The notes under the pieces were generated by a model, which saw nothing but the letters and a program-made list of their open reading frames with translations, did no database searches and was not told where the DNA came from. A stretch of DNA of 32,000 nt from Desulfobulbus propionicus DSM 2032 (GTDB lineage Bacteria; Desulfobacterota; Desulfobulbia; Desulfobulbales; Desulfobulbaceae), in the NCBI RefSeq assembly GCF_000186885.1, contig NC_014972.1, forward strand, positions 1,890,001-1,922,000, read 5' to 3'. The stretch's first letter is position 1; each line of letters starts with the position of its first letter. This document shows, in pieces, positions 1 through 32,000 of the stretch. The translations under genes and the position numbers were made by a program.

Positions 1-173
1 CCAAATGCGCCCGCCACACCCCGGGCATCGGTCTGGCGAGCATGCGGGAGCGGGTTCAATACGTCAAGGGCGAGTTCACCATCCAGTCCGAACCTGGACA
101 GGGAACGGTGATCGAACTGTCCATTCCCCTGCAGAGGGTGGAGTATGAAAAAACCAAGAATACTGTTGGCTGA
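1..173 (+). CDS. C-terminal fragment of a sensor histidine kinase (HATPase_c end, NarX/LiaS-like class); the 5' part lies outside the window
   Basis: Frame 3 reads ...GIGLASMRERVQYVKGEFTIQSEPGQGTVIELSIPLQRVEYEKTKNTVG*, with stop TGA at 171-173. The G-x-G-L..MRER....G.GT ending is typical of kinases paired with NarL/FixJ regulators. It overlaps the next start codon by 29 nt. Confidence 0.75.
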   Translation, partial: KCARHTPGIGLASMRERVQYVKGEFTIQSEPGQGTVIELSIPLQRVEYEKTKNTVG

Positions 174-783
174 TGACCATCGCATGGTGGCCGAGGGGCT
201 GCGCGGCCTGCTGGAGCCGGACTATCAACTGGTCGGCATCGTCGAGGATGGCCGGGCCCTGCTTGAGGCGGCGGACCGGCTCATGCCCGACGTGGTGGTG
301 GCGGATGTCTCCATGCCGCTGCTGAACGGGATCGAGGCGGTACGGCAGCTCAAGAAGAAAAACAAGGAAATCGCGGTGGTCTTTCTCACCATGCACCTCG
401 ATGTCGCCTACGCGGCCAGTGCCTTCGAAGCCGGCGCCTCGGGATATGTGCTCAAACATTCGGCTCCGTCGGAGCTGCTGGTCGCCATCGGCAGCGCGCT
501 CAAGGGACGAACCTACATCACGCCGTTGCTGGCCGGTGAACTGCTCAACTACCAGCGCAACCGGCCCAGCGGCGACCAAGAGGGCGGGGTTGCCCGTCTG
601 ACCGCACGCCAGCGCGAGGTGCTGCAGTTGATTGCCGAGGGACTTTCGGTCAAGGAGGCCGCCGCCGTGCTCGGTATTTCCTCCCGCACGGTGGAGTTTC
701 ATAAATACAGCATGATGGAGATCTTGGGACTGAAAAGTTCAGCTGAATTGATGCGCTTTGCCGTCGAACACGGCATCAAGTGA
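145..783 (+). CDS. NarL/FixJ-family response regulator (receiver domain plus LuxR-type HTH)
   Basis: 212 aa. The N-terminal receiver reads ILLADDH...VVVADVSMP...VVFLTMH. The C-terminal part, LTARQREVLQLIAEGLSVKEAAAVLGISSRTVEFHKYSMMEILG, is a classic LuxR/GerE HTH. Confidence 0.9.
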   Translation: MKKPRILLADDHRMVAEGLRGLLEPDYQLVGIVEDGRALLEAADRLMPDVVVADVSMPLLNGIEAVRQLKKKNKEIAVVFLTMHLDVAYAASAFEAGASGYVLKHSAPSELLVAIGSALKGRTYITPLLAGELLNYQRNRPSGDQEGGVARLTARQREVLQLIAEGLSVKEAAAVLGISSRTVEFHKYSMMEILGLKSSAELMRFAVEHGIK

Positions 784-910
784 ATCGGCGGTCGAGGCGG
801 ACGGAAGGCAAAGAAAACCTGCTCAAACAAATGACTGCTTGAGCAGGAAGGAGAGAGGGGCGTTCCAAGGGACTGCCTGCATGCCGCGCCCCCTGCACCA
901 TGCACTCTGA

Positions 911-940
911 CAACCGCCCGGCCCAATCGCCGGGCGGTTG
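911..940. terminator. GC-rich hairpin between convergent genes (probable bidirectional terminator)
   Basis: CAACCGCCCGGC-ccaatc-GCCGGGCGGTTG forms a perfect 12-bp stem followed by TGTT. It lies between the stop of the regulator gene (783) and the stop of the minus-strand OMP gene (950). Confidence 0.5.
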
Positions 941-949
941 TGTTATGGC

Positions 950-1885
950 TCAAAAGCTCCAGATTTTCCCCAGCTTGATCTCGATGCGGATATCATCGGA
1001 GGCGGTGGCCACGTCGTAATCCCGCACCACCGGAACAAACAGACCCGCGCCCAGCCACATATTCCATTGCGGCATCACATAGTTGGCCGTTGGGCCCACA
1101 TACACTTCAGTGGCGTCATTGTTCATATCCCTGCCGGCGCGTTCCCACGAGCGGCAGTTTTCAGCGGTGAATTCCAGACCGATGTCGAAATGCGGATTGA
1201 ACACGTAATGGTAGCTGCCGGTCATGGTCCAGGCGGTATCCTTTTTCACCCCCTGGTTGCCGGTTTCGGTCGGTTGCACAAAGCCCAGGTCCCAGTCCAC
1301 CCGGTGCTTGGGATGCCAGACCTTGGTGACGCCGATCTTGGCATTGTAGGACCAGACATCGCCGCCAACCGGATGATCCGGGCCTTCCTGGCCGGTGGGC
1401 ATGTTGACGCCCAGGGTGGCGGCCAGGCTCAGAGGATCGCCCAGCCGCTGGGACATGATGGCGTAGGAGGCGCCCAGGGCGAAATCTGTCGGCCCATCGA
1501 TGCGATCCGAAGCTAAGTTGCCGTAGGCGTCGCGGTGATTGTTGATGTATCCCGGCACAAAGGCGATCTCGACCCGCTCGGTGAGGCCGTAGCGCAGCTT
1601 GAGCAGGTACAGTTCGCTCTCCATGGTCCTGGCGCCAAAGCCGGCGTCGTCGACGATGTCATCCTTGTCTCGATAGGAAAAATTCAACGCGCTCAGCAGC
1701 AGCCCCTTGGGCACCAGTCCGCCGCCGCTGATGGCGGAGTTGACCGGCGTGCCGCTCAGTCCTCCCATCTTTTCCGTTTGCGGCTGTTCGGTCACTGTGC
1801 TGTCCGCAGCCGCCGCATGCATGGCTGTCAGACAGGAGAGCATCATGCAGCAAACGAATGCCTGGTGTGTTTTCTTTTCAATCAT
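950..1885 (-). CDS. Outer-membrane beta-barrel protein (possibly MetA-pathway/'transporter' OMP family; the family assignment is tentative)
   Basis: The ORF track gives 950..1981. I prefer the start at 1885 (MIEKKTHQAFVCCMMLSCLTAMHAAAADS, a signal peptide) because GGAGGG sits just upstream. The sequence has alternating beta-strand-like character and ends ...KLGKIWSF, the aromatic C-terminus typical of OMPs. Confidence 0.75.
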   Translation of the reverse strand: MIEKKTHQAFVCCMMLSCLTAMHAAAADSTVTEQPQTEKMGGLSGTPVNSAISGGGLVPKGLLLSALNFSYRDKDDIVDDAGFGARTMESELYLLKLRYGLTERVEIAFVPGYINNHRDAYGNLASDRIDGPTDFALGASYAIMSQRLGDPLSLAATLGVNMPTGQEGPDHPVGGDVWSYNAKIGVTKVWHPKHRVDWDLGFVQPTETGNQGVKKDTAWTMTGSYHYVFNPHFDIGLEFTAENCRSWERAGRDMNNDATEVYVGPTANYVMPQWNMWLGAGLFVPVVRDYDVATASDDIRIEIKLGKIWSF

Positions 1886-2318
1886 CCAACCCTCCATTGT
1901 GTCAAAAATACCGTGGCAACATGAATCGTGCAGGAACGGCTGGCCAAATTCGACCAACAGGGGTGCCGTTCGTTGGCCCACTAAACCAAAGCAGAGGGAG
2001 GAGAACAGCTCGCAAATTTACCAGGATTTGGAAATATTCTTCCCAATATGACCGGCAGACAGGCAGCCATCACTTTGCTCTGTGTGATTGAATCGGGGGA
2101 GGGGAGGGCGGTCGTGAACGCGCGTCATGGACCAGGGCGATGCTCTTCTTTGGGTGATTCCTTGGCCGATTGGGAAATTCACTCAAATGAAAGCATGCGA
2201 AATCAAATAAATGAAGATGGTTGACCGCTGTCTTTCCAAGAGGGGCGCAAACAAGGGGAGGGGGCGGAAAAGCCTTGAGTGCCCGCATTTTACACCTGAT
2301 CCGCTCATTTTTTTTCCT

Positions 2319-2347
2319 TTGACAAAGAAATCTTTTTTTATTTTAGT
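2319..2347 (+). promoter_or_regulatory. Candidate sigma70-type promoter for the HU gene
   Basis: Perfect -35 TTGACA (2319-2324), 17-nt spacer, then TTTAGT (2342-2347; 4/6 match to TATAAT). A T-rich tract lies upstream. The site is about 80 nt before the HU start. Motif match only. Confidence 0.4.
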
Positions 2348-2426
2348 TTCGGCGTTGTCAACAGATGCCGCGTCAGGAACGAGAGCCTGGCTGTTGTGGC
2401 AATGGTCAAAACTCTGGGAGGGAAGA

Positions 2427-2699
2427 ATGAATAAAAAGGAACTGGTTGAGTCCATGGCGGAGGCGGCAGAAATCAGTAAGGCCGCGGCCGAAAAAGCGCT
2501 GAATGGAATGCTTATGGCTGTCTCTGACGCACTGGCCAAGGGAGACAAGGTAACCCTGGTTGGCTTCGGAACATTTTCCACCGTCAAACGCACCGAACGC
2601 AAAGCGAAAAATCCTCGTACCGGTGCAATGATCGAAATCCCCTCCAAAACGATCGCCAAGTTCAAACCGGGCAGCAAACTGTCTGACGCTGTCAACTAA
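2427..2699 (+). CDS. hup: DNA-binding protein HU
   Basis: 90 aa starting MNKKELVESMAEAAEISKAAAEKALNGMLMAVSDALAKGDKVTLVGFGTFSTVKRTERKAKNPRTGAMIEIPSKTIAKFKPGSKLSDAVN. It aligns end to end with E. coli HU-beta. GGGAGGGAAG RBS upstream. The longer ORF from 2211 is rejected. Confidence 0.95.
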   Translation: MNKKELVESMAEAAEISKAAAEKALNGMLMAVSDALAKGDKVTLVGFGTFSTVKRTERKAKNPRTGAMIEIPSKTIAKFKPGSKLSDAVN

Positions 2700-2721
2700 C
2701 GGTCCTTTTCATCGACGGGTG

Positions 2722-2751
2722 AAAAACAGCTGACGGTCGTCAGCTGTTTTT
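2722..2751 (+). terminator. Rho-independent terminator after hup
   Basis: AAAAACAGCTGAC-ggtc-GTCAGCTGTTTTTGTTT: a 13-bp stem followed by a T-run. Confidence 0.7.
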
Positions 2752-2923
2752 GTTTGTACCTTCCCAGCCTGGTCATGGTTGTCGTGTTCATGCGATTCCT
2801 GAACATTCCGTTCATGTCGAGAAGAGTAAAAAAAATCGATGAAAAGGGCTGGACACGAAGAACAAACCATGCTAAATGGGTAGCCGCATTTGATGGCGAC
2901 ATCTTCTGCGGCACAAAACGGAT

Positions 2924-3000
2924 CGGGAAGTGGCTCAGTCTGGTAGAGCACAGCGTTCGGGACGCTGGGGTCGGAGGTTCGAATCCTCTCTTCCCGACCA
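2924..3000 (+). tRNA. tRNA-Pro (anticodon CGG), with CCA encoded
   Basis: Cloverleaf read by hand. Acceptor CGGGAAG/CTTCCCG; D-arm GCTC/GAGC; anticodon stem CAGCG/CGCTG with loop TTCGGGA (anticodon CGG); T-arm GGAGG-TTCGAAT-CCTCT; then A-CCA. Very close to E. coli proK. Confidence 0.95.
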
Positions 3001-3043
3001 CTTACACATGATGCACTGGTACAATGCTTACCAATGCTTAGTC

Positions 3044-3077
3044 AAAAAAAGCCTGGGCTTAATGCTCAGGCTTTTTT
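3044..3077 (+). terminator. Rho-independent terminator after tRNA-Pro
   Basis: AAAAAAA-GCCTGGGC-ttaat-GCTCAGGC-TTTTTT: an 8-bp stem with one G-U pair, flanked by an A-run and a T-run. Confidence 0.7.
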
Positions 3078-3220
3078 ATTGCCTATCGACAGCCTGGAAA
3101 AAGGTTCGGGTCGTTCTTATACTAGCCCGAACAGACAAGGATTGTGGTCCGTTCCCTTTGCCGCGATCGGATGCACAACGGGTTATGTGATGTGCATAAA
3201 CATGCAAGGAGTGCCCTGCC

Positions 3221-3664
3221 GTGAATACCATGATCGTCTGCCCCGGATGCGGGGCCAAAAACAGAATTCCCCCGGAAAAGCAGCACCTGACCCCCAAATG
3301 CGGCCGGTGCGGCACGTCGCTTGCCGGCGCGCCGGTGTCCGGTCTGGTCAACCCGATCCTCGACGCCCAATTCCATCAGTGGATCGAACGGTCGCCCCTG
3401 CCGGTCCTGCTTGATTTGTATTCGCCCACCTGCGGCCCCTGCCGGACCATCGCCCCGACCATCGAGGCACTGGCCCGCGAGTATGCCGGCCGGCTGCTGG
3501 TGTTCAAACTCGACACCTCGACCCAGCAGATGACCGCGGCCCGATTTCAGATTCGCGGGGTGCCGACCCTGCTGTTTTTCAAGGAAGGGCAGATGGTCGA
3601 TCAGTTGGTCGGCGCCGTTCCTCGTACGGAAATTGAACAGCGGATCCTTTCCCTGTTGCGGTAA
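3221..3664 (+). CDS. trxC: Thioredoxin 2-type thioredoxin (N-terminal zinc-finger CxxC...CxxC plus thioredoxin fold)
   Basis: 147 aa. CPGCGAKNRIP...CGRCGTSL aligns with the E. coli TrxC zinc finger, and the fold ends ...GVPTLLFFKEGQMVDQLVGAVP. The active site reads TCGPC rather than WCGPC. GTG start at 3221 lies 9 nt after AAGGAG; ATG at 3230 is the alternative. Confidence 0.9.
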   Translation: MNTMIVCPGCGAKNRIPPEKQHLTPKCGRCGTSLAGAPVSGLVNPILDAQFHQWIERSPLPVLLDLYSPTCGPCRTIAPTIEALAREYAGRLLVFKLDTSTQQMTAARFQIRGVPTLLFFKEGQMVDQLVGAVPRTEIEQRILSLLR

Positions 3665-3695
3665 GCTGTTCGCCGTTTGTTGGCTTCATCTCCTC

Positions 3696-4901
3696 ATGCC
3701 GCCTCAACCACCAGCGCCGCCGATTGACCTGCCCTTTGGTCCGGGGACAGCTCCCCTCAGTCGGCAGGGCGAAGAAAGGGGGCGGTTTTTGTTTGTCGAT
3801 GCGATGCGCGGTCTGGCCATGATGGTCATGATCGAGGTGCACACGATCAACAGCCTGATGCAGCCCGGATACCGCCGGGTTACCTGGTTTGGTCTGCTCG
3901 ATTTTCTCAACGGCCTGGTGGCCCCCGCCTTTCTCTTTGTCGCCGGTTTTGCCTTTCTCCTGGCCAACGAACGCTGCCGTGACGAGCTGGGCACTGGCGG
4001 GCCGCCGCTGATGCGCACCGTGGGGCGGATCGGCCTGATCTGGCTGACCGGCTACCTGCTCCATATTCCGTACTTTTCGCTCCACGATTGGCACCAGTTG
4101 GCCACCCCTGAACAGTGGCGGCAGTTTTTCAGCGTCGATGTGCTGCAGTGCATCGCCTGTGGCCTGTCGATCCTTCTGGGCGCGCGCCTGCTGGCTAACA
4201 ATGAGCGAACCTTTTCCCTGACCATCGGTCTGCTGCTCTGTTTGGCGGTGCTGCCGGCCCCTTGGGTCTACCGGACCGATCTTGGTTGGCTGCCGTTCGG
4301 GGTGGCCGCCTATCTTCGCCCCCTCGGCTCGACGCTCTTTCCCCTGCTACCCTGGTTCGGCTTCATGGCCGCAGGGGTGCTGGCCGGCCGTCTGTTTCTC
4401 GACGCGCGGCAAAGGGGCGACGAAAATCGCTGGGTGGCGAGGATGGCCCTGTTGGGCACGGGACTGAGCGCAGTCAGTCTGCCGTTGCTCTTTGTGCTCA
4501 AGGACCAGCTGGGATGGATTGTCGACGAGCGTCCCCATCTGCTGTTTTTCACCGGCCGGCTCGGTTGCGTTCTCCTGCTGCTGGCTCTTTGTCACTTGGT
4601 GTGTCACGGAAAGACACGGGGTATTTCCCTGCTGCGTTACTCCAGCCGGGAATCGCTCATGGTGTACTTCGTCCATTTGCAGATCCTCTACCGGCCGTTC
4701 TGGGAGGGCAAGTCATTGGTGATGCGGGTTGGGCAGCAGTATAGCCTTGTCGCCTCGCTGGGCATGGCCCTGCTGCTCGTCAGTCTGATGCTGCCCCTGG
4801 CCTGGGGCTGGCATCGGGTCAAGCAGCGCTATCGGCGTGCCAGCCGTCACCTGCTGCACCTCGTCCTGGTGGGCGGCACCGTTCTGTTTCTCGTTGGTTG
4901 A
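3696..4901 (+). CDS. Polytopic membrane protein, DUF1624 / heparan-alpha-glucosaminide N-acetyltransferase-like acyltransferase family (tentative)
   Basis: RFLFVDAMRGLAMMVMIEVH matches the R..-D..RG......-H opening motif of that family as I recall it. Many hydrophobic segments follow. I chose the start at M22 of the tracked ORF (3696) to avoid overlap with trxC. The RBS is weak. Confidence 0.7.
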   Translation: MPPQPPAPPIDLPFGPGTAPLSRQGEERGRFLFVDAMRGLAMMVMIEVHTINSLMQPGYRRVTWFGLLDFLNGLVAPAFLFVAGFAFLLANERCRDELGTGGPPLMRTVGRIGLIWLTGYLLHIPYFSLHDWHQLATPEQWRQFFSVDVLQCIACGLSILLGARLLANNERTFSLTIGLLLCLAVLPAPWVYRTDLGWLPFGVAAYLRPLGSTLFPLLPWFGFMAAGVLAGRLFLDARQRGDENRWVARMALLGTGLSAVSLPLLFVLKDQLGWIVDERPHLLFFTGRLGCVLLLLALCHLVCHGKTRGISLLRYSSRESLMVYFVHLQILYRPFWEGKSLVMRVGQQYSLVASLGMALLLVSLMLPLAWGWHRVKQRYRRASRHLLHLVLVGGTVLFLVG

Positions 4902-4919
4902 CCACCACCTTCGTGCTGG

Positions 4920-6350
4920 CTATTGCTCCGCCGCACCGTCCGCATGGGAAGAGGACTGCCCTGGCCGACGGGTTTCACCGCCCAGGGCCTTGGCCAGGGT
5001 AATATGGTTTTGCAGTTGATTGAAGCGGTTCTCCGCCAGGTTGATTTCCGCCTGCCGCCGGTCTTCCTGGGCATCGAGCCAGGATTTGAGCGCGCTGCCT
5101 CCTGCCTGGTAGCGGATTCGATACAGTTCTTCGGTTCGCTTGGCCGCTGCCAGGGTCTGTTGCAGTTTTTCTTCCTCCATCCGGTACTGCTGGCGGGCCG
5201 AGAGACTGTTCTCCACCTCCGCCAGGGCACGGTAGAGCGTCTGGCGAAATTCGAGCACCGCCTGTTCGTATTCGGCCTCGGCAATCTTGATGGTGCGGCG
5301 CATGTCCCGCCACTGGATAAAGGGCAGGGCCAGTTCCGCCCCCAGGGCGGCAATAGGATTGCTCAACAGACGGGAAAGCTCCTCGCTGCTGCCGCCAAAG
5401 GAACCGCTGAGGCTGATGGCCGGGTAATAGGAAGCGCGGGTGGCGTCGCTGCTGGCCAGCAGCGATCGCAGCCGGGCTTCAGCGGCGCGCAGATCCGGCC
5501 GCCTGGCGAGCAGGGAGGCCGGCAGACCGGCCTCCACTCCCGGCAGGATGACGGTAGTCAAGTCTTGCGGTTCACGGATGGCCAGACTTTGCGGCGGCCC
5601 GTCAAAGAGGATGGCCAGACTGTTGCGGGCCTCGACCCGTTGCTGAACGAGACTGGTGTGGCTTGCCTCCTGACTTGCCAGACTGCGCTCTGCCTCCAGG
5701 ATTTCCAGGGTCGTGACTGCCCCCGCCGCCTTCTGCACCCGTACCAGTTCAAGGGTACGGCGGGCATAGGCGATGCTGGCCTCGGACAGGGAGATGCGTT
5801 GATTGAGATAGCCGATCTGCCAGTAGAGCGAGGCGGTCGTGCCCACCAGGGAGAGGGCCGTGCTGGCGCGGTCCTCGTCCGTGGCCACCGCTTGCCAGCG
5901 GGCCGCGTCAGAAGTACTGCCCAGCCTGTTCCACAGATCCAGTTCATATCCAACCGCGGCCGAGACGGCAACGGTGCGGGTTTCACCGCTTTTCGCCCCC
6001 AGATTGCGGCTGTAGTCCGTGCTGCCGCCCACGGCCAGGCTTGGCAGCCGGTCACTGTCCGCCAGTTCCGCCTGGAGTGCGGCCTTGCGCACCAGCACGG
6101 TGGCCGCGGCCAGGTCATTGTTGCGCCGCAGCGCCTCGCCGACCAGCTGGTTGAGCACCGGATCATCGAACCCTTCCCACCAACGGTCCGCCAACACTTT
6201 GCCGACCTCGGACCGATGCGTCCACGAGGCCGGCAGACGCGCCTCGGGGGTGGTGTAGGGGGTGTGGGTCAGGGCACCGCAGCCGCTCAGGACAAGAACC
6301 ACCAACGCGGTGCTGAAATATTTGCCAGAAATTGGACGCATTGGAATCAC
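4920..6350 (-). CDS. Outer-membrane efflux lipoprotein, NodT/OMF family
   Basis: 476 aa. Lipobox VLVLSGC at the N-terminus, and two TolC-like repeats (...LDLWNRL..., ...LAEVENSL...). The start overlaps the macB stop by 4 nt. Confidence 0.9.
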
Positions 6351-8302
6351 TCCCGCGACAGGGCCACCACCGGATCGAGGCGGGCGGCATTGCGCGCCGG
6401 CAGAAATCCGAACAGCACGCCGATGAAGGTTGAACAGAGAAAGGCGCTGACAATGGCACTGGTGGAATAGATCAGCTTGAAATCGCTGCCGGAAAAGGTG
6501 ACCGCCACCCCAAGGCCCAACGCCAGGCCAATGCCGAGAAAGCCGCCGAGCAAGCAGACCAACACCGCCTCAATGAGAAACTGCTGCATGATGTCGCTGT
6601 GACGGGCGCCCACGGCCATGCGTACCCCGATCTCCTGGGTGCGCTCGGTCACCGAAACGAGCATGATGTTCATCACGCCGATGCCGCCTACCAGCAGTGA
6701 AATCAAGGCGATGGAAGAGATCAGCAGGGTCATGGTCTGGGTGGTTTTCTCAATGGTCTGGCGGATGGAATCGAGGTTGGATACGAAAAAATCCTTGGTT
6801 CCGTGGCGCTGGGTGAGCAGTTTGACCACGCTTTGCTCGGCCACCGCGCTCGACACGCTGTCGGCCACCCGCACGGTGATCGAGCGCAGATACTGCTGGC
6901 CGGTCAGTCGATGCATGGCCGTGGTATAGGGAACCCACAGATTGAGCGTGTCGGTGTCGCCGAAATTGGAATCCATTTTCTTGGTCACCCCGATCACCCG
7001 GCAGGGAACCTTGCCCAGCATGATGACCTGACCCAACACCTCGTTGGGGGTGTCGGCGAACAGAGCGCGGCGGGTGTTCTGGTCGATGACCACGTCCTGG
7101 GCGCTCGCCCGCACGCTGGCGCGGTCAAACAACTGCCCCTCGGCCAGTTCCATGCCGCGTACCCGGAAATAGTGCTCGCCCACCCCGTTGACCTGGGCGG
7201 TGACGCTGACGCTGCGGTGGATCAGGGTGACCGATTTGGTGACTACCGGGGTGACGGTGTCCACATAGGGCTGTTGGGCCAGGGCATCCGCATCGCGGGG
7301 GATGAGGGTGCGAACTCTGCCCGAACGCATGTCGCCGAAATCCTTGCCCGGATAGATGCTGATGGTGTTGGTGCCCATCGCGCTGATATCCTTGAGGATA
7401 CGCTGGCGGGACCCCTCGCCCAGGGCCACCACCGAAACTACCGAGGCAATGCCGATGATGATGCCGAGCATGGTCAGCAGGGTGCGCAGCCGATGCGAGG
7501 CCATGGCCAGGGTGGCCATGTGAAAGGCCTCGGCAAATCGGTCCCACTGGGCCCGCCACCGGGAGGATTCTCCCGCGGCCTTGGGTGAATGGGCGCCTTT
7601 GTTGCTGTCCGTCCTGATTCGCCGGTCGGCGACGATGGCCCCGTCGCTCAGTTCGATGATCCGGTTGGCGTGCTGAGCCACCTGCAGATCATGGGTCACG
7701 AGGATGATCGTATGGCCGTCATCGTTGAGTTCCTTGAGGATGGTCATCACCTCGTTGCCGCTGGCCGTGTCCAGGGCGCCGGTGGGCTCGTCGGCCAGAA
7801 TCACCGCGCCGCCGTTCATCAGGGCTCGGGCGATGGAGACCCGCTGCTGCTGGCCGCCGGACAGCTTGCCCGGCACGTGTTCCATGCGGTCGGCCATGTT
7901 CAGGCGTGTGAGCAGGGCCGCCGCCCGTGCCAGGCGATCCCGGCTGTTCATTCCGGCATAGATGGCCGGAATCTCGACGTTGGCCAGGGCGTTGAGGTTG
8001 CCCAGCAGGTGGTAGCGCTGAAAGATGAAACCAAAATGCTCACGGCGCAGAAACGCCAGCTCGTCCGGCGCAAGTTGGCCGGTTTCCTGACCGTTGACCC
8101 GATACACGCCCCGGCTGGGCCGATCGAGGCAGCCGATGATGTTCATCAGGGTAGACTTGCCCGAACCGGAAGTACCGACAATGGCCACCATCTCGCCGGC
8201 CTCGATGGTCAGGTCGATGGACTTGAGCACGGTCAGCACCTCGTCGCCGGAGGGATAGTCGCGGCAGACGCCCCGCAGTTCGATCAGCGGCGTGGCCATC
8301 AC
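6347..8302 (-). CDS. macB: MacB-type ABC transporter (fused N-terminal ATPase and C-terminal FtsX-like permease)
   Basis: 651 aa. Walker [10 protein letters not shown], signature [15 protein letters not shown], Walker [12 protein letters not shown], then 4 TM segments around a large periplasmic domain. The length matches E. coli MacB. Confidence 0.92.
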
Positions 8303-9522
8303 ATCATTCCCGGCATCGGGCCGCGCCGTCGCATGGTGGTGGCTGGAGCCGCGGCCGCGCTGACCTGCTCGCCGATCACCACCCGCTGTCCCTCGGTCAG
8401 CCCGTCCACCACCTCGGCCTGGACATTGTTATTGAGGCCGATTTGCACCCACTGTTCGTTGAAGGTGTTGGGTCCGGTTTCGACCCGCACCTGATAGCGC
8501 CCCTCCTTGTCCTTTGTTCCCAACGCGGCGGAGGGAATCGTCAACACGTTCTTGGCCTCGGCCAGGACAATGTTCACCTGGGTGGTCATGGAGATGCGCA
8601 GCTTGCCGTCGGGGTTGGGCACCTCCAGGATGCCCATGTAATAAATGGCGGTGCTCGATGAGCTGGAAGAGGCGGATGAACTGGAGGACGTGCTATCGTC
8701 GTTTTCTATGGACTCCGGCGCCGGTTCGATGGATTGCAGCACCGCTGGATACTGACGGTCCGGTTCGCCAAGGATGGTGAAATAGACCCGCTGTCCCGGT
8801 TGGACCCGGACCACGTCCGCCTCGGAAATCTCGACCTTGATGGTCATCCGGTCGAGTCGGGCCACCTTGATGATGGTCGGCGCGGTCTGATTGGCGTTGA
8901 CCGTCTGTCCTTCCTTGGTGACGATGGCCACCACCACGCCGTCGATGGGCGAGCTGATCTTGGTATAGCCCAGATCAAGCTGGGCGGTATCGACGGCGAT
9001 CTTGGCCTGTTCGATCTGGGCGTCCAGGGCGGTGATTTCCGCCCGCAACACCTGCAAGGTTGCCTCGGCGGCCTCGAAATCCTCGCGGGAAGCGGCATCA
9101 CCCCGCAGCATCAGGCTTTGACGTTTGTAGGCCAGCTCCGCCTGTTTCAGCGATGCCTCCTTGGCCTGCTTTTCGGCACGCACCGCTGCCAGCGCCGCGG
9201 TTTGGGTGCGCAGGGTATTCTGCTGCGGCAAACTGTCGATCTCCGCCACCAACTGCCCGGCCTTGACCGTGTCGCCCAGTTCCACCTTGAGCGACTTGAG
9301 CTGTCCGGACACCTGGGCGCCGACACTGACCATGTTTTCCGATTCCACCGTGCCGCTGGCCAGCACCGTGGTTTCGAGGTCGCCCCGGGACACGGGCGCG
9401 GTCATGTAGCCGGGCTGTTTGTCGCGGCCAAAATAATACAAGGCTCCGCCGGCAACCGCCAGCACGAGCAGGGCGGCGGGCAGCAGATAACGCCAGCGGG
9501 ATCGTTTCTGTAGGGTCTTCAT
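8299..9522 (-). CDS. macA: MacA-type periplasmic adaptor (membrane fusion protein, HlyD family)
   Basis: 407 aa. N-terminal TM anchor, a coiled-coil hairpin (...[32 protein letters not shown]...), a lipoyl motif and a beta-barrel. 4-nt overlap with macB. Contains an atypical Ser-rich insert. Confidence 0.9.
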
Positions 9523-9581
9523 GGCAAGGTCTGATCAGTGACGGATAAACGGCCAGCCTCGATGCGCAGAGGCGAGCTGAA

Positions 9582-9607
9582 GCGCTTCTCCAGCTGTGGA
9601 GAAGCGC
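9582..9607. promoter_or_regulatory. Perfect 11-bp inverted repeat (operator or attenuator-like hairpin) between the DUF4405-like gene and macA
   Basis: GCGCTTCTCCA-gctg-TGGAGAAGCGC. On the minus (transcribed) strand it is not followed by a U-run. Confidence 0.5.
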
Positions 9608-9646
9608 ACGGACGTTTTGCACAATAGGGCAGAATGGCTGAAATGC

Positions 9647-10231
9647 CTAGATGTGATCCCTTTTTTTCTGCGTTGTCGCGGTTTGGCCCTGGAAAATGAT
9701 CGATAAAATTTCCATCGTTCCCTGACGGTTTTCCGCGGCGATCGCCTGAATGCTTTGCTCCGTGCCCTGCGCTCGTATCCCCTTGTTCCACAAGAGCTGA
9801 ACGGTCTCCTCGGGCAAGCGATTGGCGACCTTGGCCACGGTGGACAGCGGTGCCCGCACCAGCGCCTCTGTGATCCTTTCGGCCGGGTGTCTGTGTTGCT
9901 GTTGGTCCCCAATGCCCATGGGCAGCACGCTGGCTCCCAGGAGCAGAAAAAAGAAGACCACGACGACCTTGGCCAGCGGCTGGGAAAGGGTGGAGGTGAA
10001 GGAGCGGCGATTATGCACGAGATGCAGGAGGGCGGCGATGACCAGCAGCCAGCTGATCCATTCGTGCGCCGGCTTGACCAGGCCACCATGAATGTTGAAA
10101 AACAGCAGGATACCGGTCACTGCGGTGAAGATGAAGGTGCCAAAGGTGAACGGGGTCAGCCAGCTGCGTTGTATCTGCCAGGAGCGTTTGGTTATTCGGT
10201 CGGTTGGGTTGAGTCCATTGATGGGTTGCAT
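9647..10231 (-). CDS. Membrane protein, DUF4405-like (tentative), with a soluble C-terminal extension
   Basis: I prefer the start at MQPINGLNP (10231), which has a GAGGA RBS. Three to four hydrophobic helices (FTFGTFIFTAVTGILLFF, WISWLLVIAALLHLVH, VVVVFFFLLLGASVL) carry conserved His residues. Confidence 0.65.
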   Translation of the reverse strand: MQPINGLNPTDRITKRSWQIQRSWLTPFTFGTFIFTAVTGILLFFNIHGGLVKPAHEWISWLLVIAALLHLVHNRRSFTSTLSQPLAKVVVVFFFLLLGASVLPMGIGDQQQHRHPAERITEALVRAPLSTVAKVANRLPEETVQLLWNKGIRAQGTEQSIQAIAAENRQGTMEILSIIFQGQTATTQKKRDHI

Positions 10232-10412
10232 GTGTATCCTCGCTAATGATGGTGGTGAGGGATGGGGCGAACGAGCACACAAGGCGCAACCGGTTCAGTG
10301 CGGGTCGTACAGCGCGAACGGGCAATGGACAGGATCGAGCACGGCAGCGTCTTGTGCGGTGAACCGGAGAACAGCGGTTCACGGGAACGGCATCCTCCGG
10401 CATTGATTCAAC

Positions 10413-10709
10413 TCATTCCTGTTCCTTGTCCGGAGGTGGCGGCGGGTCATTCAGCGGTTTGGCCACCAGGCGGCCATCTCTTTCTGTACAGATCGCGTCA
10501 ATGACGTGACCGTGCGGGGTTTCGATACTCACCGCCTCGCCGGCCTGTTTGTCCGTGCATGCCTGGAAGAATTCCGGCGGTGGCCCTTGTGGACGTTCCC
10601 GCCTCTGCGGCCTTTCCTGATCGGTGTCGACCGCCGCCAGGCCGACACTCGGCGCGGTGAGCAGCAAGCCGATGAGCATTGCGGCTGCAAGCAATCCTTT
10701 CGGTTCCAT
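10413..10709 (-). CDS. Small secreted protein of unknown function (signal peptide, two Cys, Pro-rich ends)
   Basis: 98 aa. MEPKGLLAAAMLIGLLLTAPSVGLAA is a signal peptide. GGAGA RBS 7 nt upstream of the ATG. No family recognised. Confidence 0.6.
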   Translation of the reverse strand: MEPKGLLAAAMLIGLLLTAPSVGLAAVDTDQERPQRRERPQGPPPEFFQACTDKQAGEAVSIETPHGHVIDAICTERDGRLVAKPLNDPPPPPDKEQE

Positions 10710-10891
10710 GATGAATCTCCATGTGGTAGTGGTGGTGGGGCGAATCCCCCATATTGATCAACAATGCCTCCACCTTACCCCGTCATTGTGCAAGAAATGT
10801 GGAAGAAAAAAGGAAATCGGTGATTGGGCGAAAAGAGGGTGGAAGTGGTCGGCAGGGGTGTGGTAGGTACAGGCCGGGAGGAGCACTTTTG

Positions 10892-12352
10892 ATGAAAACA
10901 CCCTTGACCCTCGGTATTCGCTACCGTTTGTTTTTCGCCTTTCTTGCCGCCGCCTGCTGCGTCATCGTCAGCATGTTCGTGGTCACCAGAATCAGTTTTG
11001 AGCGCGGGGCCTTCCGCTATGTCCATCTGGTGGAGAAGGAGCGGCTGGAACTCCTGGCCCGCACCCTGGAGCAGTTCTACGCGGAAAAAAAGCAGTGGAA
11101 TTTTCTTGAGCAGGAGCCAACGACCTGGATGGAACTGGTCGCGGGCAGCAGACCGCTGCACCACCCGCTGTTCAAGCTCCATAAACGCATGGGCGCGCTG
11201 GTCGATGGGCACGGCCCCTCGCTCCAGCTGGAACCGCCCCCGCCTCCCTTGCCCAAGGGCGAACAGATTTTCGAACTCAGGGTCCTGTTGCTCGATGCCG
11301 ACAAGCATCGGCTATATGGTCCGGCCGAGCCCTGGCCGCAGCCACCCTTTCTGCTGCCTCTCAATACCGGGGAGCGGAAGATCGGCTATCTTGGCCTGAT
11401 CCCGCCGCGTATCCTGGCCGATGTCCGGGTGCGCCAATTTGTCCGCGAGCAGCACCATGCCCTGATCGTCATTGCCCTGTGCATTGCCGCTGGCGCGGCC
11501 CTGTTGTCCATCCCCTTGGCGGGCCGGCTGGTGCGGCGCATCACCGCCCTGGCGGCAGCCACCAACCGTCTGGCTTCGGGGTACTATGACATCCGCGTAC
11601 CCGTTGAAACCAGCGATGAACTGGGCCAATTGGCCCGTGATTTCAACCGCCTTGCCCAGACCTTGCATCGCAACGAGCAGTTGCGCCGTCGCTGGGTGGC
11701 GGATATCTCCCATGAATTGCGCACCCCGCTCTCGGTTCTGCGTGCCGAGATCGAGGCCATTCAAGACGGTGTTCGTCAATGGACGCCGCAGACCATGGAA
11801 CACCTCCATGGCGAGATCCTCCATCTCAGCCGGTTGGTCGACGATCTGTACAAATTGGCACTGGCCGACATCGGGGCATTGACCTATCGCAAGGAACAGC
11901 TCGACCTGACCGCCCTGGTTGCCCAGGTTGTTCTCGCCTTTCGGGAACGGTTCGAGGCCCACCGCCTGCACTTGGACTACACCGAGCCCAACCGGCCGCT
12001 GGTCGTGTTTGCCGACGCGGAGCGGCTGCGTCAACTGCTCGCCAACCTGTTGCACAATGCACTGCGTTATACCGATGCCGGCGGTACATTGCGGGTGCGC
12101 CTCACCGAGGAGGGGGGCTGCGTACTGTTACGGTTGAGTGATTCCGCCCCGGGCGTGCCCGACGAAGCCCTGGAGCGGCTATTTGAACGTCTGTACCGGG
12201 TCGAGGGGTCGCGCAGCCGGGCTCACGGCGGCGCCGGCCTGGGCCTGGCCCTGTGCAAATCGATTGTCGAGGGCCATGGCGGAACCATCCGGGCCGCGCA
12301 CTCCGATCTGGGTGGCCTGGAAATACGCATCACCTTGCCAACCAACGGATGA
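10892..12352 (+). CDS. baeS: Envelope-stress sensor histidine kinase, BaeS-like (2 TM, HAMP, HisKA, HATPase_c)
   Basis: Start MKTPLTLGIRYRLFF at 10892 with a GGGAGGAG RBS. VTRISFERG, ADISHELRTPLSVLRAEIEAIQDGVRQWTPQT and LFERLYRVEGSRSRAHGGAGLGLALC align closely with E. coli BaeS as I recall it. Confidence 0.88.
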   Translation: MKTPLTLGIRYRLFFAFLAAACCVIVSMFVVTRISFERGAFRYVHLVEKERLELLARTLEQFYAEKKQWNFLEQEPTTWMELVAGSRPLHHPLFKLHKRMGALVDGHGPSLQLEPPPPPLPKGEQIFELRVLLLDADKHRLYGPAEPWPQPPFLLPLNTGERKIGYLGLIPPRILADVRVRQFVREQHHALIVIALCIAAGAALLSIPLAGRLVRRITALAAATNRLASGYYDIRVPVETSDELGQLARDFNRLAQTLHRNEQLRRRWVADISHELRTPLSVLRAEIEAIQDGVRQWTPQTMEHLHGEILHLSRLVDDLYKLALADIGALTYRKEQLDLTALVAQVVLAFRERFEAHRLHLDYTEPNRPLVVFADAERLRQLLANLLHNALRYTDAGGTLRVRLTEEGGCVLLRLSDSAPGVPDEALERLFERLYRVEGSRSRAHGGAGLGLALCKSIVEGHGGTIRAAHSDLGGLEIRITLPTNG

Positions 12353-13029
12353 TGGCCATGCAACGGATCCTCGTGGTTGAGGACGAACAGCGTCTGGCCT
12401 CGATTCTGGCCGATTATCTCCACGCCGCCGGTTACTCCACCCATTGCCTGGGCGAGGGAAGGGGAGTGGTGGCGTGGGTGCGGGGCAATCGGCCCGATCT
12501 GATCCTTTTGGATCTGATGCTGCCCGGTCGCGACGGCATGGAAATCTGCAAGGAAATACGAACCTTTTCCACCGTGCCGATCATCATGGTCACCGCCCGC
12601 ATCGAGGAGATCGACCGGCTGCTCGGCCTGGAACTGGGCGCGGACGACTATGTCTGCAAACCCTTTAGTCCGCGCGAGGTGGTGGCCCGTGTCAAGGCGG
12701 TGCTCCGTCGCACGAGTGCCCGCACCCCCGCCCCTCATGGGCTGAGGGTCGACGCATCGACCATGCGGGTCAGCCTTGACGGTCACCATCTTGATCTCAC
12801 GGCGGTTGAATTCAAACTGCTGGCCTTTCTTCTTGCCCATCCGGGCCGAATCTACAGCCGCGAGCAACTGATGGAAGGCATGTATCCCGATCAGCGTATT
12901 GTCAACGACCGGACCATCGACAGCCACATCAAGAAATTGCGCCGCAAGCTGGATCTGGCGCGTTCCGGGTGCAACCTGATCCGTTCGGTGTACGGTGTTG
13001 GCTACACCTTCGATCCGGATCCGGAATAG
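12349..13029 (+). CDS. baeR: OmpR-family response regulator, BaeR-like
   Basis: ATGA start/stop overlap with baeS. ILVVEDE...PDLILLDLMLPG.DG...IIMVTARIEEIDRLLGLELGADDYVCKPFSPREVVARVKAVLRR...DRTIDSHIKKLRRKL...VYGVGY is nearly colinear with E. coli BaeR. Confidence 0.9.
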   Translation: MMAMQRILVVEDEQRLASILADYLHAAGYSTHCLGEGRGVVAWVRGNRPDLILLDLMLPGRDGMEICKEIRTFSTVPIIMVTARIEEIDRLLGLELGADDYVCKPFSPREVVARVKAVLRRTSARTPAPHGLRVDASTMRVSLDGHHLDLTAVEFKLLAFLLAHPGRIYSREQLMEGMYPDQRIVNDRTIDSHIKKLRRKLDLARSGCNLIRSVYGVGYTFDPDPE

Positions 13030-13075
13030 GCCGTGCCGACTGTTCCGCAACGTGCTGTTATCCTTTCATGATCTG

Positions 13076-13104
13076 TGGGCATTTGTCGGCAGGCATGGTA
13101 TAGT
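13076..13104 (+). promoter_or_regulatory. Candidate extended -10 promoter for the esterase gene
   Basis: TGGGCA (-35-like, 13076-13081), 17-nt spacing, then TGgTATAGT (13096-13104), about 50 nt before the start codon. Motif match only. Confidence 0.35.
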
Positions 13105-13156
13105 GCCGCCTCTGGTCCTCGTCCGTCCCGTTTCAACCACCGCAGCGGAGGTTCCC

Positions 13157-13819
13157 ATGACCCTATTGCCGGCCATTGAGCAGGAAACCCGCCCCGATCC
13201 CGATGCCAGCGTCATTTGGCTGCATGGCCTGGGGGCCAACGGTTATGATTTCGCCCCGATCGTTCCGGAATTGAACCTGCCCGACACCTTGGCCATCAGG
13301 TTTATTTTTCCCCATGCCCCGGCCGTGCCGGTGACAGTGAACGGCGGTTACGTCATGCCTGCCTGGTTCGACATTCTGGAGATGGATATTGATCGCCGGG
13401 TCGACAGCGACCAACTGTTGCGCTCGGCCGCGGCCATCACCCGCTTCATCGAGCGGGAACGGGAACGCGGCATCGCCAGCCGCCGCATCATCCTCGCCGG
13501 CTTTTCCCAGGGCGGCGCCGTTGCCTATCAGGTCAGCCTCAGTCATCTCGAGCCGCTGGGCGGACTGATCGCCATGTCCACCTATTTCGCGACCAGTGAT
13601 TCGATTGCCCTGAGCGAAGCCAACCTGGACCTGCCGATCGAAATCCATCACGGCCTCTACGACCAGGTGGTGCCTCAGGCACTGGGTATTCGGGCTGCCG
13701 AATTTCTCAAGGATCGCGGCTATGCGGTCGTCTTCCGCACCTATCCCATGGAGCACGCGGTCTGCCCCCGGCAGATCGCTCATATTTCCGAAGCGTTGCA
13801 GCGTTTATTGCACTGCTAG
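13157..13819 (+). CDS. Carboxylesterase/phospholipase-family alpha/beta hydrolase
   Basis: 220 aa starting MTLLPAIEQ, with a GGAGG RBS. VIWLHGLGANGYDF, nucleophile elbow GFSQGG, and IEIHHGLYDQVVP...MEHAV supplying the probable Asp/His of the triad. Confidence 0.88.
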   Translation: MTLLPAIEQETRPDPDASVIWLHGLGANGYDFAPIVPELNLPDTLAIRFIFPHAPAVPVTVNGGYVMPAWFDILEMDIDRRVDSDQLLRSAAAITRFIERERERGIASRRIILAGFSQGGAVAYQVSLSHLEPLGGLIAMSTYFATSDSIALSEANLDLPIEIHHGLYDQVVPQALGIRAAEFLKDRGYAVVFRTYPMEHAVCPRQIAHISEALQRLLHC

Positions 13820-13855
13820 CCTCTGAAGGTTTCTGCTCCACGCTGGAGGCATCGC

Positions 13856-14932
13856 ATGGACATTCGCTCAAGAGCCGAGGCGCAGCAACGGGTTGATCAG
13901 TTGGCGGCCTTCCGCGCCGAACTGGCAATCATCGAACAGAAGCATGTGATCACGCTCGATGAAGGCCAACGGGAGGCGGTGCATCGCTATCACGACCAGG
14001 TGCTCGCCCGGTTGGCCGCTGTGTTTGATATCGACTTGACCAGCAGGGACAAGCAACTCAGCCTGGGAATGCGGATTACCGCCTTTTTCGGGGCCATGGG
14101 ACTTGCGGCCAGTGTGTTCTTTTTCTACTTTCAATACTGGGGATGGCTGGCCACCAACACCCAGGTGACCATCCTGGTCGCCATGCCGTTGGCGGGCTTG
14201 CTGCTCACCATGGCCGCGGTCTGGATGGAGCGATCCGGTTATTTTTCCAAGCTGTTCGCCCTGGTCAGTCTGGTTTGTTTCATGCTCGATTTCTCCCTGC
14301 TCGGTCAGATTTTCAACCTTGGGCCCACCCCTCATGCCTTGCTCGTTTGGGCGGCGTTTGCCTGCCTCCTCGCTTACGCGACTGAAGGACGCTTCCTGCT
14401 CGCCATGGGCATCCTCTGCTTTGCCGCCTTCCTTTCCGCGCAAACCGCCACCTGGAACGGCTGCTACTGGATCTCCTTTGGCGAGCGGCCGGAAAACTTC
14501 CTTCCGGCGGCACTGTGCTTTTTTCTGTTCGCTCTTCTCCCGCAACGTCGCTATACCGGCTTTCCCGCCATTTACCGGATCTTTGCCCTGCTGTTTTTTT
14601 TCCTGCCGGCGCTGATCCTCTGCAATTGGGGGGCTCTGAGCTATATCGACCTGGCCCCTGAGCGCATCGAAGCCCTCTACCAAGTGCTCGGCTTTGTCGC
14701 CAGCGCGGCGGCCATCGGCCTTGGTATCGTCAAGGGGTGGCCCGAGACGGTCAACAGCGGCACTGTGTTTTTGACTCTTTTTCTCTACACGAAATTTTAC
14801 GACTGGTGGTGGGACTGGATGCCCAAGTACCAGTTTTTTTTGATCATCGGCCTGACTGCCCTGTGCATGCTGCTGATTCTCAAAAGAATGCGCTTCCTCT
14901 CGATCCGGCGGAAGGCGGAGATGACGGTATGA
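13856..14932 (+). CDS. Polytopic membrane protein with an N-terminal soluble helical region (DUF2157-like, tentative)
   Basis: 358 aa. A hydrophilic head of about 70 aa is followed by about 9 hydrophobic helices. No catalytic motif recognised. Confidence 0.7.
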   Translation: MDIRSRAEAQQRVDQLAAFRAELAIIEQKHVITLDEGQREAVHRYHDQVLARLAAVFDIDLTSRDKQLSLGMRITAFFGAMGLAASVFFFYFQYWGWLATNTQVTILVAMPLAGLLLTMAAVWMERSGYFSKLFALVSLVCFMLDFSLLGQIFNLGPTPHALLVWAAFACLLAYATEGRFLLAMGILCFAAFLSAQTATWNGCYWISFGERPENFLPAALCFFLFALLPQRRYTGFPAIYRIFALLFFFLPALILCNWGALSYIDLAPERIEALYQVLGFVASAAAIGLGIVKGWPETVNSGTVFLTLFLYTKFYDWWWDWMPKYQFFLIIGLTALCMLLILKRMRFLSIRRKAEMTV

Positions 14933-15780
14933 ATGCGGCCGTGGTTCGTGGTCTGCTCTTGGCCGTCGGCTTTCTCTTGATCGCTGTGGCGAATGGCATG
15001 ATTCTTTTCCAGGTGAATGCGAACAGGAAAGGGGAGGCCGAGGCGCGTTTGTGGCTGACCGAGCGGGAAATGCCGCAAGCGTTTTGGCTGGCCCATGAAA
15101 ACAGTGGCATGGAGCTGCGCCTGGTCTGGCGAACCTTGAGCCGTGACGTAAATGGGGGCGAGGACCGCATGCCCTCCTGGCTGAGCGGTAAAAAACTGGA
15201 GGAATTGGGGTTTCGATTCGTCGATGGCTTGTCGGTGGACAACCAGCCCACCAAGGTGTTGATGTCCAAGAAAGTGTATCTGGTCCTTGAATACAACGGC
15301 CCGGCCTACCAAACCGCGCGCAGGCGGGTGGCGCAGATTCTGGAGCACGAGGAAGCGGCGTTGCGCGCCAATCCTGCCGACAGGAACGGATCGATCCGGC
15401 TCCAAGCCAAAAAGCGTATCCGTGCCGAGGAACAGAGCGAGTCACGGCTGTTTGTCATTGATGCCGGACTTGATCCCCAACCGCTGCGGACAAGCTATCC
15501 CGAGACAAACCGGTTCATCGTCACCCCGGGGGTGATCGAGCTGATGTACCGCACCGAAGGGGGCAGGCAGTGGGCGGCCGGCGCCATCCGCTCAATCAGC
15601 CCCGACACGGTGCATGTTCCCCTGGAACACAGGGTGACGCTCGAACAGCTTGCAGGGAAAGGCAAGTTCTTGTCCACCGAGGGAAAAGCGCCACGATATG
15701 AGGTCGAACTGGTGTACGGGTCTCGACGCGTACCGTGGATTGCCGCCATTCGTCCGCTGGCAGCGCCCTTGGCAGAATAG
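14929..15780 (+). CDS. Membrane-anchored hypothetical protein, translationally coupled to the preceding gene (DUF4824-like?, tentative)
   Basis: ATGA overlap with the upstream stop. MNAAVVRGLLLAVGFLLIAVANGMILF is a single N-terminal anchor; the rest is soluble. The longer tracked ORF from 14737 is rejected. Confidence 0.65.
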   Translation: MNAAVVRGLLLAVGFLLIAVANGMILFQVNANRKGEAEARLWLTEREMPQAFWLAHENSGMELRLVWRTLSRDVNGGEDRMPSWLSGKKLEELGFRFVDGLSVDNQPTKVLMSKKVYLVLEYNGPAYQTARRRVAQILEHEEAALRANPADRNGSIRLQAKKRIRAEEQSESRLFVIDAGLDPQPLRTSYPETNRFIVTPGVIELMYRTEGGRQWAAGAIRSISPDTVHVPLEHRVTLEQLAGKGKFLSTEGKAPRYEVELVYGSRRVPWIAAIRPLAAPLAE

Positions 15781-15856
15781 GAGAAATCGGCCACTGCCCC
15801 ACCCGCGCCGCACAAGGGTTCATTCTCAACAACAACGCCAACACACGGGAATCATC

Positions 15857-16834
15857 ATGACAGCATGCGTACCTCAAAAGCGTTTTCATGCCGCACGCGG
15901 CACCTGTTGGTCTTTGCGGACCTTTGTCCTGCTCGCGGTCCTTGTGCTCCTTGCCGTCACGGCGCAAACAGCGCAAGCGGGGTCAACGATGTCCAACTGG
16001 CCTCAGGTGGCGTTGTCCAAGGACAAGACACCGATCTCCTACGAGGTCTATGGTTCAGGAGAACCAACCCTGATACTGGTGCATGGCTGGAGCACCGATG
16101 CTCGATACTGGCGTTTGCAGGTGGAATACTTGGCCCGCAAATACCGGGTAGTGGCGCTTGATCTCGCCGGACACGGGCATTCAGGCCTGACCCGCGAAGA
16201 CTATTCGATGCAGGCCTTTGGCGAGGACGTGCGGGCGGTGGCCGAGGCGGTGGGCAGTTCCACGATCATTTTGGTCGGCCATTCCATGGGCGGCCAGGTG
16301 ATTGCCGAGGCGGCTCGGCTCATGCCGGAAAAGGTGATTGGCCTGATCGGGGTGGACAGTTACGACAATATCGAATATCCGATGAGCCGCTCGGAGATGG
16401 AGATGGTGCTCGCGCCGATGATTGATGACTTCCGGGAGGCAAGCCGCGCTTTCGTGGCGGACATGTTGCTGCCTTCCACCGATCCGCAGTTGCGCGCCTG
16501 GATCCTGGCGGATATGTCCTCGGCGCCTCCTCGTGTCGCTCTCAGCGCCTTGGAGGAGATGATGGACCTATTCGTCACCGGCAAGGCGGCGCGCGTTTTC
16601 GATGACGTCAAGGCGCCAGTGGTTTCGATCAATGGCGATCTGTGGCCGGTCAACACCGAGGCCAACCAACGGCACATGCATCTTTTGGAAACCATCACCA
16701 TCCAACAGAGCGATCATTTTCTCATGCTTGCCCGTCCCCATGCCTTCAACCAAGCCCTGGAACAAGGCGTCCATGCCATTCTGAGACATGCAGCGCAAAA
16801 GGAAACCAACGAAAGCGGTTCGTCCTTGCCCTGA
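15857..16834 (+). CDS. Secreted alpha/beta hydrolase
   Basis: Start MTACVPQKRF...LLAVTAQTAQA (signal peptide). LILVHGWSTDARYW, nucleophile elbow GHSMGG, and a late SDHF His motif. Confidence 0.85.
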   Translation: MTACVPQKRFHAARGTCWSLRTFVLLAVLVLLAVTAQTAQAGSTMSNWPQVALSKDKTPISYEVYGSGEPTLILVHGWSTDARYWRLQVEYLARKYRVVALDLAGHGHSGLTREDYSMQAFGEDVRAVAEAVGSSTIILVGHSMGGQVIAEAARLMPEKVIGLIGVDSYDNIEYPMSRSEMEMVLAPMIDDFREASRAFVADMLLPSTDPQLRAWILADMSSAPPRVALSALEEMMDLFVTGKAARVFDDVKAPVVSINGDLWPVNTEANQRHMHLLETITIQQSDHFLMLARPHAFNQALEQGVHAILRHAAQKETNESGSSLP

Positions 16835-16974
16835 ACAGACGGTGCGGTTTGTCCTTTTCGGCACCCTCCTTGGCGTCCTCAACGGGCAGGTTGCCTGGCC
16901 TGAGGAGGACGTCAACCGCTCTGTGGCTCTGTGCGGCAGGAATGCATCTTCCTGATTGAAGAGGGGAGCGGTCA

Positions 16975-17243
16975 GCATGCATTGCTTCTTTTGTGCGTGC
17001 GGTTAAGCATGCGGTACTTAAAAAAAATAACCCAAAAAAAACCGCTTCATATATTTTTTTTTCTGACGTATACTTCCGGTAATTGAACGGTTGCAAAACT
17101 ATCTTTCCGGAAAAACAACAATTTTCCCTGTAAAGAGTGGTCTCGCCATGGGTAATGGGGAAAAAGGATTTTCGTGCCCCTTTGCGAACTGTTTTTTTCA
17201 TTCTTCCTTTTAACTTTTCTTTGAACCTGAACGAGGTAGCTTT
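16975..17243 (+). promoter_or_regulatory. AT-rich non-coding leader/promoter region upstream of the mglB-like gene
   Basis: A8 tracts at 17020-17027 and 17034-17041, and a T9 tract at 17054-17062. Two GAAAA-N-TTTTC inverted repeats: GGAAAAacaacaaTTTTCC at 17109-17127 and GAAAAaggaTTTTC at 17160-17173. I could not place a convincing -35/-10 or -24/-12 pair. Confidence 0.4.
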
Positions 17244-17642
17244 ATGAATTATGGAGTTGTTAGCCAGGAGCAGCTTGAAAAGATAGATGAAATCCTGACT
17301 GAAAAGCTCATAAAGATAGGCGTTGACTGCGTTATCATTATCGATATGGCAGGAAACATCATTACCGCCAAGGATAACGGCACATCGAAATATGATGTCT
17401 ATTCGTTTGCCGCCCTGGCCGCCGGCAATTTCGCCACAGTCGATGCCATGGCTAAACTCGTTGGAGAACAGGAGTTTTCTCTCCTCTTTCATAAAGGAGC
17501 GGAATGCAACATTCATTTTTCAAAAATAGACGATGAACTCTTGCTCATCACCATGTTCGGCAAGAGCATATCTCTGGGATTTTTACGTCTCAACGTCGTT
17601 GAGGCCATTGAACGAATCAAGAAGATTTGGGCGCGCAAATAA
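17244..17642 (+). CDS. Roadblock/LC7-domain protein, MglB-like (putative GAP partner of the adjacent GTPase)
   Basis: 132 aa. VIIIDMAGNIITAKD...SFAALAAGNFATVDAMAKLVGEQEFSLLFHKGAECNIHFSKIDDELLLITMFGKSISLGFLRLNVVEAIERIKKIW aligns block for block with the M. xanthus MglB core as I recall it. The protein ends right after the Roadblock fold, with no acidic tail. Confidence 0.88.
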   Translation: MNYGVVSQEQLEKIDEILTEKLIKIGVDCVIIIDMAGNIITAKDNGTSKYDVYSFAALAAGNFATVDAMAKLVGEQEFSLLFHKGAECNIHFSKIDDELLLITMFGKSISLGFLRLNVVEAIERIKKIWARK

Positions 17643-17718
17643 TCGTCATCTTCGGTCAAGGCATTGGATGTATTTCAATTGTGCGTGTGTGATCAGCGTA
17701 AGGCCGTAGGAGAATGTG

Positions 17719-18324
17719 GTGAGTTTCATTAATCTCAGAGAAAAAATCGTTCAGGTCAAGATTGTCTACTATGGACCGGGTCGCGGGGGAAAAACAACCA
17801 ACCTTGAATACATCAACCGGAAATTCTCCAAGCAGATTCAGTCTGAAATGGTCAGTCTGAAAACTCATGGCGACCGAACCCTGTTTTTTGATTTCCTGCC
17901 GTTCAACATGGGGCAGATAAAAGGCTATGAATTGAAAATACAGCTCTATACGGTCCCTGGACAGGTCAAATACAATGCAACGAGAAAATTGGTGCTCAAA
18001 GGAGTTGACGGTATTGTATTCGTTGCCGACGCCCAAGAGCAGATGCGGGAAAAAAACATTCGGTCCCTTAATCAATTGCATGAAAATCTCATGAGCTACA
18101 AGGAATCCATTTTCAAGATTCCACTGGTGCTTCAGTACAACAAAGTCGATCTGCGCAATCAGGGGATTCCGATTCTGCCCACCGCCGTGCTGGACAAGGA
18201 TTTGAACAGCAAGTTGAAGGTGCCCACCTTTGAGGCCAGCGCGCTTACAGGGTACAACGTTCCGGAAACGTTAAAAAAAATCATCTCATCCACGGTTCTT
18301 TCCATCCAAAAGAAACTGATGTAG
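17719..18324 (+). CDS. MglA-family Ras-like small GTPase
   Basis: MSFINLREKIVQVKIVYYGPGRGGKTTNL...DRTLFFDFLP...LYTVPGQV...LKGVDGIVFVAD...QYNKVD...EASALTG reads roughly half identical to M. xanthus MglA by eye. The G1-G5 motifs are intact. The ORF track starts at GTG 17716. GTG 17719 gives the MglA-like MSFIN N-terminus and better spacing from TAGGAGA. Confidence 0.92.
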   Translation: MSFINLREKIVQVKIVYYGPGRGGKTTNLEYINRKFSKQIQSEMVSLKTHGDRTLFFDFLPFNMGQIKGYELKIQLYTVPGQVKYNATRKLVLKGVDGIVFVADAQEQMREKNIRSLNQLHENLMSYKESIFKIPLVLQYNKVDLRNQGIPILPTAVLDKDLNSKLKVPTFEASALTGYNVPETLKKIISSTVLSIQKKLM

Positions 18325-18360
18325 CAACCGTGATCAGGGAGTTAACAGCAGAGCCTGCAT

Positions 18361-21297
18361 ATGAAAAAATCGCAGCAACCCACCATCACCGCAACCGATG
18401 ATTTTGAGGATTTGACGCTTTTTGCCAACGAATCCTTCGACACCCAAGACGTTGACCTCTTTGAGTTCACCAGTGAAGAGTCGTCACCTTTAACCCGATT
18501 GAAATCCATCATTCTTTCGCTCGACTGGGAAATCAATGACGAAATTTTGCAGGAATTGGCCGATGAATTGGATAACTTGCAGTCCATGTGGCAGGGAGAT
18601 AAAGTCGCGGAAGTTTATTTGCAGGGACTGAGCAAGATAGGAAGTTACATTCGTACCAAAGGAGCCTATGCGCATCCCAATTCCATCAAATTACTCCTCA
18701 CTTTTTTCTATAATTTCGAGAAAATTATCTCTTCCGAACAGATAACCGGCGAACAAATCACCCAGTTGCTCAAGGGCGATATTCGCAAATTTAAAATCCT
18801 TCAGTATCAAATCAATCAAAGTGAAGACTCTTCGATTCCGCCCGTCGAAAGCACCTTTGAACCGAGTCCGCCCACGCCGGACATAACTGCTCCTTCCACC
18901 GAACCGAGTTCGGCAAAACAGCTGAAAGCCGCCATATTGAGCCTCGATTGGGAGGTGACGAACGACAGCCTTGCCCAGTTTCACACAACACTCGCCAGTT
19001 GTCATCAACTGATGGCCGACAACAAGCCGGCGCTCGTCTTACTCCAAGGGTTACAGGCATTGGGCGATTATATCGCCGAAGAGCGCGCGGACGCACACCC
19101 CGAAGCCTTCACCCTGCTGCATTCGTTCAATGAAGGCCTGGAGCAGGTGACCAGAACAGACGGCCAGCGTCTTGATCAGGCCAGCATTCAAGATCTTCTT
19201 GTTGACCGGGTCAATCGCCTGAACACGTTGAAGATGCTGATCACCGCACCGGTCGCTCCCCCGGTCGACGAGCATTTCATCGATGAAGTTGTCGAGGAAA
19301 TCAGCACCGCCGCTCATCAAGACGAGACGGCTTCCGAGCGCCCATCGTTGACCGTGGAAGCGTCTCCCGTTGATGCTCTGTCGCAGGAGGCATTGACGAT
19401 CGACCGCGATCTCCAGCTGCCGGGAGACGCGTCTGCGACCGATGATCTTGAGGCGGAAATCGATACGCTGTTTGCCCTCAACGCCACTCCGGCAATGGAA
19501 ACGGCTGATCTGCAATATCCCGATGAAATCCTGCCGCCGGAGGCCATTCATCCTGTCGACGATGAGCTGGCAGACGATTTCATCGAGGCCCACCTCAGCG
19601 CCAATCGTGGTCTGATGCCGGCCTTGTCCGACATCGACGGGCAGTCCGAGTATCCCCAGGAGAGGAGCGTGGGCGATTTGCCAATGGAAAGCGATCTCGC
19701 CGAACAACTGGATGTTCTCTTTGCCGAAACCGACGGCCAGGAATACGCTGAACCGGCTTCAAGCTCCGTACCTTTGGAAGACGGGGTCGCGGCCAGCGAG
19801 TTCAACGAGAACGAACCAATTGCCGCCCTTGCCGATATCGACATCGACGAACAAGCCCCCTTTGGCACCGCATTGCCGACAGAGGACCTCTTTGTCCTGG
19901 AAGCCGAGGAGAGTGATCACGATCAGCAGAGTCTCGACATCGAGGGCACACTGGACAAGTTCTTTGCCGAAGGAGAGGAAGAGCCTCAACTGTCGATGAT
20001 AGCGGATACCGTTGACGAAGAGTTCGGCCAGCCCCTCGCTTTCGAGGAGGAAGGCGGCCTGCACGCCGCCTTGACCGACATCCCAGCAAGGCAGGGGGCG
20101 GAACAGGAGGAACCTGTCCTGTCCTTCGAATTCGCGCCAGCCGACGAAATATCGTTCGATGAGCACCAGCCGATCGTGGCCCTTGCCGATGCTGAACCGC
20201 CTCCCGATCAGTTTGCCTTGGAAGCCTCGGGAGGTGAAGACGATCAAAACTCGTTAGACCTGCAAAACAAGCTGGACAGTTTCTTTGCCGATGTGGCCGA
20301 AGAGCCCGCCGAGACGGTGGCGGAGGAACCAGATGGGGAAGCAATCGAACAACTGACCCTTGCCGATCAGGAAATCAGCCCGTCCGCCTTGGCCGACATT
20401 CCGGAAGAACTCGGCTTCGAGGAAGAAGAAACGCCTCTAGAGGTGGTGCCAATCGCTGAAATTGAAGAAAAACTCGATTTCTTCTTTGGCACGGAGGCAG
20501 AGGAACCGGACGTCGAGGGGGAAACGTCTCTTGATGCAGCCCTTGCATCGATGGCCGAAACTGCGCCGGCGATTACCCCGGCGTTGCAAGAGATCGTCTC
20601 CTCGGCAGTTCCCGAGGAGGAAGAAGACGCCCTGGCCGCGATCGCGAACGTTGATCTGCCGGAAACCGAACTCGAAGAGGCCCTTGATTTGTTCTTTGAT
20701 GCGGAGCAAGAGGAAACAAAGAAAGAGCTCGAACCACTGGCGGCCGACGAATTGACCGAGGCCCTTGAGGCGGCAACCCTTGGCGATGGGGTGATCGGCA
20801 CGCTGGACGACGACAAGCAGATGCATCTGGCCGCGCTGGGGGCCTTGTTGCCCCTGGTGGTCCGCACGCCCTCCCGTGAAAAAATGGCTGAAGCCGCTGA
20901 GATGATCGCCACCCTTCATCAAGCGGGGCTGTCCAGTGAACAGACTGCCCTGCTCCGCTTGCTGGAATCGGTGGTCTCCATGCTGATGCGTCTTCCCGCC
21001 CACGACAACGCGGCAACCGAAAAGCTGGTCAATTATCTTTATGAACAGCTGCTTCGCCCTTCGTGTCCTCCCGACGTTCTGCCGAACGCGATCAACCGCT
21101 TTACCGGCTGGTTGCAGCAGGCAAGCAGTCTCATGCCGCTTGTTCCAGCGGTCACTGCCAGCGACGAGGGAAGCAAGGAACAGGAACCGTCATTCACCTA
21201 CACCGCCAAGGATCTGTATTTCGAACTTGCGGCGTTACGAGGGCAAATCAAGGAAGAGTTTGCCAACGTGCGGCATGCCTTGAAGCATCACCATTGA
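18361..21297 (+). CDS. 978-aa polyacidic multi-repeat protein of unknown family (candidate scaffold/effector of the MglA/MglB-like pair)
   Basis: A long uninterrupted ORF starts 36 nt after the GTPase gene and is closed by a strong terminator. Its internal protein-level repeats would not be maintained in a non-coding frame. I recognise no known domain. Confidence 0.85.
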   Translation: MKKSQQPTITATDDFEDLTLFANESFDTQDVDLFEFTSEESSPLTRLKSIILSLDWEINDEILQELADELDNLQSMWQGDKVAEVYLQGLSKIGSYIRTKGAYAHPNSIKLLLTFFYNFEKIISSEQITGEQITQLLKGDIRKFKILQYQINQSEDSSIPPVESTFEPSPPTPDITAPSTEPSSAKQLKAAILSLDWEVTNDSLAQFHTTLASCHQLMADNKPALVLLQGLQALGDYIAEERADAHPEAFTLLHSFNEGLEQVTRTDGQRLDQASIQDLLVDRVNRLNTLKMLITAPVAPPVDEHFIDEVVEEISTAAHQDETASERPSLTVEASPVDALSQEALTIDRDLQLPGDASATDDLEAEIDTLFALNATPAMETADLQYPDEILPPEAIHPVDDELADDFIEAHLSANRGLMPALSDIDGQSEYPQERSVGDLPMESDLAEQLDVLFAETDGQEYAEPASSSVPLEDGVAASEFNENEPIAALADIDIDEQAPFGTALPTEDLFVLEAEESDHDQQSLDIEGTLDKFFAEGEEEPQLSMIADTVDEEFGQPLAFEEEGGLHAALTDIPARQGAEQEEPVLSFEFAPADEISFDEHQPIVALADAEPPPDQFALEASGGEDDQNSLDLQNKLDSFFADVAEEPAETVAEEPDGEAIEQLTLADQEISPSALADIPEELGFEEEETPLEVVPIAEIEEKLDFFFGTEAEEPDVEGETSLDAALASMAETAPAITPALQEIVSSAVPEEEEDALAAIANVDLPETELEEALDLFFDAEQEETKKELEPLAADELTEALEAATLGDGVIGTLDDDKQMHLAALGALLPLVVRTPSREKMAEAAEMIATLHQAGLSSEQTALLRLLESVVSMLMRLPAHDNAATEKLVNYLYEQLLRPSCPPDVLPNAINRFTGWLQQASSLMPLVPAVTASDEGSKEQEPSFTYTAKDLYFELAALRGQIKEEFANVRHALKHHH
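18487..18810 (+). repeat. Helical domain copy A1 (aa 43-150 of the 978-aa protein)
   Basis: LTRLKSIILSLDWEINDEILQELADELDNLQSMWQGDKVAEVYLQGLSKIGSYIRTKGAYAHPNSIKLLLTFFYNFEKII... Confidence 0.8.
18910..19242 (+). repeat. Helical domain copy A2 (aa 184-294)
   Basis: AKQLKAAILSLDWEVTNDSLAQFHTTLASCHQLMADNKPALVLLQGLQALGDYIAEERADAHPEAFTLLHSFNEGLEQV... is colinear with A1. Shared elements: LK..ILSLDWE, LLQGL...G.YI, AHP, LL..F. Confidence 0.8.
19456..20703 (+). repeat. Array of six acidic L-D-x-[FL]-F-[AGD] motifs alternating with A-L-[AST]-D-I motifs in a polyanionic, probably disordered region
   Basis: EIDTLFA (19456-19476), QLDVLFAE (19705-19728), TLDKFFAE (19948-19971), KLDSFFAD (20269-20292), KLDFFFGT (20470-20493), ALDLFFDA (20680-20703). 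Interleaved with MPALSDIDG, PIAALADIDID, HAALTDIPA, PIVALADAEP, PSALADIPEE, DALAAIANVDLPE. Confidence 0.8.
20818..21060 (+). repeat. Probable third, diverged copy of the helical domain (aa 820-900)
   Basis: QMHLAALGALLPLVVRTPSREKMAEAAEMIATLHQAGLSSEQTALLRLLESVVSMLMRLPAHDNAATEKLVNYLYEQLL lines up with A2 at L.AA.L.L, HQ, ALL..L, AH and L..Y/F..L positions. The similarity is weak and was aligned by eye. Confidence 0.5.
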
Positions 21298-21318
21298 CGA
21301 CGTTCAAGCCGTTGCCTG

Positions 21319-21356
21319 AAAAAGGGAGCCGGAATCATCTCCGGTTCCCTTTTTTA
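21319..21356. terminator. Bidirectional rho-independent terminator between convergent operons
   Basis: GAAAAA-GGGAGCCGGA-atcatc-TCCGGTTCCC-TTTTTTATTTT: a 10-bp stem with one G-U pair, an A-run on one side and a T-run on the other. It overlaps the yejE-like stop codon. Confidence 0.75.
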
Positions 21357-22388
21357 TTTTCGGGGATCAAAGGTTTCCCGCAGGGCCTCGCCGATAAAGA
21401 TCAGCAGCACCAAGGTGCCGACCAGCACCACAAAGGTCGAAAGCGACAACCACCACGCATCGATATTGGCCTTGCCCTGGGCAAGCAATTCGCCGAGACT
21501 GGGCGTTGACGGCGGCACGCCAAGACCGAGAAAATCGAGGCTGGTCAGGGCGAGGATGGCACCGGACATGCGAAAGGGCAGGAAGGTGATCACCGGGGTC
21601 ATGCTGTTGGGCAGAAGATGACGGTTCATGATGGTGAAATTACCCACGCCCAAGGCCTTGGCCGCCTTGACATATTCCATGGACCGCCCCTTGAGGAACT
21701 CGGCGCGGACATAGTCCGACAACCCCATCCAGCCGAACATCGAGAGCAAGATCAGCAGCAGGAGCAGCGACGGCTTGAAGATCGAGGCAAAGATGATCAG
21801 CAGATAGAGTTCGGGCATGGAACCCCACAGCTCGATGAAGCGCTGGAAGAAGAGGTCGATCCGACCTCCGAAATATCCCTGCAGGGCACCAGCGGCGATG
21901 CCGAGCAGGGTGCCGACCGCGGTGAGCGCCGCACCAAACAGGATGCTTAGGCGAAATCCGTAGATCAACCGGGCGAGAACATCCCGGCCGCGATCGTCGG
22001 TGCCAAGAAAATTGTCCCGGCTTGGCGGTGCCGGAACCGGTCGATCCAGATCACGATTGATCGAATTGAAACTGTGCGGGTTGGGAGGAAAGACGACGAT
22101 GCTGCCCGCCGTGTGCAGCTGTTCGCGGATATAGGGGTCGCGGTAATCGGTTTCGGTTTCGAAGTCGCCGCCAAAGACTGTTTCCGGATATTGCTGCCAC
22201 AAAGGGAAATAGTGCTGTCCCTGATACTGGACATAGAGGGGCTTGTCATTGCTGAGTACCTCGGCAAACAGGCTGAGGCCGAATAAAAGGGTGAACAGCA
22301 CCAGCGAATAAAAGCCGCGCCGATTGGCTCTGAACCGTCGCCAACGCCTGTGGACCAGACTGTTCGTCTTGTATTGGTGGGTGCGCAT
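21354..22388 (-). CDS. yejE: ABC transporter permease, YejE-like (oligopeptide/microcin C type)
   Basis: 344 aa. RWRRFRANRRGFYSLVLFTLLFGLSLFAEVLSNDKPLYVQYQGQHYFPL...PPSRDNFLGTDDRGRDVLARLIYG...SLDFLGLGVPPSTPSLGELL is colinear with E. coli YejE. Confidence 0.88.
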   Translation of the reverse strand: MRTHQYKTNSLVHRRWRRFRANRRGFYSLVLFTLLFGLSLFAEVLSNDKPLYVQYQGQHYFPLWQQYPETVFGGDFETETDYRDPYIREQLHTAGSIVVFPPNPHSFNSINRDLDRPVPAPPSRDNFLGTDDRGRDVLARLIYGFRLSILFGAALTAVGTLLGIAAGALQGYFGGRIDLFFQRFIELWGSMPELYLLIIFASIFKPSLLLLLILLSMFGWMGLSDYVRAEFLKGRSMEYVKAAKALGVGNFTIMNRHLLPNSMTPVITFLPFRMSGAILALTSLDFLGLGVPPSTPSLGELLAQGKANIDAWWLSLSTFVVLVGTLVLLIFIGEALRETFDPRK

Positions 22389-22390
22389 GC

Positions 22391-23437
22391 CTACTGCCTG
22401 CCCTCAAAGCTGATACGCGGATCGACCAGCACATAGGAAAGATCGGACAGCAGGCGGGACACCAGGCCGATGATGGTGAAAAAATAGAGGGTGCCGAGCA
22501 CCACCGGATAATCGCGGTTCATGACCGATTCGTAGGCCAACAGTCCCATGCCGTCCAGGGAAAAGATGGTTTCGATCAGCAGGCTGCCGGTGAAAAAGGC
22601 GGTGATGAAGCTGCCGGGAAAACCGGTGATGATGGGGATGATGGCGTTGCGGAACACATGCTTGTACAGCACCTGCCGCTCTTCCAGTCCCTTGGCCCTG
22701 GCCGTGATCACGTATTGCTTGCGGATCTCCTCGAGAAAGGAATTCTTGGTCAGCAGGGTCATCACCGCCAGGCTGCCGACGGTTGAGGCGATGATCGGCA
22801 GAACCATGTGCCAGAGATAGTCGAGCACCTTGCCGGCCAGGCTGAGTTCCCGCCAGTGGTCGGAAACCAGGCCGCGCAGGGGGAAGATGTTCCAGAAGCT
22901 GCCGCCGCCGAAGAGCACGATCAGCACGATGCCCAGCACAAAGCCGGGAATGGCGTAGCCGATCAGGATGGCGGAACTGGTCACAATGTCGAACGTGGAG
23001 CCGTCGCGCACCGCCTTGGCGATACCCAGCGGAATGCACACCGAATAGACAATGAAAAAGCTCCACAGCCCCAGCGACATGGACACAGGCAGCTTAGAGA
23101 TCACCAGCTGGGCCACACTCATGTGGTGATAGTAGGAGTGACCGAAATCAAAGACCAGGTAGCGCCCCATCATATCAACAAACCGCTGCATGGGCGGCTT
23201 GTCGAATCCATAGAGCTTTTTCAGCTGCTCGATCCGTTCCTGATCCAGCCCCTTGTTGCCCTGATAGAGACCGGCGGCGGCCGCCGCTTCATGGCCCGTG
23301 CCGACACCGCTCAACTGGGCCATCATCCGCTCAACCGGTCCGCCGGGCACGAATTGGGTGACGATAAAGGTGATGAGCATCACGCCAACCAGCGTTGGCA
23401 CCATCAGCAGCAGTCTTTTGAGGATATAGACGGTCAT
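22391..23437 (-). CDS. yejB: ABC transporter permease, YejB-like
   Basis: 348 aa. ILKRLLLMVPTLVGVMLITFIVTQFVPGGPVE...LYGFDKP...RFVDMMGRYLVFDFG...TARAKGLEERQVLYKHVFRNA...LVDPRISFEGR is colinear with E. coli YejB. Confidence 0.88.
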   Translation of the reverse strand: MTVYILKRLLLMVPTLVGVMLITFIVTQFVPGGPVERMMAQLSGVGTGHEAAAAAGLYQGNKGLDQERIEQLKKLYGFDKPPMQRFVDMMGRYLVFDFGHSYYHHMSVAQLVISKLPVSMSLGLWSFFIVYSVCIPLGIAKAVRDGSTFDIVTSSAILIGYAIPGFVLGIVLIVLFGGGSFWNIFPLRGLVSDHWRELSLAGKVLDYLWHMVLPIIASTVGSLAVMTLLTKNSFLEEIRKQYVITARAKGLEERQVLYKHVFRNAIIPIITGFPGSFITAFFTGSLLIETIFSLDGMGLLAYESVMNRDYPVVLGTLYFFTIIGLVSRLLSDLSYVLVDPRISFEGRQ

Positions 23438-23499
23438 TGATCAGGATTGTTGTTCAGGGCGGTGAGCCAGGCAAAAAGGGGCATGGTAACACGTGCGGA

Positions 23500-23952
23500 T
23501 CAGGAAATTCTAATGCCGCCGATGAAATCGTGGTCGTCCTTTTCCATCACGCCCCTTCGCTGCCGTTCCGGCCCGCCACGGAGAGACTGCCGCTCTTCAA
23601 CCTGTACCTGGTCGGCGACCGCCGGTGTGCGCACGGGCATGGCCGGTCGGGGTTCCCTGCTGATCGGCGGGGCGATGGGCGGCAGCACCGGTTCGCTCGG
23701 ACGTGGTGGTTCCACCGCTGCCCGTTCCTTGGGCTCCCGTTCCCTGATCTTGCTGGTGACAGCCTCTTCCTGGGCCGGTCGTTTCAGAAAAGCCAGCAAG
23801 CCGTCCTGGAGCAGCGACACGTTCACCAGTTCCCAGGATTGACGCCCCATCTGGTTGAGGGTCTTTTCCATTTCCTCGTCGTCGACATATCGGTCACCCA
23901 ACAATCCATCCTTGGTGAACTCAAACAGTATGGTCCGGTATTGCCACAACAT
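23500..23952 (-). CDS. DUF4177-like small domain protein with a Pro-rich C-terminal extension (tentative)
   Basis: Start MLWQYRTILFEFTKDG...MEKTLNQMGRQSWELVNVSLL (23952), preceded by AAGGAGAGG. The M.-YK...G.-GWELV pattern matches DUF4177 as I recall it. The tail is PPRPSEPVLPPIAPPISREPRP... Confidence 0.65.
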   Translation of the reverse strand: MLWQYRTILFEFTKDGLLGDRYVDDEEMEKTLNQMGRQSWELVNVSLLQDGLLAFLKRPAQEEAVTSKIREREPKERAAVEPPRPSEPVLPPIAPPISREPRPAMPVRTPAVADQVQVEERQSLRGGPERQRRGVMEKDDHDFIGGIRIS

Positions 23953-24099
23953 CTTTTCCTCTCCTTGCCTTATCGTGTTCTCTGGAGCTTCAACGCGTCG
24001 CATCCGACCTTGGATGCGTGCTGTTCTTCGCATCCTTGGAAAGCCGCGTCCCGAAGACGCATCGTCCGGGTGGATAATCAGCGAATGTTAAGCCGTTTT

Positions 24100-25359
24100 T
24101 TATGCGTGTTTGTTCGAGAAAATACTCCGGACCTCGTCGGCGATGATCCCGATGCCCCGCAGTACGTCCTTATCGTCTTGCGCGTAGGTTATCCGCAAAC
24201 ACTCGCGGGCATGTTGCCACCCAGGCGTCAGACCAGGGAAAAAATAATCACCGGCCACCACCACGACCCCGCGCGCCTTCAAGCGTTCGTACAGTTGCCG
24301 GCAGGACACGGGCAGGTCGGGAAACCACAACCAAAGGAACATGGCGCCTTCGGGCACATGGACCTTGTAGGGAAAGCCGCTAAAGGTTTCTTCGATGCGG
24401 GCCAGGGCCCGTTCCATTTTGTCCTGATAAAACGGCCGGATCACCTCACGGCTCAGGCGCATGATTTCGCCGGATTCGACCAGTTCGGTGGTCAACATGG
24501 CTCCGAGACTGCCAGTGGCCAGGTTGACCACGGCATTCATCCCGGAAAGCAACCGGATCAACTCCTGGTCGGCAATGACAATCCCGGTGCGCGCGGCCGG
24601 CAGACCGAACTTGGACAGCGACATGCACAGGACCAGATGCTTGCCCCACACCGGCGCGGCCTCGGTGTAGATCATTCCTGGAAACGGCAGACCATAGGCG
24701 TTGTCGATGATCAGGGGGAGGTCGTGGGCCTGGGCGAGGCGCGATAAACCGGCGATCTCTTCGGCGGTGAGCACGTTGCCGGTGGGATTGGTCGGCCGGG
24801 AGACGCAGATGGCGGCAATTTCCTCGGTGAGGTCGATCCGGTCGAAATTGACCCGGTATTTGAAGAAATGATCGCCAATCAGCTCGATCCTGGGCCGGAC
24901 CGAGGTGAAAAAATCTTCGCTCAGGCCGAGATCGGCATAGCCGATGTATTCGGGGGCCAGGGGGAGCAGGATTTTTCGGTTGCCGCCTTGCGTGGTCTTG
25001 CCGGCCAGGAGATTGAACAGGAGGAAAAAGGCGCCCTGGCTGCCGTTGGTCAGACAGATGTTGTCCTCGTCGATTTTCCACCCATATTCGCGCCGCAGCA
25101 ACGCCGCCAAAGCCCGACGAAACGAACCATCCCCCCTCGGCGGATCGTAGACGCCGATCAGCTTGCGCAATGCCTGGTCATCCTCGACCAGCATCCGCAA
25201 TCGTTCGCGCATCAATTCCTGTATTTGCGGGATGTGCCCTGGATTGCCCCCGCCCATCATGATCTTGCCGCCTTCGGCCAGGGCATTGCCCAAATCATCC
25301 ATCAGCGACAGGATTCCGGCTCCCTTGGTCAGTTTTTCGCCGAATGCCGATACTTTCAT
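24100..25359 (-). CDS. avtA: Valine--pyruvate aminotransferase (class I PLP aminotransferase)
   Basis: 419 aa. FGEKLTKGAGILSLMDDLG...IMMGGGNPGHIPQ..., NICLTNGSQGAFFLLFNLLAG, LLPLAPEYIGYADLGL, ICVSRPTNPTGNVLT, IIDNAYGLPFPGMIY, LCMSLSKFGLPAARTGI, FLWLWFPDLP. Colinear with E. coli AvtA. Confidence 0.9.
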   Translation of the reverse strand: MKVSAFGEKLTKGAGILSLMDDLGNALAEGGKIMMGGGNPGHIPQIQELMRERLRMLVEDDQALRKLIGVYDPPRGDGSFRRALAALLRREYGWKIDEDNICLTNGSQGAFFLLFNLLAGKTTQGGNRKILLPLAPEYIGYADLGLSEDFFTSVRPRIELIGDHFFKYRVNFDRIDLTEEIAAICVSRPTNPTGNVLTAEEIAGLSRLAQAHDLPLIIDNAYGLPFPGMIYTEAAPVWGKHLVLCMSLSKFGLPAARTGIVIADQELIRLLSGMNAVVNLATGSLGAMLTTELVESGEIMRLSREVIRPFYQDKMERALARIEETFSGFPYKVHVPEGAMFLWLWFPDLPVSCRQLYERLKARGVVVVAGDYFFPGLTPGWQHARECLRITYAQDDKDVLRGIGIIADEVRSIFSNKHA

Positions 25360-25454
25360 GGGGTGGACTCCGAACCGATGAAAAAACGTTGTGCCAAACC
25401 GTGGGCGAAAACGCCTTCAGACATTCCGCCAAAGACCGGGGAAGAGCACATGAA

Positions 25455-25511
25455 CCCGTGAAGCGGAAAAAGGTACCGCTCGAAAAACAACAATTTTACC
25501 AGCTTCACGGG
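25455..25511. promoter_or_regulatory. 10-bp perfect inverted repeat enclosing an AT-rich motif, in the avtA upstream region
   Basis: CCCGTGAAGC (25455-25464) ... GCTTCACGGG (25502-25511), with a 37-nt interior. The interior contains GGAAAAAGG, a GGTACC palindrome and GAAAAACAACAATTTT (25482-25497). Confidence 0.5.
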
Positions 25512-25588
25512 AAAAATCCAACCGGATGTAGCGTGCTGCGGGGCAAATGCATGGAACGATGCGGCACACTGGCGGAACGTGGCGCACC

Positions 25589-25777
25589 TTAGGGAGAAGG
25601 GCGGGGCCGATAGAACTGGCACGGCAGGCCAGAGGTGGCCAGTACCACCTGGGTTGGCATCTCCTTGCTTTTAAATCCGTAGGCCCGGCACCCTCGGGGT
25701 TGGCGGGGATCATAGGTGACAAAAAAATTTCGGCATTTTAGGCAGTTGGGCGCTTGGTTCGGTTTGTGCTTGTCCAT
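25589..25777 (-). CDS. Small Cys-rich hypothetical protein (CxxC ... C ... C; possible Zn-binding)
   Basis: 62 aa from ATG 25777: MDKHKPNQAPNCLKCRNFFVTYDPRQPRGCRAYGFKSKEMPTQVVLATSGLPCQFYRPRPSP. The tracked start at 25813 is a TTG. No clear RBS, so coding status is only moderately supported. Confidence 0.45.
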   Translation of the reverse strand: MDKHKPNQAPNCLKCRNFFVTYDPRQPRGCRAYGFKSKEMPTQVVLATSGLPCQFYRPRPSP

Positions 25778-25819
25778 GGTCAACCGTTGGAGAGGCGTTG
25801 GTCCGACACTCAACCCTGC

Positions 25820-26344
25820 TCAGCCATGGTTTTTCGGATAATCAAAAAACAGGAGAGTGCCTGCGCCCGCCGTCAATTCCCGCCAGGAAGCGAGGGCGAA
25901 CTCCAGGGCCACGATACCGCTGGTGGGGATGTTGTCGATCGCCAACCCCCCAAGCATATTAGCCAACGCCGTGCTCTCCGGGTTATGACCGACCAGCAGC
26001 AAGGTGTGGACCGCAGTGGCCGCCGTGTGCACCAGGCCGAGCAGTTGCGGCACCGTGGCCGTGTATTGGATCGGGTTGTATTGCAGGCGGGCAAGGGGAT
26101 AGCCCAATTGGGTCGCATAGTGGACTGCGGTGGCCTTGGCCCGCGCTGCCGGGCTGGCCATGATCAGATCCGGCCGAATACCGCGTCGCAGCAGCCGTCT
26201 GCCCATTTCCGGCGCGTCTCGCTGGCCGCGCTTGTTGAGCGGGCGGTCGAAATCACCCAGCGTCGCATCATGCCAGCTTGATTTGGCATGGCGGCAAATC
26301 AGCAGCAGTCGCTGTTCAACGGGGGAGGTGTTCACGGATCTCAT
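25820..26344 (-). CDS. sixA: SixA-type phosphohistidine phosphatase (histidine phosphatase superfamily, branch 1)
   Basis: Start MRSVNTSPVEQRLLLICRHAKSSW (26344). RHA.S catalytic motif, DRPLNKRGQRDA, and LLLVGHNPE (second catalytic His). The start overlaps the end of the ParA-like gene by 29 nt. The longer tracked ORF from 26428 is rejected. Confidence 0.8.
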   Translation of the reverse strand: MRSVNTSPVEQRLLLICRHAKSSWHDATLGDFDRPLNKRGQRDAPEMGRRLLRRGIRPDLIMASPAARAKATAVHYATQLGYPLARLQYNPIQYTATVPQLLGLVHTAATAVHTLLLVGHNPESTALANMLGGLAIDNIPTSGIVALEFALASWRELTAGAGTLLFFDYPKNHG

Positions 26345-27059
26345 GCCACAACCGTTGATAGGAGAGGGCGGCGGTCGAACCGGGCAGGGCGGCGGCCACC
26401 GGCTGCCGGTACACCCCCATCCGCTCAATATCCGCAGAGTAAGGGATGGTGCTCTGTAGAACCCCGGGCCGTTCCCGAAGAGAGTGCATCAGCTCGGCAT
26501 GCATCTTTTTCCGTTTCTCGACCATGGAAAAAAAGAAGCGTATCTTGTCGTGCCCGTGGCCTATTTCGTCAAGGAAGGCAAATAGCTGGTCCAGGGACAG
26601 CAACGAAAGGGTGGTGGGAATCACCGGCACCAGGATGACATCGGCGGCGTAGAAAATGTTCTCCGACAACAGGGTCAGATTGGGCGGACAATCGAGAATG
26701 ATCCGCTCGTACTCCTCCTCCAGCGGTTGCAGCACCTTGCTCAGCCGTTTCTGCGACTTTTTGCATTCGTCCAGGGCAATGTCGATGTTGCGGTAGGAAA
26801 AGTCGGCAGGCAGCATGTCAAGGCCTGGATAATCGGTGCCGCGGATATTTTCCTCAATGTGCCTCCCCCCCTTGAGCAGCTTTTTCGTGCTGAATTTTTC
26901 CGGCGAGCGGATGCGGAAATAAAAGGAAGCCGATCCCTGCGGATCCATGTCGAGCAACAGGGTTTTGCCGTGCTCCCGGGATGCCAGGTAGGCAAGGTTG
27001 ACCGAGGTGGCGGTTTTCCCTACTCCGCCCTTGATGTGGTACACCGCCAGAACGCTCAT
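26316..27059 (-). CDS. Orphan ParA/MinD-family P-loop ATPase (deviant Walker A)
   Basis: 247 aa. MSVLAVYHIKGGVGKTATSVNLAYLAS...TLLLDMDPQGSAS...RIILDCPPNL...ADVILVPVIPT. No ParB-like gene and no parS-like repeat is nearby. ATGA overlap with the CHAD gene. Confidence 0.9.
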   Translation of the reverse strand: MSVLAVYHIKGGVGKTATSVNLAYLASREHGKTLLLDMDPQGSASFYFRIRSPEKFSTKKLLKGGRHIEENIRGTDYPGLDMLPADFSYRNIDIALDECKKSQKRLSKVLQPLEEEYERIILDCPPNLTLLSENIFYAADVILVPVIPTTLSLLSLDQLFAFLDEIGHGHDKIRFFFSMVEKRKKMHAELMHSLRERPGVLQSTIPYSADIERMGVYRQPVAAALPGSTAALSYQRLWHEIREHLPR

Positions 27060-28609
27060 GCGGATGCCTCGTGTTTGCGGAAGAGGTCGTGGACCAAGGT
27101 GGTCGTTTCCTGATCGATAAACAGGTCGAAGGCCTCGGCGAAATGGTCGCGCAATTCCCGCTGCTCCAGAAAGAGGCTCTGCATCAGGCCGCCAAGAGCC
27201 GCCGCCTGGGCGAGGTCACGACGCGATCCGGCGCCCATCTTTTCCAGGGTTTGGCGGAGCATGTCCTGCTGCACCGAGAGATCGTTGAAATCGCCCAAAA
27301 TATCCTGCAATTTCTTCAGATGCCGAACCACCACCTGAATATCCTCCCGTGGATAGAGAGAGCTGAAAAATTCGATCGCGTAACGCAGTTTCTTGCATTC
27401 GATGCGCAGGCGATGCACTTCGCTGTCCGGGGTGGCGGCATTCAGGGCTTGACCATCGCGCAGTACCCGTTTGTAGCGGCGGAAAATGATCCGGCTGGCC
27501 AGCTCCTTGACCGGCGTTTCCGCCAAGGGGGCCGGCTGTCGGTCGGGGCGGTGCAGGCAACGATGCCAGGCGGTCAGGATCGCCCGGTTTTTTTTCGCCC
27601 GCAGGGCACGAGCCAGCTTGGTCTGTTCCACCTGGCGCTGAAGGGTCAGATCGGCGAAGAAGGCGCTCAACCCCGGTTGCAGGGCCGGCGGCAACCGATT
27701 TAAATAATTTGTTTGGTTGAGCAGGTAAACGTCGAGATCGCGGGTCGGTCCGGTCAGGCCGCCCAGCAAGCCGAAATCCCTCTTGAAGCGTTCGGTCACC
27801 GGCTCGGGCAAGACCTTTTTCACCAGGCTGAGACCGGAGCGAGTGCGGCGGATGGCCACCCGCAGATCGTGGAGGAACTCGCTGTCCCAATCGTTCACCA
27901 CACCAGGGAGGTTACGGGTGATCGTGTCGAGCAACGCCTGATAGATCCGGGTCATGGCCTGGCGGGCGGTAGAGTCCGGATCGAGTTCCAAGGAAAATTT
28001 CGAGGTATAATCCAGCGGCTGGCGGCCAATGACGCGGCAAGCCTCCACGAAACCGATGAGGGGCGAAGCGATCTGGAGCACTCCGTTATCCTCCAGGATA
28101 CGACGGGTACGAGCCAATTCCTGGGTGTAGCCGCGCACGGGGAACAACCGCACCAGCCGGAACGCCGTGTCCAGCCCTTCCGGTTGCTGACGCTCGACCA
28201 CCAATCGGGCCACGGTTTTGTCATCCTGGTTGAGCAGCCGGAACTGACGGCCGCTCAGAGACACCGTTGCCAAAGGCAGCAGGCAACGGATGCCGAGTAT
28301 CGGTTCCAGCATTTCCCGCAGTTGGCCAGGGGGAAAATCCTGGGCGAAACAGGGTGACTTCAGCTCCGGCCCTCCTTGTTGCAGGGTAATGGCGCAACTG
28401 TCGCCATGGTACAGGGTCCAGCAGGAACCGTGGCTGTGCAGCAAATAGCCTTGCTGATAGAGCCGCCAGTCAAAGGAATCGGCATAGACAACCCTGGCCG
28501 CGTATTCGGGCGCGCTCGCGCAGCGGAACTCCCGCGCCAGGGCAGATAGCAGCGTGTCAAGCTGCAGCGCGTCGGGGAGTGACCAGGTATCCGTGCCGAG
28601 CTGTTCCAT
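27056..28609 (-). CDS. CHAD-domain protein with an N-terminal CYTH-like region of about 200 aa
   Basis: 517 aa. The C-terminal two thirds carry the conserved-histidine helical repeats of CHAD: FLHDLRVAIRRTRSGL, VHRLRIECKKLRYAIEFF, LQDILGDFNDLSV. The N-terminal region has YADSFDWRLYQQGYLL, reminiscent of the CYTH Y.DTPD..L motif, but I find no N-terminal ExExK. Confidence 0.85.
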   Translation of the reverse strand: MEQLGTDTWSLPDALQLDTLLSALAREFRCASAPEYAARVVYADSFDWRLYQQGYLLHSHGSCWTLYHGDSCAITLQQGGPELKSPCFAQDFPPGQLREMLEPILGIRCLLPLATVSLSGRQFRLLNQDDKTVARLVVERQQPEGLDTAFRLVRLFPVRGYTQELARTRRILEDNGVLQIASPLIGFVEACRVIGRQPLDYTSKFSLELDPDSTARQAMTRIYQALLDTITRNLPGVVNDWDSEFLHDLRVAIRRTRSGLSLVKKVLPEPVTERFKRDFGLLGGLTGPTRDLDVYLLNQTNYLNRLPPALQPGLSAFFADLTLQRQVEQTKLARALRAKKNRAILTAWHRCLHRPDRQPAPLAETPVKELASRIIFRRYKRVLRDGQALNAATPDSEVHRLRIECKKLRYAIEFFSSLYPREDIQVVVRHLKKLQDILGDFNDLSVQQDMLRQTLEKMGAGSRRDLAQAAALGGLMQSLFLEQRELRDHFAEAFDLFIDQETTTLVHDLFRKHEASA

Positions 28610-28621
28610 GGCTCACATGCC

Positions 28622-29806
28622 TCAACTCCGGTAATCGGCGTTGATCTTCACGTAATCATAGGAAAAATCGCAGGTATACATTTCGGCCTCGCCCTCGCCC
28701 TCGCTCAAGTCGATCGTGACCGTGAACTGACGCTGCTTGAGAACCGCGGTGGCAGCTGCCTCGGCCTCGGCTCCGGTGTACAGGCCGTTTTCCACCAGCC
28801 GAACCGCGTCGAAGCTGATAGCCACCCGATGCTGATCAAAGTGGCATTGGGACCGACCCAGGGCGGCGATGATCCGTCCCCAGTTGGCATCCTCGCCGAA
28901 AAAGGCGGTCTTGACCAGCGGCGAGTTGGCGATGGTGCGGGCCGCATCGAGCGCCTCCTGATCGGTGCGCGCGCCGGTCACCCTGATGGTCACCATTTTG
29001 GTCGCTCCTTCGCCGTCGGCCACGATTTTCAGCGCCAAGTCCTTGAAAACCCCGCTCAAGGCCTCGCCAAACAGGCGGGCCTCGGGCCGATCAGGATCAT
29101 CGATCAGGGCGTTGCCAGCCTCGCCGTTGGCCATGACCAGGACCATGTCGTTGGTCGAGGTGTCGCCATCGACGGTGATCCGATTGAAGCTCCGTTCCAC
29201 CCCGGATTTGACCAGCCGGTCGAGCAGCGGATAGGCGATGTGCGCATCGGTGACCACAAAGCAAAGCATGGTGGCCATATTGGGCATGATCATCCCTGAA
29301 CCCTTGGCCACGCCGAGAATCGACACCTCGGCATCGTCGAACAGCACCGTGGCGGTGGCCACCTTGGGTACCAGATCGGTGGTCATGATGGCGCGGGCAA
29401 GCTCTTCAAAGCCGTCTTCGGACAGTTGCGCCACCAACTGCGGCATGGCCTGGGCAAAAGGTTCGGTCCGCAACTGCTGGCCGATCACCCCGGTCGAGGC
29501 TACCTGCACCAGCGATTCGTCGATTCCCAGTTCGCGCGCGGCCAAAGCACTGGTGGCTTGAGCCAGATCGAGCCCTTCCTGGCCGGTGCAGGCGTTGGCA
29601 TTGCCGCTGTTCACCAGCACCGCCTGGGCGCGGCCCGAACGCAAACGTTCCATGTCGAGCAGGAGAGGCGCGGCCTTGACCCTGCTGGTGGTGAAGGTGC
29701 CGGCGGTGACCGCCGGGGTCCGAGAAAAAATCATCCCAAGATCAAGCCGGCCGGCGTACCGGATTCCGGCGGCGACCGCAGCTGCGGAAAATCCTTTTAC
29801 CTGCAT
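28622..29806 (-). CDS. argJ: Bifunctional ornithine acetyltransferase / N-acetylglutamate synthase
   Basis: 394 aa. GFSAAAVAAGIRY..RLDLGMIFS, VLVNSGNANACTG, AKGSGMIMPNMATMLCFVVTD (autoprocessing site around the MATML Thr), ITVDGDTSTNDMV, FGEDANWGRI, and an ending of ...INADYRS. Confidence 0.95.
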   Translation of the reverse strand: MQVKGFSAAAVAAGIRYAGRLDLGMIFSRTPAVTAGTFTTSRVKAAPLLLDMERLRSGRAQAVLVNSGNANACTGQEGLDLAQATSALAARELGIDESLVQVASTGVIGQQLRTEPFAQAMPQLVAQLSEDGFEELARAIMTTDLVPKVATATVLFDDAEVSILGVAKGSGMIMPNMATMLCFVVTDAHIAYPLLDRLVKSGVERSFNRITVDGDTSTNDMVLVMANGEAGNALIDDPDRPEARLFGEALSGVFKDLALKIVADGEGATKMVTIRVTGARTDQEALDAARTIANSPLVKTAFFGEDANWGRIIAALGRSQCHFDQHRVAISFDAVRLVENGLYTGAEAEAAATAVLKQRQFTVTIDLSEGEGEAEMYTCDFSYDYVKINADYRS

Positions 29807-30056
29807 GAAACATCCTGTTTTCTATTGAAGTTATCGGCAAGACGCCAAAGGCCACTCTACCAGATACCCCATAAAAGAAAAGAGTGAACAACCGGACGCC
29901 GCGCATTTTTCCTTGACCATCCATCGGCTTTCATGCAACGTTACCAACCGGTTGCCACGGTCCGTCCTGGTAGCCGTCGCGCACACAACAGACCATGATA
30001 CTGCCCTCGTTTCCCTCAACATCCTCGGCACCCGCCGGGCCATTCCTTCTCGCGGC

Positions 30057-31520
30057 ATGACGGATGCGGTTGCCTGGGGATTGACCTCCTCGCTCTTTTT
30101 GACCGATCTCGCCATCCGCGTCGGCTTCTCGCTGCGGGTGATCATGCGCAAGCGAGCCCCCAGCGTTTCCTTTGCCTGGCTGGCGGTCATTCTCCTCATC
30201 CCCTTCGGCGGCGCCGTCACCTACCTGTTGTTTGGCGAGAACCGGCTCGGTGAACGGCGGGCCAGTCGCCTGCTCAAGGATCGGCAGGTCGTGCGCGAGT
30301 GGTCCAGCGCCCTGCGGGAGCGGCCGACAATCGACTGGACCGGAATCAATCCGGAATGTTTGCCCCTGGACCGGCAGATCCTGGCCACCACCGGCATTCC
30401 GACCATGCCCGGCAACCAGCTGGAACTGATCGACACCGCCGGCTGTTTTTTCTCCCAACTGATCGACGATATCCATCAGGCCCGCTTCTCCTGCTTGCTG
30501 GAGTTTTACATCCTCCAACCGGGAGGCTGGGTGGATGCGCTGATCGAGGCGCTGCTGGCCGCGCGACAACGCGGCGTCACTTGCCGGCTGCTGCTCGACA
30601 GTATTGGTTCCAAACCTTTTCTCCGCAGTGCGCAACTGGCTCGTCTGCGCGACGGCGGAGTCGAGGTGGCCGAGGCCCTGCCCGCCGGATTGATCCGAGC
30701 CCTGTTTGTCCGCATTGACCTGCGCAATCACCGCAAGATCGCGGTGATCGACGGCGAAATCGCCTACACCGGCAGTCAGAATCTGGTCGATCCCCGTTTC
30801 TTCAAACAAAACGACGGGGTTGGCGAATGGGTGGACGCCATGGTCCGGATCACCGGCCCGGTAGCGGAACTGCTGACGGCGGCCTTTATGTTTGATTGGC
30901 TGCTCGAGCGCCGGCAATGCCTGAGCGAATACAGCGGAACCGCCGATATCCGCCCGGTTGAGCCGAGCGGACAGGCCCTGGTGCAACTGGCGCCTTCCGG
31001 GCCGGGATATGGCGAGGACACCATCCACAATCTGCTGCTCACCACCCTGTATGCGGCGCGGCGGGAGATCATTCTCACCACCCCCTATTTCGTGCCGGAC
31101 AATGCCATTTTGGCGGCGCTCAAATCGGCGGCGCAGCGGGGCGTTGCCGTGACCATCATTGTTCCGGCAAAAAATGACTCCCGCCTGGTGCAGTACGCCA
31201 GTCGGGCCCGCTACGATGCCCTGAGCCGGGCCGGCGTGCGAATCATGGCCTTTTCCGGCGGTCTGCTGCACACCAAGACCATCACCGTGGACGGCGATTT
31301 CTGCCTGTTTGGCTCGGTCAACCTCGACATGCGCAGTTTTTGGTTGAATTTTGAAATGACCCTGTTCATCTATGACAAGACATTCACCGCCAAGGTCCGC
31401 GCCTTGCAGCAGCAGTATCTTCGCGAGACCACCGAGCACGACGTCGAAATCTTTCAGGCCCGTTCCTTTGGCCAGCGATTGCTGGAAAACATCGCCCTGC
31501 TGGTGAGCCCGCTGCTCTGA
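30057..31520 (+). CDS. clsA: Cardiolipin synthase (PLD superfamily, two HKD motifs)
   Basis: 487 aa from ATG 30057, comparable to E. coli ClsA. LRVIMRKRAPSVSFAWLAVILLIPFGGAVTYLLFGE, HKD-1 HRKIAVIDGEIAYTGSQN, HKD-2 HTKTITVDGDFCLFGSVNLDMRS, C-terminal ...LVSPLL. The tracked ORF from 29913 is probably over-extended. Confidence 0.92.
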   Translation: MTDAVAWGLTSSLFLTDLAIRVGFSLRVIMRKRAPSVSFAWLAVILLIPFGGAVTYLLFGENRLGERRASRLLKDRQVVREWSSALRERPTIDWTGINPECLPLDRQILATTGIPTMPGNQLELIDTAGCFFSQLIDDIHQARFSCLLEFYILQPGGWVDALIEALLAARQRGVTCRLLLDSIGSKPFLRSAQLARLRDGGVEVAEALPAGLIRALFVRIDLRNHRKIAVIDGEIAYTGSQNLVDPRFFKQNDGVGEWVDAMVRITGPVAELLTAAFMFDWLLERRQCLSEYSGTADIRPVEPSGQALVQLAPSGPGYGEDTIHNLLLTTLYAARREIILTTPYFVPDNAILAALKSAAQRGVAVTIIVPAKNDSRLVQYASRARYDALSRAGVRIMAFSGGLLHTKTITVDGDFCLFGSVNLDMRSFWLNFEMTLFIYDKTFTAKVRALQQQYLRETTEHDVEIFQARSFGQRLLENIALLVSPLL

Positions 31521-31565
31521 TCCGGCCAATCAATCCATTTTCCCCCAATCGAGCCCTTTCTGCTT

Positions 31566-32000
31566 ATGAAAATCTTGCTGATCAGTGATATCCATGGCAA
31601 TTATCCGGCTCTCGAGGCGGTTGCTCGGGCAGCGACGCCGCTGGCCTGCGACCATGTGCTCAACTGCGGCGATTCGCTTGTCTATGCCCCCTTTGCCAAT
31701 GAAACCCTGGATTGGCTGCGCCGCCATCAAGTGTTTACCATCCGTGGCAATACCGACGATCGGGTGATCAAGCTGCTCAAGGGAAAGCAGTTCAAAAAGC
31801 CGTCCAAGGCCGAAAAACGGATCATGTACACCAGCACCGCGGCGGTGCTCTCCCCCGAGAACCAGACCTTTTTGCTGGAACTGAAAAAAAAGAAACTGCT
31901 GCGTCTCGGCCAAACCTTTATCGGCCTGTTTCACGGCAGCCCCGACGATCATGAGGAATTTCTCGGTGCCGACACGCCGGAAAAGCGCTTCAAGGAACTG
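31566..32000 (+). CDS. Calcineurin-like metallophosphoesterase (YfcE-like); the 3' end lies outside the window
   Basis: Absent from the ORF track because it is open at the window edge. My frame-3 translation gives MKILLISDIHGNYPALEAV...LNCGDSLVY...IRGNTDD...GLFHGSPDD..., which contains the D-x-H, GD, GN-x-D and H-G metallophosphatase motifs. The antisense ORF 31530..31952 is a shadow. Confidence 0.8.
   Translation, partial: MKILLISDIHGNYPALEAVARAATPLACDHVLNCGDSLVYAPFANETLDWLRRHQVFTIRGNTDDRVIKLLKGKQFKKPSKAEKRIMYTSTAAVLSPENQTFLLELKKKKLLRLGQTFIGLFHGSPDDHEEFLGADTPEKRFKEL

Follow-up and report, generated by a model that had tools for sequence, protein, structure and literature searches.

In Myxococcus xanthus MglB (MxMglB), the acidic C-terminal helix, or Ct-helix, has I148, D150-152, D154, L156 and F157 as its named residues (PMC6785124). 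The pocket of the reference MglA presents the positive α5 residues K181 and K185 and a hydrophobic β2-β3 loop containing L64 and I67; in structure 6IZW, K185 pairs with D154 of MglB (PMC6785124). RomR has a Glu-rich C-terminal helix that is similar to the Ct-helix and, when grafted onto MglB, yields a chimera that stimulates MglA like the wild type (PMC6785124). The MglB of T. thermophilus reportedly has no such helix, and a tail-less MglB can thus exist without a partner of the kind described below (PMC13408092). The M. xanthus tail ...ISDDDIDNLFSE, given in an earlier sequence-only reading of the present locus, proved exact: the PDB chains 6h5b_B and 6izw_B end ...SPFAEISDDDIDNLFSE, and the MxMglB C-terminus in PDB sequences reads ...AEISDDDIDNLFSE.

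The mglB-mglA locus and its third gene

The window, the 32,000-nucleotide stretch of Desulfobulbus propionicus DSM 2032 DNA that was analysed, carries three genes of interest; coordinates are window positions, on the + strand throughout. A 132-aa MglB-like Roadblock/LC7 protein (17244..17642; Pfam Robl_LC7, NCBIfam MglB) is followed by a 202-aa MglA-like Ras-type GTPase (17716..18324; PDB MxMglA, E 5.6e-52) and by the gene for an acidic protein of 978 aa (18361..21297). A sigma-70-like promoter match lies 5′ of mglB (17046..17074), and a terminator-like hairpin with a T-run directly follows the stop codon of the third gene (21331..21348). Both are weak evidence, for the promoter a match to consensus only (4 such sites against 2.4 expected) and for the hairpin as the operon end. 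In all 37 loci carrying the helical-bundle domain of the third gene, the order is tail-less mglB, mglA, third gene. A single operon of these three genes is the best explanation of the arrangement, and the operon is itself best explained as encoding a three-part polarity module of the Desulfobulbales and Desulfobacterales.

The local MglB aligned to M. xanthus residues 8-130 (PDB MxMglB, E 1.6e-16). It stops at the fold, as had been noticed from the sequence, and since it ends ...RIKKIWARK it has no C-terminal extension. MglB is approximately 90% identical among Desulfobulbaceae, with lengths of 130-133 aa throughout. The adjoining Ras-like GTPase keeps the catalytic residues, with an intrinsic Arg (R53) and Gln (Q82), and R53, T54, D58 and Q82 are invariant among 29 MglA family members. 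The pair belongs to the MglA/MglB module, in which a Group 1-type MglA is paired with its cognate Roadblock GAP.

The sequence-only reading had suggested surveying whether tail-less MglB goes with an adjoining motif-bearing protein. The two co-occur in 37/37 loci. At Myxococcus-type loci all 69 complete MglBs are tailed (28-33 aa), 64 of them with the strict core defined below, and the third-gene domain was found in none of 80 Myxococcus-type mglA loci. This contrast is phylogenetically confounded, because essentially two lineages are compared and shared ancestry could explain the pattern.

A motif array in the acidic third protein

The 978-aa protein had no Pfam or NCBIfam match at E <= 0.1 and, with 360 homologues found, is an uncharacterised family. 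Its 211 Asp/Glu and 48 Lys/Arg are unevenly spread: aa 300-815 (516 aa) hold 146 and 10 respectively, exactly as counted earlier by hand. Hydropathy in a 19-residue KD window peaks at 1.17, and the protein therefore has no transmembrane segment. Its best-conserved stretch is the N-terminal peptide EDLTLFAN...DVDLFEF (aa 16-36; 18406..18468), with a mean column conservation of 0.91 over aa 13-36. The two halves, EDLTLFAN at aa 16-23 (18406-18429) and DVDLFEF at aa 30-36 (18448-18468), lie where they had been placed before.

Two helical-bundle domains follow, D1 (aa 43-157; 18487..18831; AF2 pLDDT 83-94; conservation 0.86; profile A2) and its paralogue D2 (aa 184-295; 18910..19245; pLDDT 78-96), which is 31% identical to D1 over profile A2. 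Kinship of the C-terminal helical domain D3 (aa 814-924; 20800..21132; pLDDT 85-96) to D1/D2 was unsupported (hhalign probability 0.2%). The protein ends in an AF2-predicted amphipathic helix (aa 949-977; 21205..21291; conservation 0.72), which is common to minimal homologues (ALEEIKxxIKAEFxALRAELKLW). Foldseek searches with the bundle returned generic up-down bundles only (best E 0.1); CheA P1 domains were the top matches, but at E 0.1-0.9. Pfam Hpt gave no match in the 978-aa protein, and the conserved His of the bundle, which sits in an A-H-P turn, is missing from D2 of Desulfocapsa-type proteins; the bundle is not assigned to the HPt domains, which are four-helix bundles with a phospho-accepting His in the second helix.

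In the full-length AF2 model, aa 319-813 are largely below pLDDT 50 and contain eight short helices. Six coincide with six copies of a motif that had been picked out by eye, EIDTLFA, QLDVLFAE, TLDKFFAE, KLDSFFAD, KLDFFFGT and ALDLFFDA, with their L/I at aa 367, 450, 531, 638, 705 and 775. The five-residue cores occupy nt 19459-20697, within the interval first reported (19456-20703). The other two helices are 401-415 and 798-806; the former lies in a conserved block, AMETADLQYPDEILPPEAIHPVDDELADDFIEAHLS...PALSD (aa 377-433; 19489..19659), in which M379, E380, Y386, P387, A395, I396, P398, P420, A421 and L422 are invariant. The six occurrences of [LI]D.[FL]F in the central region compare with a mean of 0.05 and a maximum of 3 in 20,000 shuffles.

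Conservation of each copy was counted in 72 homologues of 39-64% identity. The strict core was present in 60/72 for motif 1, DLEAEIDTLFAL (aa 362-373; 19444..19479; AF2 helix 359-370), in 70/72 for motif 2, DLAEQLDVLFAE (aa 445-456; 19693..19728; helix 441-455), in 68/72 for motif 4, DLQNKLDSFFAD (aa 633-644; 20257..20292; helix 629-642), in 66/72 for motif 5, EIEEKLDFFFGT (aa 700-711; 20458..20493; helix 699-708), where F708 and F709 are invariant, and in 50/72 for motif 6, ELEEALDLFFDA (aa 770-781; 20668..20703; helix 769-782). Motif 3, DIEGTLDKFFAE (aa 526-537; 19936..19971; helix 522-539), was found in 19/72 and is an extra copy that varies by lineage. Thus five of the six motifs are kept position by position, in 50-70 of the 72 homologues, and conservation is 0.65 in motif columns against 0.38 in the remaining acidic region. 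The array consensus is L-D-x-[FL]-F-[AG]-[DE]. No tandem repeat was detected in the array at the DNA level in the window, and the copies are therefore of long standing, with their protein sequence being what has been maintained.

The sequence-only reading also had each motif preceded, about 40 aa earlier, by A-L-[AST]-D-I. This held in part: the element occurs four times (aa 421, 489, 570 and 676), before motifs 2-5 only and at distances of 29, 42, 68 and 29 aa. The last copy opens a second short motif, ALADIPEELGFEEEE (aa 676-695; 20386..20445), with A676 and F686 invariant within a conserved block, 671-698; the copies related to it start at nt 19621, 19825 and 20068.

Minimal homologues of about 200 aa have no acidic array and a single N-terminal motif (EVExRLDDLF-type, residues ~10-25), whose position the N-terminal peptide of the 978-aa protein occupies. 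As these forms keep one motif, a single N-terminal motif is the ancestral state of the family, and its multiplication into an array is a later expansion in the Desulfobulbaceae. Copy number is 3-7, rising to dozens in cable bacteria, where called lengths reach 2539 aa and the repeats have mostly drifted to EDSFFG, with the L-D pair absent. Profile A2 matched Desulfobacterota proteins only, with none from Myxococcus.

Such variation in length and copy number, together with the name 'pilus assembly protein FimV' given to several homologues by JGI, would suit an acidic region that is a non-specific spacer or polyanion, its motif a side effect of repeat growth and without any part in binding. We disfavour this explanation as highly improbable: the motifs keep their positions while flanks and spacing drift, the window holds no recent DNA repeat, minimal homologues without the array still keep their N-terminal motif, and the protein has no LysM domain, transmembrane segment or FimV model match.

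In every member, the 200-aa form included, one or more bundles occur together with one or more motifs, which would also be expected if the helices bound the protein's own bundles D1-D3, much as the LD motifs of paxillin bind the four-helix FAT domain. Binding in cis or between molecules could then produce autoinhibition or a multivalent, self-assembling polar matrix or condensate, with the bundles rather than the motifs recruiting MglA/MglB. Multivalency, extreme acidic disorder and copy expansion fit a scaffold of this sort, and the up-down bundles have as their closest PDB folds CheA P1 and, as a weak match, FAT carrying a paxillin LD2 peptide. However, none of these fold matches reaches significance (best E 0.1; FAT E 0.55, TM < 0.3), and AF2 gave no confident docking of the N-terminal helix on the bundle (pLDDT 36-45 in the minimal protein, ~50-70 for array helices). 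Self-binding would also leave the identity of motif core and MglB-tail core without explanation, and we regard it as unlikely.

The motif core, MglB tails and the MglA pocket

The resemblance of the motifs to the MglB tail was examined with 150 MglB representatives. [LI]D.[FL]F occurs in 24/73 diverse MglB C-terminal extensions, against 0.23 expected from shuffling, and 22 of these 24 have it no more than 4 residues from the C-terminus; it is absent from all 121 Roadblock bodies. These data support a hallmark of MglB tails across diverse lineages: [LI]-D-x-[FL]-F as the core, acidic and predicted-helical surroundings, and a small residue and then D/E directly after the core. Array-like tails outside Myxococcus include KDKLDDLFGD, AQDRLDEFFDEP and ENELDDLFK.

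All six array copies have the D/E-rich predicted helix and the [IL]-D-x-[LF]-F core that characterise the Ct-helix. A further defining feature of the Ct-helix is its place on a Roadblock/LC7 protein, in a C-terminal extension of >15 aa; here MglB ends at the fold and the motifs lie in another protein, so that they are not strict members of this class, only possible functional equivalents. Profile comparison gave a weaker relationship. With a PSSM of the array motif, 9/150 MglB representatives scored above the 99% null, 8 of these at the extreme C-terminus; the Myxococcus tail scored 4.0 bits, above the 95% null (3.7) and below the 99% null (8.2). On the MglB-tail PSSM the window's six motifs reached at most 9.2 bits, below the 99% value of 14.8 from composition-preserving shuffles, and the minimal-homologue motif EEVEKRLDDLFGD scored 21 bits. 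The array motif profile recovered no MglB from PDB sequences. The core common to array and tails comprises four fixed residues only. The proposed likeness of motif and tail thus stands for the core, the acidic context and the predicted helix, while in profile comparison the motif resembles Myxococcus-type tails weakly.

In the 29 MglA family members, I67 is kept in all, position 181 is Lys in 28 and Arg in one, and an additional Lys, K182, is invariant. Position 64 is changed locally from Leu to Met, with its hydrophobic character retained. K185 is replaced by Ser in 26/29, including the local MglA. Judged from sequence, MglA would retain the tail pocket in part (K181, I67, M64), with K185 lost.

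Our preferred reading, offered tentatively and at somewhat less than even confidence, is that the motifs mimic the absent MglB tail, dock on MglA, supply the function of the tail in trans and concentrate MglA at one site. The architecture of the protein, its conservation and synteny, the shared core of motifs and MglB tails and the helix predictions come directly from the analysis; from these we infer MglA binding, its site and an effect on the GTPase cycle as follows. The third protein is cytoplasmic, with bundles D1-D3, the C-terminal amphipathic helix and a disordered acidic middle of ~500 aa displaying six amphipathic helices, [DE]-[LI]-x-x-x-L-D-x-[FL]-F-[AG]-[DE]. These six and the related N-terminal peptide would imitate the acidic C-terminal MglB helix missing here, each docking in the MglA pocket of α5 and the β2-β3 loop, distant from the nucleotide, with the invariant F and D standing in for MglB F157 and D154. 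With the helix multiplied and acting in trans, the protein could keep MglA, whether GDP- or GTP-bound, close to the MglB dimer and could modulate nucleotide exchange and turnover. MglA would gather at a single place in the cell, probably a pole with a flagellum or type IV pili.

Several observations weigh against docking on MglA: one MglA offers one pocket to 3-7 motif copies, or dozens in cable bacteria, where most repeats also lack the L-D pair; K185, which pairs with D154 in 6IZW, has become Ser; and tail-less MglBs without such a partner exist. The earlier suggestion that the job of the tail moved to the neighbouring protein and was multiplied there is consistent with synteny, tail absence and motif conservation, has a precedent in the RomR chimera, and is weakened by the restriction to two clades, the loss of K185 and the weak profile similarity. 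On sequence grounds, the tail's job may have moved in this way.

The partner could instead be the MglB Roadblock dimer, whose positive interface cleft would receive the acidic helices and make the third protein a RomR-like MglB anchor. A precedent is the RomR 371-420 helix, which binds with nanomolar affinity in a positively charged cleft on the dimer of the Roadblock protein MglC (PMC12719032). The family's MglB has a basic C-terminus (RIKKIWxRK) and is, like the third protein's N-terminal peptide, ~90% conserved, and the third gene is strictly syntenic with mglB. The RomR contact, however, depends on W394 and the array motif has no Trp; moreover, the core is that of MglB tails, which are documented to bind MglA rather than a Roadblock cleft. 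We therefore consider binding to the MglB dimer improbable.

Gene neighbourhoods bear on a further alternative. In 14/20 Desulfobulbus/Desulfogranum loci the operon lies directly 3′ of FliK and an FlhB-like gene, with PilZ-PilZ in most of the 14 and FliS-FliT in several. The Desulfolithobacter locus and one minimal-type locus have pilin and/or MshEN/T2SSE ATPase genes 3′ of the operon, and a PATAN receiver and an Hpt gene lie near the operon in Desulfolithobacter/minimal-type loci. The FliM N-terminal peptide binds CheY-P. This FliM N-terminus, MGDSILSQAEIDALLN (8umd_C), is similar to motif 1 (LEAEIDTLFAL) and to the MglB tail. The protein might accordingly be an adaptor from MglA to flagellar or pilus machinery, its motifs recruiting non-Mgl clients (a CheY-like receiver, PilZ, a type IV pilus ATPase). 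In the window and six other Desulfobulbus-type loci, however, the operon is present and flagellar genes do not adjoin it; synteny with mglBA is absolute and that with motility genes partial. The motifs also share with MglB tails an invariant Phe at +4, where FliM has Leu-Leu. Recruitment of such clients seems to us quite improbable.

Comparison with known systems

HubP/FimV proteins likewise have a large, very acidic, repeat-bearing cytoplasmic region and a genomic link to polar flagellum or pilus genes. A FimV/HubP identity was rejected, the folded domains being different and LysM, transmembrane segment and matches to the FimV core or C-terminal models being absent. Paxillin LD motifs (LDxLLxxL) and the CheY-binding peptides of the FliM N-terminus and CheZ C-terminus (LSQAEIDALL) are also short acidic amphipathic helices from disordered regions that bind a folded partner, and the 978-aa protein, as in the paxillin/FAT pair, itself contains helical bundles. 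In those peptides an L-L pair replaces the F-F/L-F pair found here. A paxillin-type LD motif was rejected, as the array consensus differs and the FAT match is insignificant (Foldseek E 0.55, TM 0.19-0.27); the likeness is one of analogy rather than homology, as first proposed.

RomR of M. xanthus consists of a receiver domain, a Pro-rich disordered linker and a Glu-rich C-terminal helix. It shares with the 978-aa protein the character of an MglA/MglB scaffold, probably polar, in which a long stretch of disorder is combined with an acidic helix. The 978-aa protein differs in its helical bundles, its many motifs and the location of its gene in the mglBA operon, and no sequence relationship is detectable. 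RomR identity was rejected because the receiver domain is absent: Pfam Response_reg had no match in the 978-aa protein, and the folded domains towards the N-terminus are bundles made of helices only. RomY, the 188-aa MglB co-GAP of M. xanthus (PMC9481161), is a small accessory protein of the module and resembles the minimal homologues in having one conserved globular domain and a short, conserved terminal motif. By description it is set apart from them: its domain is N-terminal (conserved region, residues 8-89) and its motif C-terminal, the reverse of the minimal homologues, and its gene lies away from mglBA and co-occurs with a tailed MglB.

The MxMglB Ct-helix (residues 147-157, 6IZW, Baranwal et al. 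2019, PMC6785124) is a single C-terminal copy, whereas here a separate protein carries six internal copies and N-terminal variants. The upstream hydrophobic residue is at -4 in the array and at -5 in the Ct-helix, position -1 is often Lys in the array and Asp in Myxococcus tails, and MglA K185 is replaced by Ser. Both are acidic and amphipathic and have a small residue and then D/E behind [IL]-D-x-[LF]-F, and in both a disordered linker precedes the helix, the genes form an mglBA operon, and MglA has K181, I67 and a hydrophobic residue at position 64.

The mglB-mglA operon and its third gene

The gene at 17244-17642 was recognised as Roadblock/LC7 by Pfam and as MglB by NCBIfam. Its product aligned to residues 8-130 of Myxococcus xanthus MglB (E 1.6e-16) and ended there, and is therefore without a C-terminal extension; an earlier, sequence-only reading of this DNA had rightly said that the local Roadblock protein stops after its fold. 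The following gene (17716-18324) matched M. xanthus MglA with E 5.6e-52, and its predicted product is a true MglA. The longest MglA reading frame has a GTG start at 17716 (VVSFINL...); homologues, at 201 aa, start with MSFINL, and translation may therefore truly begin one codon 3′ of 17716. The third gene (18361-21297, + strand) encodes a protein of 978 aa that matched no Pfam or NCBIfam model and contains no transmembrane segment. The label 'FimV' was rejected for this protein, as no Pfam or NCBIfam domain supports it. Gaps of 73 and 36 nt separate the three genes, with a promoter-like site 5′ of mglB and a terminator-like hairpin 3′ of the third gene; we read them as one operon. Read-through from MglA into the N-terminus of the third protein was considered, both genes being in the same frame; the spacer between them has three stop codons.

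The GC content of mglB and mglA (17244-18324) is 44-45%, against 59% for the window. A dip at this place was seen in 28/28 related loci (L001-L028), of 1-16 points and typically 5-10, with GC3 also lowered. We therefore ascribe it to the composition of the two proteins, which are highly conserved and rich in K, I and N, and not to a recent transfer into this genome.

Scanning one genome per species yielded 28 loci, all with a tail-less mglB (130-135 aa core), then mglA, then the third gene. Nine further loci, reached through related MglBs or minimal homologues of the third protein, have the same order (total 37/37): L109-L111 from Ca. Electrothrix, L112 and L113 from Desulfolithobacter, and L116-L119 from metagenomic Desulfobacterales. 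The apparent lack of a third gene in L111 was a gene-calling artefact, the frame being open for 1756 aa. Metagenomic loci with Myxococcus-type mglA, 80 in number, served as a control. Their complete MglBs all have a tail (69/69; 28-33 aa), with the strict core in 64, and the bundle domain of the third protein was found in 0/80 loci. MglB tail and third gene are perfectly complementary in these 37 + 80 loci. The suggested correlation of tail-less MglB with an adjacent motif protein is thus present in the counts (37/37 against 0/80), but these contrast essentially two lineages and so do not amount to statistical proof of replacement.

In 14/20 Desulfobulbus/Desulfogranum loci the operon lies directly 3′ of FliK and an FlhB-like gene, accompanied by PilZ-PilZ in most of the 14 and by FliS-FliT in several; these counts come from L114 (1-6636), L115 (1-6491) and the stretch 5′ of mglB in L001-L020. 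The window and six other loci have no flagellar cluster at that position. Genes for a type IV pilin (N_methyl) and an MshEN/T2SSE ATPase come after the third gene in Desulfolithobacter (L112 10131-12402, L113 9943-12258). One minimal-type metagenomic locus, L116, has genes for a Zn-ribbon protein and an MshEN/T2SSE ATPase in that place, and near by a PATAN receiver regulator, an Hpt protein and another Roadblock gene on the opposite strand (L116 2151-6508, 9731-10120). These surroundings point to polarity or motility control, as with MglA elsewhere. A 2014 survey of mglA neighbourhoods found that those of Group 1 vary widely, with PATAN-domain genes only occasionally near (PMC4316618).

The window keeps the 3′ synteny (ABC permeases, DUF4177, aminotransferase), and has efflux proteins, a histidine kinase and hydrolases 5′ of the operon. 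Its MacAB-TolC-like efflux operon (OEP, ABC/MacB_PCD/FtsX, HlyD; 4920-9522, - strand), HAMP histidine kinase (10754-12352) and DUF2157/DUF4824 genes (13856-15780) are none of them motility-related. Rfam searched over the whole window gave only a single tRNA gene (2924-2997, 65.5 bits), where GC drops locally to 50% (2001-3000).

Acidic helices of the third protein

Residues 300-815 of the third protein contain 146 D/E and 10 K/R (full length, 211 and 48). Six motifs lie at aa 367 (EIDTLFA), 450 (QLDVLFAE), 531 (TLDKFFAE), 638 (KLDSFFAD), 705 (KLDFFFGT) and 775 (ALDLFFDA), and two N-terminal peptides lie at aa 16-23 and aa 30-36. Composition, motifs and peptides are all as the sequence-only reading had described them. 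It had also placed an A-L-[AST]-D-I motif about 40 aa ahead of every central motif, and was wrong in that part: the element is present, in only four copies, 5′ of motifs 2-5 at distances of 29-68 aa. The pattern [LI]D.[FL]F occurs six times in the central region, against a mean of 0.05 and a maximum of 3 in 20,000 shuffling trials, and a hydrophobic residue stands at -4 in 6/6 copies.

Homologues of the third protein numbered 360. Those with an organism name belong to Desulfobulbus, Desulfobulbaceae or Desulfogranum, and complete sequences, mostly 816-1106 aa in length, are unnamed or loosely called 'FimV'. Among the 120 matches listed of the 360, strict motif copies number 3-7 per protein and the extended consensus is [DE]-[LI]-[EAQ]-x-[KQE]-L-D-x-[FL]-F-[AG]-[DE]. 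When 72 homologues (39-64% identity) were aligned, conservation at orthologous positions, a point on which the sequence-only reading hinged, was found for motifs 1 (60/72), 2 (70/72), 4 (68/72), 5 (66/72) and 6 (50/72); motif 3 is a variable extra copy (19/72). Mean column conservation in this alignment is 0.65 for the motifs and 0.38 elsewhere in the acidic region, and the most conserved part of the protein is the N-terminal peptide aa 13-36 (0.91). A search for DNA tandem repeats in the third gene found nothing, and together with the position-wise conservation this indicates that the motif copies are old and have been kept by selection on the protein. That the helices are a functionless polyanion is disfavoured, since position-specific conservation of the motifs speaks against it.

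In the full-length AF2 model, confident helical bundles D1 (43-157), D2 (184-295) and D3 (814-924) are accompanied by a C-terminal helix (949-977). Residues 319-813 mostly have pLDDT <50, with eight short helices. Six of these are the six motifs (359-370, 441-455, 522-539, 629-642, 699-708 and 769-782); the others are at 401-415, in a conserved block, and at 798-806. Foldseek of the bundles against the PDB gave nothing significant (top match CheA P1, E 0.1), and a match to FAT with the paxillin LD2 peptide had E 0.55 and a poor TM. As modelled, D1-D3 have a generic up-down bundle fold that could be assigned to no family. They might themselves receive the helices, giving a self-assembling scaffold, as one rival to docking on MglA. 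D3 as a third copy of D1/D2 was rejected as unproven (hhalign probability 0.2%).

The conserved block within the 'disordered' acidic region (window 19489-19659, aa 377-433, AMETADLQYPDEILPPEAIHPVDDELADDFIEAHLS...PALSD) has ten invariant residues and the predicted helix 401-415 at pLDDT about 78, and probably serves for binding as well, as an element separate from the LD-x-FF motif. A repeat unit holding at least two short motifs, (P)ALSD...GF[SD]EE and then the LD-x-FF helix, was seen at window positions 19621, 19825, 20068 and 20386. In Desulfocapsa-type third proteins (L022-L024) a third element, VDVETEADDDSDEEALP, is added and the helix is altered to [RK]LGSFFDDE. The third protein of L021, from a 'Proteobacteria bacterium' MAG, carries four tandem units of ~34 aa, AEPAEPAATDNEVAEEVSAGLSFLDEEVPGPGF, at aa about 520-650 (nt about 7560-7950), which shows that in some lineages repeats have lately multiplied in the acidic region.

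Likeness to the MglB tail

The tail of M. xanthus MglB reads ...SPFAEISDDDIDNLFSE, exactly as the sequence-only reading had given it. Residues 147-157 form a helix, the Ct-helix, which binds a pocket of MglA made up of α5, β2 and the β2-β3 loop; the contacts named are D150-152, D154-K185 and F157-K181, with L64 and I67 close by (Baranwal et al., PMC6785124). According to a 2026 study the Ct-helix keeps MglB on MglA-GDP (PMC13408092).

Searched against a protein database clustered at 90% identity, the window's MglB retrieved near-identical tail-less proteins only and left tailed MglBs unsampled. Against 1.84 billion cluster representatives it gave 150 diverse relatives, 121 with a complete Roadblock C-end and 73 of those with an extension of >=15 aa. 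The core [LI]D.[FL]F was present in 24/73 extensions (0.23 expected from shuffling), <=4 residues from the C-terminus in 22 of the 24, and in 0/121 Roadblock bodies. Several non-Myxococcus tails are very like the array motif (KDKLDDLFGD, AQDRLDEFFDEP, ENELDDLFK, EEEIDKLFKE). With a PSSM of the array motif, run with end padding so that extreme C-termini were scored, 9/150 MglB representatives exceeded 99% of the shuffle null, 8 of the 9 at the extreme C-terminus. The Myxococcus tail reached only 4.0 bits, where the 99% null stands at 8.2. The reverse PSSM, of MglB tails, gave the window's motifs <=9.2 bits, below the 99% null of 14.8, which counts against likeness. The motif profile (A1), searched with HMMER against all PDB sequences, matched no MglB and only a designed protein (E 1.3), the motif being too short for HMMER statistics. 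Comparison with MglB tails thus upholds the suggested resemblance for the core, within the limits set by the PSSM and HMMER results. As read from the sequences, the resemblance is one of a common four-residue core in a common context (acidic, helical, then a small, then an acidic residue), and not a statistically demonstrable homology.

The N-terminal peptide of FliM binds CheY-P. Its sequence (PDB 8umd_C residues 1-16, MGDSILSQAEIDALLN) includes SQAEIDALL, strikingly like motif 1 (LEAEIDTLFAL, window aa 362-373) and the MglB tail (M. xanthus 148-159, ISDDDIDNLFSE); we know of no discussion of this similarity. It would fit a second rival, in which the helices recruit further clients, for example CheY-like receivers.

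The third gene of Desulfobacterales and other 'delta' MAGs encodes only 200-220 aa, comprising one N-terminal motif, one bundle and a C-terminal helix, ALEEIKxxIKAEFxALRAELKLW, and this motif protein always lies beside a tail-less MglB. Examples of its motif are EEVEKRLDDLFGD, AEVESRLEELFMED, EDVIRHLDDFFSEG and NDIENRLDDFFDES; the first scored 21 bits on the MglB-tail PSSM, and the motif is therefore part of the family from its simplest form. The model of one minimal homologue, P0396 (205 aa), has a low-confidence N-terminal helix, one bundle at pLDDT about 90 and a C-terminal helix. On sequence grounds, we take the 200-220-aa form to be ancestral, and the window's six-copy array to be an expansion between D2 and D3.

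Cable bacteria (Ca. Electrothrix) have the same mglB-mglA-third gene operon (L109 7141-12399; L110 7145-12399; L111 7132-12399) with a giant third protein, called at 2539 and 1939 aa and open for at least 1750 aa in each locus. The 1753 aa read from L109 contain 677 D/E and 54 K/R. After two to three canonical LDSFF motifs the sequence repeats almost identically, in at least 10 units of about 100 aa that bear the derived motifs SALESEDSFFGLDEE, DEFALSLDDEE and DELSEFSFDSDD.

A putative scaffold for MglA

Catalytic R53, T54, D58 and Q82 are invariant in 29 family MglAs. In the Ct-helix pocket, I67 is invariant, as is K182 next to K181, which is K in 28 and R in one; L64 is changed to Met, and K185 to Ser in 26/29. 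The pocket thus appears partly retained. Where MglB is without the acidic helix, its MglA reportedly does not conserve positive α5 residues (PMC6785124), and the retention of such residues here beside a tail-less MglB would be mildly supportive of a tail surrogate. A short α5 fragment searched against the PDB, for comparison with Thermus MglA, matched only Rab27 and was uninformative.

We tentatively propose, as a possibility somewhat short of an even chance, that in the MglA/MglB module the third protein serves as a scaffold subunit, and that its acidic amphipathic helices act as putative surrogates of the Ct-helix. They would replace it in trans and multivalently, docking in the α5/β2-β3 pocket of MglA. 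There is a precedent in RomR, whose C-terminal Glu-rich helix is like the Ct-helix: an MglB chimera bearing the RomR helix stimulates MglA as wild type does (PMC6785124). RomR also lends an analogy to a third rival, since it binds MglC (PMC12719032) in the way that the helices might bind the MglB dimer cleft. Beyond docking on MglA, we hold it rather unlikely that the third protein represents an unrecognised subunit class of bacterial Ras-like polarity modules, in which the Ct-helix moved from the GAP to a separate scaffold and was amplified there, with putative capture of many MglA molecules at once in a polar reservoir or condensate. Valency would then range from one copy in minimal proteins of 200 aa up to dozens in those of cable bacteria, which are called at up to 2539 aa. 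If so, the scaffold reservoir would set the local concentration and nucleotide state of MglA, and flagellar, pilus or gliding polarity would be controlled in this way in Desulfobulbales, cable bacteria included.

A literature search for MglA with cable bacteria, Desulfobulbus or Desulfobulbaceae found no paper, and through the third-protein family the control of polarity and motility in Desulfobulbaceae and cable bacteria would for the first time become accessible at the molecular level. MglA/MglB is a model system for the setting of polarity by a bacterial Ras-like GTPase, and in recent work the C-terminal helix of MglB is reportedly central to its unusual dual GAP/GEF behaviour. The MglA/MglB pair described here is ordinary, and the Ct-helix and the similar RomR helix are already published. 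What appears to be undescribed is the protein family without a Pfam or NCBIfam model match, the obligatory operon place of its gene after a tail-less MglB, and the tail core motif in one to many copies on its product. A lineage whose MglB has no such helix, and whose obligatory operon partner carries one to many look-alikes, would constitute a natural experiment on the mechanism, raising the questions of whether the Ct-helix can act in trans, what valency contributes, and whether a scaffold can take over allosteric control.

Follow-up and report, generated by a model that had tools for sequence, protein, structure and literature searches.

The CHAD protein and the ParA-like ATPase of Desulfobulbus propionicus DSM 2032 are encoded by an obligate, translationally coupled gene pair that recurs in many phyla. 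We propose, with a confidence that is evenly divided, that the pair constitutes a two-gene polyphosphate-granule module in which the ATPase serves as the motor and the CHAD protein as the adaptor. The link of the pair to polyphosphate is very well supported because it is indicated by the conservation of the pair, by its clusters with ppk, ppx and CYTH genes, by the sister branches of the ATPase and by the residues shared with the polyphosphate contacts of CtCHAD from Chlorobium tepidum. How are polyphosphate granules placed and inherited in bacteria? The pair addresses this open question and is, to date, the strongest candidate for a machine that places polyphosphate granules at the expense of ATP.

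The pair resides in a window of 32,000 nucleotides (NC_014972.1:1890001-1922000), whose first letter is position 1; all features described here lie on the minus strand. Three overlapping genes located 3' of argJ encode the CHAD protein (27056..28609, 517 aa), the ParA-like ATPase (26316..27059, 247 aa) and a SixA-like histidine phosphatase of branch 1 (25820..26344, 174 aa). The stop codon of the phosin-type CHAD gene and the start codon of the ParA-like gene share an ATGA (27056..27059), as expected for translational coupling, and the 3' end of the ParA-like gene overlaps the 5' end of the SixA-like gene by 29 nt (26316..26344). The SixA-like gene, which ends at 25820, opens with an ATG at 26344 and has an alternative GTG start three codons later. 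The co-oriented argJ gene (28622..29806; ArgJ PF01960, E 1e-147) lies upstream and is separated from the CHAD start by a gap of 12 nt. ORF calls thus bear out the coordinates and junctions given in a preliminary description of this DNA. A 4-nt overlap of the called CHAD and ParA-like genes also occurs in loci L004, L085 and L086, Acidimicrobiia among these. A promoter and terminator scan yielded no signal that exceeds shuffled expectation. In line with the same description, genes for ParB, Min, flagellar or chemotaxis proteins are missing around the three genes, whose neighbors are argJ, cls and avtA; the window also contains neither a parS-like site at ≤3 mismatches nor a repeat array.

The conserved unit is the CHAD/ParA pair and not the trio. 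In 80/80 loci, the gene immediately preceding the ParA-like gene, in the same orientation, encodes a full-length CHAD orthologue; this count expresses CHAD presence given the ATPase because the loci were gathered via the ATPase. These loci, which span about ten phyla, belong to Desulfobulbales, Nitrosomonas, Chlorobium, KSB1, Calditrichota, Verrucomicrobiota, Dadabacteria, Chromatiales and Acidimicrobiia, and the same arrangement recurs in L085-L088 and L090-L095. The exception is L089, which encodes a family-type ATPase with no CHAD gene in the 444 nt available upstream and resembles the CYTH-fusion branch. By comparison, CHAD is present in 0/64 control loci of generic ParA proteins, which are a by-product of a metagenome scan with generic Walker A patterns aimed at ParA-CYTH fusions; the scan itself returned no fusion locus. 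The adjacency of the CHAD and ParA-like genes therefore far exceeds chance. The linkage to argJ, which is upstream of the pair in 28 of the 80 loci, all Desulfobulbaceae-like, is a lineage-specific synteny outside the module. No third gene is conserved across the 80 loci; the flanking genes vary by lineage, and thus the pair alone is maintained. The trio that had been put forward as the module accordingly holds for its CHAD and ParA-like members, and the SixA gene is adjacent in only 34/80 loci. The pairwise distances of the CHAD proteins and the ATPases are correlated with r = 0.87, a value that carries no phylogenetic control and fits co-inheritance; its use as a sign of physical interaction was set aside for lack of that control. 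A 710-aa protein (P0415) was considered as a Rosetta-stone fusion of CHAD and ParA and was discounted, given that its Arg/Cys-rich junction is typical of a frameshift.

The ATPase is a member of the ParA/MinD family that forms a distinct CHAD-linked subfamily of 388 clusters at 50% identity (E≤1e-30) with lengths of 242-254 aa. Pfam recognizes AAA_31 (E 8e-37) and CbiA (E 4e-16) in the protein. The deviant Walker A motif that had been read from the sequence is present as KGGVGKT at residues 10-16 (27012..27032), with K10 as the signature lysine and K15 as the catalytic lysine. This motif, D37/D39 and the Walker B residue D123 are invariant among 81 family members, and the ATPase retains all of the catalytic and dimerization motifs of ParA/MinD proteins. 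The AlphaFold2 model of the ATPase is of moderate confidence (pLDDT 79). Both Foldseek and sequence comparison identify the chromosomal ParA/Soj proteins 8RAY, 2BEK and 6IUB as the nearest structural relatives (TM ~0.8, 25-28% identity). The ATPase shares with them the deviant Walker A motif and an arginine aligned with the Soj DNA-binding R182/R189, whereas it differs in the absence of ParB and parS, in the loss of three of the four Soj DNA-patch residues and in its own subfamily motifs, PADFSYRN and FSMVE[KR]RK (FSMVEKRKKMH). Among the positions of the TtSoj patch (R182/R194/R208/R211), R183, which aligns with R182, is invariant, R195 is variable, and the R208 and R211 positions are occupied by Y207 (Tyr in the majority) and the well-conserved D210, respectively; a KRKK cluster is present in addition. 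As only R183 of the four basic residues is conserved, nucleoid binding by the ATPase is an unproven, candidate property. The protein lacks a C-terminal amphipathic membrane-targeting helix of the MinD type, since its last core helix spans residues 229-242 of 247.

The Soj-like fold and the source annotations, 'ParA family protein' and 'chromosome partitioning protein', would be in keeping with an ordinary chromosome or plasmid partition ParA that lies beside a CHAD gene by chance. We consider this highly improbable. The ATPase falls below every NCBIfam cutoff, including that of ParA_partition NF041546 (85 bits versus 180), and neither a ParB gene nor a parS site is nearby; a chromosome-partition identity was rejected on these grounds. 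The chance adjacency is contradicted by the census, in which the family loci and the generic-ParA loci differ completely in CHAD presence. An anti-phage defense role was likewise rejected because none of the three proteins matches a PADLOC model.

The CHAD protein consists of an N-terminal domain and a long CHAD domain, and its AlphaFold2 model has a pLDDT of 92.5. The CHAD domain (residues 201-510, 27080..28009) is related, at the level of orthology, to a protein whose polyphosphate binding has been proven by crystallography. It matches Pfam CHAD PF05235 at residues 222-452 with E 4.6e-62 and 210 bits versus a gathering cutoff of 25.6. The closest solved CHAD structure is CtCHAD, as shown by phmmer (E 6.8e-61 to 3E0S/6QV7) and by Foldseek (TM 0.94 and 38% identity to the CtCHAD-polyphosphate complex 6QVA). 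CtCHAD contacts polyphosphate through H253/R256/R260/R296/R418-Y419/R438/K441, and polyphosphate binding and granule localization have been demonstrated for CtCHAD and other CHAD proteins (PMC6537752). The aligned residues of the D. propionicus protein are H247/R250/R254/R290/R409-Y410/R429/K432, most of which are invariant or near-invariant across the family; R429 is not among the listed conserved positions. On the basis of these matches, the D. propionicus CHAD domain should bind polyphosphate. The ParA-linked CHAD proteins encoded at Chlorobium loci share 49-50% identity with CtCHAD, which is probably itself a member of the same ParA-linked CHAD subfamily.

The N-terminal domain (residues 1-200, 28010..28609) is, as judged from its structural model, a degenerate CYTH fold rather than a Pfam-recognizable CYTH domain. 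Foldseek recognizes an eight-stranded triphosphate-tunnel fold through matches to YgiF, 2GFG, thiamine triphosphatases and SaTTM (E 1e-8 to 7e-3), with YgiF 5A60 at E 1.4e-8 and 2GFG and the thiamine triphosphatases at ~E 1e-4 (TM 0.52-0.62). The Pfam check that had been suggested for the three proteins returned CHAD, AAA_31/CbiA and His_Phos_1, but CYTH gave no match in residues 1-200 even at E≤10. An hhalign comparison of the domain with the stand-alone CYTH neighbors was also not significant. The CYTH fold is visible through structure prediction only. The catalytic ExExK motif is absent, strand 1 reading TWSLPD against a family consensus of DTWxLPD, and therefore a triphosphatase activity of the YgiF type is unlikely. 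D44, D47, R108 and R159 are the few invariant charged residues of the domain, which is a candidate for ParA contact or ligand binding. A basic, disordered peptide such as those at the N-termini of ParB, McdB and MinE is missing from the CHAD protein, whose residues 1-15 are acidic and unconserved.

The genes around the pair extend its connection to polyphosphate. Outside Desulfobulbaceae, the pair often lies in clusters with ppk1, ppk2, ppx, stand-alone CYTH and SixA genes, and PPK1, PPK2, Ppx/GppA or a stand-alone CYTH protein is encoded within 6 kb in 17/48 loci outside the argJ-type synteny. The gene order is SixA-PPK1-CHAD-ParA-PPK2 in L056 and PPK1-CHAD-ParA-CYTH-SixA in L057, and a stand-alone CYTH gene immediately follows the ATPase gene on its 3' side in 7 loci. 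Among sister branches of the ATPase, at least nine representative clusters are fusions of ParA-like and CYTH domains with natural linkers, and the CYTH domains of these fusions have an intact ExExK motif in several cases and have lost it in several others. L096, likewise from a sister branch, contains a ppk1-parA-like operon without CHAD. The CYTH fusions and the direct ppk1 linkage are equally compatible with an enzyme-regulating role.

The fusion of related ATPases to CYTH enzymes leaves room for a role in regulation or catalysis. The ParA-like ATPase may be a regulatory switch of polyphosphate metabolism instead of a positioning motor, a reading that we find rather doubtful. In such a switch, an ATP-dependent dimer would recruit or gate PPK1, PPK2, PPX or a CYTH triphosphatase at the granule surface via the CHAD protein, comparable to the arrangement of enzyme complexes by BcsQ, FlhG/FleN or MinD. 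The fusions with intact ExExK, the ppk1-parA-like operon, the CYTH genes that directly follow the ATPase gene and the partial retention of the Soj DNA-binding patch are consistent with this role. However, the pair also occurs alone, distant from polyphosphate enzyme genes, in many lineages, the loss of ExExK in several fusions suggests binding over catalysis, and the nearest fold relatives of the ATPase are partition ParAs.

For the positioning role that we favor, we infer a motor/adaptor mechanism as follows. The CHAD protein would coat the granule surface via its CHAD domain and offer its degenerate CYTH-fold N-terminal domain to ATP-bound dimers of the ParA-like ATPase, which would be located on a polyanionic matrix that is most probably the nucleoid. 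The ATPase would then be released locally once its ATP hydrolysis is stimulated. As a result, the granules would travel up the ATPase gradient, remain separate and evenly spaced, and be passed to both daughter cells, like McdAB carboxysomes. Could the polyanionic matrix be polyphosphate itself and not DNA? The ATPase would then bind polyphosphate via its EKRKKMH patch, with the CHAD protein as the activator of hydrolysis, and control granule size, fission or coalescence. Such a role would agree with the conservation of the basic KRKK cluster of this patch, even as Tyr and Asp take the place of other Soj DNA contacts, and with the recurrent fusion to CYTH domains, whose ligands are chains of phosphate. 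Nonetheless, we regard it as unlikely because no polyphosphate-binding ParA is known and the basic cluster contains the Arg used by Soj for DNA. Points against the favored granule positioning on the nucleoid are the partial Soj patch, the lack of a basic N-terminal peptide in the CHAD protein and the moderate confidence of the ATPase model. A further one is that deletion of phosins in other bacteria caused no gross granule change (quoted in PMC13081873); those phosins may or may not belong to the ParA-linked subfamily.

The pair resembles the McdA/McdB system in that a small orphan ParA-type ATPase is encoded beside a cargo-specific partner without ParB and parS, the cargo is a storage or metabolic body not enclosed by a membrane, and the expected logic is a Brownian ratchet on the nucleoid. 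Nevertheless, McdB is disordered, whereas the CHAD partner is a folded protein of CYTH-like and CHAD domains, and the cargo would be polyphosphate. The sequence similarity of the ATPase to McdA (6NON) is weak (E 1.9e-9), and no McdB gene or carboxysome operon is found among the neighbors in the window or in the loci. Beta-cyanobacterial McdA lacks the signature lysine, unlike the CHAD-linked ATPase. The placement of polyphosphate in S. elongatus does not depend on McdAB (PMC13081873).

Storage-granule spacing through linkage to the nucleoid is also achieved by P. aeruginosa AlgP and by PhaM/PhaF/PhaH. These proteins act singly, as passive tethers that bind DNA and carry histone-like tails, whereas the system predicted here consists of two proteins, one of them an ATPase. 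AlgP is the only known polyphosphate-spacing factor and the sole, passive tether listed in 2025 and 2026 reviews. According to the reviews, polyphosphate granules have no known positioning system that depends on ATP, and whether energy is spent on positioning is asked explicitly. The arguments for and against are of about equal weight to us as to whether the pair is the first system dedicated to the ATP-driven positioning and segregation of polyphosphate granules, with a motor from a distinct ParA subfamily and an adaptor built of degenerate CYTH and CHAD domains.

The CHAD protein shares conserved basic polyphosphate-binding residues with the phosins R. eutropha PptA, C. tepidum CtCHAD and E. 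coli YgiF, and its order of a CYTH fold followed by CHAD with YgiF, from which the D. propionicus N-terminal domain differs in the loss of ExExK. It is set apart from the phosins by the ParA-like ATPase partner in the 80 ATPase-fetched loci, a pairing unconsidered in phosin work. In Acidithiobacillus, folD, ppk, parA and CHAD are conserved together, and this synteny has been drawn (PMC6416229, 2019; PMC10892726, 2024); both papers label ParA a chromosome or plasmid partition protein and propose no granule link. This is the same kind of neighborhood, to which the present analysis adds the breadth across phyla and the specificity for an ATPase subfamily. In the literature and reviews that we searched, no function is proposed for the ppk-parA-CHAD synteny. 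The earlier view of the ParA-CHAD pairing as uncharacterized thus stands insofar as no characterization was found, and needs amendment insofar as the synteny itself had already been drawn for Acidithiobacillus. If our proposal is correct, the long-enigmatic CHAD 'phosins' gain a function, the ParA/MinD positioning family gains a new cargo class and a new type of adaptor, and the system operates in cable bacteria, nitrifiers, green sulfur bacteria and Microthrix-like phosphate accumulators. The pair provides a concrete hypothesis that is testable in organisms relevant to phosphorus removal, nitrification and sediment biogeochemistry.

The third gene product, the SixA-like phosphatase, is an accessory member of polyphosphate clusters and not a core component. 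The protein matches His_Phos_1 (E 3.7e-9), scores 43.3 bits against the SixA equivalog TIGR00249, short of the 74.5-bit cutoff, and finds its best solved structure in the putative SixA 2RFL (E 2.7e-13). Its catalytic residues are present in alignment with 2RFL, including the RH motif R17-H18 (RHAKS) and the second histidine H119 (VGHNP). The phosphatase may belong to the same polyphosphate regulon as an accessory enzyme, with the PPK1 phospho-histidine intermediate as a possible substrate. In the ppk1/ppk2-bearing loci L055, L056, L057 and L060, genes for close homologues (E 1e-27 to 1e-45) lie no more than a few kb from the pair, and SixA adjoins ppk1 elsewhere.

Four co-oriented minus-strand genes of the window, in the order argJ (28622-29806; ArgJ by Pfam and NCBIfam), CHAD (27056-28609; 517 aa), ParA-like ATPase (26316-27059; 247 aa) and SixA-like histidine phosphatase (25820-26344; 174 aa), are flanked by a divergent cardiolipin synthase gene and a valine-pyruvate transaminase gene. 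The preliminary description of three overlapping genes close behind argJ is accurate: the CHAD gene begins 12 nt after argJ, the ATG of the ATPase gene overlaps the CHAD stop codon as ATGA, and the SixA-like gene starts 29 nt inside the ATPase gene. Pfam models recover the expected domains, namely CHAD (E 4.6e-62, residues 222-452), AAA_31 and CbiA in the ATPase and His_Phos_1 in the phosphatase, with the exception of CYTH, which is undetectable by sequence. The ATPase contains the deviant Walker A motif KGGVGKT and falls below all curated NCBIfam cutoffs (ParA_partition, 85 bits versus 180), and the SixA-like protein scores 43 bits with the SixA model (cutoff 74.5). As had been claimed, ParB, parS and genes of Min, flagellar or chemotaxis systems are absent; the window likewise has no repeat array.

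Which of these genes belong together? Genomes, one for each species, were scanned for two peptides specific to the ATPase family, PADFSYRN and FSMVE[KR]RK; more than 551 relatives were found, of which the best 80 were kept (86% down to 51% identity to the window ATPase). They come from Desulfobulbaceae (including a Candidatus Electrothrix cable bacterium), Desulfobacterales, Nitrosomonas, Chlorobium, Chromatiales, Sedimenticolaceae, candidate division KSB1, Calditrichota, Verrucomicrobia, Victivallales, Dadabacteria and Microthrixaceae, and at all 80 loci the ATPase gene is immediately preceded, on its own strand, by the gene of a full-length CHAD-protein homologue. CHAD is likewise upstream at loci obtained by exact protein look-up, L085 and L086 among them; this set includes the cultured acidimicrobial bacterium Rhabdothermincola salaria. 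The 4-nt overlap of the window recurs between the called genes of R. salaria, L004 and L086. The surrounding genes are wholly different in each lineage (e.g. succinate dehydrogenase, MCP, ABC transporters or acyl-CoA dehydrogenase), and the pair alone is kept across lineages. Among metagenome loci whose ATPase reaches at least 300 bits (L087-L095), CHAD is upstream in eight of nine, the lone exception being L089, a 1.7-kb contig. A control set of 64 generic ParA loci, obtained by accident from a metagenome scan with generic Walker A patterns, scores 96-157 bits against the family profile and has no CHAD gene within 6 kb (0/64). The database annotation of the ATPase as a 'chromosome partitioning protein' is contradicted by this census and by the lack of ParB and parS.

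The preliminary description had envisaged a trio that includes SixA. The adjacency holds for the pair; SixA directly follows it at just 34 of the best 80 loci, mostly in Desulfobulbaceae and in two Nitrosomonas, and argJ precedes it at 28 of these 80, all Desulfobulbaceae-like. The conserved unit is thus the CHAD/ATPase pair; the trio, like the linkage to argJ, is a feature at the level of lineages. At L089 (442-1302), the high-GC contig encodes a family-type ATPase (332 bits); CHAD is missing from the 444 nt that precede the gene, and the ATPase motifs LWDLDPQ and FFSMVDRRKRLH are similar to those of the CYTH-fusion branch.

The pair is very probably associated with polyphosphate, as strongly supported by three independent lines: the CHAD domain itself, gene neighbours and sister branches of the ATPase. 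The closest solved relative of the CHAD domain is Chlorobium tepidum CtCHAD (3E0S, 6QV7, 6QVA; sequence E 7e-61), and an AlphaFold2 model of the CHAD protein (pLDDT 92.5) matches the CtCHAD-polyphosphate complex with a TM of 0.94. Mutants of CtCHAD at His253, Arg256, Arg260, Arg296, Arg418/Tyr419, Arg438 and Lys441 bind polyphosphate more weakly (PMC6537752); their aligned counterparts in the window are H247, R250, R254, R290, R409/Y410, R429 and K432, the majority of them invariant or almost so. Full-length CtCHAD shares 49-50% identity with the ParA-linked CHAD proteins at three Chlorobium loci, so the crystallised protein very probably belongs to the ParA-linked subfamily. Residues 1-200 of the CHAD protein are without a Pfam match and are modelled as a CYTH/triphosphate-tunnel barrel (Foldseek: YgiF, E 1.4e-8; 2GFG and thiamine triphosphatases, ~E 1e-4). 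Strand 1 reads TWSLPD where the catalytic ExExK would be, and conserved charged residues are few; we interpret the modelled N-domain as a degenerate CYTH fold that is probably non-catalytic. It changes faster than the CHAD domain and far faster than the ATPase.

Among the 48 loci without argJ-type synteny, 17 have at least one Pfam-confirmed polyphosphate gene within 6 kb, with PPK1 at 10 and PPK2 at 7. Nine of the 48 have a stand-alone CYTH gene whose ExExK is intact, mostly immediately 3' of the ATPase gene, and Ppx/GppA immediately precedes CHAD at three. Typical orders are SixA-PPK1-CHAD-ParA-PPK2 (L056, L058), PPK1-CHAD-ParA-CYTH-SixA (L057) and SixA-Ppx-CHAD-ParA-CYTH-SixA-PPK1 (L060). 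The SixA-like genes of these clusters are close homologues of that of the window (E 1e-27 to 1e-45), and the enzyme that they encode is probably accessory to the polyphosphate regulon. PPK1 acts via a phospho-histidine intermediate, which is therefore a candidate substrate of this enzyme.

Other genes also occur near the pair. In Desulfogranum japonicum, a PPK2 gene (L001:950-1855) lies ~4.4 kb upstream of argJ-CHAD-ParA-SixA, with cls and a metallophosphoesterase gene between it and argJ; the equivalent position falls beyond 32000, the end of the window. Cluster c40, a sensor histidine kinase (HAMP-HisKA-HATPase), recurs at L061, L074 and L075 (Calditrichia) and additionally at L042, L045, L073 and L080, and cluster c75, a CNNM/CorC-type Mg transporter, at L071, L072, L077 and L080. 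The kinase and the transporter may connect polyphosphate with regulation or with cation homeostasis.

When 1.84 billion representative proteins were searched exhaustively, 388 ATPase clusters were returned at E<=1e-30 versus 8,487 at E<=1e-10, which defines the family as a discrete subfamily. Of the best 150 representatives, at least nine (P0374, P0386, P0413, P0422, P0445, P0450, P0471, P0489 and P0503; 504-544 aa) are fusions in which a Pro/Ala-rich linker leads into a C-terminal CYTH domain that retains ExExK in some (ELEFK, EIEFK, EVEFK) and has lost it in others. Furthermore, a slightly more distant 252-aa member (286 bits) follows ppk1 after a 5-nt gap, as an operon, on a 1.3-Mb metagenome contig (L096:3869-6759), with no CHAD gene nearby. 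Fusion to CYTH and linkage to ppk1 both favor the main rival explanation, which we regard as rather unlikely: the ATPase would be a nucleotide switch, organising or gating the enzymes of polyphosphate at the granule. A further protein, P0362 (561 aa), joins a ParA-like ATPase, 53% identical to that of the window, to a sucrose-6-phosphate phosphohydrolase-type HAD domain and may be either a genuine fusion or a chimera of the assembly.

The ATPase is a minimal Soj-like protein (family length, 242-254 aa) with invariant Walker A K10 and K15, A' D37/D39 and Walker B D123 and no C-terminal membrane-targeting extension. Soj binds DNA non-specifically through four basic residues (R182/R194/R208/R211 in Thermus thermophilus Soj; PMC6393308). 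R183 of the ATPase occupies one of these positions and is invariant within a conserved EKRKKMH cluster, and of the remaining three one varies (R195), one is mostly Tyr (Y207) and one is a well-conserved Asp (D210), so that DNA binding is plausible, short of established.

The obligate, translationally coupled pair, found in a polyphosphate gene context, combines a competent (predicted) polyphosphate-binding domain with a competent (predicted) ParA-type ATPase. On this well-motivated basis, we propose, at about even chances, that the CHAD protein is an adaptor and the ATPase a positioning motor. The CHAD protein would coat polyphosphate granules and contact ATP-bound ATPase dimers through its N-domain, and the dimers would sit on a polyanionic matrix, for which the nucleoid is the likeliest candidate. 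Hydrolysis, once stimulated, would then create zones of local depletion, holding granules apart and sharing them out to daughter cells, by analogy with McdAB and carboxysomes. A variant in which polyphosphate itself is the matrix appears quite improbable.

A conserved folD-ppk-parA-CHAD neighbourhood has been drawn in Acidithiobacillus, where ParA was labelled a chromosome or plasmid partition protein and no functional conclusion was reached (PMC6416229, 2019; PMC10892726, 2024). Full-text literature searches for CHAD with ParA-like ATPases found nothing beyond these papers; the adjacency has therefore been seen before, and the system has been neither recognised nor characterised, which upholds the earlier view of an uncharacterised pairing. 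A 2025 review of bacterial organelle positioning gives AlgP alone for polyphosphate granules and states that it has yet to be seen whether their positioning costs energy (PMC13052382). According to a 2026 study, the placement mechanism is undefined in Escherichia coli and Caulobacter, and placement in Synechococcus elongatus is independent of the sole ParA-family ATPase there (PMC13081873). The proposed ParA/MinD cargo system would be new in both cargo and adaptor type, and the pair turns the explicitly open question of polyphosphate granule positioning into a directly testable one.

Elsewhere in the window, a tRNA gene at 2924-2997 (+) is the sole Rfam match (RF00005, 65.5 bits). Within 17000-21297, a stretch of low GC content (0.42-0.47 versus ~0.60 elsewhere) precedes a 978-aa ORF lacking a Pfam match at 18361-21297 (+); this may be horizontally acquired DNA. 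A 177-aa ORF at 23500-24033 (-), also without a Pfam match, resembles NCBIfam Sp36 weakly (24.6 bits, under the cutoff), and a weak DUF4177 protein occupies a similar position in Desulfogranum L001.
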